Part shown: positions 1 through 64,000 of the stretch, piece by piece
How the letters are laid out: each line of letters starts with the position of its first letter
Numbering within the stretch: position 1 is the stretch's first letter
Source of the DNA: Rhodothermales bacterium
GTDB lineage: Bacteria; Bacteroidota; Rhodothermia; Rhodothermales; Bin80
DNA length: 64,000 nt
Reading direction: 5' to 3'
NCBI GenBank assembly: GCA_965220365.1
Contig: OZ244823.1
Span: forward strand, 3,429,125-3,493,124
Notes under the pieces: model-generated
Seen by the model: the letters and a program-made list of their open reading frames with translations, nothing else
Told to the model about the DNA's origin: nothing
Database searches by the model: none
Made by a program: the position numbers and the translations under genes

Positions 1-1005
1 CTGCTCCTGGGATCCCATCTCGACTCCGTGGAAAATGGTGGGCGCTTTGATGGGACGCTGGGCATCGCGGCGGCCTTCGAAGTGATCCAGGTTCTACGTG
101 AGCACTATCCAGGTATACCGCTCGAGGTCATTGATTTTACCGATGAGGAAGGGACATGGGTGTCGCTCCTTGGGAGCCGTGCCGCATCCGGGCAGCTCAC
201 TCAAAAAGATCTTGACCATCCGAGAGGAGATCCCGAAGCTTTCCAGAGAGCACTTGAGGGGGCGGGGCTCACCAGCGAGGGGATCTTGTCCGCTACACGG
301 AATTCAAAGGATCTACATGCCTACCTCGAACTTCATATTGAACAAGGTACCCGGCTTGAGAAAAGCCAGACAGATATTGGAATCGTGACCGGGATGGTCG
401 GGATTCACATGTACCTTGTTACCTTCGGTGGGCAGGCCAACCACGCCGGAACCACTCCGATGAACGAGCGGCATGATGCAGCACTGGGGGCCAGTAAATT
501 TTGCCTGATGGTCCAGGAGACGGTCACCGAACAATTCCCTGATTGTGTCGCTACGGTAGGTCGAATGGACTTTTCACCAGGTGCCTTTAATATCGTAGCC
601 AATCAGGTAACCGTATTCATGGAACTGCGCACTGAAGATTCTGGTCGTGCAAAACAGTTACAGCAAGCACTACACAAGATGGCAAAGCATTCTGCAAAAG
701 AATTTGACCTGAATGTTAACTTTCAACACCTCGAGTCTGTAATTGAACGTAAGATGGATTATTCTATCATCGAAGCGCTTGAGTCAGGAGCACTTGCTCT
801 TGGGTTGACTAGTCGGCGCCTGCCCTCGCTGGCAGGACATGATGCACAGTCTATGGCACTGCTTTGCCCTTCTGGCTTGATTTTTGTCCCCTCAGTGGGA
901 GGATTCAGTCATTCTTCGCGGGAGTATACCCACTGGGATGACTGTGTGAAGGGAGCGAATGTACTCCTGAATGCCGCAAAACAACTTGCTGCATCTTTGG
1001 AATAA
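1..1005 (+). CDS. M20-family Zn-dependent amidohydrolase (allantoate amidohydrolase / N-carbamoyl-L-amino-acid hydrolase type); 5' end lies outside the window
   Basis: Frame 1 is open from base 1 (LLLGSHLDSVENGGRFDGTLG...), so the gene starts upstream of the listed Met at 28. The GSHLDSV, GGxFDG, HAGTTPM and AGHDAQ motifs are typical of the carbamoylase/hydantoinase M20 subgroup. Confidence 0.8.
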   Translation: MLLGSHLDSVENGGRFDGTLGIAAAFEVIQVLREHYPGIPLEVIDFTDEEGTWVSLLGSRAASGQLTQKDLDHPRGDPEAFQRALEGAGLTSEGILSATRNSKDLHAYLELHIEQGTRLEKSQTDIGIVTGMVGIHMYLVTFGGQANHAGTTPMNERHDAALGASKFCLMVQETVTEQFPDCVATVGRMDFSPGAFNIVANQVTVFMELRTEDSGRAKQLQQALHKMAKHSAKEFDLNVNFQHLESVIERKMDYSIIEALESGALALGLTSRRLPSLAGHDAQSMALLCPSGLIFVPSVGGFSHSSREYTHWDDCVKGANVLLNAAKQLAASLE

Positions 1006-1054
1006 TGTATAGCTTTACGACCCGGCACCAAACTCATTCGATCTAAACTCCATC

Positions 1055-2452
1055 ATGCTGCAGGAACAGAGTAGATTTTATCAGCAGTTGCTATTCTTTA
1101 CGGATATGATCCTTGTCGGGGGGGCCTGGATTGCTGCATACTATCTCCGTTTTGAAGTATTTGTTACTTGGCCGAGAGCCCTCCCTCAATGGGAGCCGCT
1201 GAGCAGGTATCTGACCTTTTTACCATGGATACTGATCTCGGCCGCTCTTACGTTCTGGGCATCAGGGCTTTATGTACCTGATCGGGCACAGCGGTGGACC
1301 AGCCTCATCCGAAGTGTTACAAAATCTGTCGTGCTAGCTCTGATCATCTCCATGGCATTTTTGTTTTTCTATCGCGATTTTAATGTTTCACGGCTGACCA
1401 TCATTTTCTTTGCCGCACTCACACCACTCTCTATGCTGGGTCTGCGGCTCTGTATCTACTTTTATGTACGCAATGCCCGCAGACGTGGACGTAATCTGCG
1501 CCGCGTCCTCATTGTTGGGGCTGGTCATGCAGGTCGGCGTTTGGCAAGATCCTTCGAGTTGTATCCGTGGATGGGCTTTCAGGTAGTTGGGTTTCTGGAC
1601 GACCATAAGACCGATGAGCCGGATGTTCTGGGAAAAGTCGATGAGGTACTACCCCTTTTAGATTCAGCATCCAATCCGATCCATTACGTATACATCGCTC
1701 TGCCCCTCCATGCTGTAGGAAAGATTGAACGGCTCATCAACTCTCTTTCTACACGCCTGGTACATGTCTGTCTCGTTCCTGACCTCCTGCAGCACGATAT
1801 TATCAACAGCCGAATTACGGATGTAGATGGGCTTCCTGTCCTACACATCATTGACGAGGCACCTATGGATTTTCGCCGCTTTGTCAAACGAAGCCTGGAT
1901 TTTGTGTTCTCTCTCATGATTCTGATTCTCCTGTCACCTCTGCTGCTCATCATCGCTCTGTTGGTCATTCTATCCTCCAAGGGACCGGTTCTTTACCGGC
2001 AGGAGCGCATGGGACTCAATGGCAAGTGCTTCCATATGCTGAAATTTCGTTCCATGCCGATCACCGCAGAGAAGGAATCTGGAGCTGTCTGGGCAAAGAA
2101 AGGCGAAAACCGGGCAACCCCGATCGGAAGGATCCTCCGGCGTACATCTCTTGATGAACTGCCCCAGTTCATCAATGTGCTCAAGGGAGATATGTCTGTG
2201 GTCGGCCCACGGCCCGAAAGACCGGTATTCATTAAAGATTTCAAGGACCGTATCCCCCGCTATATGCTTCGTCATAAAATGAAGGCGGGCATTACTGGTT
2301 GGGCACAGGTCAATGGATGGCGCGGAAATACCTCCCTGGAAAAACGGATCCAGCACGATCTCTACTACATTCAAAACTGGTCTTTGCGTCTGGATGTGAA
2401 GATTATGATCCTGACGGTCTGGAAAGGATTTATCAATCGCAACGCATATTGA
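1055..2452 (+). CDS. Polyprenyl-phosphate sugar phosphotransferase (exopolysaccharide/WcaJ-type initiating 'bacterial sugar transferase')
   Basis: 465 aa with N-terminal TM helices and a central Rossmann-like segment (VLIVGAGHAGRRL). The C-terminal bacterial sugar transferase core shows GPVLYRQERMG, KFRSM, DELPQFINVLKGDMSVVGPRPERP. Confidence 0.85.
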   Translation: MLQEQSRFYQQLLFFTDMILVGGAWIAAYYLRFEVFVTWPRALPQWEPLSRYLTFLPWILISAALTFWASGLYVPDRAQRWTSLIRSVTKSVVLALIISMAFLFFYRDFNVSRLTIIFFAALTPLSMLGLRLCIYFYVRNARRRGRNLRRVLIVGAGHAGRRLARSFELYPWMGFQVVGFLDDHKTDEPDVLGKVDEVLPLLDSASNPIHYVYIALPLHAVGKIERLINSLSTRLVHVCLVPDLLQHDIINSRITDVDGLPVLHIIDEAPMDFRRFVKRSLDFVFSLMILILLSPLLLIIALLVILSSKGPVLYRQERMGLNGKCFHMLKFRSMPITAEKESGAVWAKKGENRATPIGRILRRTSLDELPQFINVLKGDMSVVGPRPERPVFIKDFKDRIPRYMLRHKMKAGITGWAQVNGWRGNTSLEKRIQHDLYYIQNWSLRLDVKIMILTVWKGFINRNAY

Positions 2453-2461
2453 TTTAGGACC

Positions 2462-4459
2462 TTGATTCAGTTACAGAACATTGCGGTTACGCTCGGGGGA
2501 AACCCGATTCTTAAAGGACTCACCTGGACCGTTGGCGATGGGAAGCGTATTGGACTGATTGGGCCCAACGGTGCAGGAAAGACAACCTTGTTACGGGTGA
2601 TTGGAGGATATTTGGAAACCGATGGCGGTGAAATTGCCCACTCGGGCTCTGTCGGTTATCTGGCACAGGATGTGCAGGAGATGAACTCCGGCCGATCTGT
2701 CATTGAGGAAACTCTGACCGCCTTCGAAGCCATCGAGGCACTCCAGGAACGGGAAGAAGAATTGACCCGTGCCCTTGAAACCCCTGGAGCCCGTCAGGAA
2801 AAAATTCTACTGGAGTTGGACCTCATCCATGAGCGTCTCGCCGTTCAGGGAGCACACTCCGCACAAGCGCGTGCAGAAGCAGTCCTGGAAGGTCTGGGAT
2901 TCGTCTCTGATGACCTCGACCGCCCCATCAATACGCTCTCTGGAGGGTATCGAATGCGAGTGGCACTTGCACGTATTTTGCTGCAAAATCCAGATGTACT
3001 GCTCCTCGATGAACCTACCAATCATCTTGATATCCTCAGTATTGACTGGTTGGAGAAATACCTGAAAAACTATGCTGGTACCGTTATCCTGGTGTCCCAT
3101 GACCGTTACTTTCTGAATCGAATGATTGACACGGTCGCCCATCTGTACCGTGGCCAGGTTACAGAATATGCGGGGAATTATGACTACTTCCTGGTGGAGC
3201 GGGAAAAACGACGTGTCCTCGAACAGGCTGCCTACGAAAATCAACAGCGCGAAATCCAACAAGCTGAGCGATTCATTGCACGCTTTCGATACAAGGCCTC
3301 AAAAGCACGACAAGTCCAGAGCCGTATCAAGCACCTGGATAAACTTGAGCGCCTTGCACCGCCGGAATCCCCGGATGCACAAATCCGAATCCGATTCCCT
3401 TCGCCCAACCCGTCGGGCCGGACGGTCTTGTCACTCACTACGTTCTCAAAGGTGTACACCAGTGCAGATGCACCGGCGGTGCACGTATTTGACCAGACTG
3501 GCCCCTTGCAAATCAGTCGCGGGCAAAAAATTGCGCTCATCGGTAAAAACGGCGCCGGCAAATCCACTCTGGCACGAATCCTCTTCGGAAGCGAAGCGAT
3601 TGAGGGCGAGCGTAAGGAAGGGCATAATGTAAGCGTGCGGTTTTTCGCTCAACACCAGGCAGATGCATTGACCGAAACCGATACCGTACTGGAATCCTTG
3701 AACCGGGAAGCCATCGGACGTGAAGAGGTCTATCTTCGCACTCTACTGGGGGCATTCCTGTTCACCGGGGACGACGTATTTAAACCGGTCCGTGCGCTCT
3801 CAGGAGGCGAAAAGAGTCGTTTGGCACTCGCCCGAACCCTCGTGAACCCGGCTAATTTTCTGATCCTGGACGAACCGACCAACCACCTTGATATTCAGTC
3901 CATCAAAGTACTCATTGAAGCGCTCCGTCAGTATGATGGCACGTTTGTGGTAGTAAGTCATGACCGTCATTTCCTTGACCATGTAGCTAATGTCATCTGG
4001 CATGTTGGGGATCAGAGAGTACGTACCTATGAGGGAACCTACTCTGAATACCAATGGGCTTTGGATCATGGCTCTCTCAAACAGACTAGGCACGATCGGC
4101 AGATTCCTCTCAAGTCAACCCCAAAAACGCGCCCCCGGTCTGGTGGCCCCAAAACGAAAGAAGAAAAGCGACGCGAAGCGGAGGCACGTAACCGGGCCTA
4201 TCGTGAAGCGAAGATGAACGGCCATTCGAAGCCGGATGAACTCACCCACCACCAGCGAAAACAGCTCTGCGACGCAGCGGAAGCAGCCATCGCAGAGGCA
4301 GAGGCACGGAAGCTCGTTGCGGAAAAAGCTTTAGCCGACCCAAACACCTATTCAGATCCGGTACGCTCCCAGGAAGCAACCAATGCCTATGCGACCATTA
4401 AGAAAGAGTTGGATGATCTGTATACGAATTGGGAAGCACTGATGGAGTCATTACAATGA
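2462..4459 (+). CDS. ABC-F family ATPase (two ABC domains, no TM domain, C-terminal coiled coil; Uup/EttA-like)
   Basis: Two Walker A motifs (GPNGAGKTT, GKNGAGKST), two LSGG signatures (LSGGYRMR, LSGGEKSR), two Walker B motifs (LLLDEPTNHLD, LILDEPTNHLD), and a Lys/Glu-rich tail. TTG start as given in the ORF track. Confidence 0.9.
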   Translation: MIQLQNIAVTLGGNPILKGLTWTVGDGKRIGLIGPNGAGKTTLLRVIGGYLETDGGEIAHSGSVGYLAQDVQEMNSGRSVIEETLTAFEAIEALQEREEELTRALETPGARQEKILLELDLIHERLAVQGAHSAQARAEAVLEGLGFVSDDLDRPINTLSGGYRMRVALARILLQNPDVLLLDEPTNHLDILSIDWLEKYLKNYAGTVILVSHDRYFLNRMIDTVAHLYRGQVTEYAGNYDYFLVEREKRRVLEQAAYENQQREIQQAERFIARFRYKASKARQVQSRIKHLDKLERLAPPESPDAQIRIRFPSPNPSGRTVLSLTTFSKVYTSADAPAVHVFDQTGPLQISRGQKIALIGKNGAGKSTLARILFGSEAIEGERKEGHNVSVRFFAQHQADALTETDTVLESLNREAIGREEVYLRTLLGAFLFTGDDVFKPVRALSGGEKSRLALARTLVNPANFLILDEPTNHLDIQSIKVLIEALRQYDGTFVVVSHDRHFLDHVANVIWHVGDQRVRTYEGTYSEYQWALDHGSLKQTRHDRQIPLKSTPKTRPRSGGPKTKEEKRREAEARNRAYREAKMNGHSKPDELTHHQRKQLCDAAEAAIAEAEARKLVAEKALADPNTYSDPVRSQEATNAYATIKKELDDLYTNWEALMESLQ

Positions 4460-5649
4460 AAGGTTCTCGTATGCGCACTTGCTTGAGATTCGGTGCGGTA
4501 CTTGTCTGGGGGCTTAGCCTCACATTCTGTGCACAGGGGCAGATTACGAAACTGCCGCACGCCGACACAACTAGTGGAAATTACTTTGGAACTGCCGTCG
4601 CACTGGATGGACATCGGGCAATTGTAGGGGCCAGCGGTGAAAAATCATGTGGTGATGGAGGTGGAGCCGCTTACATCTTTGAACTGACCGATTCTACCGG
4701 ATATTGGGAAAAAACGGCACGGCTTCTGCCCAAGGACTGTGTGGCGGGGCTCACTTTTGGACGAAAAGTGGCGATTGACGACCGCATAGCTCTCGTCGCC
4801 GCCAGCCTGGAATACTTTGCAACCGAGCGCTCGAATGCAATCTACGTGTACGAGGAAAATGACGCCGGAGAATGGAATCAAACTGCACGCCTAACCGGTG
4901 GAGACAGCCGGGGCGCTGTCGGTGCGGCCGTCACCATCCATAATAACCGTGCACTCTTTACCACCACCGGAGACCCAACACCTGGCAGCCAAAAGGATGG
5001 CGCTGCCTACATCTACGAGAAAGAAAATGAACGCTGGAGCCTGGAACACCAATTAGTCGGTTCCGGGAATATCCGAAGAGGCATTTTTGGCGGGAACGCA
5101 GCACTTCATGATAATATTCTGGCCGTAGCAAGTAGTGCCTATTTCAGTCGGCAGGCCGGATCAGTATATATCTTTGAGCTCGATCAGCATGGATCCTGGT
5201 CTGAGTCTACCCGGCTGGAAGGGATTGAGGACTTTTATATTTCGCTGGATCTCTATGGGAATGAGCTGCTCGTCGGGCAGGCTAGGGCTGGTTCTCGCGA
5301 GTCTGGACAAGCGACACTTTTTACGCAAGATTCGACAGGGGCCTGGCTGAAGACGGCCACTTTGGAACCGCCAACCCCCTACCGAAAAGGAGCTTTTGGC
5401 ACTGAGGTAGCACTTTACAAGGATCGTGCACTGGTGGTTGGCTATGATGAACAGCTACGCCTGAATTTCAATGTCGATCGTGTGGTGTACATCTATGCCC
5501 GCCACGATGGGCAATGGCGCTACCAGGGAATTATTGATATTGGGGAGGCTGCATTTGGCAACTCTATTGACTTGTATGAGAATACCGCACTCGTCGGTGC
5601 TGCAGGGAGCTCAGGTGCGGGTAAGGCCTATGTCATCAGAATTCCATGA
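4456..5649 (+). CDS. Secreted repeat protein (FG-GAP/beta-propeller-like repeats)
   Basis: Start moved to the ATG at 4456 (MKGSRMRTCLRFGAVLVWGLSLTFCAQG, a signal peptide), which forms an ATGA overlap with the ABC-F stop. Contains a repeated unit of the form '...ALVGA..G.....GAAYIF/YVY..'. Confidence 0.6.
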   Translation: MKGSRMRTCLRFGAVLVWGLSLTFCAQGQITKLPHADTTSGNYFGTAVALDGHRAIVGASGEKSCGDGGGAAYIFELTDSTGYWEKTARLLPKDCVAGLTFGRKVAIDDRIALVAASLEYFATERSNAIYVYEENDAGEWNQTARLTGGDSRGAVGAAVTIHNNRALFTTTGDPTPGSQKDGAAYIYEKENERWSLEHQLVGSGNIRRGIFGGNAALHDNILAVASSAYFSRQAGSVYIFELDQHGSWSESTRLEGIEDFYISLDLYGNELLVGQARAGSRESGQATLFTQDSTGAWLKTATLEPPTPYRKGAFGTEVALYKDRALVVGYDEQLRLNFNVDRVVYIYARHDGQWRYQGIIDIGEAAFGNSIDLYENTALVGAAGSSGAGKAYVIRIP

Positions 5650-6230
5650 ACCCGGATATGCTACTTGAGAGCGTCGCTGTCCTGACAGGTATCCTGTGCG
5701 TATGGCTGAACGTTCGGCAAAATATCTGGACATGGCCGACTGCAATCATCAGCAGCATCCTTTTTGGAATTGTGTTCTTTGAGGCACGGCTCTATACCAC
5801 GATGCTCCTGCAGGGGCTCTTCATTGGGATATCGGTTTATGGGTGGAAATCCTGGTTAACCGGTGGCCCAGGGGGCGGAATCCTGTTCGTGACCCGACTT
5901 CGCCAAATGACGGGGGTAGTCCTGCTTCTGCTCGCGCTGATAGGGACTACAGGACTTGCTCTCGCTCTCAACTACATCACCGCATCCGACTATCCGATCC
6001 TTGAAGGCCTCACCACTACGCTGAGTGTGATCGCCAGTTGGATGGCGGCCCGGAAAATTCTTGAAAGCTGGGTAGTCTGGATCGTCACCGACGTGATTTA
6101 TGTTGGGCTGTACCTCGGAACTGAGCTTTATCTCACACTTCTCTTGTACTTGTTGTACCTGGGTTTGGCAACGGCAGGATTTGTCGCCTGGCGTGATTCT
6201 TATCGTAATCATCTTCACAGAGCAATCTGA
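5646..6230 (+). CDS. pnuC: Nicotinamide riboside transporter PnuC family
   Basis: 194-aa polytopic membrane protein. The N-terminus (VLTGILCVWLNVRQNIWTWPTAIISSILFGIVFF...Y) matches the PnuC signature region. ATGA overlap with the upstream gene. Confidence 0.8.
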   Translation: MNPDMLLESVAVLTGILCVWLNVRQNIWTWPTAIISSILFGIVFFEARLYTTMLLQGLFIGISVYGWKSWLTGGPGGGILFVTRLRQMTGVVLLLLALIGTTGLALALNYITASDYPILEGLTTTLSVIASWMAARKILESWVVWIVTDVIYVGLYLGTELYLTLLLYLLYLGLATAGFVAWRDSYRNHLHRAI

Positions 6231-6577
6231 GATCCACACACCATCTTCAAAGAAACGTTCAATTGACGTTCCTATATCTACATTGAGTCATGAACAGATG
6301 CAAGTTGAAATGCTCAGTGTCAATTAGGCCGCAATCCACGCCTCAATTCGTGGTCAATTTTCGTGGGCGTCGGCTGGCTCATGGTAAGTGCGTGTGGTAC
6401 CAAAGAAGTCGCCGACCAAAGCGCTGAGGCCAGCTGGGCGCGAGCATTTTTCACCGCCTATTTTCCGATATAGTACGGCATATCTGTTGGTGCCGCGTGT
6501 AAGGCTTCGGCCACTCCTGCTGTAGTTAGCCTGCCAGATCCCCCTCCGACGACGGGCCTGTCGTAGTCGCACCGCAC

Positions 6578-8818
6578 TCAATAATGGAAGGTATGCGTGT
6601 ACTTGACAAGCACGGTGCGTACTTCTGTCGTCGGCAGGCGAGGCAACACTCGGCCCCGATCCGTATTCAGGTTCTGGTTATAGACCACCCACAGGTCGTT
6701 GCCTTCCCTGAAATTGTACCGCACGCGTATGTTACCACTGACTACGTGCTGAATGCTATTGAATTGGATAAAGACATTTGCGCTGAACTTGGCATTCAAT
6801 GCACTGCCAATTCGAAGGCGACCCAAGTGTGCCAGAAACGTGTCATTGCGTGACGGAAAGCGAATACGTGTCAACTGGTAGGAACCCGACAGTTCAAGAT
6901 GCTTCGACAGATACCAGATAGGTCTTGCACCTACGGCCACTTGCCAGCCGTCGTAAAATGCACCGGTTTGAATGTGGGGACGTATTTGGAAAAGTCTTGT
7001 GTGTGACACATTGTATTTTGCCCCTATACGAAAAAAATTGTATCGACCGGCTGGAATCTGCACCTGGTCTGACAGCGCAAAGGGTGCCTCCAGGAGTTCC
7101 GACTGGATCTTGAATTCTAAGCCACCTCCCGCACCGCTCTTTGCTACGAAATCCCACTCTGGACCTATTTCGGCAGTTTCGATCTCAAAGGACGGGCTGA
7201 AAAAAGCAAATCCGCGCAAGCTAGGCCGGTGCCAGATAAGGGGAGAGTCGGAGCCCTTGACCCAGGTGTACGACATCGTATGGTCCACAAGGAAGTAATC
7301 GATTCGTTGCGTGAATCCTATGCCTGGGTTGTATGCGGAGCCGGCCCACTCTGCGATTGAGTTGTAGCCCCATCCCCGCCGTCTACGCCGTTCCGCAGAT
7401 ATGGCAATGCGCGTAGCATCAAATATGTTGACATCTCGCGCTTCGTGATCTATGGATTGCGACCATTGATAGATCAGGAAGTCTTCACCTTTCAAATGAA
7501 CGATACCATCGAGGCCAAAGGCTAAGTTGTATTTGCCGTTCCGTCCCAGTCGGCTCGTGAGCATACCACCGAGGCGGCTTAGTCCGTCACGCATTTGACG
7601 GCGTAGCCGTAGGACCCCGAAGTTTTCTGAGGATCGCATGTCACTAACGCCGGTTTGCAGACCCAGCAGCCCAAAATCCCATCCGCCGATGCGGCCCACC
7701 ATGCGTCCGCCGCCCCAGATACGCACGGGCTGACCAGCCTCATCCAGACCGATGCGTCGACTGTGAAAGAGCCGACTTTGGCTTCCTACGCGAAAGTCGA
7801 ACAGTCCAGAACGCTCCTGAAAGAACTGTCTTTTCTCAGGATAGAAGAGAGAAAATCGCGTCAGATTGACCTGCTGATCATCTGCTTCCACTTGGGCAAA
7901 ATCGGTATTGAATGTCAAGTCAGCCGTCACGTTATTGGTCAATCCGTATTTGAGATCCAGCCCACCCCTCCACGAGTTAGTGCGCGCGTCCTGGGCGGCG
8001 CTAGGCCGCGATTCAGTACCGCCCAAGCCGTAGGCGGTCACGTAAAGCGGCCGCTCAGACTTAATGCCCTCAAACACGATTTTTTTTGCCAAGGAGGGTT
8101 TGAGAAAGGCCCAATCGGCTACTGGCGGTACAGGGGGAAACACGAGACGCTCGGTTTTGCGCGCAACCTTGCGCTGGAGTGCGATTCCCATTACCACGGC
8201 ACCCTCTTTATTTTGGAACCGCAAGCTGCTGATCGGAACACGAACCTCAGCGAACCACCCTTCGGGGTTAATCGTCGTGGCTACATCCCAGTACGTGTTG
8301 AAATCTCCGTTTATCCAGCCGCCGGTAAAGATCCCACCTCCGCTTGCATCATTGGAAATGGCCGCGTCCTTACGTATACCGGCTGGAGTCGTCGTAAAGA
8401 GCAGGGCCGTCTCGTTATCGTTAAATGTATCAAGCAAGATTTCAAAATGATCATCTCCACTCAGGCGGTCGCGGTACAGGGTATTAGCACGAAGCCCGTT
8501 GGGGTCGCTGTCGAATGCGCGTAGCGCGAAGTACACATACTCGTCGTCGTAGGCCACCAGGAACTCGGTTTGTTCGGTCGCCGGCGCGCCATTGTTGGGC
8601 TCGTACTGTACTGGGATCCAAGGCACAACCGAATCCCAAGCAGCTTCGGTGCTGATGCCATCCAGCGTGACGGGACCCACTACACGTGGAATGGTCAGAG
8701 GCGGATGCGTTTGTGCAGAAGCGCCGTTGACCGTCCCGAGAAGCACCACGAACATAAGAATGAAGCGCATAAGCACAGAGCAGAACCGATCTATGTTAGT
8801 CAAATCCAAAATTTCCAT
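6578..8818 (-). CDS. Secreted/outer-membrane DUF5916-type protein with an N-terminal CBM9/DOMON-like domain
   Basis: I start the long minus ORF at the ATG at 8818 because AAGGAGG lies 6 nt upstream of it. A signal-like segment (MRFILMFVVLLGTVNGASAQ) follows. The CBM9-like block reads PVTLDGISTEAAWDSV...FLVAYDDEYVYFALRAFD...DHFEILLDTFND. The C-terminal part is beta-rich. Confidence 0.7.
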   Translation of the reverse strand: MEILDLTNIDRFCSVLMRFILMFVVLLGTVNGASAQTHPPLTIPRVVGPVTLDGISTEAAWDSVVPWIPVQYEPNNGAPATEQTEFLVAYDDEYVYFALRAFDSDPNGLRANTLYRDRLSGDDHFEILLDTFNDNETALLFTTTPAGIRKDAAISNDASGGGIFTGGWINGDFNTYWDVATTINPEGWFAEVRVPISSLRFQNKEGAVVMGIALQRKVARKTERLVFPPVPPVADWAFLKPSLAKKIVFEGIKSERPLYVTAYGLGGTESRPSAAQDARTNSWRGGLDLKYGLTNNVTADLTFNTDFAQVEADDQQVNLTRFSLFYPEKRQFFQERSGLFDFRVGSQSRLFHSRRIGLDEAGQPVRIWGGGRMVGRIGGWDFGLLGLQTGVSDMRSSENFGVLRLRRQMRDGLSRLGGMLTSRLGRNGKYNLAFGLDGIVHLKGEDFLIYQWSQSIDHEARDVNIFDATRIAISAERRRRRGWGYNSIAEWAGSAYNPGIGFTQRIDYFLVDHTMSYTWVKGSDSPLIWHRPSLRGFAFFSPSFEIETAEIGPEWDFVAKSGAGGGLEFKIQSELLEAPFALSDQVQIPAGRYNFFRIGAKYNVSHTRLFQIRPHIQTGAFYDGWQVAVGARPIWYLSKHLELSGSYQLTRIRFPSRNDTFLAHLGRLRIGSALNAKFSANVFIQFNSIQHVVSGNIRVRYNFREGNDLWVVYNQNLNTDRGRVLPRLPTTEVRTVLVKYTHTFHY

Positions 8819-9159
8819 GTCAGGCCTCCTTGATCGGTGAACGAATCGGGGGAAGGGCTTGGCACCACATAGGACGGATGGTACAACTTGTAAGTCTTGT
8901 GCGCCTGATACAGAACTGCACATCGTGCACCGGTTCGGGTGCTGCTCATGCCTGCGGCCCATAACGGGGTTAGGTCAATCATGGCTTGGATCGTTCCAGC
9001 CTCTATTTCCTCGTACTCCGGCTACATGATCCCAAAGTTATTCGACTTCGGATAGGCGCTGCGTTCGCCGGAATCAACATGACAAGTGCATGGTAGCTGC
9101 TTAGCCCGGTTCAACGATTCGGCATCGAACTGGATTCCAGGCGCAATATGCGTGCGCAA

Positions 9160-9300
9160 CACGACCACGGTACATAGCAAGTGCCTCGACGAATCCATTG
9201 CCGCCAAAACGCAGGTACGAGTGTGGGCATCCAGACCCAGATAAACAGATTTGTGCATCACTGCAAAGGTCTAATGATCATCTCACTGCCATCTTAGACA
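9160..9300 (-). pseudogene. 5' fragment of an IS110-family element (about 40 nt leader plus the first 25-30 codons)
   Basis: MMHKSVYLGLDAHTRTCVLAAMDS aligns with MEDVLYLGLDAHARTCVLSAMNS of the intact IS110 transposase at 14600-15736. DNA similarity by eye also covers AGGTCTAA(A)TGA just upstream of the ATG. The similarity is lost after about 30 codons. Confidence 0.5.
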
Positions 9301-9657
9301 ACCGTACTGCGCCTCTCAAAATTTCGTGCTGAAATGTTCTTCGTTGTACAGCGTTGTGGCATGTTCATAACGAGCACAGTCATAACCCTGCGCCAGAATC
9401 TGTTTCTCTCGTTGGCTCGCTCTCGTAACCAAGATCGTGAGATAGTTCGGGCACCTTGATACGGAAGTGAACTGCTGCGAAACGACAAGCAAATTTCAAG
9501 TCCTCGATTTGGCGGACGCACCGACAGTAATTCCAGTTAATGGATACGAGAATATTACCAAAAGTTGTATATTGGGCCCGCGAACGCGTGCACGATACGT
9601 TGCCTACACACTCAAACAATTTTTTTTGCAAAACGCTATTACCTATGAATATTACCT

Positions 9658-9713
9658 ATGAATGAAAAACGTTTTTGTCTGGGGAAATCCCTCCCCGCCC
9701 CCTCTAAAAAATT
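9658..9713 (+). pseudogene. Detached 5' end (18 codons) of the Cys-rich lipoprotein gene split by the IS1595-type element
   Basis: ATG at 9658 gives MNEKRFCLGKSLPAPSKK. Removing 9714-12490 joins it in frame to FHFGHFSRGLIPVCITLLAISFGLSIASC at 12491 onward, which gives a complete lipoprotein signal peptide. Confidence 0.55.
9706..9713. repeat. 8-bp target-site duplication AAAAAATT (left copy) of IS1595-type element 1
   Basis: Identical octamer at 12483-12490, immediately outside the 25-bp inverted repeats. Confidence 0.8.
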
Positions 9714-9726
9714 GGTAATTATGTAC

Positions 9727-9900
9727 TTAACTGTAACCCTTGCTGGTTTCAGAATCCGATTTCGATTTTTTCGGCTTGGATTTCAAGCGCTGCAGTACCT
9801 GGTTAGGCGTAAGCCCACCGTAACGCGGGTTCGGACTGGGAGTGTTCATGTCGCGGTTGAACTGCGCTAATATCTCGGATTTGGTCTTTTCTTGTTTCAT
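9727..9900 (-). CDS. Small conserved ORF (57 aa) at the left end of the IS1595-type element
   Basis: Too short for the ORF track, so translated by hand: MKQEKTKSEILAQFNRDMNTPSPNPRYGGLTPNQVLQRLKSKPKKSKSDSETSKGYS. ATGA overlap with the endonuclease stop, and its own stop lies inside the inverted repeat. A related ORF sits at the same position in element 2 (54098-54283; shared NP[RK]Y[GN]G[LI]T). Confidence 0.4.
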   Translation of the reverse strand: MKQEKTKSEILAQFNRDMNTPSPNPRYGGLTPNQVLQRLKSKPKKSKSDSETSKGYS

Positions 9901-16210: not shown

Positions 16211-17851
16211 CTACCGCAACAACACCATTCTTCGCGATGCAACCTGATTCCCGGCGCGTAGCTGGTAGAGATAAGTCCCACCCGGGAGACCATCTGCGTG
16301 AAACCTGATCGTGTATTTCCCGGCAGGTAGATGCTGATCCACCAGCGTGTGTACCAATCGACCAGCTACGTCAAACACCCTAAGGGTAACCGAACTGCTT
16401 TCATTGAGCTCATACTCAATGACGGTTGCCGGATTGAATGGGTTTGGATAATTCTGGTGCAAAACCAGCGTGGTGGGAATTTCATCCGAATGCTCCGTAC
16501 CGGTATACACCGGATCAGCGGGGCTTGCAATGATGTCAAGTAGATCAAATGATTGGCCCAGGACACGTGAGCTGGCCGATTCTCCAAACCCAAACCAGTT
16601 TTGCAATACGGTAGCATAAACTGCACGGAAATCAATCCCATGCCTGAGATTCCCGTGGTCGTCCAGATCCTTCAGCGAAGGAGACTGTCCAAATAAGCCC
16701 CCTTTTGCCCCCGGACCAAACAGAAATAGTGGTGCAGCAGTGCCATGGTCCGTTCCATCAGAACCATTCTCGTATACCCTGCGACCAAATTCGGAGAATG
16801 TCATGACCAGAACATCTTGGCTGAGTTCGCCCAGGTCTCTCAGAAATACATCGACGGTTTCGGACATTGCCCGCAGCAGTGTGGCATGTCTACCATAGAC
16901 ACTGCCCTGAGAACCGTGCGTGTCAAACCCGCCCAGACTAACGTGATATATCTGGGCACCAAGATCTCCTTTGATGAGCCGGGCAACCGTGGAAAGTCTA
17001 TCCGAAAAATAATACGGCTCAAGCTGTGGATACGAAACGGTATTCGCACCCCTGGAAGCAGCTTCCTGAACGGCCTTGCCGTAGGTAAACGCATCATTCG
17101 CAATGCGGCGCATAAATTTAATCTCATTGCCGTACGCATTGTCGGGAGCCTTTTGTTCATCGAATAGCCCCCCCGTGCGAACGAGCCTCCGAAATACTTC
17201 CACATTGGCCATGGTCATGCCCATCGCTTGCGCCTGACCATCAAATAAGCGAGAGGCAATGCCACCAACCTGTACAGCCAGAGGATACTCGCGCGGCTTT
17301 GTCTCGAAATCAGGGAATTGAAACTCCAGTTGCCGACCAATCCACCCGGAGGTGTCCTCTGCTCTTTTCCCTACTCCTGACATCCAGTTATCTGTACCCT
17401 GAAAGTGGGATAAACTTGAATTCTCATACCCCACTCCCTGGATGATTGACATCTGCCCCTCATCGTAAAGCTTGCGCAGCGTGGCCATTGCGGGGTGGAA
17501 TCCCAGTTCGTGGGTAAGTGGTAATGCAACGTGCTTTGGAATCGCCAGCGTTGGCCGTGCACGAAAATATTGATCATCCTCCACGGGGATGATCGTGTTC
17601 AGACCATCATTGCCCCCATCAAGCTGCAGCAGAACTAGAATCCTTTCCGAATCACTCTGGCTGAGCGTATTCAGAACAGAAGAATGTGCCAGCGCATGAA
17701 CCGCGGTCGAGCCGAGGACGACTGCAGAGCCTGCGGTACGCCCCAAAGTACTGAGGAAATCCCTCCGGGACCACTGGCTGTGTTCATCGGTATGCGCACA
17801 GCCATGCTCCAGACAACTCCCAAACCGTTCACTCACATTGTATTTCATCAC
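16211..17851 (-). CDS. DUF1501 (sulfatase-like) protein with a twin-arginine signal and a T9SS C-terminal sorting domain
   Basis: The SRRDFLSTLG...AVHALA Tat-like leader, DUF1501-type core (GGFDTH, TFSEFGRR, GTDHG) and C-terminal NYPNPFNPATVIEYEL...GTYLYQLRAG Por_Secre_tail pattern. Confidence 0.85.
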   Translation of the reverse strand: MMKYNVSERFGSCLEHGCAHTDEHSQWSRRDFLSTLGRTAGSAVVLGSTAVHALAHSSVLNTLSQSDSERILVLLQLDGGNDGLNTIIPVEDDQYFRARPTLAIPKHVALPLTHELGFHPAMATLRKLYDEGQMSIIQGVGYENSSLSHFQGTDNWMSGVGKRAEDTSGWIGRQLEFQFPDFETKPREYPLAVQVGGIASRLFDGQAQAMGMTMANVEVFRRLVRTGGLFDEQKAPDNAYGNEIKFMRRIANDAFTYGKAVQEAASRGANTVSYPQLEPYYFSDRLSTVARLIKGDLGAQIYHVSLGGFDTHGSQGSVYGRHATLLRAMSETVDVFLRDLGELSQDVLVMTFSEFGRRVYENGSDGTDHGTAAPLFLFGPGAKGGLFGQSPSLKDLDDHGNLRHGIDFRAVYATVLQNWFGFGESASSRVLGQSFDLLDIIASPADPVYTGTEHSDEIPTTLVLHQNYPNPFNPATVIEYELNESSSVTLRVFDVAGRLVHTLVDQHLPAGKYTIRFHADGLPGGTYLYQLRAGNQVASRRMVLLR

Positions 17852-17852
17852 A

Positions 17853-19469
17853 TTACATGAGTTGATACTCTGGCAATCCGACTAACCACCTGACATACTC
17901 CATGGTCTGGTATGCAATCCCCTGCCGATTGAGATCCCAACTGTACCAGGGGAAGCCGCGAAGAAAAATGCGGGTCAGGTCCAAAACATAATCGGGGCCA
18001 TTTTGCACTTCATCTGGAATTGGATTGACCATCAGGTCACCGGCAAACTCCGGGGGTGCATCAATGACAATACTCTCAAGCGGTACCGCAAGAAAGAATT
18101 CAGCCAGCGCTACGGGGACTTTGAATACAGCCATCGGATCATTGCTGTCCACCAGCTCACGGGTAATCGTGACCGCGTTCACCTTGAAAGACCCAAATTG
18201 ACCCGGCCACAGTGCCATGGTTAGATTTGACCATCGCTGTGGCAGGGAAGAGGTTGAAATCCAAGTCCGATACCCTGGCCACCCGGCGACATTAGGGGGA
18301 TCCAGCAAACGCTGGGACTGCTGTTCCATCCACCAACGGATCCTATCCCAGCCAGAACGTTCCGGAACCCCTTGCCCGAACGCTCTGAATAATCCAGCAA
18401 ACAGGGCAGCCGGGCTTTTTACCTGTGCCCCGATCACTTCTTCAGAGTAAAAATGTTGACTCGAAAACAGAACTTCTAAAACCGGTGCAATTTCGAAGTC
18501 GTGATCAATAAAACACTGAGCAAGCTCTTCAACAACCGCCTCATGGGGTGTAACGTACACGAATTCCTTATAGAGCTTACTCGCCATGAAATATGCGATC
18601 TGGGTTGGACGCTCCTCAAAAAGTACCCTATGCGCACCCCCGAAATCAAATTTTCCCGTCCTGCCAAGAATGGTTTTCTCTTTGTTGTCCCTTAGACTCT
18701 GTGTCAGACGAGCGGTGAAATACGTGTAGTTAACCTGATAGCCGGTGAGTGCACGTGACAATTCGACAATATCTGTTTGGGTATAATTGGGATTGCCGTA
18801 TCGATCAAACTCCCCCATCGTGAAGAGCTCAAGCAGTTCTCTTGCATAGTTTTCGTTTGGACTTTGCCTCGTACTGAGCCTGCCATCAAGGTAGACCAAC
18901 ATTGAGGGATCAACACCGACCGCAATGGTAAAATCTCTGAAGTTGCCCAGGGCGTGTTTATGAAGCGTGCCCAAGTACTTGTAGGCCAAAATGGAATAGA
19001 AGTACGTATCGCGCTCTGTTGCAAAATGATCATGCCAAAAAAGCATCATTCGATCCCGAAGACCTCCCGTAACCATCTTGGTCATCCAGACCGCCACCAA
19101 CTCTGAAGCCCAGCCAAACTGTTTATCAAAATAGGCCTGCTTATCGGCTTCCGTTCCAGACCAGGGCGGCCGCTCTTCATGCCAGGAAGGAGGGTCGGGG
19201 GCAGAACGTTCCAGGCCTTCCTGAATAATCTGTTTCGTAACCTGGGAAGCCAACTGACCGGTTGCTTCCCTGACCTGTTCAACACTGCCTCCAAATGTGG
19301 CTCTTCGAAACAGGTGTGCGGACTCGCGGAAGGATAGAGGCTGATCGTAAGGATCCAGACCTGCAGTCGTTTGCACCGGTGGTGGCAATGCCATCTTCTC
19401 TGAAGATTTTGTACCACGCTCCTTAAAAAGGTGACGAAAACGACGAGGGGTTTCAAAAAGCGGATCCAA
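17853..19469 (-). CDS. DUF1800 family protein (usual partner of DUF1501)
   Basis: 538 aa, directly upstream of and co-oriented with the DUF1501 gene (1-nt gap). HLFRRATFGG and WHDHFAT motifs are typical of DUF1800. Confidence 0.8.
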   Translation of the reverse strand: MDPLFETPRRFRHLFKERGTKSSEKMALPPPVQTTAGLDPYDQPLSFRESAHLFRRATFGGSVEQVREATGQLASQVTKQIIQEGLERSAPDPPSWHEERPPWSGTEADKQAYFDKQFGWASELVAVWMTKMVTGGLRDRMMLFWHDHFATERDTYFYSILAYKYLGTLHKHALGNFRDFTIAVGVDPSMLVYLDGRLSTRQSPNENYARELLELFTMGEFDRYGNPNYTQTDIVELSRALTGYQVNYTYFTARLTQSLRDNKEKTILGRTGKFDFGGAHRVLFEERPTQIAYFMASKLYKEFVYVTPHEAVVEELAQCFIDHDFEIAPVLEVLFSSQHFYSEEVIGAQVKSPAALFAGLFRAFGQGVPERSGWDRIRWWMEQQSQRLLDPPNVAGWPGYRTWISTSSLPQRWSNLTMALWPGQFGSFKVNAVTITRELVDSNDPMAVFKVPVALAEFFLAVPLESIVIDAPPEFAGDLMVNPIPDEVQNGPDYVLDLTRIFLRGFPWYSWDLNRQGIAYQTMEYVRWLVGLPEYQLM

Positions 19470-19776
19470 TGGATAACCTCATTAAACTGTGAGTAAACAA
19501 ATTTAGGAAATAATCAACCCAAGAACCCAACGCGTAACAGGCGTTGAATATTCTAGAACTGCTACGCATTTGCATGGCCGCGATCTCCGACAGCCTGAAT
19601 ACTGTATGAAACAATCCGATAATGGTTCTCAAACAATGCTGGCCGTTTGCACCATTATACACTTTGGAGTATAATTCCAAACGCCTTCACCAATCCGAAC
19701 AAGAATGACACCCAATTGCTCGCCCCGTAGGCAGCGAATAACTTGCTGGATTACATAGTAGTAATTTCAATAGATC

Positions 19777-20757
19777 ATGGATTACACACGTTTGGGAAAT
19801 ACCGGCATGACAGTTTCTCGGCTTGCACTTGGATGCATGTCATTCGGAGACCGTTCCTGGCAACCCTGGGTATTGAATGAAGAAGAATCCCAGCCATTCT
19901 TCAGGACCGCGATTGAACTTGGCATCAATTTCTTTGATACCGCCGATATTTACTCCCATGGAGTCAGCGAAGAAATCACTGGCCGCGCACTCAAACGCTA
20001 CGCCAACCTGGATGAGATCGTACTGGCCTCCAAGGTCTTTTTCCCGCTTCGGGATGCACCGAATTCCGGCGGCCTCTCAAAAAAAACTATCATTCAGTCA
20101 TGCGAGGCCAGCTTGCGCAGACTTGATGTGGAAACGATTGACCTCTACCAGATTCACCGCTACGATGTAAATACTCCCATCGAAGAGACCCTGGAGGCAC
20201 TGGATATGCTGATTCAGCAGGGCAAGGTGCGCTATATCGGAGCCTCCAGCATGTATGCATGGCAACTGGCCCGGATGCTGGGTGCCGCAGAACTCAATGG
20301 GTGGAGCCGGTTCGTCAGTATGCAGAACCACTACAACCTCCTGTACCGTGAAGAGGAACGGGAAATGATCCCTCTCTGTCAGGAGGAAGGGCTCGCAGTT
20401 CTCCCCTGGTCACCGCTAGCCCGAGGTTTACTGGCCCGCGCAGAATCCCTGCAAGACCCCCTCTCTACCCCTCGGGCAAACAGTGATGTGCTCATGCACG
20501 AGCGCTATACCACTCCTGAGGATGCAGATGTCATCTCCGCTTTACGAGCCCTGGCCGAAAAGCGTGGCGACCCTCCCGCAGAAATCGCCATGGCATGGCT
20601 ATTGTCCAAACCAGGCGTGACCGCCCCGATTGTTGGCGTTTCGAAACTTCCCCATCTGGAGAGTGCTGTTCGCAGTCTCTCACTGGAACTCTCTGCCGAG
20701 GAGATCGCTAAGCTCGAAGCGCCTTATGTACCACACCGCATTCTTGGGCATGAATAA
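19777..20757 (+). CDS. Aldo/keto reductase
   Basis: 326 aa. Matches the AKR pattern: LG.TG..VS.L.LGCMSFG, FFDTADIYS.G.SE, IDLYQIHR.D, GKVRYIGASS. Confidence 0.9.
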   Translation: MDYTRLGNTGMTVSRLALGCMSFGDRSWQPWVLNEEESQPFFRTAIELGINFFDTADIYSHGVSEEITGRALKRYANLDEIVLASKVFFPLRDAPNSGGLSKKTIIQSCEASLRRLDVETIDLYQIHRYDVNTPIEETLEALDMLIQQGKVRYIGASSMYAWQLARMLGAAELNGWSRFVSMQNHYNLLYREEEREMIPLCQEEGLAVLPWSPLARGLLARAESLQDPLSTPRANSDVLMHERYTTPEDADVISALRALAEKRGDPPAEIAMAWLLSKPGVTAPIVGVSKLPHLESAVRSLSLELSAEEIAKLEAPYVPHRILGHE

Positions 20758-20977
20758 GACCACTCTCACAATCCATCGAAGCTCCACGGTCTGCCTCTTC
20801 CCGGAAAGTTTACCACTTCAGGCAGTTCTCCTTACCCGATCTTGCCGATGCGATCACGCAAGGGCTGCATGGACATCTTGATCCGCCATGAGACAGCCTT
20901 CCTGCTCTGCATCAATCTACTCCCGATGGCCATTAACCATCCATCGCATTCGGCAACACATGCAATCTTCTGTGTGC

Positions 20978-22789
20978 ATGTCCATCAGAGTATTCCGCAT
21001 CATTTTGGCTGCAAAGCTGCCGCTGATTCTGTCACTGGGGCTACTTTTGGGGGCGTGCACGCGGAATGCCCCACTCTTTGAACTCATGGGCCCCGAACAA
21101 ACCGGGATTACATTTGCTAATATGCTGACCCCCGCGGAAACCCTCAACACCTATGTCTTTCGCAATTTCTATAATGGAGGGGGCGTTGCCATTGGCGATC
21201 TGAATCATGACGGGCTGGCAGATGTTTTTCTGACTGGTAATCAGGTATCCAATCGACTGTACGTTAACCTCGGCAACTTCCGCTTTGAGGATGTCACGGA
21301 AGAAGCAGGACTGCATTCGACTGGTGCCTGGACCACGGGGGTCAGTATGGTCGACATTAATGGGGATGGCTGGTTGGATCTTTATCTCAGCAAATCTGGA
21401 CCGCCGGGGGGGGGCAGACGTCATAACGAGCTTTTTGTGAATCAACACGACGGAACCTTCGTGGAGATGGCCCATGAATACGGGATCGCGTTCCAGGCCC
21501 TCGGGATCCACGCGTCCTTTTTTGACTACGATGGAGACCGGGACCTGGATACCTACGTTCTGAGTAATCCGGTACGCTCACTGGATGACCTGCAGCCCAC
21601 TCCGAACCTCCGACAGCTTCCTGATCCAGACGGCGGCAACCGTCTTTTGCGAAACGATGACGGGCAGTTCACAGATGTAACCACAGCTTCAGGGATCTAC
21701 AGCAGTAAGATCGGATTCGGACTGGGCGTATCCGCCGCAGACCTCAACAGAGATGGATGGACCGATCTCTACGTCTCCAACGATTTCTTCGAGCGCGATT
21801 ATCTCTACCTGAACCAAAATGGGACGTTCATTGACGCGGGAACTAGTGCAATCCAGACCATGAGCCTCAGCTCTATGGGGGGAGACATCGCAGACTATAA
21901 TGGGGATGGCTGGCCTGATATCTTTATCTCGGACATGCTCCCTGATCTACCCTGGCGCTATCAATCCCGCATTGCATTTTCATCCTGGCCGGCGTATCTG
22001 AAAAGCGTGGCCGACGGGTACCACCACCAAGCAACACGAAATACCCTGCAACTGAACCGGGGGCCCTCGCCCGACGGACAAATACGATTCAGTGAGGTCT
22101 CCCGCATTACAGGACTGGAAAGTACTGACTGGAGCTGGGGAGGGTTGATTGCAGATTTTGATCTGGATGGCCATCGGGATATTTTTGTGCCAAATGGCAT
22201 CTTCAAAGATCTTCTGGATCAGGATTTCATTTCCCGCGCCTCAAATGCTGATTCACTTAGAAACCTCTTTCTTGCCCATGAGCAGCCAATCCTGAAGCTT
22301 CTCGAACAGGTACCCTCGCACGCCCTATCAAACCATATGTTTGCCGGTAGTTCAGACCTCCACTTTGAGGACGTAAGTCAACAATGGGGACTTGCGACTC
22401 CAGGCTTTTCAAACGGAGCAGCCTATGGGGATCTGGATAATGATGGGGATCTGGATCTGGTCATCAACAACGTAAATATGCCTGCATTTATCTACCGTAA
22501 CCATGCGACAGAACACTTCCCTGAACGGGGCCGGCTGCAAATTGAGCTCCATGGAGAAGCACCCAATACCTTTGGAGTCGGTGCGCAGGTGAGCGTGTGG
22601 GCAACCGGGCGCCAGTGGTATACCGAACAATACCTGCAACGTGGATTTCAGTCCAGTGTAGACCCGGTATTGCACTTTGGCTTCACCGGAGGGTTAGACT
22701 CCGTCATTGTCCAGTGGCCGCACGGCGAACGACAACTCCTCACCGATATCGAAAGCAAACGCCGCCTGATCGTTTTGGAAACCCCATGA
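20978..22789 (+). CDS. CRTAC1/ASPIC-UnbV family lipoprotein with FG-GAP/VCBS repeats (paralogue 1)
   Basis: Start moved to MSIRVFRIILAAKLPLILSLGLLLGAC (lipobox). Repeated DxNxDGxxD(L/I)(F/Y) FG-GAP motifs. C-terminal UnbV_ASPIC block (GVGAQVSVWATGRQWYTEQYLQRGFQSSVDPVLHFG). Confidence 0.8.
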   Translation: MSIRVFRIILAAKLPLILSLGLLLGACTRNAPLFELMGPEQTGITFANMLTPAETLNTYVFRNFYNGGGVAIGDLNHDGLADVFLTGNQVSNRLYVNLGNFRFEDVTEEAGLHSTGAWTTGVSMVDINGDGWLDLYLSKSGPPGGGRRHNELFVNQHDGTFVEMAHEYGIAFQALGIHASFFDYDGDRDLDTYVLSNPVRSLDDLQPTPNLRQLPDPDGGNRLLRNDDGQFTDVTTASGIYSSKIGFGLGVSAADLNRDGWTDLYVSNDFFERDYLYLNQNGTFIDAGTSAIQTMSLSSMGGDIADYNGDGWPDIFISDMLPDLPWRYQSRIAFSSWPAYLKSVADGYHHQATRNTLQLNRGPSPDGQIRFSEVSRITGLESTDWSWGGLIADFDLDGHRDIFVPNGIFKDLLDQDFISRASNADSLRNLFLAHEQPILKLLEQVPSHALSNHMFAGSSDLHFEDVSQQWGLATPGFSNGAAYGDLDNDGDLDLVINNVNMPAFIYRNHATEHFPERGRLQIELHGEAPNTFGVGAQVSVWATGRQWYTEQYLQRGFQSSVDPVLHFGFTGGLDSVIVQWPHGERQLLTDIESKRRLIVLETP

Positions 22790-23367
22790 GCAGATTACAT
22801 CTTTCGTTATTATGCTTTCCGATCTTCATTACCGCGGCCTGTGAACAGCCCTCGGAATATGAAACAATGTTGGCTCGTGAGACCACCCGCCCTGATACGG
22901 TTCGTACGCTCTTTTTTAATTATGGACTGGGAATGTCTCGTCAGGCATTCTATGACTCAAGTTGGGCATTGAATCGGCAGGGACTGGTCATCCACGGCCC
23001 CAGTAACATGAATGTCCAATATGATCTCACGGGGCAGTTGCCTCACGAGGCAACCATGCTGTATTATCCTGATTTCAAAGATGATCAAGTCGTTCAGATG
23101 CGTATCCGCATCTCTTATGATGCCTGGGCACCCTGGAATCGGCACCTCTGGTCTGACAGTCTGATTTTTGATGTCCGGGACCTCATGGAAGTATGGTATG
23201 GCGAAGGATTCTTGACTCAGCAGGTTTCCCTGCCACTGATTGGTCCCACGAGTGAGTTTGTCAAGATTGATGCGAACCGGCAGATTACGATTCAGCGCAA
23301 TTCTGACAGCGAAGTACTGGTAAAAATCACCGATCTGCGAGCCCTCCCTCCCCGAGACAATGAATAA
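22786..23367 (+). CDS. Small lipoprotein of unknown function
   Basis: Start moved to the ATG at 22786 (MSRLHLSLLCFPIFITAAC), an ATGA overlap with the upstream gene. The rest of the ORF-track ORF overlaps the CRTAC1 gene out of frame. Confidence 0.55.
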   Translation: MSRLHLSLLCFPIFITAACEQPSEYETMLARETTRPDTVRTLFFNYGLGMSRQAFYDSSWALNRQGLVIHGPSNMNVQYDLTGQLPHEATMLYYPDFKDDQVVQMRIRISYDAWAPWNRHLWSDSLIFDVRDLMEVWYGEGFLTQQVSLPLIGPTSEFVKIDANRQITIQRNSDSEVLVKITDLRALPPRDNE

Positions 23368-26300
23368 ATCGGTATCCATCCTGTTGGCTGTTTTTCTGGG
23401 AGCATGTACCGTAGAGAAGGGACCGCTTTTTGAGCAAATTGATGCAAAAGAAGCAGGGATTGATTTTGAAAATGCTCTCCGATATGAGGACGAGTTCAAC
23501 GTATACCGGTACCGCAATTTCTATAATGGAGGCGGCGTGGCCATTGGCGACATCAACAATGATGGGCTTCCCGATGTGTTTCTGACGGGCAACCAGACCC
23601 CGAATCGCCTCTACCTGAATGAGGGGAATTTTCGGTTTCGGGATATATCCGAAAAGGCTGGTGTCATGGGAACACGCGCTTGGAGTACCGGGGTCAGCAT
23701 GGCCGATATCAATGGAGATGGATTTCTGGATATCTACGTCTGCAACTCAGGAATCATATCTGGAGACGATCGGCGCAACGAATTATATATCAACCAAGGC
23801 GATGGAACCTTCCAGGAACTCGGGCACGCGTACGGACTGGATGATGCCGGATTGTCCACACATGCTACCTTTTTGGATTATGATCGTGACGGCGATGTGG
23901 ACATGTTTCTGGTCAACAACTCGTTTCGAAGCATTATGGATTTCAACCTTGAAGTCAATACACGCCATGTGCCACATACGGCTGGAGGTGATCGGCTATT
24001 TCGTAACGAAGCTCCCGATGCACATTTTACGGATGTCAGCGCAAGCTCCGGGATCTATCGCAGCGAGATTGGCTTTGGCCTTGGTGCCTCTGTCGGCGAT
24101 GTGAACCGTGACGGATGGCCTGATCTCTATATCTCGAATGATTTTTTTGAGTACGACTACCTCTACATCAACAATCAGGATGGGACTTTCTCCGAATCAC
24201 TCCAAAAGAGTATCAAAAGTGTAAGTGCAGCTGCAATGGGAGCCGATATGGCAGATCTCAATGGAGATGGCCATCTGGATATCTTTGTCACAGACATGCT
24301 CCCGGCAACAGATTACCGCCTCAAGACAGTATCTGCATTTGATAGCTGGGAACGTTACAGGGCCTACGTACGTGACGACTACCATCATCAGTTCACCCGC
24401 AATACGCTGCAGATGAACCGGGGCAACGACCTGAACTCCACGGTACGTTTCGCCGAGGTCGGGAGGATGCTTCGTCTACACGCAAGTGATTGGAGCTGGG
24501 GAGCGCTGATCGCCGACTATGACCATGACGGAACACGGGACATATTTGTGGCAAATGGAATCTATCGTGATCTGACCAATGCAGACTACCTGGAAGCGAT
24601 CCGGGATGAAGACACCCGAAGCCTTCTAACCAGCGAAAACTATGTGGATTGGAAAACCCTGATCGAAATGATCCCAGCCCAACCCATCCCGAACCACATG
24701 TTCGCTGGAAACCCTGCACAGCCCTTTGATGATTTCACGGAAGCCTGGGGGCTTTCAGCACCCGGTTTTTCGAATGGCAGCGCCTATGCAGACTTGGATC
24801 TGGATGGAGACCTGGACCTTTTGATCAACAATATTGGGGGAGCACCAATGCTGTTTCGTAACCGGGCAACCGATCAGTTCCCGAACCGTCAATGGCTCCA
24901 GATTTCACTCAAAGGCAGACCTCCCAACACACAGGGCGTGGGCACACAGATCAGCGTCTGGCAAGGCTCCCGACTCTGGTATATTGAACAGCAGCCTGTC
25001 AGGGGATTCCAAAGTAGTGTTGATCCGGTTCTGCACCTCGGGCTTGGGGACGACACGAAAACGCTAGATTCTCTGGTCATCCACTGGCCCAGCGGGGCTG
25101 TGACTCTCCGTGAAAATGTCCGTACAAATCAGCACCTTGAACTTCAGGAGCCTTCGGCCTTTTCTGAATCCGCCCCTGATCCCTTTCCTATGCAATCATC
25201 AAGACAGGACCCACGCCTGATCCCTGTTAATGCAGACTCAATTGGACTGGGGTGGCGCCACCGGGAAAACGTGTTCAGCGATTTTGATCAGCAACCCCTG
25301 CTTTTTCATATGCGCTCAACCGAAGGGCCCGCCATGTGTAAAGGAGACCTTAACGGAGACGGACAACAGGACCTGTATCTCGGTGGAGCACGCGATCAGG
25401 CCGGAGCCGTATTTGTACAAACGGATCGCGGATCCTTTGAACAGATTCCTCAGCCCCTAATGGAAGAGGATGCCACCTCGGAAGATGTGGATTGTGAGTG
25501 GCTGGATATAGACGCAGATGGCGATCAGGATTTGTTTGTGGCAAGTGGCAGTAGCGAACTACCCAGTAGCAGCTCAGCACTGGTGGATCGGCTGTACCTC
25601 AACGATGGCACAGGATCTTTCTCCCGCGGTGAGTCATTGATCGGACTCAGCCCACATGGATTTTTTCCCACTTCAGCGGTCTGCTCGCTGGATTTTGATG
25701 CGGACGGGAACCTGGATCTCTTCCTTGGTGGCCGATTGCAGCCGTTTGCGTACGGGGTTCCCGTCCGTAGCCAACTGCTGAGCAACGACGGAACCGGAAC
25801 CTTCACCGATGCCACCTCCCGTCTTGCGCCCAGCCTCGAGTCCATTGGGCTCATCACCGATGCCGTCTGTGCAGATTTTGATGGAGACAACTACCCAGAC
25901 CTACTCCTAAGCGGAGAATGGATGCCGTTGACTTTATTGAAAAATAATCAGGGGGCCTTTGTGCCAGCAGCCGCAGGGCTGGAAAATACCGTTGGATGGT
26001 GGCAATCGATCCTGATCCTGGATCTGGATGAGGATGGAGATCTGGACTTTATCGCGGGCAATCATGGTCTCAATTCGCGATTCAAGCCTCCTGTAGACAT
26101 GTGGGTCGCCGATTTTGATCGCAATGGGAGCGTAGAGCAAGTTTTTGCCAGAACCATAGATGGGCTGCAACTGCCCTGGCATTTACGTCATGATCTGGTT
26201 GCGCAAATCCCCCATCTGGTTCGGACTTTCCCAACTTATGCATCATACGCTGAAGCCACGATCCATGATATCTTTTCGGAAGAGGAGTTGAGCCGGGCAA

Positions 26301-26674
26301 TACACCTGCGAGCGATTGAACTCCGAAGCATGATCGGGATCAATGACGGAACCGGAAGCTTTACCCTCAATCCCGCACCACAGGAAATGCAACTCTCTCC
26401 TGTATATGGCATGGCTAACCTTCCTACGGCAGATGGACATCTGATTCTGGCTGGGGGCAATCTGCACGAGGTGAAGCCGGAGGCAGGAAGATATGATGCC
26501 AGCTACGGTACTGCGTTCATGGCTCCCTCCATGGAACCGCTGACCTGGCATGCGTCCGGTTTTTTTGTTGAGGGGCAGGTGCGGCAAATCCTGACGATTG
26601 AGGTTGATGGTCGTACCCATGTCATTGTCGCCCGCAACAACGATACGCTCAGCATCTTTACCTATGCGGATTAG
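23360..26674 (+). CDS. CRTAC1/ASPIC-UnbV family lipoprotein with FG-GAP/VCBS repeats (paralogue 2, long form)
   Basis: 1104 aa, LLAVFLGAC lipobox. The N-terminal 600 aa are collinear with paralogue 1, including the UnbV_ASPIC block (GVGTQISVWQGSRLWYIEQQPVRGFQSSVDPVLHLG). A second FG-GAP-rich half follows. Confidence 0.85.
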   Translation: MNKSVSILLAVFLGACTVEKGPLFEQIDAKEAGIDFENALRYEDEFNVYRYRNFYNGGGVAIGDINNDGLPDVFLTGNQTPNRLYLNEGNFRFRDISEKAGVMGTRAWSTGVSMADINGDGFLDIYVCNSGIISGDDRRNELYINQGDGTFQELGHAYGLDDAGLSTHATFLDYDRDGDVDMFLVNNSFRSIMDFNLEVNTRHVPHTAGGDRLFRNEAPDAHFTDVSASSGIYRSEIGFGLGASVGDVNRDGWPDLYISNDFFEYDYLYINNQDGTFSESLQKSIKSVSAAAMGADMADLNGDGHLDIFVTDMLPATDYRLKTVSAFDSWERYRAYVRDDYHHQFTRNTLQMNRGNDLNSTVRFAEVGRMLRLHASDWSWGALIADYDHDGTRDIFVANGIYRDLTNADYLEAIRDEDTRSLLTSENYVDWKTLIEMIPAQPIPNHMFAGNPAQPFDDFTEAWGLSAPGFSNGSAYADLDLDGDLDLLINNIGGAPMLFRNRATDQFPNRQWLQISLKGRPPNTQGVGTQISVWQGSRLWYIEQQPVRGFQSSVDPVLHLGLGDDTKTLDSLVIHWPSGAVTLRENVRTNQHLELQEPSAFSESAPDPFPMQSSRQDPRLIPVNADSIGLGWRHRENVFSDFDQQPLLFHMRSTEGPAMCKGDLNGDGQQDLYLGGARDQAGAVFVQTDRGSFEQIPQPLMEEDATSEDVDCEWLDIDADGDQDLFVASGSSELPSSSSALVDRLYLNDGTGSFSRGESLIGLSPHGFFPTSAVCSLDFDADGNLDLFLGGRLQPFAYGVPVRSQLLSNDGTGTFTDATSRLAPSLESIGLITDAVCADFDGDNYPDLLLSGEWMPLTLLKNNQGAFVPAAAGLENTVGWWQSILILDLDEDGDLDFIAGNHGLNSRFKPPVDMWVADFDRNGSVEQVFARTIDGLQLPWHLRHDLVAQIPHLVRTFPTYASYAEATIHDIFSEEELSRAIHLRAIELRSMIGINDGTGSFTLNPAPQEMQLSPVYGMANLPTADGHLILAGGNLHEVKPEAGRYDASYGTAFMAPSMEPLTWHASGFFVEGQVRQILTIEVDGRTHVIVARNNDTLSIFTYAD

Positions 26675-29600
26675 CCTCATCCTGCTTCTGGTCCTCTTCC
26701 TGGGCTGCAGAGGTGAACCGAAAACTGAAGATAGGTTGTTCACCCTGCTGGACAAGACCCGAACCGGTGTGGATTTCGAGAACACACTGGTGCCGGAAGA
26801 TGATTTCAATATCATTGATTACCTGTACTTCTACGATGGGGGTGGAGTCGCCATCGGAGATATCAACAATGACCGTCTGCCCGACCTATTTCTGACTGGC
26901 AATCAGGTCCCTGACCGTCTCTACCTGAATCGGGGGAGTTTCCGGTTTGACGATGTGACTACCGCTGCAGGCATTCTTTCTGAAGAAAATACCTGGTCTA
27001 CCGGCGTCAGTATGGTGGATGTGAACGGGGACGGCTGGCTTGATATTTATGTCTGCAGAGTCAATCATCTCGTCAAGGCCGGACACAATCAACTCTATAT
27101 CAATCAACAGGACGGGACCTTCAAGGAAGAGAGCCAGCGCTACGGGCTGGACTTTGAAGGCCTCTCCACGCATACAGCCTGGCTGGACTACGACTTGGAT
27201 GGAGACCTAGATCTATATCTGCTCAATCACGCACTTCACTCGCGGGAATCCTACGTCCCTTCCTGGGGGAGAATGATTGATGCACCAAGAGTGGGGGATA
27301 AATTTTATCGCCAGGATGATGGATCCTTTGTAAGCATTGCAGCAGAGGCCGGTATCTACAGCAGTGCATTGGGATATGGTCTGGGGATTGCGACCAGCGA
27401 TCTGAACCAGGATGGTTGGCCAGATCTATATGTCGGCAATGATTTCCATGAGGATGACTACTTATATCTAAATACCGGACTAGGGACGTTCACGGAATCG
27501 CTCTGGGAGACAACCGGACAGACCAGCCGCTCAACCATGGGAGTTGATGTTGCTGATCTGAACAATGATGGCCTACCGGATATTGTTGCACTGGATATGC
27601 TACCTCCAGACCTGGCAACTCAGCGTACAGCCGGCAATTCAAATGCGAACGCACGGATGCGGATCCTGACAGATTTTGGTTATGGTCCGCAGGTTGCAAG
27701 GAACACGCTACAACTGCATCGGGGAATCACCCCTGAAGGGATGCCTTTCTTCAGCGAGATTGCATCCTTTGCCGGAATTACCGCAACCGACTGGTCATGG
27801 GCTCCTCTGGCAGGAGACTTTGATGGGGATGGCTGGAAAGACTTGTACATTACGAATGGGATTCCTGGCAGGCCCAACGACATGGACTACATAGAATACG
27901 TTGCTGCACCGGATATTCAACGTATCCTGCACGAAGGATCCCCCGCCCAGGAAGCCGAGATTGCGCTGAAAATGCCCGCGGCAACCATACCCAATTACGC
28001 TTTCAAGGGAGGGCGTAATCTCCAGTTTGAGGATGTCAGTACCACTTGGGGTATCGCGGATCCTGTCATTGGAAATGGTGCCGCATATGGTGACCTGGAT
28101 CTGGATGGAGACCTGGATCTGGTTGTCAATGCATTGAACCATCCCGCCCTGATCTACCGTAATGAGTCCACAAATAATCACATCTCTGTCATTCTTCGCG
28201 GTACCGGGCGCAACACATCTGCCATAGGTGCCAAGGTCAGCGTATGGGCATCTGGCATCCTAATGATGCAGGAGCAATTCCCTTCCCGCGGATTCCAGTC
28301 CTCCGTAGACCACATACTGAGTTTTGGAATTGGTGTCGCATTGAGTGCCGACTCTGTTGTTGTGATCTGGCCCTCCGGCCTCCGCTCATACAGAGATCAC
28401 ATCCCTGCCGGGACCCGCTTGATTCTGGATGAAACCGATGGCCGAACGCCTCCTACAGAAAAGGCGGATGACCCAATCTCTGCGATAGAGCTGGTAACCA
28501 GTCATGAAATTGCCTTCACACACACCGAAGATGAGGTTGGGGATTTTGAAATCCTTCCCCTCTTGCCCTACGGACGCAGTACACAAGGTGCTGCACTGGC
28601 GGTCGCGGATGTCAACGGGGACCAACTCGAAGATATCTACTTAGGTGGCGCGCGCGGCCAGCCAAGTGTTCTTTATCTACAGCTTCCAGATGGCAACTTC
28701 GAAAATGCCCCGTTCCCGGATTCGGATCAATCTAGCGAAGCCACTGCTGCTCTCTTCTTCGATGCGGATGGAGACAGAGATCCAGATTTGTATGTCGTAA
28801 ATGGCGGATGGACTGGTCCCGCCGAACTACATCAGGATCAACTGTATATCAATTCGGGGAGGGGAGATTTTTATGCTGATTCCACCAGGCTGCCGGTGCT
28901 GCACTCCAATGGGACCGTCGTGGCAGGAGCGGATATTGATCTTGATGGAGACCTAGATCTCTTTGTGGGGAGCGATACTCCACCTGATAGCTACGCCGAA
29001 GCCGGAAGAAGCAGTTTGCTCTTAAACGACGGGACCGGACATTTTCGCGATGTCACGGAAAGTTATTCCGCCGTCCTCCAACGTGTTGGACATGTAACCG
29101 GAGCGGCTTGGGCTGACCTCGTGGGAGATTCATTGCCTGACCTTGCCCTTGTTGGTGAGTGGATGCCTGTCACCATTTTTGAGAATCGTGGAACCGAACT
29201 GATTAACCGAACCGACTCTCTAGGTCTTTCAAATTCCACCGGTCTGTGGCAAAGCCTGGCTGTACTGGACTTGAATGGGGACGGGTTCGATGACCTAGTG
29301 GCAGGGAATCTTGGCCTGAATACAGTACTTGACGTGCCTGTTGCACTCTTTGCGGATGATTTTGACCAGAATGGGAGGGTTGACCCAGTAATCGCCCAAT
29401 GGGAGTATGAAGAGTGGTATGCATGGGCGTCCCGCGACGCACTACTGCAGCAGTTGCCAACACTCTCAGCACAAATACCCACCTACAATGCCTACAGGGA
29501 CCTATCGATTGCTGATTTATTTGGCGAGGATATTCAACCAGACCAGATCGTTCAGACCCTCCATTCTACCGTCTACTGGAATCATGCCGCGGAACGCTTC

Positions 29601-29924
29601 ACCGCGGAAGCAATGCCCTATGAAGTCCAATGGGCCCCCGTGATGTCTCTGGAAGCCGTCAGAATGGAACTGGGCACAGGGTTATTTATGGCCGGAAATC
29701 TGTCTACAACCTCGGATGCGTTTGGTGCCGCGAATGCGGGCTGGGGCCTACTATTGCATTTCACGGAAACGGGTAAGATGCACATCGTGCATGACAGCGG
29801 ATTCCATGTTCCAGGAGAGTCTAGAAACATTCGTCTCGTCAGGGGCCACTCAGATCAGATCATAGTTGCCCGATCAAATGACACGCCGATCATCTTCAAA
29901 CTCAATGCCTCACCCACGCGGTAA
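26664..29924 (+). CDS. CRTAC1/ASPIC-UnbV family lipoprotein with FG-GAP/VCBS repeats (paralogue 3, long form)
   Basis: Start moved to MRISLILLLVLFLGC (lipobox). Same architecture as paralogue 2 (AIGAKVSVWASGILMMQEQFPSRGFQSSVDHILSFG). Confidence 0.85.
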   Translation: MRISLILLLVLFLGCRGEPKTEDRLFTLLDKTRTGVDFENTLVPEDDFNIIDYLYFYDGGGVAIGDINNDRLPDLFLTGNQVPDRLYLNRGSFRFDDVTTAAGILSEENTWSTGVSMVDVNGDGWLDIYVCRVNHLVKAGHNQLYINQQDGTFKEESQRYGLDFEGLSTHTAWLDYDLDGDLDLYLLNHALHSRESYVPSWGRMIDAPRVGDKFYRQDDGSFVSIAAEAGIYSSALGYGLGIATSDLNQDGWPDLYVGNDFHEDDYLYLNTGLGTFTESLWETTGQTSRSTMGVDVADLNNDGLPDIVALDMLPPDLATQRTAGNSNANARMRILTDFGYGPQVARNTLQLHRGITPEGMPFFSEIASFAGITATDWSWAPLAGDFDGDGWKDLYITNGIPGRPNDMDYIEYVAAPDIQRILHEGSPAQEAEIALKMPAATIPNYAFKGGRNLQFEDVSTTWGIADPVIGNGAAYGDLDLDGDLDLVVNALNHPALIYRNESTNNHISVILRGTGRNTSAIGAKVSVWASGILMMQEQFPSRGFQSSVDHILSFGIGVALSADSVVVIWPSGLRSYRDHIPAGTRLILDETDGRTPPTEKADDPISAIELVTSHEIAFTHTEDEVGDFEILPLLPYGRSTQGAALAVADVNGDQLEDIYLGGARGQPSVLYLQLPDGNFENAPFPDSDQSSEATAALFFDADGDRDPDLYVVNGGWTGPAELHQDQLYINSGRGDFYADSTRLPVLHSNGTVVAGADIDLDGDLDLFVGSDTPPDSYAEAGRSSLLLNDGTGHFRDVTESYSAVLQRVGHVTGAAWADLVGDSLPDLALVGEWMPVTIFENRGTELINRTDSLGLSNSTGLWQSLAVLDLNGDGFDDLVAGNLGLNTVLDVPVALFADDFDQNGRVDPVIAQWEYEEWYAWASRDALLQQLPTLSAQIPTYNAYRDLSIADLFGEDIQPDQIVQTLHSTVYWNHAAERFTAEAMPYEVQWAPVMSLEAVRMELGTGLFMAGNLSTTSDAFGAANAGWGLLLHFTETGKMHIVHDSGFHVPGESRNIRLVRGHSDQIIVARSNDTPIIFKLNASPTR

Positions 29925-30041
29925 CTTCCATACTCTGTCAAGGGATGACTCAGAAAGGAAATCCCCCCGAGGCATAATCCGCTTTGCCATTGAAGCGCGG
30001 CAATTTCAGTGCTTCAATTACCGAACCCTATGATCCTGATC

Positions 30042-32489
30042 CTACAGATTCGGTGTCGGAGGCGCGGTCACGCTCTCGGAGTCCCCTGCATTCTTCACAT
30101 AAGTGTCTAACCAGCGCGTCGTTTCCCAAAGGACATGCCCAACAGATTCTCGTGCACGATATCCGTGGCTTTCATGAGGAAGCATGACTAGGCGTGCGGT
30201 CTTGCCGAGTCCCTTTAATGCTCCATAAAAGCGACGGCTCTGAAGTGGAAACGTTCCTGAGTTATTGTCTGCTTCACCATGAATAAGCAAAATTGGCTCG
30301 TTCACCTTATCTGCATGCATAAATGGTGACATCGTATAGTACGTCTCTGGTGACTCCCAGAACAGACGCTCTTCCCGCTGAAACCCAAAGGGGGTCAGTG
30401 TACGGTTATAAGCACCACTTCTCGCAATTCCAGCCCGGAAGAGATCGGAATGGGCCAAGAGGTTTGCGGTCATAAATGCACCGTAGGAATGTCCCGCGAT
30501 TGCCACACGGTTGGGATCTACAACTCCCCGCACTACGCCAGCATCAATCGCCGCCTGTGCATTGGCTACCAACTGTTCCCTGAATGTGTCGTTAGGCTCC
30601 TCTTCCCCTTCCCCAATCACGGGCATGGAGGTGCCATCAAGAACGGCATATCCCTGAGTTACATAGGGGATTGCCCCTGAGTAACTCATGTACTTGAATC
30701 GAAAGGGACTGCCGCTTCGCTGACCAGCAAAGGCTGCATTTTTGAATTCGCGCGGATAGGCCCAGATAAGTGTTGGAAGTGGTCCATCCTGCTCGCTATT
30801 ATAGTCCGGTGGAAGATAGAGCGTCGCCTTCAGGGGGACTCCATCTGCACGCATATAATTGAGTTCCTCCTTTGTCATGGCAGCCAGCTCTGGATAAGGA
30901 TGTTCAAAGTTTGTCACGGCCGCCAGAGAACCCTCTTCCAGATCGCGCACAAAATAATTCGGTGGATCATCAACCGACTCCCGAACGGTCAGAATGCGGG
31001 AACCATCCATGACTGAAACAGGGCGCTCATAGTATGGTGCCTCACTTTGGAAGAGCGTGACGGTTTCGCCCGTGTTCAAATTCAGTTTTCGTAAAAACGG
31101 GCGATCCCCATCGTCCGATGCTCCAGTACCAATAAGCAGGAGATGACTCCCATCCATTTGAAGGACCGACGTTCCCTGTGCTGTGCGTGTCCTCTGAAAG
31201 GCCCCCGGGTTACTGTAGCGATCTTCCGTGGAGCGATCAAACACCACCTTGGTGATCTCCCCAGGATCTGAAGGATTCAACAGAGATGTCTTTTGTTGCC
31301 GGGTAGACCACCATGTTTCCATAACCAGAGCCAATGATTCATTGCCCCACAGAATTCCACTGTACCGCAGTTGCAACTTTACCAAAGACGTGGGATCGGA
31401 TTCAAAGGGTGCATCCAGTAAAAAAACTTCGTCTCTTAACATTACATCAGCTCCTGCATCGCCCCCATCCAATGCTTCAACCCAAACAAGCGTGGCGGGC
31501 GAATCTGCTCTCCAGGACATACTGCGAGGCCCTTTGGTAGTGGACCCAAATGCAACCGGCACATTCTCTGCCAGAGGCAACCGTGCTACTTCTTTGACAA
31601 GCTGTCCCTGTGTGTCATACACCGTATAACTGTGTGGAAAACGACTTGCCGGAACGAGATAGGAGAATGGGCGGTGCATTGCGCGAACCAGAATATATTG
31701 CCCATCCGGGGATGGTTCCGGGGTTAGAGCTAATCCCACCGGCCCCAGCGGAGTAACCGTACCCTCAAGTGTGATATGCAGGATCTGAGATGTCATGAAC
31801 CATTCAAACAGGTCTTCATCATGCGGATTCGAGAGCAAATCCTGATACGTCCGTGCTGGTGCCTCCTCTCCTAGGTTCTCCTGGATCACCGGGCCATCTG
31901 GAGCGAGTGGCTGGGCCGGCATGTCTATCTGATCCTCCGGGACAGCACGGACTAGTAAAGACTGTGAGTCTGAATGCCAGTGCAGGCTGCCATAGGTTAT
32001 ATCATTAACCGCAATGTCCGCCAATTTGTGAGCGATCCCGGTGGATACCTCGGCAACGTACAAATCTATCCGATCAACCATGTCCACGGTAAACGCTATA
32101 TGCGCCCCATCCGGTGCCCACGATACATTTCGAATTCTACCAGATTCCGGGATCCCCGTTACGGGACGTGCCGGACTTGTGTCCAACGACTTGAAGCTGA
32201 TTCCTGAATAAGCGGTGCTCCGGCTTGGACCATGAATCCTTGGGTTGATCCGCATCCCGGCAAGTCGCATTTCTGGCGCGGCAACGTCTGCAATTGAGGG
32301 AAGCCCCGGCCTGTGTAGCAAAGCCATGAGCGTACCATCGGGGCTCAGCCGAACCGATGGAGTGACGGGGGCATCAAGCAACCGATCTAGCGGTGCAGGC
32401 GGAGCTTGATAGTCCAGTTGTGCCTCCGCAGAGCGCACACTAAGAGTAACCATAAACAGTATACATAGGAGGATAGGAGGATATTTCAT
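30042..32489 (-). CDS. S9 (prolyl oligopeptidase/dipeptidyl peptidase) family serine peptidase with an N-terminal beta-propeller
   Basis: 815 aa, signal peptide. The nucleophile elbow is GHSYGAF, and the C-terminal alpha/beta-hydrolase region has ILLIHGEADNN and ESHGY. Confidence 0.85.
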   Translation of the reverse strand: MKYPPILLCILFMVTLSVRSAEAQLDYQAPPAPLDRLLDAPVTPSVRLSPDGTLMALLHRPGLPSIADVAAPEMRLAGMRINPRIHGPSRSTAYSGISFKSLDTSPARPVTGIPESGRIRNVSWAPDGAHIAFTVDMVDRIDLYVAEVSTGIAHKLADIAVNDITYGSLHWHSDSQSLLVRAVPEDQIDMPAQPLAPDGPVIQENLGEEAPARTYQDLLSNPHDEDLFEWFMTSQILHITLEGTVTPLGPVGLALTPEPSPDGQYILVRAMHRPFSYLVPASRFPHSYTVYDTQGQLVKEVARLPLAENVPVAFGSTTKGPRSMSWRADSPATLVWVEALDGGDAGADVMLRDEVFLLDAPFESDPTSLVKLQLRYSGILWGNESLALVMETWWSTRQQKTSLLNPSDPGEITKVVFDRSTEDRYSNPGAFQRTRTAQGTSVLQMDGSHLLLIGTGASDDGDRPFLRKLNLNTGETVTLFQSEAPYYERPVSVMDGSRILTVRESVDDPPNYFVRDLEEGSLAAVTNFEHPYPELAAMTKEELNYMRADGVPLKATLYLPPDYNSEQDGPLPTLIWAYPREFKNAAFAGQRSGSPFRFKYMSYSGAIPYVTQGYAVLDGTSMPVIGEGEEEPNDTFREQLVANAQAAIDAGVVRGVVDPNRVAIAGHSYGAFMTANLLAHSDLFRAGIARSGAYNRTLTPFGFQREERLFWESPETYYTMSPFMHADKVNEPILLIHGEADNNSGTFPLQSRRFYGALKGLGKTARLVMLPHESHGYRARESVGHVLWETTRWLDTYVKNAGDSESVTAPPTPNL

Positions 32490-32852
32490 GATCCGACTTG
32501 AACTTGATTTTACAGAAAATACGACCGGAACAACAACCTATCCGAATCCTCTATTGTTCCGAAACCTGAAGAGTCTCCTTCTTAACCTTTGACGACACAG
32601 ATTTCAACAAGGGTCTTGAACCCGTCGCAGATCCTGCCCGTGCATTGAGTTGCACAACCTATTATACTGGCCTTTCTCAGCTAGTTATTCACAATTTATC
32701 CACAAACAATACAACCGGAACAAATAGGTCAAAGCCTAGATAAAACCGAAATATGACGTATATTCGTCGTGCATGTGCTCGCCTGCAGGTGCAGAGGGCC
32801 GCACTCTTCGGTGCCCCCCCCCTTTTTTATCAATCATATCTCATTCCACAAC

Positions 32853-35800
32853 ATGAAGATAAAATTATTTTTATGCGCGCTGATTCCGTTCGCTGCTTTT
32901 TCGGCGGGAAGCGCTTTCGCTCAAAGCCAGGTTCAAGGTACGGTGCGTGATGCCTCGTCAGCTGAACCGCTGCCTGGTGTAAATATCGTCATCAAGGGAA
33001 CCTTTGAAGGAACCACCTCCGACATCAGTGGAGCTTACAGTCTCACCGTGGCTTCACTACAGGACACCTTGGTCTTTTCCTTTATCGGATTCGACACGCA
33101 GGAAGTCGGAATTGATGGTCGAACAACCGTCGATGTGGACTTGATCGAAACAGTCTATGAGGTCGGTGAAGAACTGGTGGTAACAGGCTATGGATCCCAG
33201 GAACGTCGAACTATTACGGGTTCCGTCTCCAACCTTGGAGAGGACGATTTTGTGACTGGTAACGTAAACTCTGTCGAGGAAATGATCCAAGGCAAGGTGG
33301 CCGGGCTTCAAATCAGCACCCGTAATGGGAATCCGAATGATTCACCGGATGTCCGGTTGCGCGGAATTTCCTCTTTCGGGGCAAATCAGTCTCCTCTGGT
33401 TGTTGTGGACGGCGTTGTTGGTGGCAGTATTGACAGCATTGATCCTACAGATATTGAATCTATCGATGTGCTCAAAGATGCCTCTGCCTCAGCTATTTAT
33501 GGGACTCGCGGATCCGCTGGCGTGATCCTCATCACCACCAAAACCGGTGAAGCTCGTGAGGGAGTATCTGTCGATTATAACGCCTACTACACCTTTGAAG
33601 GGATTGAAAACCGCCTGGATGTGCTTTCCGGTGATGAGTTCCGCCGGTTATCTCAAGAGACTGGTTTTGCCGCTCCAGATTTAGGCCACAATACAGATTG
33701 GTTTGAGGAAGTCACCCAGCAAGGTTCGAACATGGTTCATACCCTTGCACTCAGTGGTGGAAGCGAAAATTCTATTTATCGGGTTTCAGGGAATTTCCGG
33801 GACCGTAATGGAATTCAGCGCTATACCGGCTTCCAGGAAATCGGTGGACGGCTCAACTTTACTCAGTGGACGCTTAATCGCAAGTTGGAGATCACTATCC
33901 AGTTATCCGCCAACAAGAAGGATCAAAACTTCGGTTTTGCAGATGCCTTCAAGTTTTCCGGCGTCATGAACCCAACTGCACCGGTAACGGCAGATGGATT
34001 CGAGAATACTGGTGGGTTCTTTGAACAACCGCTGTTTAACTATTTCAATCCGGTTGCAATCATTGAAGAAGGAAGCCGGACTGGTGAAAATAAACTTTTC
34101 ACCAGCGTATTCAGGGGTGAATACGATTTGTCCGCGCTCCTGCCTGGGCTCTCAGTCGCAGCGCAATATTCCTATCAGAATAACGACGTGGTTGCGAGAA
34201 ATTTCTACTCGCGGCGGCACAAGGTTGGTGGCGGTGCCACCGCTGCGTCGCTTGGACCTGGATTTGCTTCGCAATCCTATGCAGATTTGGAGAGCGAGCT
34301 TTTTGAAACGACGCTTCATTATGCTGGTGATCTGACCAGTGATGTTGGGCTTGAATTCATCGGCGGGTACTCCTTCAATGAATTCATCAGTGAGGGCTTT
34401 GATGCTGGTGGAGGCGACTTTGTTACAGATAACGTTGAAGTGAACAACTTCTCTTTCGCACAGGATTTCAACCAGGGAGAAGCCAGTGTTGGCAGCTTTC
34501 GGGATACAAATCGTCTGATCGCCTTCTTTGGCCGAGCGAATGTGAATTATGACGGGACTTTCTTCTTGAATGGCAGCGTTCGTCGGGAGGGATCTTCACG
34601 CTTTGGGGTTGACAACAAATGGGGACTTTTCTGGTCCGCCGGAGTCGGGGTTGAGTTGGCAAGCCTCGTCGAACTTCCCTACTTCAGTGAACTACGCCTC
34701 CGAGCCAGTATTGGTAAGACTGGACAGGACGCTCCAGTCAGCGGCCTTTCTCTCTCCAGGCTTGGTCCAGCAGGGAGCTTCTTTGTAGGTGGCCAATATA
34801 TCCAAAGCTTCAGTCCAGTCAGCAACCCAAATCCAAACCTGAAGTGGGAAGAGAAGACAGAAATTAATTTCGGACTTGATTTCGTTGCTCTGGACAATCG
34901 CCTGAGTGGCCGTATAGATGCATATCAGTCCACGACCAGCGACTTGCTCTTCCAGATCGCCGTACCTGTTCCTCCGAACCTGTTTCCAACCACATGGAGC
35001 AATGTTGGAGAGTTATCAACTCAGGGGCTGGAGTTCTCTCTGGACTATGATATTCTCCAAGCCGGTTCTGCCTCTGGCTTCACGTGGAATTCAGGGCTGA
35101 TTGCTTCCTTCTACTCGGAAACAATGCTGGATGAGTACCTGACAGAAGACGTCCAGTTCATAGCTGAACCTGGTGCTCCGGGACTCAATAACGTCCAGAT
35201 GATTCGGATTAAAGAGGGGGAACCCATTGGCCAATTGTGGGGGCCCCAGTTTTCTAGGATTGGTGACAATGGTCGATGGCTTTTCCATGCCGCAGATGGC
35301 ACAGAAAAAGAGTATGAGGACTTGGCCTTTGGAGATGGAGGAGACGAGCAAATTCTTGGAAATGGCCTCCCTGATTTCCAGCTGGGTTGGTCGAACCGCA
35401 TGTCCTACGGAGATTTTGATGCTAGCTTCTTCTTTGAAGGAGTATTTGGTCATCAAATCGCAAATATGTTCAGTACATTCTACTCCGTGCCAAAACAGAT
35501 TTCATCCTACAATGTCTTGCAGGATGCATTCGATTTGGCCGATCTTAACGATGATCCGCGCTGGTCCAGTTACCACGTTGAAAACGGAGATTATGTACGT
35601 TTGAGCAATGCCTCGATTGGATACACGCTCCCTGCGTCTACGCTTGCAGACACTCCCATCAGGCGGGTACGAATCTATCTATCCGGGAATAACCTGTTTA
35701 CGATCACCGGCTATTCCGGTCTGAACCCGCAGGTACGGTATGTCGACCGTAATCAAGGACAATCAGGACAAGGAGCTACAGTTGGCCCGCTTGGACCGGG

Positions 35801-35867
35801 AATTGAGCGTCGCTTGGAATATTTCACAACACGCTCTGTCAGTTTTGGCGTCAACATCAATTTGTAA
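32853..35867 (+). CDS. SusC/RagA-family TonB-linked outer-membrane transporter
   Basis: Start moved to MKIKLFLCALIPFAAFSAGSAFAQ. Has a CarboxypepD_reg-like N-terminus (VQGTVRDASSAEPLPGVNIVIKGT), a plug (ITGSVS..., IESIDVLKDASASAIYGTRGSAGVILITTK) and a C-terminal beta-barrel ending in F-x-L. A SusD gene immediately follows. Confidence 0.9.
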   Translation: MKIKLFLCALIPFAAFSAGSAFAQSQVQGTVRDASSAEPLPGVNIVIKGTFEGTTSDISGAYSLTVASLQDTLVFSFIGFDTQEVGIDGRTTVDVDLIETVYEVGEELVVTGYGSQERRTITGSVSNLGEDDFVTGNVNSVEEMIQGKVAGLQISTRNGNPNDSPDVRLRGISSFGANQSPLVVVDGVVGGSIDSIDPTDIESIDVLKDASASAIYGTRGSAGVILITTKTGEAREGVSVDYNAYYTFEGIENRLDVLSGDEFRRLSQETGFAAPDLGHNTDWFEEVTQQGSNMVHTLALSGGSENSIYRVSGNFRDRNGIQRYTGFQEIGGRLNFTQWTLNRKLEITIQLSANKKDQNFGFADAFKFSGVMNPTAPVTADGFENTGGFFEQPLFNYFNPVAIIEEGSRTGENKLFTSVFRGEYDLSALLPGLSVAAQYSYQNNDVVARNFYSRRHKVGGGATAASLGPGFASQSYADLESELFETTLHYAGDLTSDVGLEFIGGYSFNEFISEGFDAGGGDFVTDNVEVNNFSFAQDFNQGEASVGSFRDTNRLIAFFGRANVNYDGTFFLNGSVRREGSSRFGVDNKWGLFWSAGVGVELASLVELPYFSELRLRASIGKTGQDAPVSGLSLSRLGPAGSFFVGGQYIQSFSPVSNPNPNLKWEEKTEINFGLDFVALDNRLSGRIDAYQSTTSDLLFQIAVPVPPNLFPTTWSNVGELSTQGLEFSLDYDILQAGSASGFTWNSGLIASFYSETMLDEYLTEDVQFIAEPGAPGLNNVQMIRIKEGEPIGQLWGPQFSRIGDNGRWLFHAADGTEKEYEDLAFGDGGDEQILGNGLPDFQLGWSNRMSYGDFDASFFFEGVFGHQIANMFSTFYSVPKQISSYNVLQDAFDLADLNDDPRWSSYHVENGDYVRLSNASIGYTLPASTLADTPIRRVRIYLSGNNLFTITGYSGLNPQVRYVDRNQGQSGQGATVGPLGPGIERRLEYFTTRSVSFGVNINL

Positions 35868-35898
35868 CAACAGACCAACAAACGTAAATAGATTAAAA

Positions 35899-37575
35899 AT
35901 GAAAAAAACACTCACACTTCGCTCGTTGGTCCTTGCGGTGGGCATGCTACTCTTTGCTTCGGCGTGCACGGACCTCGCAGAAACCGTCGACAACCAAGTT
36001 CAGCCATCCGATTTTTTTCAGAATGACCAACAGTTCATCTCAGCGATGGGCGATGCTTATAGCAACCTAGGAGCGGTTGGAGGCTCTGGACCTCCTGGAC
36101 AGTTTAACGAAGTCACAACCGATGAACTTATCGTCCCCACCAGAGGGCAGGACTGGTCCGATGGTGGCTTTTGGGTCCGCCTCCATACCCATGCATGGTT
36201 AGCTAACGAAGGTACCTTTGAGGGATTCTGGAATGGATATTTTGGTGGTGTCAACAATTCGAACCGTCTCATTTTCCAGTTTGAGAGTGCTTTGGATGAC
36301 GGAACCGCGAACGCTGACCTTGTCGTCCCTTTCGTATCCGAGCTAAAGGCGCTCCGGGCATTTTACTATTTCTGGCTTCTTGACGCCTTCGGTAATGTGC
36401 CTATCGTAACCAGTTTCATTGACGCAGAGGAACAGCCGTCTCAACCATCTTCCGATTTTTCAGAAGGTCGGCGCATGGTTTTTGAATTCGTGGAGAGGGA
36501 ACTCTTGGATAACCTACCCAACCTGAGTTCAGACGCACGGGGCACCTATGGAAGAATGAATGCTTATGTGGCGCAGATGACGTTGGCAAAATTGTACATG
36601 AATGCCGAAGTCTATACAGGAGTGCCTCGATGGAATGATGCGTTGACCCAGCTGAATGGAATCATTAATTCTGGTGTCTATAGTTTGGCGGCAGATTATC
36701 ATTCCAATTTCTTGGTTCAGAACGATGGATCACCCGAAAACATTTTCGTTGTTCCCTATGACAAAGTATTCCGGGGTGGGTTCAACCTGCATCAAATGAC
36801 ACTGCATTATGGTAGCCAGAATTCCTATAATTTCCAGAATCAGCCTTGGAATGGATGGAGTGCGACGCAAAAGCTCTATGAGTCCGTCATTGATCCTGTA
36901 CAAAATCCAGGTCCTCAAGGGGAAGTTTACGGAGTAAATCCTACTAGCGATGATGCCGGCGTTGAACGTGTCATGGGAACATTGGATGATCGTCTCGGCA
37001 ATTTCCTGGTTGGCCCCCAGTATACAGCTGCTGGTGATCGCGTACTGGATTCTGGCGTATTCAGTGATTTTGACAAGAATGGTGAACCACTCTCTTTCGT
37101 ACCTACGATCACTGAATTTGATAATGACGAGTTTCGGGGTCTTACCTGTCGCCAATGCGGTGCCCGGATTGGTAAGTATGAGTTTGAGCCTGGGATCGGC
37201 AGTGAGATGAGTAATGACTTTGTAATCTTCAGATACTCTGATGTCCTGCTTCTCAAAGCCGAAGCTCTATGGAGACAAAATCCCGCCAGTGCCGAAGCAT
37301 TAGCTCTGGTCAATCAGGTTCGTATGCGCTCGGGAGTTGATCCATTTGACAATCTCACTGAAGATCGGCTTCTGGCCGAGCGTGGACGAGAATTATTCTT
37401 TGAACAGACCCGGCGACAGGACTTAATTCGATTTGCTGGTACTGAAGGCGGAGAAACGCGCTATAACGATCCTTGGAGATACAAGGAACTCTCTGGTGCA
37501 TTTCGTAATGTGGCTCCAATTCCGGAAAACCAATTACAGGCCAATCCGAATCTAGTCCAGAACCCCGGTTACTAG
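35899..37575 (+). CDS. SusD/RagB-family nutrient-binding outer-membrane lipoprotein
   Basis: Start moved to MKKTLTLRSLVLAVGMLLFASAC (lipobox). Has typical SusD blocks (LRAFYYFWLLDAFGNVPI, FRYSDVLLLKAEA, ERGRELFFE..RR.DLIRF) and sits directly after SusC. Confidence 0.85.
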   Translation: MKKTLTLRSLVLAVGMLLFASACTDLAETVDNQVQPSDFFQNDQQFISAMGDAYSNLGAVGGSGPPGQFNEVTTDELIVPTRGQDWSDGGFWVRLHTHAWLANEGTFEGFWNGYFGGVNNSNRLIFQFESALDDGTANADLVVPFVSELKALRAFYYFWLLDAFGNVPIVTSFIDAEEQPSQPSSDFSEGRRMVFEFVERELLDNLPNLSSDARGTYGRMNAYVAQMTLAKLYMNAEVYTGVPRWNDALTQLNGIINSGVYSLAADYHSNFLVQNDGSPENIFVVPYDKVFRGGFNLHQMTLHYGSQNSYNFQNQPWNGWSATQKLYESVIDPVQNPGPQGEVYGVNPTSDDAGVERVMGTLDDRLGNFLVGPQYTAAGDRVLDSGVFSDFDKNGEPLSFVPTITEFDNDEFRGLTCRQCGARIGKYEFEPGIGSEMSNDFVIFRYSDVLLLKAEALWRQNPASAEALALVNQVRMRSGVDPFDNLTEDRLLAERGRELFFEQTRRQDLIRFAGTEGGETRYNDPWRYKELSGAFRNVAPIPENQLQANPNLVQNPGY

Positions 37576-37594
37576 GTTTTGCAGATTCTCTTAG

Positions 37595-37634
37595 AAAAAA
37601 GTCCTCCTGTGCTTCGGCGCAGGAGGACTTTTTT
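37595..37634 (+). terminator. Rho-independent terminator after the susC/susD-like pair
   Basis: A6 run, then a 12-bp stem (GTCCTCCTGTGC / GCGCAGGAGGAC, one G-U pair) with a UUCG loop, then a T6 run. The A-run/T-run symmetry could make it bidirectional. Confidence 0.7.
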
Positions 37635-38088
37635 GTATGGTTTTACCGGCATTTGTATGGGATGATTTAATTTCGATTTCTCACTGAACCGACCGAGGGT
37701 TTGCATGGAGCGTGATACGGTTGTTGATGCTTTGCCCCCGAACCAGTTTATGATTAAAGGATGACTGGCGCATTGACAAGCTGTTGGTTTACGGGCACAA
37801 TCAGCGTCAAGAGAGTGTTCCACGCAATTTGTCATGAATCATCCAATACCGGAGCCGAGTAACTCAACGGAAAGATTCAAGCGGTAAAAGCCATCAACAA
37901 AGGGACAGAAGATCCGAAAACTTTGAGTCTGCGATCTTCTTCCTTCACGGGGAATCAGAACTCTATCCACAACAATGCCGGTAGAACCTTTTGTATATTT
38001 TGTATACTGATCCAAAGGTTCCTGCATGCTTCACAACAACTTTGAATTTATCAAACCGTTAGTTCCCCAAATACAACTGGTAATCCAT

Positions 38089-38817
38089 ATGCGCTACCTG
38101 ATCCTTCTGTTTACCCTCTTCCCCTCCACCCTTCTTGCTCAAGAGGGGATGGTAGAGTATTCGATCAAGTATAAGATGGAATTTCCCTCTATTGATGTAA
38201 TCATGGCAAACCTGCCCCCGGGCATACAACTGGATTCAACCATGATTGAACAGGCGATGCAACAATTTTCGGAGATCCCAGAGGACTTCTCCGTCCCACT
38301 GCACATGGAGTTCAGCGAGTACAAATCCTCCATGACGCCCGACTATTCGTCACTTACCCCTGGAATGGACCTAAGCCAACTTGGGATGAATCTGCCCTTA
38401 ACATTAACCTACACTGACCACATGGAAGGTACGGTTATATTAAAAATGCCCAGCTTTGATGAAGAGGTTTACCTAGTCTCGCAAAAAATTGAGGCCATTG
38501 ATTGGGTCTTGGTTGATACAGATAGTACGATCCTGGACTATCCAGTCAAAAAGGCCACATTCTCATCAGACACCCTCAATGTCGTTGCCTGGTATTCGCC
38601 TGAGATCCCGTCGATGGCTGGGCCGATGCACTTTGGCGGATTTCCTGGTCTCCCCTTACTGATCAAGGCCGGATATGAGGGCCTCCATGGCTTCAGTAAC
38701 AGTTTCGATATTGTCGCTCTACGGCTTGAAGAGGGGCTTGAGAAGCCGGTCACACTTCCCGAGGGTACCTTGGTGACCATGGAAGAGTTTATAGAGATTG
38801 CATCGAAACTATTCTAA
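38089..38817 (+). CDS. GLPGLI-family protein (Bacteroidota-specific secreted protein family)
   Basis: Start moved to [18 protein letters not shown] (signal peptide). Contains the family motif as [10 protein letters not shown]. Confidence 0.7.
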
Positions 38818-38953
38818 GACCGCCAGTAGTGTTTGTCGTAACCAAGCGTACGGGATCGCCCTGCAATCTTACAATAGTACACGGGCACCCATTGAAGGAT
38901 GCGGTGACTACGGTACGGGTGCATCCCTTCCTGTAGTGTCTTACTGGGTATAG

Positions 38954-39036
38954 TACCGGGAGCGGGACTCGAACCCGCACGGCCCTGCGGCCAACGGATT
39001 TTAAGTCCGTTGCGTCTACCATTCCGCCATCCCGGC
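38954..39036 (-). tRNA. tRNA-Leu (anticodon UAA)
   Basis: The minus strand reads GCCGGGATGGCGGAATGGTAGACGCAACGGACTTAAAATCCGTTGGCCGCAGGGCCGTGCGGGTTCGAGTCCCGCTCCCGGTA. It has a 7-bp acceptor stem (G1-U72 wobble), anticodon loop CT-TAA-AA, a long variable arm and a GGTTCGAGTCC T-loop. CCA is not encoded. Confidence 0.85.
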
Positions 39037-39061
39037 TGAAACACGAGCGAACTAATTTATA

Positions 39062-39874
39062 GTGTCAAGCGTTCCTGAAAACATGAAAAAATCTTCGGAC
39101 ATTAATACACTGCGGCATTATGCCCAGGAAGCCGCGCTGCGCTCCTTTACCCCCTATTCCGGTCAGCCAAGGGCAGCTCTGGTACTTATGTCTGACGGAA
39201 CCTGGACATGTGGGGTTCGGATCGAAAATGCTTCGTACTCTCTGGTTATCCCTGCTCTGTCTTCTGCGCTGGTTAGCACGGCATCAATTGGAAGAAAAGA
39301 TATTGCAGCCATTCTTTTCAGTGGCCCTGTAAGACAGGAAGAAAAAAATGCCATCCTCCAATCCGTGGCACCACCTCTGGATCAATTGGATGAAGACTTC
39401 TTTGGCACGCCGGGGAGTACCTATCGGATTGGTAACCAACTCATTATGGACAAGCACTTTCCCAAACCGCTCGACCCAAACAGTGGAATTCATCTTGCAA
39501 GGCATGCAATGGAGTATGCCCACGTACCGGAATCGAATTTCCCCGTAGGTGCAATTGCTGTTACTGATGAGCTTCAATATTTCCAAGGTGCCAATATTGA
39601 GCATCCTGACTGGACACGAATACTTTGCGCCGAACGTGCGGCTATTGCGACAGCGATGAGCGCTGGAGCATCAAACATTCAAAGTATCTATGTTTCCTGC
39701 CTAAAATCCTCGGCAGCTACCCCTTGCGGAGCTTGCAGGCAAGTGCTGTATGAAATTGCTCCCGAATCGGTTGTCTGGATCGATCAAGGTACTCAAGCAC
39801 CCAGATGTTTTCGCCCCAAGGATCTCCTTCCAGAGGCGTTTCACTTGACGAACCTTCATCATGCACCATCATAG
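39062..39874 (+). CDS. cdd: Cytidine deaminase, two-domain (homodimeric) type
   Basis: The C-terminal domain has the Zn-binding CAERAAI...PCGACRQVLYE motifs. The N-terminal domain is a degenerate CDA-like repeat (PYSGQPRAALV...ENASY). The start could be the internal ATG at about 39083. Confidence 0.75.
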   Translation: MSSVPENMKKSSDINTLRHYAQEAALRSFTPYSGQPRAALVLMSDGTWTCGVRIENASYSLVIPALSSALVSTASIGRKDIAAILFSGPVRQEEKNAILQSVAPPLDQLDEDFFGTPGSTYRIGNQLIMDKHFPKPLDPNSGIHLARHAMEYAHVPESNFPVGAIAVTDELQYFQGANIEHPDWTRILCAERAAIATAMSAGASNIQSIYVSCLKSSAATPCGACRQVLYEIAPESVVWIDQGTQAPRCFRPKDLLPEAFHLTNLHHAPS

Positions 39875-39931
39875 TACGCTACCATAAATTGTTATCACCT
39901 CACCAATTTCTCCTTTCATATCCCTGATATC

Positions 39932-41644
39932 GTGCGTGGAATTGTCTTCTTTGTGTTTTTGTTTACCATCCCGCATCTTGCAACCGCCCAGGAAAAAACT
40001 AAATACTGGATTTTCCTAACGGATAAGCAGGATTTTTCTGGTAAGGATGTACAAGTCGAGGAGGGCTATTTAGCTGATACAGCGATTACCCGCCGTGCTC
40101 GGCGTGGAGAGTCAGGTTTAGCAGCAACATTTGCATTACAGGATGCCCCAATCTCCCATGCATATGAGGTAGACCTTCAAAAAAGAGGTCTCACGATCGA
40201 GCAGCGTAGTCGCTGGCTGAATGCAGTCACTGCACAGTTGAGCGAAGACGAGGTTGGGCAAATCCAAACTCTTCCCTATGTGCGCGGCACACGCCCCGTA
40301 GCACGCCTATCTCCTACCGTGCTGCCACCTATACCGGTATCTCCTGTGATCCCCAGAAAAATCTCGTCAAACTGTCCTTCAAATTTTTTTGGCGACTCCT
40401 GCAGGCAACTTGATCTCGTGAATGCAATCCCAGCGATTCAGCGCGGAATTAATGGAAGCGGGGTTGTTCTGGGATTGATTGATATCCACTTTAGCACAAA
40501 TCAAACGCTCCCCTTCAGTCATACCTCGTTGGCACATATTCGCTCGGATGATCGGCTCAAGGAGTTCCGTGACTTCACCCAACGCGACTCATTCCAGCCT
40601 TGCCTTGGTACAAATACAAATACCCATGGAATGGCCGTAGCATCTGTTGCGGTGGGATATGACGAAGGTGAGATCATTGGTCCTGGTTACGGTGCGACCA
40701 TTTATGCGGCTGCGACAGAATGTGTCTCATATGAACGCAATATCGAAGAAGACAACTTTGTTGCGGCGGTGGAATGGATGGAGTCCGAGGGAGTAGATGT
40801 AATTACCGCTTCATTGGGATACCTCGAATTTGATCGTGGCCAACAAAGCTACACGAAAGATGATCTGGACGGTGACACCGGACTTACAACCATCGCGATG
40901 GACTGGGCAGCAAGCCGTGGAGTTATTCCAATCACTAGTGCCGGGAATTCAGGCCGGGCAGGCTCACAGACAATCACTACCCCTGCGGACGGAGATTCGG
41001 TGATTACAGTGGGCGGAGCGTGGTGGCCAAACGGCGCAGTAATATCTTTCAGTAGCCGTGGGCCAACCGCTGATAACCGGATTAAACCCGATGTCGCCGC
41101 ACAGGGGGTTGTGGTATCTGTGGCTTCAGGAACAACAGGATATGACATCTCACAGGGTACATCATTTGCTGCGCCAATGGTTGCAGGAATCGTCACTCAG
41201 ATTCTCCAAGTCAATCCAGATCTTGGACCTAGAGAGGTATGGCAAGTCTTAACCTCAACCGCCAGCCAAGCTAACTCACCGAATAATAACCTTGGTTGGG
41301 GAATCGTAAATGCTGAGGCCGCGATCATGAGTGCAATTGCACTTAACCGCTCGGAAACAGATCTCCCCATTCCGAGCAGTCTGACCATACATACACCTTA
41401 CCCCAACCCGTTTCAGGATATAGTTCATTTTACTGTTGAGGCCGCTCATCCCGTTTCCCTTGCTCGACTGATGATTGTTGATGTACTCGGACGAGAAATG
41501 GGGACCGTGTATGAAGGATCGATCCGAGCGGGGAGGATGCCTCTACAATTTGATGGATCTCATCTGCCTCCCGGTGTTTATGCCTATACATTGGATTTTG
41601 ATGGTCAGGTGCAGTCGGGTATGCTAACCCGCTTAGGATACTGA
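39932..41644 (+). CDS. S8 (subtilisin-like) serine peptidase with a T9SS C-terminal sorting domain
   Basis: Catalytic-triad contexts: GLIDIHF (Asp), HGMAVASVA (His), GTSFAAPMVAG (Ser). The C-terminus (PYPNPFQDIVHFTV...GVYAYTLDFDG) matches the Por_Secre_tail pattern. Confidence 0.85.
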   Translation: MRGIVFFVFLFTIPHLATAQEKTKYWIFLTDKQDFSGKDVQVEEGYLADTAITRRARRGESGLAATFALQDAPISHAYEVDLQKRGLTIEQRSRWLNAVTAQLSEDEVGQIQTLPYVRGTRPVARLSPTVLPPIPVSPVIPRKISSNCPSNFFGDSCRQLDLVNAIPAIQRGINGSGVVLGLIDIHFSTNQTLPFSHTSLAHIRSDDRLKEFRDFTQRDSFQPCLGTNTNTHGMAVASVAVGYDEGEIIGPGYGATIYAAATECVSYERNIEEDNFVAAVEWMESEGVDVITASLGYLEFDRGQQSYTKDDLDGDTGLTTIAMDWAASRGVIPITSAGNSGRAGSQTITTPADGDSVITVGGAWWPNGAVISFSSRGPTADNRIKPDVAAQGVVVSVASGTTGYDISQGTSFAAPMVAGIVTQILQVNPDLGPREVWQVLTSTASQANSPNNNLGWGIVNAEAAIMSAIALNRSETDLPIPSSLTIHTPYPNPFQDIVHFTVEAAHPVSLARLMIVDVLGREMGTVYEGSIRAGRMPLQFDGSHLPPGVYAYTLDFDGQVQSGMLTRLGY

Positions 41645-41895
41645 TCGTTTTTCTGGAATGAGACGAAAACTCTTCTTTCTGGCAACCAGCATCGAAAAGC
41701 AAGCAGTCATCTCTACTTTACCGGAGTATCACTTGTTCTTTATGGTTGCCTGAAATGGTCCGAAAAACCACTCAATCAAAACTTTCTTCACAAGATTAGC
41801 GGGGAAGCATTGTCCATCACCTTTCACATCTCCTACGGAACATGACTGCTCGGGTATCCAACATCCAAGACAAATCAGGCAATTTTCACTAGCAG

Positions 41896-43983
41896 ATGAT
41901 TGAATTTGGACTGCATGCGTGGCCACTGATCCTGCTATTCATACTGGCTGGCTTGCTGACATGGTTTTCTTACCGCCAGACAGAGCCAAAACTACGTGGA
42001 GTCAACCGATGGCTTCTCCCCACACTCCGCGGAATTGCACTCGTACTCCTTCTCACCCTGTTATTTGAGCCCACCATTCGCAGAAACATTGAACAGGAGA
42101 TCTTGCCTGTACTGGCGGTTCTAGTTGATGAGAGTCAGAGTATGGCACAACATCAGCGAACAGAGATCCTACCATCTACCCAGGGACAAACCACTTATTT
42201 TGGATTTGGCGGAACTACACGTCCTATCGAAAACCTCACTGCTGCGATGGACACCGCTCCGCGCACAGATATCTCGAGCGCTCTGGAAGAGATCCGAACT
42301 TCGCTGCGTGACAAGAATCTGCGCAGCGTTCTGCTTATTTCTGATGGTCAGTATAACACGGGGCGCAACCCTATATATGTAGCTGCCGACTATGGGATTC
42401 CCATTCATACCCTAGTTATCGGAGATACGCTTCAACAGCAAGACTTAATGATCGCTCGGGCGGTGACCAATGACCTGGCCTACGTTGGGCAGGAAATTCC
42501 CGTTGATGTGTCACTGCTGCTGCAAGGCTACTCAGACGTAATAGTTACGACCAGTCTCTATGTTCAGGACTCCCTGGTCACCTCTGAGACCTTGACCATC
42601 TCTGGGGGGGAATCCATTGTTCCGCTAAGCTTTATTCCCGAGGAAGAAGGCCTGTTCCAATACACCCTGACGACTACGGAATTGGAAAATGAAGCTTCCT
42701 CGGCAAATAATCGGGAAACCTTTACAGTCCGCGTTCTTAGGCGAAGCCAGAAAATCTGCCTCATCGCTGCTGCACCCCATCCAGACCTTACCGCTATGCG
42801 CAACCTACTGACTCGTGATGAAGTGCGCCAAGTTGACAGTTATGTTCAGATGCAACCGGGCAGGTTTTACGAAGGCAGCTTACCGAACTCACTGAATGAA
42901 TACGATGCAATTATACTGGTCGGATTCCCCGGCCGTGAAGCCGACGATTTTTCACTCAATGCCCTTGCCAGTGCCGCCCAATCCGGGGTTTCACTGCTCT
43001 TTATGCTGACCCGTCAGACCGACCTGCAGCGCTTGCAGAATCAGCTTGCAACCGTGCTTCCAGCCTTGCCGGCTACGGGGGGAAATGTACTCTATGATGA
43101 GGCCACTCTAAAACTCACGCAGACTGGATCCCGAGACCCCCTCCTGGATTTCCCCGAAGCATTATGGGAGCGACTTCCCCCTTTGGTGGCCAGCACGGGA
43201 CATTGGAACGTGAGTTCGGATAGCCGGATTCTCGGACAGGTAAACCTCCGAGGGATTACACTGGAAGAACCACTTCTGGTGGTACGAAATCGAGCCGGTC
43301 ATCGAACGGCTGCAATCCTGGGAGCCGGGACATGGCGATGGTTGAACCTCGCCGGTGCCGCAGTGGATATGCCTCACATCTGGCCACAGGTAGTTGAGAA
43401 TCTGATGCAGTGGCTTACCACACCAGAAGATGATCGAACTGTACGTGTAGAGCCTGTGCTGACTGCATTTGATGGGAGCGAGCCAATAGATTTTTCCGGC
43501 CAGGTGTATGATGAAAGCCTTAATCCGGTTTCTGAGGCTGTAGTCACTGTCGAAGTAACGGCACCGGATGGAACTCAATACCCCTATACCATGACGAATA
43601 CAGGGAGCGGACGTTTTACCCTGCGAATTGATGCGCTACCCGAAGGGACCTACGCATACACCGCACAAGCCGTACGGATAAATACATCTATGGGGACGGA
43701 CCGCGGCGTCTTTACGGTCGGTTCCGTGAATCTGGAGTCCCGCAGCACAAGGAGCAATGAAGCACTGCTCCAACAAATCGCTTACCGCTCTGGGGGAGAT
43801 CTATTTACCGAAGGGACCTTAAGTACACTCCCGGAACGGCTCAACTCTGACAGTTTGTTTACCCCGATCACGCAATCTCAGGAGCTGGAATTTGATCTGC
43901 GACGAATCCCCTGGATCCTCGGAATCATCATCCTATTGTTGGGTTTGGAATGGGTGTTGCGGAAACGAAGCGGGCTCGCGTGA
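41896..43983 (+). CDS. Membrane-anchored protein of unknown function (N-terminal double-TM segment, C-terminal TM anchor)
   Basis: 695 aa with an N-terminal two-helix anchor (AWPLILLFILAGLLTWFSY...GIALVLLLTLLF) and a C-terminal IPWILGIIILLLGLEWVLRKR. Resembles BatA-type N-terminal double-TM proteins. No catalytic motif recognised. Confidence 0.5.
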   Translation: MIEFGLHAWPLILLFILAGLLTWFSYRQTEPKLRGVNRWLLPTLRGIALVLLLTLLFEPTIRRNIEQEILPVLAVLVDESQSMAQHQRTEILPSTQGQTTYFGFGGTTRPIENLTAAMDTAPRTDISSALEEIRTSLRDKNLRSVLLISDGQYNTGRNPIYVAADYGIPIHTLVIGDTLQQQDLMIARAVTNDLAYVGQEIPVDVSLLLQGYSDVIVTTSLYVQDSLVTSETLTISGGESIVPLSFIPEEEGLFQYTLTTTELENEASSANNRETFTVRVLRRSQKICLIAAAPHPDLTAMRNLLTRDEVRQVDSYVQMQPGRFYEGSLPNSLNEYDAIILVGFPGREADDFSLNALASAAQSGVSLLFMLTRQTDLQRLQNQLATVLPALPATGGNVLYDEATLKLTQTGSRDPLLDFPEALWERLPPLVASTGHWNVSSDSRILGQVNLRGITLEEPLLVVRNRAGHRTAAILGAGTWRWLNLAGAAVDMPHIWPQVVENLMQWLTTPEDDRTVRVEPVLTAFDGSEPIDFSGQVYDESLNPVSEAVVTVEVTAPDGTQYPYTMTNTGSGRFTLRIDALPEGTYAYTAQAVRINTSMGTDRGVFTVGSVNLESRSTRSNEALLQQIAYRSGGDLFTEGTLSTLPERLNSDSLFTPITQSQELEFDLRRIPWILGIIILLLGLEWVLRKRSGLA

Positions 43984-44092
43984 TCCCCAGTGATTGCGCG
44001 CCAAGGGCCGGTGCGCAGTGCGAACATTCAAGTGTCGTTCACAAAAACTGCGCAGTCGGCCAACTAAAAGCACGGTTCATTATCAAACCAGA

Positions 44093-46795
44093 CTACTGAA
44101 GCGTAACCTGCAGGCCAAGATTGAAGGAGCGCGGTAACCCCAGAAAAACTTCCGCATCATCCGCTCTGTTTGCTCCCGTACCATTACCACGGAAAGCATT
44201 GAAGCGTGAGTTGTTTGTTGCGTCTTGGATGTAGAGCGAATCAAACAGGTTGAACACGTTGGCAAATACGCGGACTTGCCCTGGCCCTAGACGGCGAGGA
44301 ATCGTATAGCCGAGATTAATGTCAAACACATTGTAGCCCGGTACCTTCCAGACAGGTTGCCCCGACTGCCCACTATCCGTGCGGCTTGTGGGATCAAAAT
44401 CTGCGTAGTAGTTCGAGTAGGAACGCCCCGTAATTTTAGCGTACATCCCCTTCACAGGAAAAACGCTGATCGCATAGGCGATCTGAGTCTGTGGCGCATC
44501 CCCCACTTTTACATCTTTCACATAAAGCGATACGGTCTCCTGGGTGGATGGATCAGAACGATCTGGCGTGTATCTCGCTGACACATCATCGGTATATTGC
44601 CAGTTGCCGATGGACAGTGCCAAATCTGCACGAACAAAACGTAGTGGCTGGTAAGCCACCTCCGCTTCAATCCCGCGGTGCAGTGCATTCAACCCAAGGA
44701 TGTTGATCAAGCCATCGTCTCCGTCTTCCACCAAAACTGAGCGTGTGATCGTGCGGTCGTTCCATACGGTGTTGTACAGACTAACCGTGGTGTTTAATGT
44801 GCGATCAAGAGACTCATAAGAAATCCCGGCCTCTAATGCCCGGAATTGCTCATTCTGGGGGTCGGGGTTCAAAACACCCGTGATATCATTCAGTGCCCCA
44901 TCGAGAATTGGCACCTTGGATACCAATCCTGCATTCACAAACACAGAAATCATATCGCTGACCAAATAAGAAGCACCACCCTTGATCTGATATCCACCAA
45001 TACGATCCGTGGCGATGGTAAATGTAGTCCCGTCTCCAGCATCCCGGAAATAATCCTCGTGGGAGTATTTGATGGTTGAATATCCTGCCATCCCATAGAC
45101 ATAGATATCTCCACTCGTATAGGCACCCTGCACAAACCCACCTAACCAGTCCACTGTATTGGTAGTATTGTAGTTGAACCGATCACCCAACTGTAGCAAC
45201 TTGCCATTCCCACCCCAAAAATCGCTATCAAAACGCTGGTACCCACTCCCACCCAACAAGTCACGTACCGTTCGATAATGATCAATGGAGGCGGTACGCC
45301 AATCAATGCCTGCTTCAAGCGTTAATGCTTCGGTCATCTCATACTTGAATTTGGAGATTGCTCCAATGGTCCACTGCACATTATGGCTGTTCCGCAGAAT
45401 CCCCTGGGATTCCCCATTCTCTTGGTTTGCAGAAATGGTGGAATTGTAATCAACCACACGTGACGGACCCGTAAAATTCCATTGCATCCGTCCATGCGTT
45501 CCTGTTCCTCCACCTTTGCCACCAGAGTAATAGAGGACGGTTGACCAGAGTGACCGATCCGACAACTGAGCAAAATAGTTCAGGTTTACCTGAGGCTTGT
45601 GGAAAAAATTCTCGCGCTCATTGATGATGTCCCGTGAATTGCGGCGAACCGTGCCAAAGCCGTTATGTTGTTCGTTGGTGTACGAAGAGGAGACGGGGGA
45701 TACATTTTGGTTCCAGCGCCGTCCTCCTTCTGGATAGGTCTGCAGAATTTCTGCAATCGTTGATCCATCCAGTCCATCGGCCTCGAAAACTTCACGGGCA
45801 TAATCGTGGTCATAGGCAGCAATGTTTTGCCGGTAAAGGTTCTGCCCATGCCGTTGAGGTGCTCCAACCGCATAGAAATCAACTCGATGCCTCTCGTTGA
45901 TATTCCATGCAGCGGCAACATAATAAGCCCATGCATCCGTCCATGTGCCGTCATAATAGCCATCGCCGGACTTTCGAACACCACTTACCGTAAATGCAAA
46001 GCGATTGTCAATCAATCCTGTCGAAACAGAGACGGTTGATTTGAGAAATCCGTCATTCCCAAACTCCTGCTTTGCCATAACCCGCCGTCTATTCGCAGCG
46101 GGATCCGTAAGGATATTCAGCGTTCCACCGATGGACGGCGTTGCCAGATTCACTGCGGACAATCCCCGCTGTAACTGAATCGAGGTGGTCGCATCTCCAA
46201 CACCATCCCAGTTCGACCAGTACACCCAACCGTTTTCCATGTCATTCACCGGTACACCATTGATCATTACGGCAACATTCCGCTGATTAAATCCACGCAC
46301 ATTCACCCGTGCATCCCCTGCTCCACCCCCTTGAGCGGTACTGTAGACGGAGGGGGTCGTATTCAAAACCAACGGCACGTCACGAGAGCCTAACTCGCGC
46401 TCAACCTGGAGTTTTTCAATGTCTGAATAGGCAACTGGAGTTTGCCGGTTTAGGGCTCTTGATGCGAATAATTCCAGGGCTTCCAATGCCTGACTCGACG
46501 CTTGCAGCGCAAAATCAGATGTGATATCTGCATCCTGGAGTACGATGGACCGCAATACTGCTTCATATCCGACAAAGGATACTTCGAGGGCATAAGTGCC
46601 TGGGGATAAATCACTAATTAAGTACACTCCATCGCTATCTGTTGCTGCACCGGTAACTGTGCCGACAATGATGACAGTTGCGCCCGGGAGAGGTAAACCG
46701 GACTCCGCGTCTGTTACGACTCCGCTGATGGTGTTCTGAGCATATACAGAACCAGCGATTAGGAGTGAGGCAAGAATTGAAAAAATGGCTTTCAT
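44093..46795 (-). CDS. TonB-dependent receptor with an N-terminal carboxypeptidase-regulatory-like domain
   Basis: 900 aa with a signal peptide, a CarbopepD_reg block (ISGVVTDAESGLPLPGATVIIVGT), a plug domain and a beta-barrel ending in LQVTLQ. Confidence 0.85.
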   Translation of the reverse strand: MKAIFSILASLLIAGSVYAQNTISGVVTDAESGLPLPGATVIIVGTVTGAATDSDGVYLISDLSPGTYALEVSFVGYEAVLRSIVLQDADITSDFALQASSQALEALELFASRALNRQTPVAYSDIEKLQVERELGSRDVPLVLNTTPSVYSTAQGGGAGDARVNVRGFNQRNVAVMINGVPVNDMENGWVYWSNWDGVGDATTSIQLQRGLSAVNLATPSIGGTLNILTDPAANRRRVMAKQEFGNDGFLKSTVSVSTGLIDNRFAFTVSGVRKSGDGYYDGTWTDAWAYYVAAAWNINERHRVDFYAVGAPQRHGQNLYRQNIAAYDHDYAREVFEADGLDGSTIAEILQTYPEGGRRWNQNVSPVSSSYTNEQHNGFGTVRRNSRDIINERENFFHKPQVNLNYFAQLSDRSLWSTVLYYSGGKGGGTGTHGRMQWNFTGPSRVVDYNSTISANQENGESQGILRNSHNVQWTIGAISKFKYEMTEALTLEAGIDWRTASIDHYRTVRDLLGGSGYQRFDSDFWGGNGKLLQLGDRFNYNTTNTVDWLGGFVQGAYTSGDIYVYGMAGYSTIKYSHEDYFRDAGDGTTFTIATDRIGGYQIKGGASYLVSDMISVFVNAGLVSKVPILDGALNDITGVLNPDPQNEQFRALEAGISYESLDRTLNTTVSLYNTVWNDRTITRSVLVEDGDDGLINILGLNALHRGIEAEVAYQPLRFVRADLALSIGNWQYTDDVSARYTPDRSDPSTQETVSLYVKDVKVGDAPQTQIAYAISVFPVKGMYAKITGRSYSNYYADFDPTSRTDSGQSGQPVWKVPGYNVFDINLGYTIPRRLGPGQVRVFANVFNLFDSLYIQDATNNSRFNAFRGNGTGANRADDAEVFLGLPRSFNLGLQVTLQ

Positions 46796-46891
46796 GGTAA
46801 AATCGGAATGGTTGTCGGCTACGTTTTACTCCAGTGGAAGCAGAAATCCTCAGACTAATGTTTCCTCCCTGTCAACACAAGATTAAATTTA

Positions 46892-48062
46892 GGAAACTCT
46901 GATTAATCCGGGCAGTTTCTTTTCCTGGACCACAGCCATTGATTACCGAGCCATGCGACAGATTTCATTTGAAGATGCGAGTTACTGGGATCGTACCAAG
47001 AAGACCAAGAAGCAGCATTTCCTGACCGAGATGGACGCGGTCCTTCCTTGGGACGCGATGCTGGACTTGATCCGGCCGTTTTACTACAAGGGTGGCAAGG
47101 GGCGTCCGCCGATTGGGTTGGATACGATGCTGCGCATCTATTTTTTGCAGCAGTGGTATGGTTATTCGGATCCGGGGATGGAGGATGCGTTGTACGACAA
47201 CGTGTCGGTGCGGGTATTCGCCCATGTGGAGGCTTGCACGCGCCCGATGAGACGACCATCTGCAAGTTTCGCCATCTATTGGAGCAGCATGGGTTGACGC
47301 GGCGGCTGTTTGAGTTGAGTCGGGATTTGTTGGAACAGCGTGGTCTGCTGGTGAAGGCGGGGACGATCGTGGATGCGAGCATCATTTCGGCGCCGTCGTC
47401 AACAAAGAACCAAGCGAAGCAGCGTGATCCTGAGATGAAGTCAACGAAGAAGGGAAACCAGTGGTATTTCGGTATGAAGGCGCATATCGGGACCGATCCA
47501 CAAGGTCTGGTGCATCGTGTGGCGGTCACGGCTGCGAACGCCCATGACGCGACCCTGATGCAGGTGTGTTTGCACGGGCAGGAGAAGGTCATCTACGGCG
47601 ACAAAGCCTACGTGAGCAAGCAGCGAAAGGCAGAGGCAGAAGCGCAGGGTGTGCAATGGCGTGTCTTGCGTAAGGCAACCAGAACGCGCAAGCTCAACTG
47701 TGCGGACCGGTCCTTCAACAAGAAGAGTCACCGGACCCGGGCCAGGGTTGAGCATACCTTTGGCGTGATCAAGCATCTTTGGGGCGATCGCAGGACGCGT
47801 TACCGCGGCTTGGGCAAGAATGCGGCACAGGTCTACACGCTGGTCGCTCTGGCCAACTTTTATTTGGCTCGTGATTCACTGCGGGCTCCCGCGGTCGCGG
47901 GATAGCTCTGCCCAAACGCCACCGATGGCGCCTCCGGCGCCTGAAAAAGATACGGGGCGGTGGACAAATAGAACGCATTTCGGATGCCAGCAGCCTCCGT
48001 GGCTGCATTTCATGTCCGAGTATGTCTACTCCTCCTCCAAAACAGGATTGATCAGAGCTTCC
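46892..48062 (+). mobile_element. IS5-family insertion sequence (1171 bp) with a 4-bp TTTA target duplication
   Basis: Terminal inverted repeats: GGAAACTCTGATTAATCCGG (46892-46911) versus the reverse complement of 48043-48062 (GGAAGCTCTGATCAATCCTG), 16/20 by eye. TTTA lies at 46888-46891 and at 48063-48066. Confidence 0.8.
46953..47905 (+). pseudogene. IS5-family transposase, split by one frameshift near 47230-47250
   Basis: Frame A (46953-...) gives FLTEMDAVLPWDAMLDLIRPFYYKGGKGRPPIGLDTMLRIYFLQQWYGYSDPGMEDALYDNVSVRVFA. Frame C continues APDETTICKFRHLLEQHGL...GTIVDASIISAPSSTKNQAKQRDPEMKSTKKGNQWYFGMKAHIG. Together these are collinear with classical IS5 transposases. Confidence 0.8.
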
Positions 48063-48129
48063 TTTAAAGGTTCTACTGCTATCTGTTTGGGGATGAATGT
48101 TTGAACTTCCGCGGAAATAATACAGGTGA

Positions 48130-49718
48130 GAGCCTCTTGCAAAACTCCCAAATCGGGTGATTTTTTGAGGATTTTGGTTTTTCGAGGATTCTGGTTCTAT
48201 CTGGAGGGCCTTTGATCTGATTGGGGTCTGCGACTTGTTTTCCAAGACGTTTGTCGACTCAAAAACGAGGGACAGGAGCCTCCAAATTCGTATCTTTGGG
48301 AGGTACGAACTCATCAAAAAAACGCGGAGGCTCCGATGTCCCTCAGAAAGAAATTACGCGGATTTTATATTTCCTGTCAGCAAGAGTTGTTCCCTCAGGT
48401 TGAGCAGCATTACGGTTTGCTTCCGAGGCGGTACAGGACGTTGTTGTACGTCTTCGAGATGGTGGAGGTGGAGAACTTTTTGCCCCGTCCGGTGCTGCGT
48501 GCGCCGGGGCGTCCGCAGGCGCATCGCGCCTCGCTTGCCCGGTCGTTTTTGGCCAAGATGGTGTTGAATATTCCCACGACGGCTGGCTTGCATGAGCGCT
48601 TGCTTTCCGAGAAGATGCTTCGGTCTCTGTGTGGTTGGTCCCGTTCGTGTGATGTCCCCAGTGCCTCCACGTTTTCGCGTGCATTCCAGGAATTTGCTGC
48701 GACCGCACTGCCCTCTCGGCTCCATGAGGCACGGATCCAAAAAAACTGTCAGGAGCGTCTGATTGGGCATATTTCCCGGGATTCAACGGCGATTGAAGCG
48801 CGTGAGAAGGCCGTGCCAAAGAAAAAGAAGCCCGCCCCGGTGGCCCACAAACGTGGGCGTCCAAAAAAGGGAGAAGAACGTCCAAAGGCGCCCAAACGTC
48901 TGGTACGCCAGCGTACGATGACGCTGGAGGAGATGTTGGACGATTTGCCAAAAGAATGTACGGTTTCGTGCAAACGCAATGCGAAAGGGGTTACGCAGTC
49001 CTGGACGGGATATAAACTGCATATGGATGTTGCAGACGGCGGGATTCCCATCAGTGGTCTGGTCACCTCGGCATCGCTCCATGACAGTCAGGCCGCCCTT
49101 CCATTGGCAACCCTGACGGCCCAGCGGGTCGATCACTGTTATGATCTCATGGACAGCGCCTATGACGCGAAGGCGATTCATGCCCATAGTCGGGCCTCGG
49201 GGCAGGTGCCGATCATTGATTCGAATCCCCGGACGCGAACCGCGGCGCACCGTCGTGAGAAAAAGGCACAGCGTACGGCCGGGTTTACCCCACCGGAGCG
49301 GGTACGTTACCGGGAACGTTCCACGGTCGAGCGGGCCTTTGGACGACTCAAAGATGAGTTTGGCGCACGTCATGTCCGAGTGCGTGGCTATCAGAAGGTG
49401 ATGTGCCATCTGATGTTTGCCATCGTGGTGCTCACCGTGGATCAATTACTGCGGCTGATCCAATAAACCAGACGAGTCGCGCCAGCCGATAGAATTTGGG
49501 GTGTTCGGAAATACGAACCGTAGGATCGGTACGTGAACTTCCAACGGATCAGAGGCAAAATTCACCCCATCGAGGCTTGCCTGGAAGCAAATCGCGCATA
49601 GATTTGAGGCAGAAACGAACCGATGTCCATCCTTCACGTAACTTCAGCAAATTGGATTGACTTATGCCTCAAAGTAGACGGGGAATCGGGGGCGAAAAAA
49701 GAGTTTTGCAAGAGGCTC
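48130..49718 (+). mobile_element. Second DDE insertion sequence (1589 bp; IS5/IS1182-like), 67 bp from the IS5 element
   Basis: Perfect 18-bp terminal inverted repeats: GAGCCTCTTGCAAAACTC (48130-48147) and GAGTTTTGCAAGAGGCTC (49701-49718). Encloses one transposase ORF. I could not define the target duplication with confidence. Confidence 0.7.
48336..49466 (+). CDS. DDE transposase (DUF772-like N-terminal domain plus IS4/IS5-type DDE domain)
   Basis: 376 aa. Contains LARSFLAKMVLNIPTTAGLHERL...CGW...VPSASTFSRAF (InsH-N/DUF772-like) and the catalytic contexts ISRDSTAIEA, YDLMDSAYDA and YRERSTVERAFGRLKDEFG. Confidence 0.8.
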   Translation: MSLRKKLRGFYISCQQELFPQVEQHYGLLPRRYRTLLYVFEMVEVENFLPRPVLRAPGRPQAHRASLARSFLAKMVLNIPTTAGLHERLLSEKMLRSLCGWSRSCDVPSASTFSRAFQEFAATALPSRLHEARIQKNCQERLIGHISRDSTAIEAREKAVPKKKKPAPVAHKRGRPKKGEERPKAPKRLVRQRTMTLEEMLDDLPKECTVSCKRNAKGVTQSWTGYKLHMDVADGGIPISGLVTSASLHDSQAALPLATLTAQRVDHCYDLMDSAYDAKAIHAHSRASGQVPIIDSNPRTRTAAHRREKKAQRTAGFTPPERVRYRERSTVERAFGRLKDEFGARHVRVRGYQKVMCHLMFAIVVLTVDQLLRLIQ

Positions 49719-49885
49719 ATGAGATTAGGAATTCCCAAATAGGTCCGATGTACGCATGTCCCTAGCCCCAGAGTTGGGGACGGAATTCGATCTCGGCCCT
49801 CTACAAAATGCAACAGAACCAATCTAAAGAAGCGGACCTGCGGACGCAGATGACACCTGAATAACCAGACACCCGGCGACCTGTC

Positions 49886-52018
49886 TTATATCTTCACAAT
49901 CGTGACTCCCGGGTTCACGTCCGAGCATTCAAATGCCTTGTTCACCTCGGTAGTTTTTAAGTAACTGTGGATCGCGCTACGCAGCGCGCCCGTGCCAGTG
50001 CCGTGAATGATTTCAACCGTAGATAAATTCGCACTGGCACCCTGATCCAGCAGCTTTTCTACCTCTGAAAGTGCCTCATGTACACGAAAACCCCGAAGAT
50101 CAATGTGGGTCTGGGGTACAGACACACGTACTTTGCCCTTCTGACGAAGCTTCGTTTGCTTGATGGGAGTGAGCCGCTTCAACGCAACCTTCATACGCAT
50201 ATTCCCGGCAGAAATCAGCGCATTACGCCCCTGAATAGATAGGATCTCACAGGGGGAATCCCCCGCATCGATGACGGCCTGCTGCCCTACTTCCAACTGA
50301 ACTGCAGGCAATGGATCTGCCTTCCCCGGTGCTCTGCGCACCGGGGAACTGGATGAAGGACGCGCAGAATTGTCTTGGGAAGCTGGCTCAGGTATCTTCA
50401 TAGAGGATTCCAGTTTGGAGATACGATCCCGATAACTTGCAATGAGGGACTCCAGCGTAACGCCCGGCTTGCCTAGAATTTGACGAGCCCGTGCCAGAAC
50501 AGCCGTATTGAACTTCATTCGACTGGCAATCCGAAAGGCGTACGATGAGCCGGGAAGCCCTTGTCGAAAAAGGAATGTCGGCCGCAGGGTGTCTTCATCA
50601 AAATCCATTGCCCCATTGACGACCCCCGCCGCTTCATGCGCATATGCCTTTAACGTACCGTGATGTGTGGTCACTACCGTCAGTGCTCCTGAAGCAGTAA
50701 AATGCTCTAATACTGCCTGTGCAAGTGCACCCCCTTCCGCTGGATCTGTACCCGTTCCGATCTCATCAACTAACATGAGCACGCCCTCTGCCGCCACCTC
50801 ACACATTTGCTGTAACCCAGCAATCCGTGCACTGAAAGTGGAGAGATCTCGTTCAATAGATTGTTCATCGCCAATTTCTACGAGAATCTGCGTGAAGGAC
50901 CCAAATATTGACTCAGGGTGCACAGGAATCGGAATACCGCATCCCAACATGACAAGCATTAACCCACACGTTTTCATGGCTACGGTCTTGCCTCCTGCAT
51001 TCGGGCCCGTAATGACTAGGGTTCGTGTTTCTCTATCAAGAGACAGAGTCAGTGGAACAATTTCTTTCGATTTGCCGGTTAGCAGCAGTGCCGGGTTTTT
51101 TCCTTCGCGAATTTCCAGTACCGGTTCCTCCGATAATTTTGGGACTACGCCTCCAAGCCTAATACTCAGTTGCGCCTTGGCATGCAGGAGATCGATCTTT
51201 CCCAGGATAACCAGATTTCGTTCAATCGTACTGGCATGCTCACGTACGCGTTTTGTGAGCTCTCGCAGGAGTCGTTCAATTTTCCGCTGCTCCTGCGCTT
51301 CCAATATCCGGACCTCGTTACCCAGGTCAAGACAGACCGCAGGCTCGAGGTACACGGTCTGCCCTGTCGCGGAGCTATCATGCACAAATCCTCGCATTTT
51401 TCGTTTCGCCTCTGCGCGTAGTGGAATGACCATCCGGCCAGCACGCATCGTCAGCTGATTCTCCGCAGCATAACCCTGCTGAATTGCCCGATTCAGTAAT
51501 TCGCGTAATTTTTCTCTGAGTGCCTGCTGACGCTGACGCAGCCTCCTACGAATTTGGCGCAACTCTGTCGATGCAGAGTCTTTTACTCTCCCATTTGAGT
51601 CAACGGTGCGCTCAATATGCTGCTCTAGTTCTTGCAGTAATCCAATCGGGCGAACTACCCTGGCTACGATAGCATAGCCTTCTCTGGAAAAAAATGTCCG
51701 TATTCGTCGGCTTGCTCGACAAACTCTACGCACCTCATCTAGAGATTCGGCATTGAGAATAGCTCCATCTGGATATGCCTGCTCAAGGTATGGACGTACA
51801 TCAATGAAATCCTGTAAAGGAAGCGTATCTCCGCGCAAGAGATGGCCTTGCAATGCATCCGTATGTGTTAGAGAAAGCCTTCGCGCCACTGAATCTGCTA
51901 CTGGACGCAGTGCATTGAGCTCTTCTGTCCCCATGGAACTCACCAACAATTCTTTCATCCACCGAAGCAGGGTATTGAAACCCAATTTTTCTGCCACTCT
52001 ATCCGAAACCATTTTCAT
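49886..52018 (-). CDS. mutS2: Endonuclease MutS2 (MutS-family ATPase with a C-terminal Smr domain)
   Basis: Walker A ITGPNAGGKT, MutS signature LVDEIGTGTDPAEG, and a C-terminal Smr domain (IDLRGFRVHEALSEVEKLLD...VEIIHGTGTGALRSAIHSYL). Confidence 0.85.
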   Translation of the reverse strand: MKMVSDRVAEKLGFNTLLRWMKELLVSSMGTEELNALRPVADSVARRLSLTHTDALQGHLLRGDTLPLQDFIDVRPYLEQAYPDGAILNAESLDEVRRVCRASRRIRTFFSREGYAIVARVVRPIGLLQELEQHIERTVDSNGRVKDSASTELRQIRRRLRQRQQALREKLRELLNRAIQQGYAAENQLTMRAGRMVIPLRAEAKRKMRGFVHDSSATGQTVYLEPAVCLDLGNEVRILEAQEQRKIERLLRELTKRVREHASTIERNLVILGKIDLLHAKAQLSIRLGGVVPKLSEEPVLEIREGKNPALLLTGKSKEIVPLTLSLDRETRTLVITGPNAGGKTVAMKTCGLMLVMLGCGIPIPVHPESIFGSFTQILVEIGDEQSIERDLSTFSARIAGLQQMCEVAAEGVLMLVDEIGTGTDPAEGGALAQAVLEHFTASGALTVVTTHHGTLKAYAHEAAGVVNGAMDFDEDTLRPTFLFRQGLPGSSYAFRIASRMKFNTAVLARARQILGKPGVTLESLIASYRDRISKLESSMKIPEPASQDNSARPSSSSPVRRAPGKADPLPAVQLEVGQQAVIDAGDSPCEILSIQGRNALISAGNMRMKVALKRLTPIKQTKLRQKGKVRVSVPQTHIDLRGFRVHEALSEVEKLLDQGASANLSTVEIIHGTGTGALRSAIHSYLKTTEVNKAFECSDVNPGVTIVKI

Positions 52019-52361
52019 TGCGACAAATCCAGTAACCCCGTTCCATTGAACTCTTACCCGAACCTAGTCAGCTCCATCCTCGCTGATCACACTGTAACTA
52101 TGAAAATCATACAGTGATGCGAATATCTAGAGCAAATCGTCCGCCGAGCCCTGAACTCCGAGCAGCGACATGACGTACTGATCCGCTACTTCCGCCACAC
52201 TACACTCCGGCAAAGCCCTTCTATCTCCAGTCGGTAGTGTACGTTAAGCGTGCACTCGCAAGACGGCCCAATCTGGGAGCCCAATAAACTCTCGGTGGTC
52301 ACACTTGAAGAGTCAATATTTATTACGTGACATCAGTCTAGATTATGATTAACATACTGGG

Positions 52362-52372
52362 GGAATATACCC
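52362..52372. repeat. 11-mer GGAATATACCC abutting the left end of IS4 copy A (outer repeat)
   Basis: Matches 10/11 with GGAGTATACCC at 61078-61088, abutting the right end of copy B. Confidence 0.65.
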
Positions 52373-53842
52373 CATAAGCGCTAACTTGTTTATGCACGAA
52401 AATAATTTTCAATTTGAGCGGTTCTTTTGCGGGAAGGCTCCTTCAGTCCGTCGGATATGGAGGTCCACTGCTGAATCATCGTGGTGAATCCGCAGATAGG
52501 TTCAATCGCTCGAATCACTTCATTCAAGGCGAACCTAAAATCTTTCCAAGGACTGTGCGGGTATCCGGTAGCCCCAGGGGGAAAAAGTTCGTGCGTGACG
52601 AACGATTTTTTCTGTGAGCAGTGCCACGAGGAGCTTTCCATAAAGCCACGCCTTTGCACTCTCTTCATCGGATTTTGGCAGATGGCCAAACTGAACCAGT
52701 GACTTGAATCTCTTAAAGACGAGTTCAATCTGCCACCTGAGGCGATACCCCTCAAGCACATCGGATGCAGAAAACCGGTCTACAGGAAAGGTTGTAAACA
52801 CGATCACATAACGTGCAAAGCATCGCGTTGCATCCAGTGGCTGTTTCCCTTTCCGCTGGGCATTCTGATCCATACGCCTGAGCGCCTTCTGAGTCGCTTC
52901 TTCTGTTTTTCGAAGCACACAAATACGTCCAGAGACCCCCGGTCCAGTTTTCGTCTTCACCTTCACACACCATTGTCCAATCTCCCCTGTGCGTGTGATG
53001 GATTCCACCGCGGATAATAAGTTGAATGCGCCCCCCGATTCCTGCTCAAAATGGAATGCCCCCGTGTTCACACGAACGGTCACATATCCCCCTGCGTTTC
53101 GAACGTATTCAATCCCATTCGCGGTGGAATATCCCCGGTCTGCCAGAATATAATCGCCTGGATGGACCGGAAAATGCTTGAAGGTTTCTGCACTCCCCTG
53201 CCCCTTGGTCGGCGTGAGCTTGAAGAAGTCACACCCGAAGGAAGGAAGCGTCACACTGTAATGCAATCTCCACTGGGATCCCGTTTTTCCTGGCTCACTC
53301 ACCACGGTGGCATCAAACGCGCGCATCTCATGTGCGGGATCCGATACGGCAATCCCATGTTCCTGAAACAGGGCCATACACAAGGCATAGAGCCAATCCC
53401 GGGATTTGCGCAAACGCTTCAGGAGCGCGACATCCGAGAGGTCCGCGATCTCCGCCTGACGGGCACGAACCACCGTTTCCCGTAATGAGTGTCCGCACCC
53501 CAAGTGGATGAGCAAGGTTCGAAGAAGCGCCTCGGCAGACTTGTCCTTACGCAGTCCCCGCAAGGCCCCAGTTTCTGCTGCTAGCTTCTCCCAGTTCTCA
53601 GGTAAAAATGAAAGCAATACCCCCCAGTCCTCACTAGTTGGGGCAGCGGTAGCGGTCCCCGGCATAAAATCTCTCCCAGCAGTCGTTTCGTTGTAGAATA
53701 TATCCAAGCAGAAGGACAATCGCAGCCACACAACTCAGAAAGTCCTTGTGGCGCTCCAACACAAAACCGGCTATCTTGCCTTCATCCCCCAGATATCGCA
53801 AAACTACAACAATATTCTAATCTGAACATGTTAGCGCTTATG
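52373..53842 (-). mobile_element. IS4-family insertion sequence, copy A (1470 bp)
   Basis: Perfect 13-bp termini (CATAAGCGCTAAC ... GTTAGCGCTTATG). Identical to copy B (59608-61077) apart from two substitutions I could find (52497 T/C and 52533 A/G). The left boundary is uncertain by up to 3 nt because of a C run. Confidence 0.85.
52535..53731 (-). CDS. IS4-family DDE transposase
   Basis: 398 aa. Contains the ILADRGY catalytic context and the IS4 Y(2)R(3)E(6)K signature in YRLRWQIELVFKRFK. Confidence 0.9.
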   Translation of the reverse strand: MWLRLSFCLDIFYNETTAGRDFMPGTATAAPTSEDWGVLLSFLPENWEKLAAETGALRGLRKDKSAEALLRTLLIHLGCGHSLRETVVRARQAEIADLSDVALLKRLRKSRDWLYALCMALFQEHGIAVSDPAHEMRAFDATVVSEPGKTGSQWRLHYSVTLPSFGCDFFKLTPTKGQGSAETFKHFPVHPGDYILADRGYSTANGIEYVRNAGGYVTVRVNTGAFHFEQESGGAFNLLSAVESITRTGEIGQWCVKVKTKTGPGVSGRICVLRKTEEATQKALRRMDQNAQRKGKQPLDATRCFARYVIVFTTFPVDRFSASDVLEGYRLRWQIELVFKRFKSLVQFGHLPKSDEESAKAWLYGKLLVALLTEKIVRHARTFSPWGYRIPAQSLERF

Positions 53843-53853
53843 CCCGTTTGCCC
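53843..53853. repeat. 11-mer CCCGTTTGCCC abutting the right end of IS4 copy A (inner repeat)
   Basis: Identical to 59597-59607, abutting the left end of copy B. Confidence 0.75.
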
Positions 53854-53951
53854 CCGCACCCCTGCAGCGGATCACCGGTGCGCTTGCTTGACCGTTCTTT
53901 GAACTCGTTCGGGTTGTACCGCGCGGGGCGCGCCGTCACCTGTTTGATCAT
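53854..53951 (-). pseudogene. N-terminal piece of the rolling-circle Rep-like gene (separated from the rest by the IS4-bracketed arrangement)
   Basis: The ATG at 53951 (minus) gives MIKQVTARPARYNPNEFKERSSKRTGDPLQGCGG.... It continues in frame into 59607 and downward once one IS4 copy plus one 11-mer are removed and the segment is circularised. Confidence 0.5.
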
Positions 53952-54060
53952 CAGCGTTTCCGTATCCGAACCGTATCGGAAAAATTCCGTATATTTGCTC
54001 AAACTTAGTCGCGCCCAAATCGGGCGATTTGAAAGCCGTTAATCCATCCCGGGACGCGGC

Positions 54061-54068
54061 TTTTTTTG
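54061..54068. repeat. 8-bp target-site duplication TTTTTTTG (left copy) of IS1595-type element 2
   Basis: Identical octamer at 56721-56728, immediately outside the inverted repeats. Confidence 0.8.
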
Positions 54069-54097
54069 GGGAATTATAACCGAAACTGTAACCAGAT

Positions 54098-54283
54098 TCA
54101 GGATTTTTGAATCTTTTGAACACTCGATTTTTTAGCATATTTGCCTTGATACAGAACCTTGTGAAACGCTTCCCGGAGCGTGATTCCATTATACTTCGGG
54201 TTCGTTACCGGTTTGTCCAGCAACTCATGGGGATTGCTGGTGACTGGAGTGGATGCGGGTTTGGGGTTTGTGGGATTATTCAT
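54098..54283 (-). CDS. Small conserved ORF (61 aa) at the left end of IS1595-type element 2
   Basis: MNNPTNPKPASTPVTSNPHELLDKPVTNPKYNGITLREAFHKVLYQGKYAKKSSVQKIQKS. The start overlaps the methyltransferase stop (TGATG). Position and the NP[RK]Y[GN]G[LI]T motif are shared with 9727-9900. Confidence 0.4.
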   Translation of the reverse strand: MNNPTNPKPASTPVTSNPHELLDKPVTNPKYNGITLREAFHKVLYQGKYAKKSSVQKIQKS

Positions 54284-55678
54284 CAGAGAAATAGCTGAGG
54301 TAACATGGCTTTGCCGGTATACGGATCATTCATCATTGGTAATCGGGGAAGACAATCATCGAAATAATCCTTGATCGACCAAATCTGCATCCGGGGATAG
54401 GAAGAGATACCAACCTGAATTTTACCCGTACTGATCATTTCCATTTTTGCACTCTTTGTACGGACTGGTCTAAGAGTTACATAACAGCCAAGCGCTGCCT
54501 GATCTCTTTTCGTAACCCCGATAAAGTCACGTAACCCGCTGAGACTGAACTTCCCGCCTTTGACTTGTGCAAGGGCCAGTTTTGATTTCAATTTCTTAGG
54601 CATCTCAGCAAGATATGCACGTCCATCTACCCCTCCATCCGCTACCTGTTTTGTATTTGGCACAAATCCTGGTAACCGTGTGATTGCCCAGGATTCAAAG
54701 TCAAAAGGCTTTTCTCCTGCCAGCTTTTCTGCTGATCTAAGATCATAGGGAATCCCGTAAACCGGTACACTTGAATCTTTCAACCTCTTGTCCCGCACCA
54801 AATCAATGGCAAAGGATGAGATGTCAATACCAACAAATTGTCTATTCAGGTTTTTAGCTGCCTCTACTGTTGTACCACACCCACAAAAAGGATCAAGCAC
54901 GATATCGTCCTTGTTGCTTGATGCTTTAATGATGCGTTCAAGTAGGGCCAGTGGCTTTTGGGTTGGATAGCCAAGTCGCTCCTTTGCCATGGCATTCAAG
55001 GATGGCATAGAGATCACATCGTCTGGTGTTTTTCCTTTTGGCATCGGTTTACCTGCTTGCCCACCTTTTGTATATCTCCATTCAGTCATTCCACTTGCAA
55101 AAGGAACTAATATGTCGTCTCGATTAAAACAGTAAACTTCACTCTTGGTGTAACAAAGCAAAATGTCATGCGATTTCGCAAATTGTTTTTTACCCCTGCT
55201 TGCATTTGCGTAGTGCCAAACAATTTCATTGCGAAATACCCCCCCCCGTATGCTTAACATATATAGCATCCATTACAACTTTCAGGTAATGACTGGCCGT
55301 TGGATCACAATGTAGATAAATACTTCCCGTGTCTTTCAACAACCGATGCATCTGCTCCAGGCGCTCAGCCATATAGGTCAGATAAGCCAACATCCCACAC
55401 TTTCCCAGGATCTGATGCAATCCACAAATTGCATCGTGAGCTTTTAATCCCGGCGCATTCTTATACCTCACCCATCTATCTTCAGCTGCTTCGTCCCATA
55501 CCCATGTATCTGTGAATGCACGGAACTGAGCATCTCCACCTCCGTCCCTATGATACAACTGGTTGTACGTTGCTTTGGAGTTGAACGGGGGGTCTAAGTA
55601 AATCAAGTCCACGGAACAATCATCCCATTGCTCTATCCAATCCAGACAATCCCCGTAGTATAATGCGTTTGGTTGCAT
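54283..55678 (-). pseudogene. Beta-class N6-adenine/N4-cytosine DNA methyltransferase fused to an Mrr-like PD-(D/E)xK domain; reading frame broken at a G9 tract
   Basis: The N-terminal ORF (55226-55678) has LIYLDPPFNS. The C-terminal ORF (54283-55269) has FRNEIVWHY and FCGCGTTVEAA, followed by FESWAI...DGGVDGRAY...LAQVKGGK. The two frames meet at the C9 run at 55239-55247 (G9 on the coding strand). Removing one G gives ...MDAIYVKHTGGVFRNEIVWHY.... Confidence 0.8.
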
Positions 55679-56649
55679 TAGGCTACAGGGTGATTCCTCT
55701 TTGCGATCAGATCTTCAAACTTGCACCGTTTCCCAACCATGCCTTGAACGATGGACTTCATCTGGTCGATCGTGTCCAACTCCCGGATATTGTGCTTTCC
55801 TGCGAACTGGTTCACATAGCGGTTCAGGTGTTTGACACTCATGCGGTGATAGGTACCATGGAACGCACGTTTGAATACAGCCCAAAAGGATTCTACTCCG
55901 TTCGTATGGGCTAAGTGGTTAATGGTCGTGGCAAGCGTCCATTCCTTACTGCTGTGGCATACCCAGAAGTGATCTGTAAGCCCCTGATAGCTACTGTGTT
56001 CATCCGTGAATACAGGGGCATCCTTTGCCCTGGTTTGCTCTACAAAGCCCTGTAACGTGCTTTTCGTAGTATCTGGAATAACTTGCGCTACGATCTGATT
56101 TGTTTCACGGTCTTTGGCACCTACAACGGCTACCTTCCCAACCGTGCCTCTGCCAGCGTTGAGTTTCTTGTCTTTGTGCTTGTTCTTTTCCAATCCACCG
56201 ATGTAGGTTTCGTCTACTTCAACCGGGCCATTGAAGGCGGTTTTAAGCCCGGGGATCAATCCTTCACGGATCCGGTGCAGCATATGCCACGCATTCTTCT
56301 GGGCGATATTCAAGTCCCGATGCAGTTTCATACTGGATACACCTTTGAGGCTGGTTGCTTCGAGAAAGATCGCCCAAACCCATTTCTGTAAGGGGATCTT
56401 GGTGCTTTGCAGCGCTGTGCCAGTCTTGACAGAGAAATACCGTTTGCAATCTCTGCACCGGTACGGCATCCGATTTCCGTTCTTGGTTCGATAGGTGTTT
56501 TCACGACCACAGCGAGGGCATTTACGGCCGTCCGGCCAGATCATGGCTTCAAACCATTTTTCGGCAGATGCTTCATCAGGAAACCATTTTCCCAATTGAA
56601 TCAGGCTGATGCCTTTTCGGTTTGAGCGTCCAGGTCCATTTGTTGCCAT
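55678..56649 (-). CDS. IS1595-family (ISXO2-like) DDE transposase with an N-terminal zinc ribbon
   Basis: CPRCGR...YRCRDCKRYFSVKTGT, SSMKLHRDLNIAQKNAWHMLHRIR, VDETYIGG..KNKH. Paralogue of 11475-12410. Its stop overlaps the methyltransferase start (TAATG). Confidence 0.9.
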   Translation of the reverse strand: MATNGPGRSNRKGISLIQLGKWFPDEASAEKWFEAMIWPDGRKCPRCGRENTYRTKNGNRMPYRCRDCKRYFSVKTGTALQSTKIPLQKWVWAIFLEATSLKGVSSMKLHRDLNIAQKNAWHMLHRIREGLIPGLKTAFNGPVEVDETYIGGLEKNKHKDKKLNAGRGTVGKVAVVGAKDRETNQIVAQVIPDTTKSTLQGFVEQTRAKDAPVFTDEHSSYQGLTDHFWVCHSSKEWTLATTINHLAHTNGVESFWAVFKRAFHGTYHRMSVKHLNRYVNQFAGKHNIRELDTIDQMKSIVQGMVGKRCKFEDLIAKRNHPVA

Positions 56650-56720
56650 TTTTCCATAACTTTGTTGTACCTAATATACGCAATATCTCAACAAAAGTTA
56701 CAGTTTCAGTTATAATTCCC

Positions 56721-56728
56721 TTTTTTTG
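56721..56728. repeat. 8-bp target-site duplication TTTTTTTG (right copy) of IS1595-type element 2
   Basis: Identical to 54061-54068. Confidence 0.8.
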
Positions 56729-56820
56729 GGGGGTTACGTGCGTGCAAATGCCATTACTGCAAGATACGAAAATTCCCGAATATGCGTCCATATAAAATAC
56801 TAGGGATTTCGCTTCGCGGA

Positions 56821-57191
56821 CAAGCCCTTGATGCGCGCTGACGCACGCAAATAAGCCCCCGGCCGCCAGATCGCGCGCACGCGGATCCGCGCGTCACGCC
56901 CGCGCGTTGTCCTGCAAAATGTGCCAGTTATCTAGAACAACTAGCACGATTCATGCAAATTCGTGCAGTTTCGCGGTGATTTTCAGTGATCATGCACCGA
57001 ATTGCGTACCGTTGGGCTGATTTCCAGAACACTCGTGTACTGACGTGCACTTTTGCACTGTACTGGATCGCTGTTGCGCCGTACACGTGCGTTTCTACCA
57101 AACACGCGGTACACATACGCCCCCGCTCGCGCTCAACTGCACGTCAGTTGCGTAGTGTACCGTGCTGTTGTGTGTTGACCGTATACCGTAC
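56821..57191. repeat. Conserved non-coding region, copy 2 (inverted paralogue of 13652-14063)
   Basis: CAAGCCCTTGATGCGCGCTGACGCACGCAAATAAGCCCCC is the exact reverse complement of 14024-14063, and further shared blocks are listed under copy 1. Lies directly downstream of the membrane-protein gene, as in copy 1. Confidence 0.6.
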
Positions 57192-57632
57192 CTAACCGCT
57201 TGTGTCCTCAGTCGGCACCGGACGCTTGAAGAATGATAGTTTGTAGCGTTGCCCGCGCCCACGATCATTGGGCATACCTATGAAATCAACCGTGATCCAC
57301 AGAAAAAAGAACCACGCATAAGCCCCCCAAGCATACCCCCCTATATTGTTCATCATAAGCCCAATGAAAAAAAAACCCGTTCCGCAAGTTATCCCCAAGC
57401 TCCATGCCGGACTAAAGCGTTCAATCTTTCTACTGAGGGGAAAATATAGCCACAAAGCTATGATTAGAATTATCGTAACTAGTGCGCCCAAAATTAGATC
57501 TGTGGCTGTGCCATTGTATGGATTCCCCCCGCCACCAAGATTTCCTCGGCCAATAGCTGCCCAATAAAAAACAAAACTGCCTGATGGAAGCCCCACAGAG
57601 TACCAAAGTCGAGTAAGTCGATTCATGATCAT
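57192..57632 (-). CDS. Small polytopic membrane protein, copy 2
   Basis: 146 aa, about 4 TM helices, ATGA overlap with the lipoprotein stop. Paralogue of 13238-13651. Confidence 0.6.
   Translation of the reverse strand: MIMNRLTRLWYSVGLPSGSFVFYWAAIGRGNLGGGGNPYNGTATDLILGALVTIILIIALWLYFPLSRKIERFSPAWSLGITCGTGFFFIGLMMNNIGGYAWGAYAWFFFLWITVDFIGMPNDRGRGQRYKLSFFKRPVPTEDTSG

Positions 57633-64000: not shown

Follow-up and report, generated by a model that had tools for sequence, protein, structure and literature searches.

Architecture, borders and setting of the element

The window analysed here is a stretch of 64,000 nucleotides, in which positions 54069-56720 are occupied by a 2.65-kb insertion sequence of the IS1595 family, termed element 2. 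All of its genes lie on the minus strand and comprise an IS1595-family DDE transposase of 323 aa with an N-terminal zinc ribbon (55678..56649), a methyltransferase carried as an N-terminal ORF of 150 aa (55226..55678) and a downstream ORF of 328 aa (54283-55269), and a small ORF of 61 aa which ends just inside the inverted repeat (54098..54283). The order transposase, methyltransferase, small ORF, and the one-base stop/start overlaps between the genes (TAATG, where the methyltransferase start overlaps the transposase stop, and TGATG), had been described in a first-pass annotation and are seen in the ORF list. These overlaps suggest that the three genes may be read as one translationally coupled operon. 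An Rfam scan of element 2 gave no match, and a scan of it for sigma-70 promoters and terminators was uninformative, the model probably being unsuited to a Bacteroidota-type host.

The element is bounded by a 24-nt inverted repeat. In transposase orientation the IRR, at the cargo or small-ORF end, is GGGAATTATAACCGAAACTGTAAC (54069..54092, plus strand), and it is complementary at 23 of 24 positions to the IRL at the transposase end (56697..56720, minus strand); the termini start GGGAATTAT. The repeat was thus recovered where it had been annotated, with its earlier figure of 23/25 amended, and no equivalent match arose in 100 shuffles. An A/T-rich 8-bp target-site duplication, TTTTTTTG, flanks the element on both sides as had been annotated (left copy 54061..54068, right copy 56721..56728). 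A contig from a related sponge metagenome (run X8) skips 54071-56727, and this empty site joins the flanks. The insertion is recent enough for a related strain to have kept the empty site. A variant copy with the duplication TAAATTAT is present in runs X2 and X5, and siblings occur at other sites, both in this genome and in other samples. The unit moves as a whole, as can be seen from the X8 empty site and from siblings with the same gene set that lie elsewhere with their own duplications.

Two copies of an IS4-like IS (Pfam DDE_Tnp_1), both on the minus strand, bracket the segment which holds element 2. The left copy (52373..53842) is 99.86% identical to 59605-61077, and the right copy was placed at 59608..61077 by Pfam and flank comparison. 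Their inner flanks are CCCGTTTGCCC on both sides (11/11), and their outer flanks are GGAATATACCC and GGAGTATACCC (10/11). From this swapped-duplication signature it follows that the 5.76-kb segment with element 2 entered as a circle via the IS4-like element, and the flanks show that the segment is an integrated circle captured in this way. It had been annotated as part of an RCR replicon in which element 2 was nested. No Rep family was found with Pfam or PHROGs in the ORFs of 56729-59604 or in the paralogous region near element 1 (see below), although short or frameshifted genes could escape such scans. The RCR replicon label is not supported, as no HUH Rep was found in the flanking ORFs, and the segment is accounted for by the IS capture signature.

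Element 1, at 9714..12482 on the minus strand with the duplication AAAAAATT, was used for comparison. It encodes, all on the minus strand, a transposase (11475-12410), an NPPW protein of 325 aa (10543-11520), a 220-aa ORF (9897-10559) and a small ORF (9727-9900). The transposases of the two elements share 62-63% identity, and the termini of the two elements align without gaps and match at 18 of 24 positions, in agreement with the description of element 2 as a second, diverged IS1595-type element with the layout of element 1. The 'methyltransferase' of element 1 is recognised from motifs alone and has more than 2000 homologues without a Pfam domain.

A transporter IS lineage with a conserved small ORF

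The transposase of element 2 matches Pfam DDE_Tnp_IS1595 (PF12762, 1.5e-36) and NCBIfam transpos_IS1595 (NF033547, 167 bits against a cut-off of 75), and its residues 24-70 match Zn_ribbon_IS1595 (PF12760, 1.4e-10). Residues D146, D216, E253 and K260 are common to both transposases in the window. No relative of this transposase was found among the IMG/VR viral contigs. The element combines a DDE transposase, a zinc ribbon, short inverted repeats and an 8-bp duplication, as is typical of the IS1595 family, and carries a methyltransferase-nuclease fusion as a passenger between the transposase and the far inverted repeat. Element 2 is an autonomous transporter IS (tIS) of the IS1595 family, and element 1 is its paralogue.

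Cargo-bearing IS1595 elements are already an established category, having been named transporter IS for their passenger genes (bioRxiv 10.1101/2021.05.26.445724; PMC3129680); the source for the tIS is Siguier, Gagnevin and Chandler 2009, as cited in PMC3129680. Like these, element 2 has one zinc-ribbon DDE transposase and an 8-bp duplication, is bounded by short imperfect repeats and takes its passengers along when it moves. The ISNwi1 subgroup of IS1595 has ends GGnnaTTAT, a DDEK catalytic signature and passenger-bearing forms of approximately 1.75-4.75 kb, and the ends of element 2 make it a putative member of this subgroup. The lineage of element 2 differs from the tIS in a second small ORF which is kept at the far end, in a methyltransferase-nuclease cargo with a hypermutable tract, and in its spread over sponge-symbiont phyla. 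We know of no description of a conserved second small ORF in a tIS.

This small ORF has the motif ELLDKPVxNPKYGGITLREA and a basic tail. It has no match in Pfam, NCBIfam, PHROG or PADLOC, and its homologues amount to only 32 representatives among 1.84 billion proteins. An equivalent is found in all cargo-bearing siblings and in cargo-less relatives of 1,248 bp, and its pN/pS of approximately 0.2-0.7 (most values 0.3-0.5, 12 pairs) indicates purifying selection. Because it is also present in the cargo-less 1.25-kb relatives it is a core gene of the IS, and not a part of the cargo as had been proposed; the IS core is the transposase together with the small basic protein at the far inverted repeat, with the cargo between them.

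A total of 59 related loci were found, mostly in MAGs of sponge symbionts and in at least 10 phyla, so that the architecture does occur in other genomes and the earlier proposal of a family of IS1595 derivatives with varied modification or defence cargo is borne out. The related elements range from 1,248 to 5,578 bp, and 18 of the 59 loci have perfect A/T-rich 8-bp duplications; a search over 6 kb gave no right inverted repeat for the copy in Cenarchaeum (L008). Among the cargo that family members carry are methyltransferase-nuclease fusions, R-M pairs and toxin-antitoxin modules. One sibling (L060) is 89-93% identical to element 2 and lies at a different site with its own duplication, TTTGGAAA, and elements of 2.66-2.73 kb carry the same three genes (L063, L061 and L146). 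A further tIS (L001) has the same class of methyltransferase fused to an HNH nuclease, which is a convergent design with the cargo of element 2.

The cargo methyltransferase and its C-terminal domain

The cargo had been annotated as a beta-class methyltransferase with an Mrr/PD-(D/E)xK-like C-terminus, encoded by one gene. The class is supported by the Pfam N6_N4_Mtase match and by the motif order, but the gene is split into two ORFs here by a frameshift in a homopolymer tract of nine G on the coding strand (55239..55247, minus strand). The N-terminal ORF carries motif IV (DPPFN) and matches N6_N4_Mtase positions 1-67, and the downstream ORF matches positions 65-218 (E 3.8e-35). The part past the tract (54283..55238, minus strand) contains the target-recognition region, motif X, FCGCGTT (motif I) and the nuclease-like domain, and the motifs DPPFN, FCGCGTT and DGGVDG...AQVKGGK are all present in the cargo. 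Once the frame is restored, the whole methyltransferase and the nuclease-like domain would fall in one chain. By domain composition this is a candidate single-polypeptide R-M enzyme of the Type IIG/IIC kind.

Relatives of the methyltransferase in the PDB are M.RsrI, M.MboIIA, M.BceJIV and CcrM (1eg2, 1g60, 8urk and 6pbd), with HMM E-values of 1e-27 to 1e-34. Like these, the cargo protein has motif IV (DPPF) ahead of motif I (FxGxG); it differs from them in approximately 160 additional nuclease-like residues at its C-terminus and in a variable middle region which appears to be swapped among siblings. PADLOC recognised the cargo with generic methyltransferase models only. The protein does not have the layout of Type IIG enzymes of the MmeI/Eco57I style, with an N-terminal nuclease and a gamma-class NPPY methyltransferase; instead it has the beta-class motif order and a nuclease-like domain which is C-terminal.

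The C-terminal domain (54286..54768, minus strand) was assigned from an AF2 model, Foldseek and conserved residues. The 160 aa modelled alone gave a pLDDT of 92, and the best Foldseek matches included AspBHI and MspJI (TM 0.51-0.52, probability 0.97), EcoO109I, Can2, EcoRII-C and the Rpb5 N-terminal domain, with E-values that are weak (0.01-0.5) and no TM above 0.52. Foldseek with the model of the 328-aa ORF returned methyltransferase matches only, and sequence-only searches of the PDB with the C-terminal domain or the family profile found no nuclease. Among 18 sequences, the residues D347, D351 and K373 do not vary and Q371 is conserved in at least 90%, and the same pattern is present in 32. 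Of the annotated Mrr/PD-(D/E)xK identity, the fold and the conserved D...QxK therefore stand, but the Pfam match does not, as Mrr_cat (PF04471) scores 19.8 bits on the cargo C-terminus, under the curated cut-off of 21. Many homologues of the cargo do have a precomputed PF04471 match. The core of the interpretation holds, in that the C-terminal 160 aa are predicted to fold as a PD-(D/E)xK nuclease-like domain; such a domain could also serve in DNA binding alone.

The domain resembles those of Mrr, MspJI and AspBHI (PDB 4f0p, 4oc8) in fold (TM approximately 0.5 over about 150 residues) and in its D...QxK-type motif. Those enzymes, however, belong to the modification-dependent Type IV and recognise DNA through a separate domain, whereas the domain of element 2 is attached to the C-terminus of a methyltransferase and its sequence similarity to them is marginal. 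The cargo would be a single polypeptide in which a beta-class N6-adenine/N4-cytosine DNA methyltransferase is fused to a PD-(D/E)xK-fold domain, most likely working as a compact single-chain enzyme of the restriction-modification type that benefits or stabilises the element. Exchange of the target-recognition region in its middle between siblings would give different specificities. To our knowledge, no methylation or cleavage activity has been described for this protein family, and no characterised type of restriction enzyme combines a beta-class methyltransferase with a C-terminal PD-(D/E)xK domain.

The poly-G tract and the explanation of the cargo

The G9 tract breaks the reading frame of the methyltransferase. 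We regard it as a candidate switch for phase variation, as G8 or G11 at this position would give a full ORF of 464/465 aa. Tract lengths across runs were read from assembled Logan contigs. The allele of the window is G9 in contigs from four runs of the source sample, with no other length seen. A G tract of G9-G11 is found at the same codon position in nine sibling loci, and the closest homologues of the methyltransferase, all of which are on sibling tIS, share its position. One sibling allele is represented by contigs with G9 (X7), G10 (X1-X4 and L060) and G11 (X6, in frame). Among the distant methyltransferase family only one of 80 members has a run of at least eight, and this is elsewhere in the gene; GGG makes up 25% of Gly codons outside the tract. 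Other tracts were seen in L015, where a G10 at a different Gly run also causes a frameshift, and in L005, which has C11 at codons 3-6.

Both OFF copies (the window and L060) regain full length by one change of the tract and have no other lesion. The pN/pS between them is 0.07 for the N-terminal part and 0.14 for the C-terminal part, at a pS of 0.2-0.3, and these low values indicate that they were under selection until very recently. In both, a simple-sequence tract within the ORF sets the frame. Intact and selected OFF copies, together with tract variation from G9 to G11, suggest phase variation rather than decay. Slippage of the poly-G tract would then most likely switch the cargo ON and OFF, with the G9 of element 2 being OFF and G8 or G11 being ON. 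The explanation that best fits the whole, with a probability of roughly 0.55, is that of an autonomous tIS with a fused methyltransferase-nuclease cargo which is switched by its poly-G tract and has a recognition region that is swapped between siblings.

It is unlikely that the frameshift is a homopolymer miscall, with the methyltransferase intact and constitutive and the tract differences being sequencing noise. Errors in long-read assemblies of the kind concerned fall mainly in homopolymers of 9-11, the out-of-frame copies (the window, L060 at 3.98x and L015) all appear from their naming to be long-read (PacBio HiFi-type), and L148, L149 and L150, whose names point to short-read scaffolds or to Logan assemblies of short reads, are in frame. 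However, the contigs of four runs of the source sample each show nine G, HiFi-type contigs L062, L063 (305x) and L144 have in-frame G9/G11 tracts, and another G9 tract in the window (21406-21414), which serves as a control, reads through in frame. The sibling allele, moreover, has a length of 9, 10 or 11 according to the run, and at least one run is Illumina, as indicated by an adapter in X9. The tIS might instead carry a dead and decaying passenger in which the tract is merely the site of the first lesion, and there are indeed two ORFs where one is expected, a sibling in the same genome which is also out of frame, and broken relatives (the transposase is split in L062 and truncated in L144). 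We consider this highly doubtful, as the tract is the sole lesion in both OFF copies, the pN/pS of 0.07-0.14 indicates selection on the methyltransferase and nuclease-like parts, and the position of the tract is kept across homologues of 63-71% identity even though GGG is a minority codon. Long homopolymers are also known to promote RNA polymerase slippage, by which some symbionts and IS still make use of frameshifted genes, and the gene could be attenuated rather than off if the tract were decoded by transcriptional slippage or ribosomal frameshifting. This is very improbable: some siblings have a tract length that is in frame and others one that is not, and switching at the DNA level accounts for this better than decoding.

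A separate doubt concerns the enzyme itself. The cargo may be an orphan methyltransferase whose C-terminal domain is an inert, nuclease-derived DNA-binding module without restriction activity, and its role would be to keep host restriction from acting on the newly arrived element or carrier replicon, or to adjust transposition in the way known for Dam methylation with IS10 and IS50. Orphan methyltransferases are frequent on mobile elements, element 2 has no separate restriction gene, PADLOC sees the methyltransferase part only and the Mrr_cat match is sub-threshold; we nevertheless think it rather unlikely. Across 32 homologues the D..D-G..QxK positions vary little or not at all, and the C-terminal domain is under strong purifying selection. 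Nuclease function is, furthermore, what the tIS relatives appear to carry, as suggested by the HNH fusion to the same methyltransferase class and by other members in which a C5 methyltransferase precedes an unassigned 250-aa ORF, or which have a Type IIG-like enzyme.

Poly-G or repeat tracts are known from the phase-variable mod, Type IIG and hsd genes (phasevarions) of Helicobacter, Campylobacter, Neisseria and Haemophilus. As in element 2, a homopolymer lies within an ORF that has no other defect, and its length is in frame in some close relatives and out of frame in others. Those known phase-variable R-M genes are chromosomal and belong to host-adapted pathogens, whereas the methyltransferase of element 2 is on a transposable element in sponge symbionts, and its switching is a candidate. 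In the literature library searched, no paper joins IS1595 tIS to sponge symbionts or to phase-variable methyltransferases. If the poly-G switch is real, this would be the first case known to us of a phase-variable methyltransferase on its own transposon, and methylation phase variation would reach from pathogens to environmental symbionts.

A further-reaching proposal, which is made tentatively, is that the lineage forms a 'transposable phasevarion': a self-mobile IS with a single-polypeptide methyltransferase-nuclease, a swappable specificity, poly-G ON/OFF switching and horizontal spread among distant sponge symbionts. If true, it would be a portable and switchable epigenetic or defence module, and the small basic protein would be a previously unrecognised accessory factor of IS1595; the conserved small ORF is a testable candidate for such a function. 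Cargo-carrying IS1595 elements are catalogued and little studied, and the elements described here make up a coherent tIS lineage by which methyltransferase-nuclease fusions, R-M pairs and toxin-antitoxin modules pass between sponge-associated bacteria of very different kinds. R-M systems and transposases are known to abound in sponge symbionts (PMC5099237, PMC11410982), and a tIS vehicle would help to account for the spread of such systems.

R-M genes in an IS1595-like unit have been described in Neisseria gonorrhoeae NCCP11945 (Furuta, Abe and Kobayashi 2010, PMC2853133). That unit has 26-bp inverted repeats, an 8-bp duplication, homologues of Type IIG R-M and S, and a transposase-like gene of COG3677 (IS1/IS1595-type). 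Both it and element 2 have R-M-type genes and an IS1595-like transposase within inverted repeats, an 8-bp duplication, and an empty site in a related genome. The gonococcal unit is a single case in which the R-M gene is truncated and the transposase is probably inactive (PMC2853133), whereas element 2 has an intact transposase, many siblings and an enzyme of another architecture.

Structure and mobility of element 2

Element 2 is a genuine and recently active IS1595-family transporter IS (tIS). Its inverted-repeat arms (54069-54092 and 56697-56720) are 24 nt each and complementary at 23 of 24 positions, and this pattern had no other occurrence in the window and none in 100 shuffles. The target duplication is the 8-mer TTTTTTTG, identical on both sides (54061-54068 and 56721-56728). 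Coding is entirely on the minus strand and runs from the transposase (55678-56649) through the methyltransferase to a small ORF of 61 aa (54098-54283); the transposase stop and methyltransferase start share one base (TAATG), as do the methyltransferase stop and small-ORF start (TGATG). The transposase has an IS1595 DDE domain and a zinc ribbon, well above the curated cut-offs, and is 62-63% identical to that of element 1 (9714-12482; 8-bp duplication AAAAAATT). The termini of the two elements align without gaps, with 18 of 24 positions matching. The inverted repeats, 8-bp duplication, gene order and 1-nt overlaps from which the first-pass annotation had recognised a second IS1595-type element are thus all present.

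Element 2 is mobile and its insertion is recent. On a sponge-metagenome contig from run X8, position 54070 is joined directly to 56728, with the flanks present and the element absent, and contigs of runs X2 and X5 carry a variant copy with different flanks and the duplication TAAATTAT. The 90%-identity cluster of the transposase has ten members, several of them on the window's own 3.58-Mb contig; one member belongs to locus L060, a sibling of 2,659 bp that shares 89-93% identity and sits elsewhere, flanked by the duplication TTTGGAAA. The empty site in X8 reads T7 G9, and precise absence of element 2 would give T7 G6, three G fewer; the G run adjoining the insertion site (54061-54068 / 56728-56733) is itself polymorphic in length.

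A putative methyltransferase-nuclease cargo with a variable G tract

The cargo had been described as a beta-class methyltransferase. The N6_N4_Mtase profile is indeed spanned end to end, but by two ORFs of 150 aa and 328 aa (profile positions 1-67 and 65-218) and not by one gene. More than 8000 proteins of 460-530 aa are homologous to the repaired protein, many of them with a precomputed Mrr_cat match; within the repaired protein, the first 300 residues match M.RsrI, M.MboIIA, M.BceJIV and CcrM, which are beta-class enzymes. A model of the last 161 residues, built with 32 homologues (pLDDT 92), gave as best Foldseek matches the Rpb5 N-terminal domain, AspBHI and MspJI (TM 0.51-0.52, probability 0.97), along with EcoO109I, Can2, EcoT38I, Avs4, EcoRII-C and Ecl18kI. 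This set is consistently PD-(D/E)xK, yet the E-values are just 0.01-0.5. Across the aligned homologues D347, D351 and K373 never vary, and Q371 hardly does. Because of this fold set and these conserved residues, the predicted domain is nuclease-like in fold and motif, which bears out the Mrr/PD-(D/E)xK resemblance noted at first reading.

The frameshift between the two ORFs lies inside a G9 run on the coding strand (55239-55247), where one G fewer or two G more would give a protein of 464/465 aa. At this position the tract is G9 and in frame at loci L061, L063 and L150, G11 and in frame at L062, L144, L148 and L149, G10 and out of frame in the sibling L060, and G9 and out of frame in the window; L145-L147 have no tract and are in frame. 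The L060-type allele itself occurs as G9 (run X7), as G10 (X1-X4, the source sample) and as an in-frame G11 (X6). The main caveat is that these lengths were read from contigs and that the out-of-frame cases all stem from assemblies whose contig and record names suggest long-read (HiFi-type) data. Two other loci have runs, L015 (G10 at another Gly run, frameshifted) and L005 (C11 at codons 3-6), and of 80 more distant relatives drawn from other metagenomes, only one has a run of at least 8, elsewhere in the gene. Outside the tract, GGG accounts for 25% of Gly codons.

A frameshifted gene could also be a long-standing pseudogene. Between the window copy and L060, both out of frame, pN/pS is 0.07 in the N-terminal part of the methyltransferase and 0.14 in the C-terminal part (pS 0.2-0.3), which rules this out for both, and a single tract change restores full length in either. 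The conserved position and variable length of the tract, in genes otherwise intact and under selection, point instead, as a lead, to a hypermutable tract that would switch the methyltransferase-nuclease cargo ON and OFF.

Three further G9/C9 runs (13961-13969, 21406-21414 and 32814-32822) occur in these 64 kb of 51% GC, where about 0.5 would be expected. One shortly precedes the start of ORF 32769-35867, another is in non-coding repeat DNA, and that at 21406-21414 is a G9 read in frame through an FG-GAP/ASPIC gene, where it encodes PPGGG. These runs may be additional contingency tracts.

The middle (recognition) region of the cargo varies between close homologues, the window copy being of the type of protein P0042 and L060 of the type of P0005. 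When L060:4889-6300 is compared with window 54283-55678, the methyltransferases are 96-97% identical at both ends and 43% in the middle. The two copies were assigned to one genome from the shared 3.58-Mb contig and shared reads, and the recognition module appears, from this comparison, to have been exchanged. The close homologues that could be placed on DNA (P0001, P0003, P0004, P0005, P0008, P0011 and P0017) all directly follow an IS1595 transposase, where upstream DNA exists, and are followed by an ORF of 62-64 aa. Among distant methyltransferase relatives (38-44% identical) from non-sponge metagenomes, IS1595 transposases (33-37% identical) precede the gene in 5 of the 43 loci with enough upstream DNA (L067, L099, L101, L103 and L078), so the association is either old or has arisen repeatedly.

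A family of IS1595 elements with differing cargo

An alignment of both window transposases was used to search species-representative genomes, and 59 loci were retrieved, nearly all in MAGs of symbionts of sponges or other marine invertebrates. Hosts include Arenicellales, Paracoccaceae, Acidobacteriota, Caldilineaceae, Acidimicrobiales, Ca. Poriferisocius, Latescibacterota, Spirochaetia, Thiosymbion and Chthonomonadaceae, as well as one archaeal Cenarchaeum chromosome. Clean inverted repeats, beginning GGGAATTAT or GGGACTTATATAC, were found in about 30 loci and perfect 8-bp A/T-rich duplications in 18, and element sizes range from 1,248 bp, the length of seven copies found in a single Arenicellales MAG, up to 5,578 bp. 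Cargo, assigned by Pfam, comprises homologues of the element 2 cargo (L005 and L015, the latter with an additional YafQ-like toxin), a Type IIG-like enzyme (L027), a C5 methyltransferase and, after it, a 250-aa ORF without assignment (L034), SocA/Panacea antitoxin domains (L029 and L031), an SDH-type protease (L033) and DUF7689 (L004). In L001, from a Chromatiales MAG, an N6_N4 methyltransferase is fused to an HNH nuclease (1243-2538); as IS1595 cargo, this methyltransferase-nuclease fusion is the second and independent of the first. Given the 59 loci, shared ends and duplications and varied cargo, the family of cargo-bearing IS1595 derivatives proposed from the two window copies is real. A comparable unit is reported from Neisseria, where R-M genes and an IS1/IS1595-type transposase gene are bounded by inverted repeats with an 8-bp duplication (PMC2853133).

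The seven 1,248-bp copies (L016-L021 and L043) are identical and cargo-less, each flanked by a separate perfect 8-bp A/T-rich duplication, which suggests that a minimal IS of transposase and small ORF underwent a recent burst. The small ORF does not belong to the cargo of element 2, since these cargo-less copies have a counterpart. Within its final 330 nt every element, these copies included, encodes a protein of 45-65 aa that stops a few codons short of the inverted repeat, and the cargo, where there is any, is always found between the transposase and this ORF. Its sequences are of several types, all sharing a short helix-like motif in the middle and a tail rich in Lys/Arg. Across 12 pairs compared, pS (0.5-0.8) is far above pN (0.15-0.5), so the ORF is translated and under purifying selection. 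A profile of both window small ORFs retrieved just 32 representatives among 1.84 billion proteins, nearly all of 53-91 aa and in two subtypes mirroring elements 1 and 2, and there was no named match in any library scanned. As a lead, the small ORF is a candidate conserved core gene of the IS.

The distribution of the tIS lineage across phyla in sponge microbiomes is likewise a lead. The Cenarchaeum locus (L008:5948-6930) has a transposase 50% identical to that of element 2, an IRL-like end GGGGCTTATATCGCTGAGTAC and the GC content of its host; no right inverted repeat was found within 6 kb. It may stem from a transfer between domains and have decayed since.

Genomic context of the two elements

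Element 2 lies inside a 5.76-kb segment between two direct IS4-like copies of 1.47 kb (52373-53842 and 59608-61077), which are 99.86% identical. Both inner flanks read CCCGTTTGCCC (11/11), and the outer flanks are GGAATATACCC and GGAGTATACCC, with GGA(A/G)TATACCC in common (10/11). Such swapped 11-bp duplications fit recombination between the IS copies of a circle and the chromosome, and so support a putative circular element of about 7.2 kb integrated in this way. Of the captured RCR-replicon segment suggested in the first-pass annotation, the captured circle is therefore supported, but the RCR label is not supported because no Rep gene was found in the segment around element 2.

One part of this segment (56821-58264) is paralogous, in inverted orientation, to the DNA beside element 1 (12564-14063). 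This module, which adjoins both IS1595 elements, consists of a lipoprotein, a small membrane protein and a non-coding repeat; its two copies, whose identity by block is 65-98%, lie in opposite orientation relative to the element, and its proteins had no Pfam or PHROG match. The host is probably a symbiont of the Bacteroidota (FCB) type: a T9SS sorting domain is present in one ORF of the window, and the closest named homologue of the element 1 cargo comes from a Bacteroidota MAG.

The presumed methyltransferase of element 1 (10543-11520, minus; FAGSN, NPPW) has more than 2000 homologues, all annotated 'hypothetical' and none with a Pfam domain, and no PDB relative was found by sequence. Judged by its motifs, this NPPW protein may represent a methyltransferase family not yet catalogued; for the 220-aa ORF next to it, the one match is weak and Tsp45I-like. 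Element 1 lies in a hotspot of mobile elements, where an IS110-family transposase gene (14600-15736) adjoins a group II intron D1-D4 match (15939-16162; Rfam RF02005, 164 bits).
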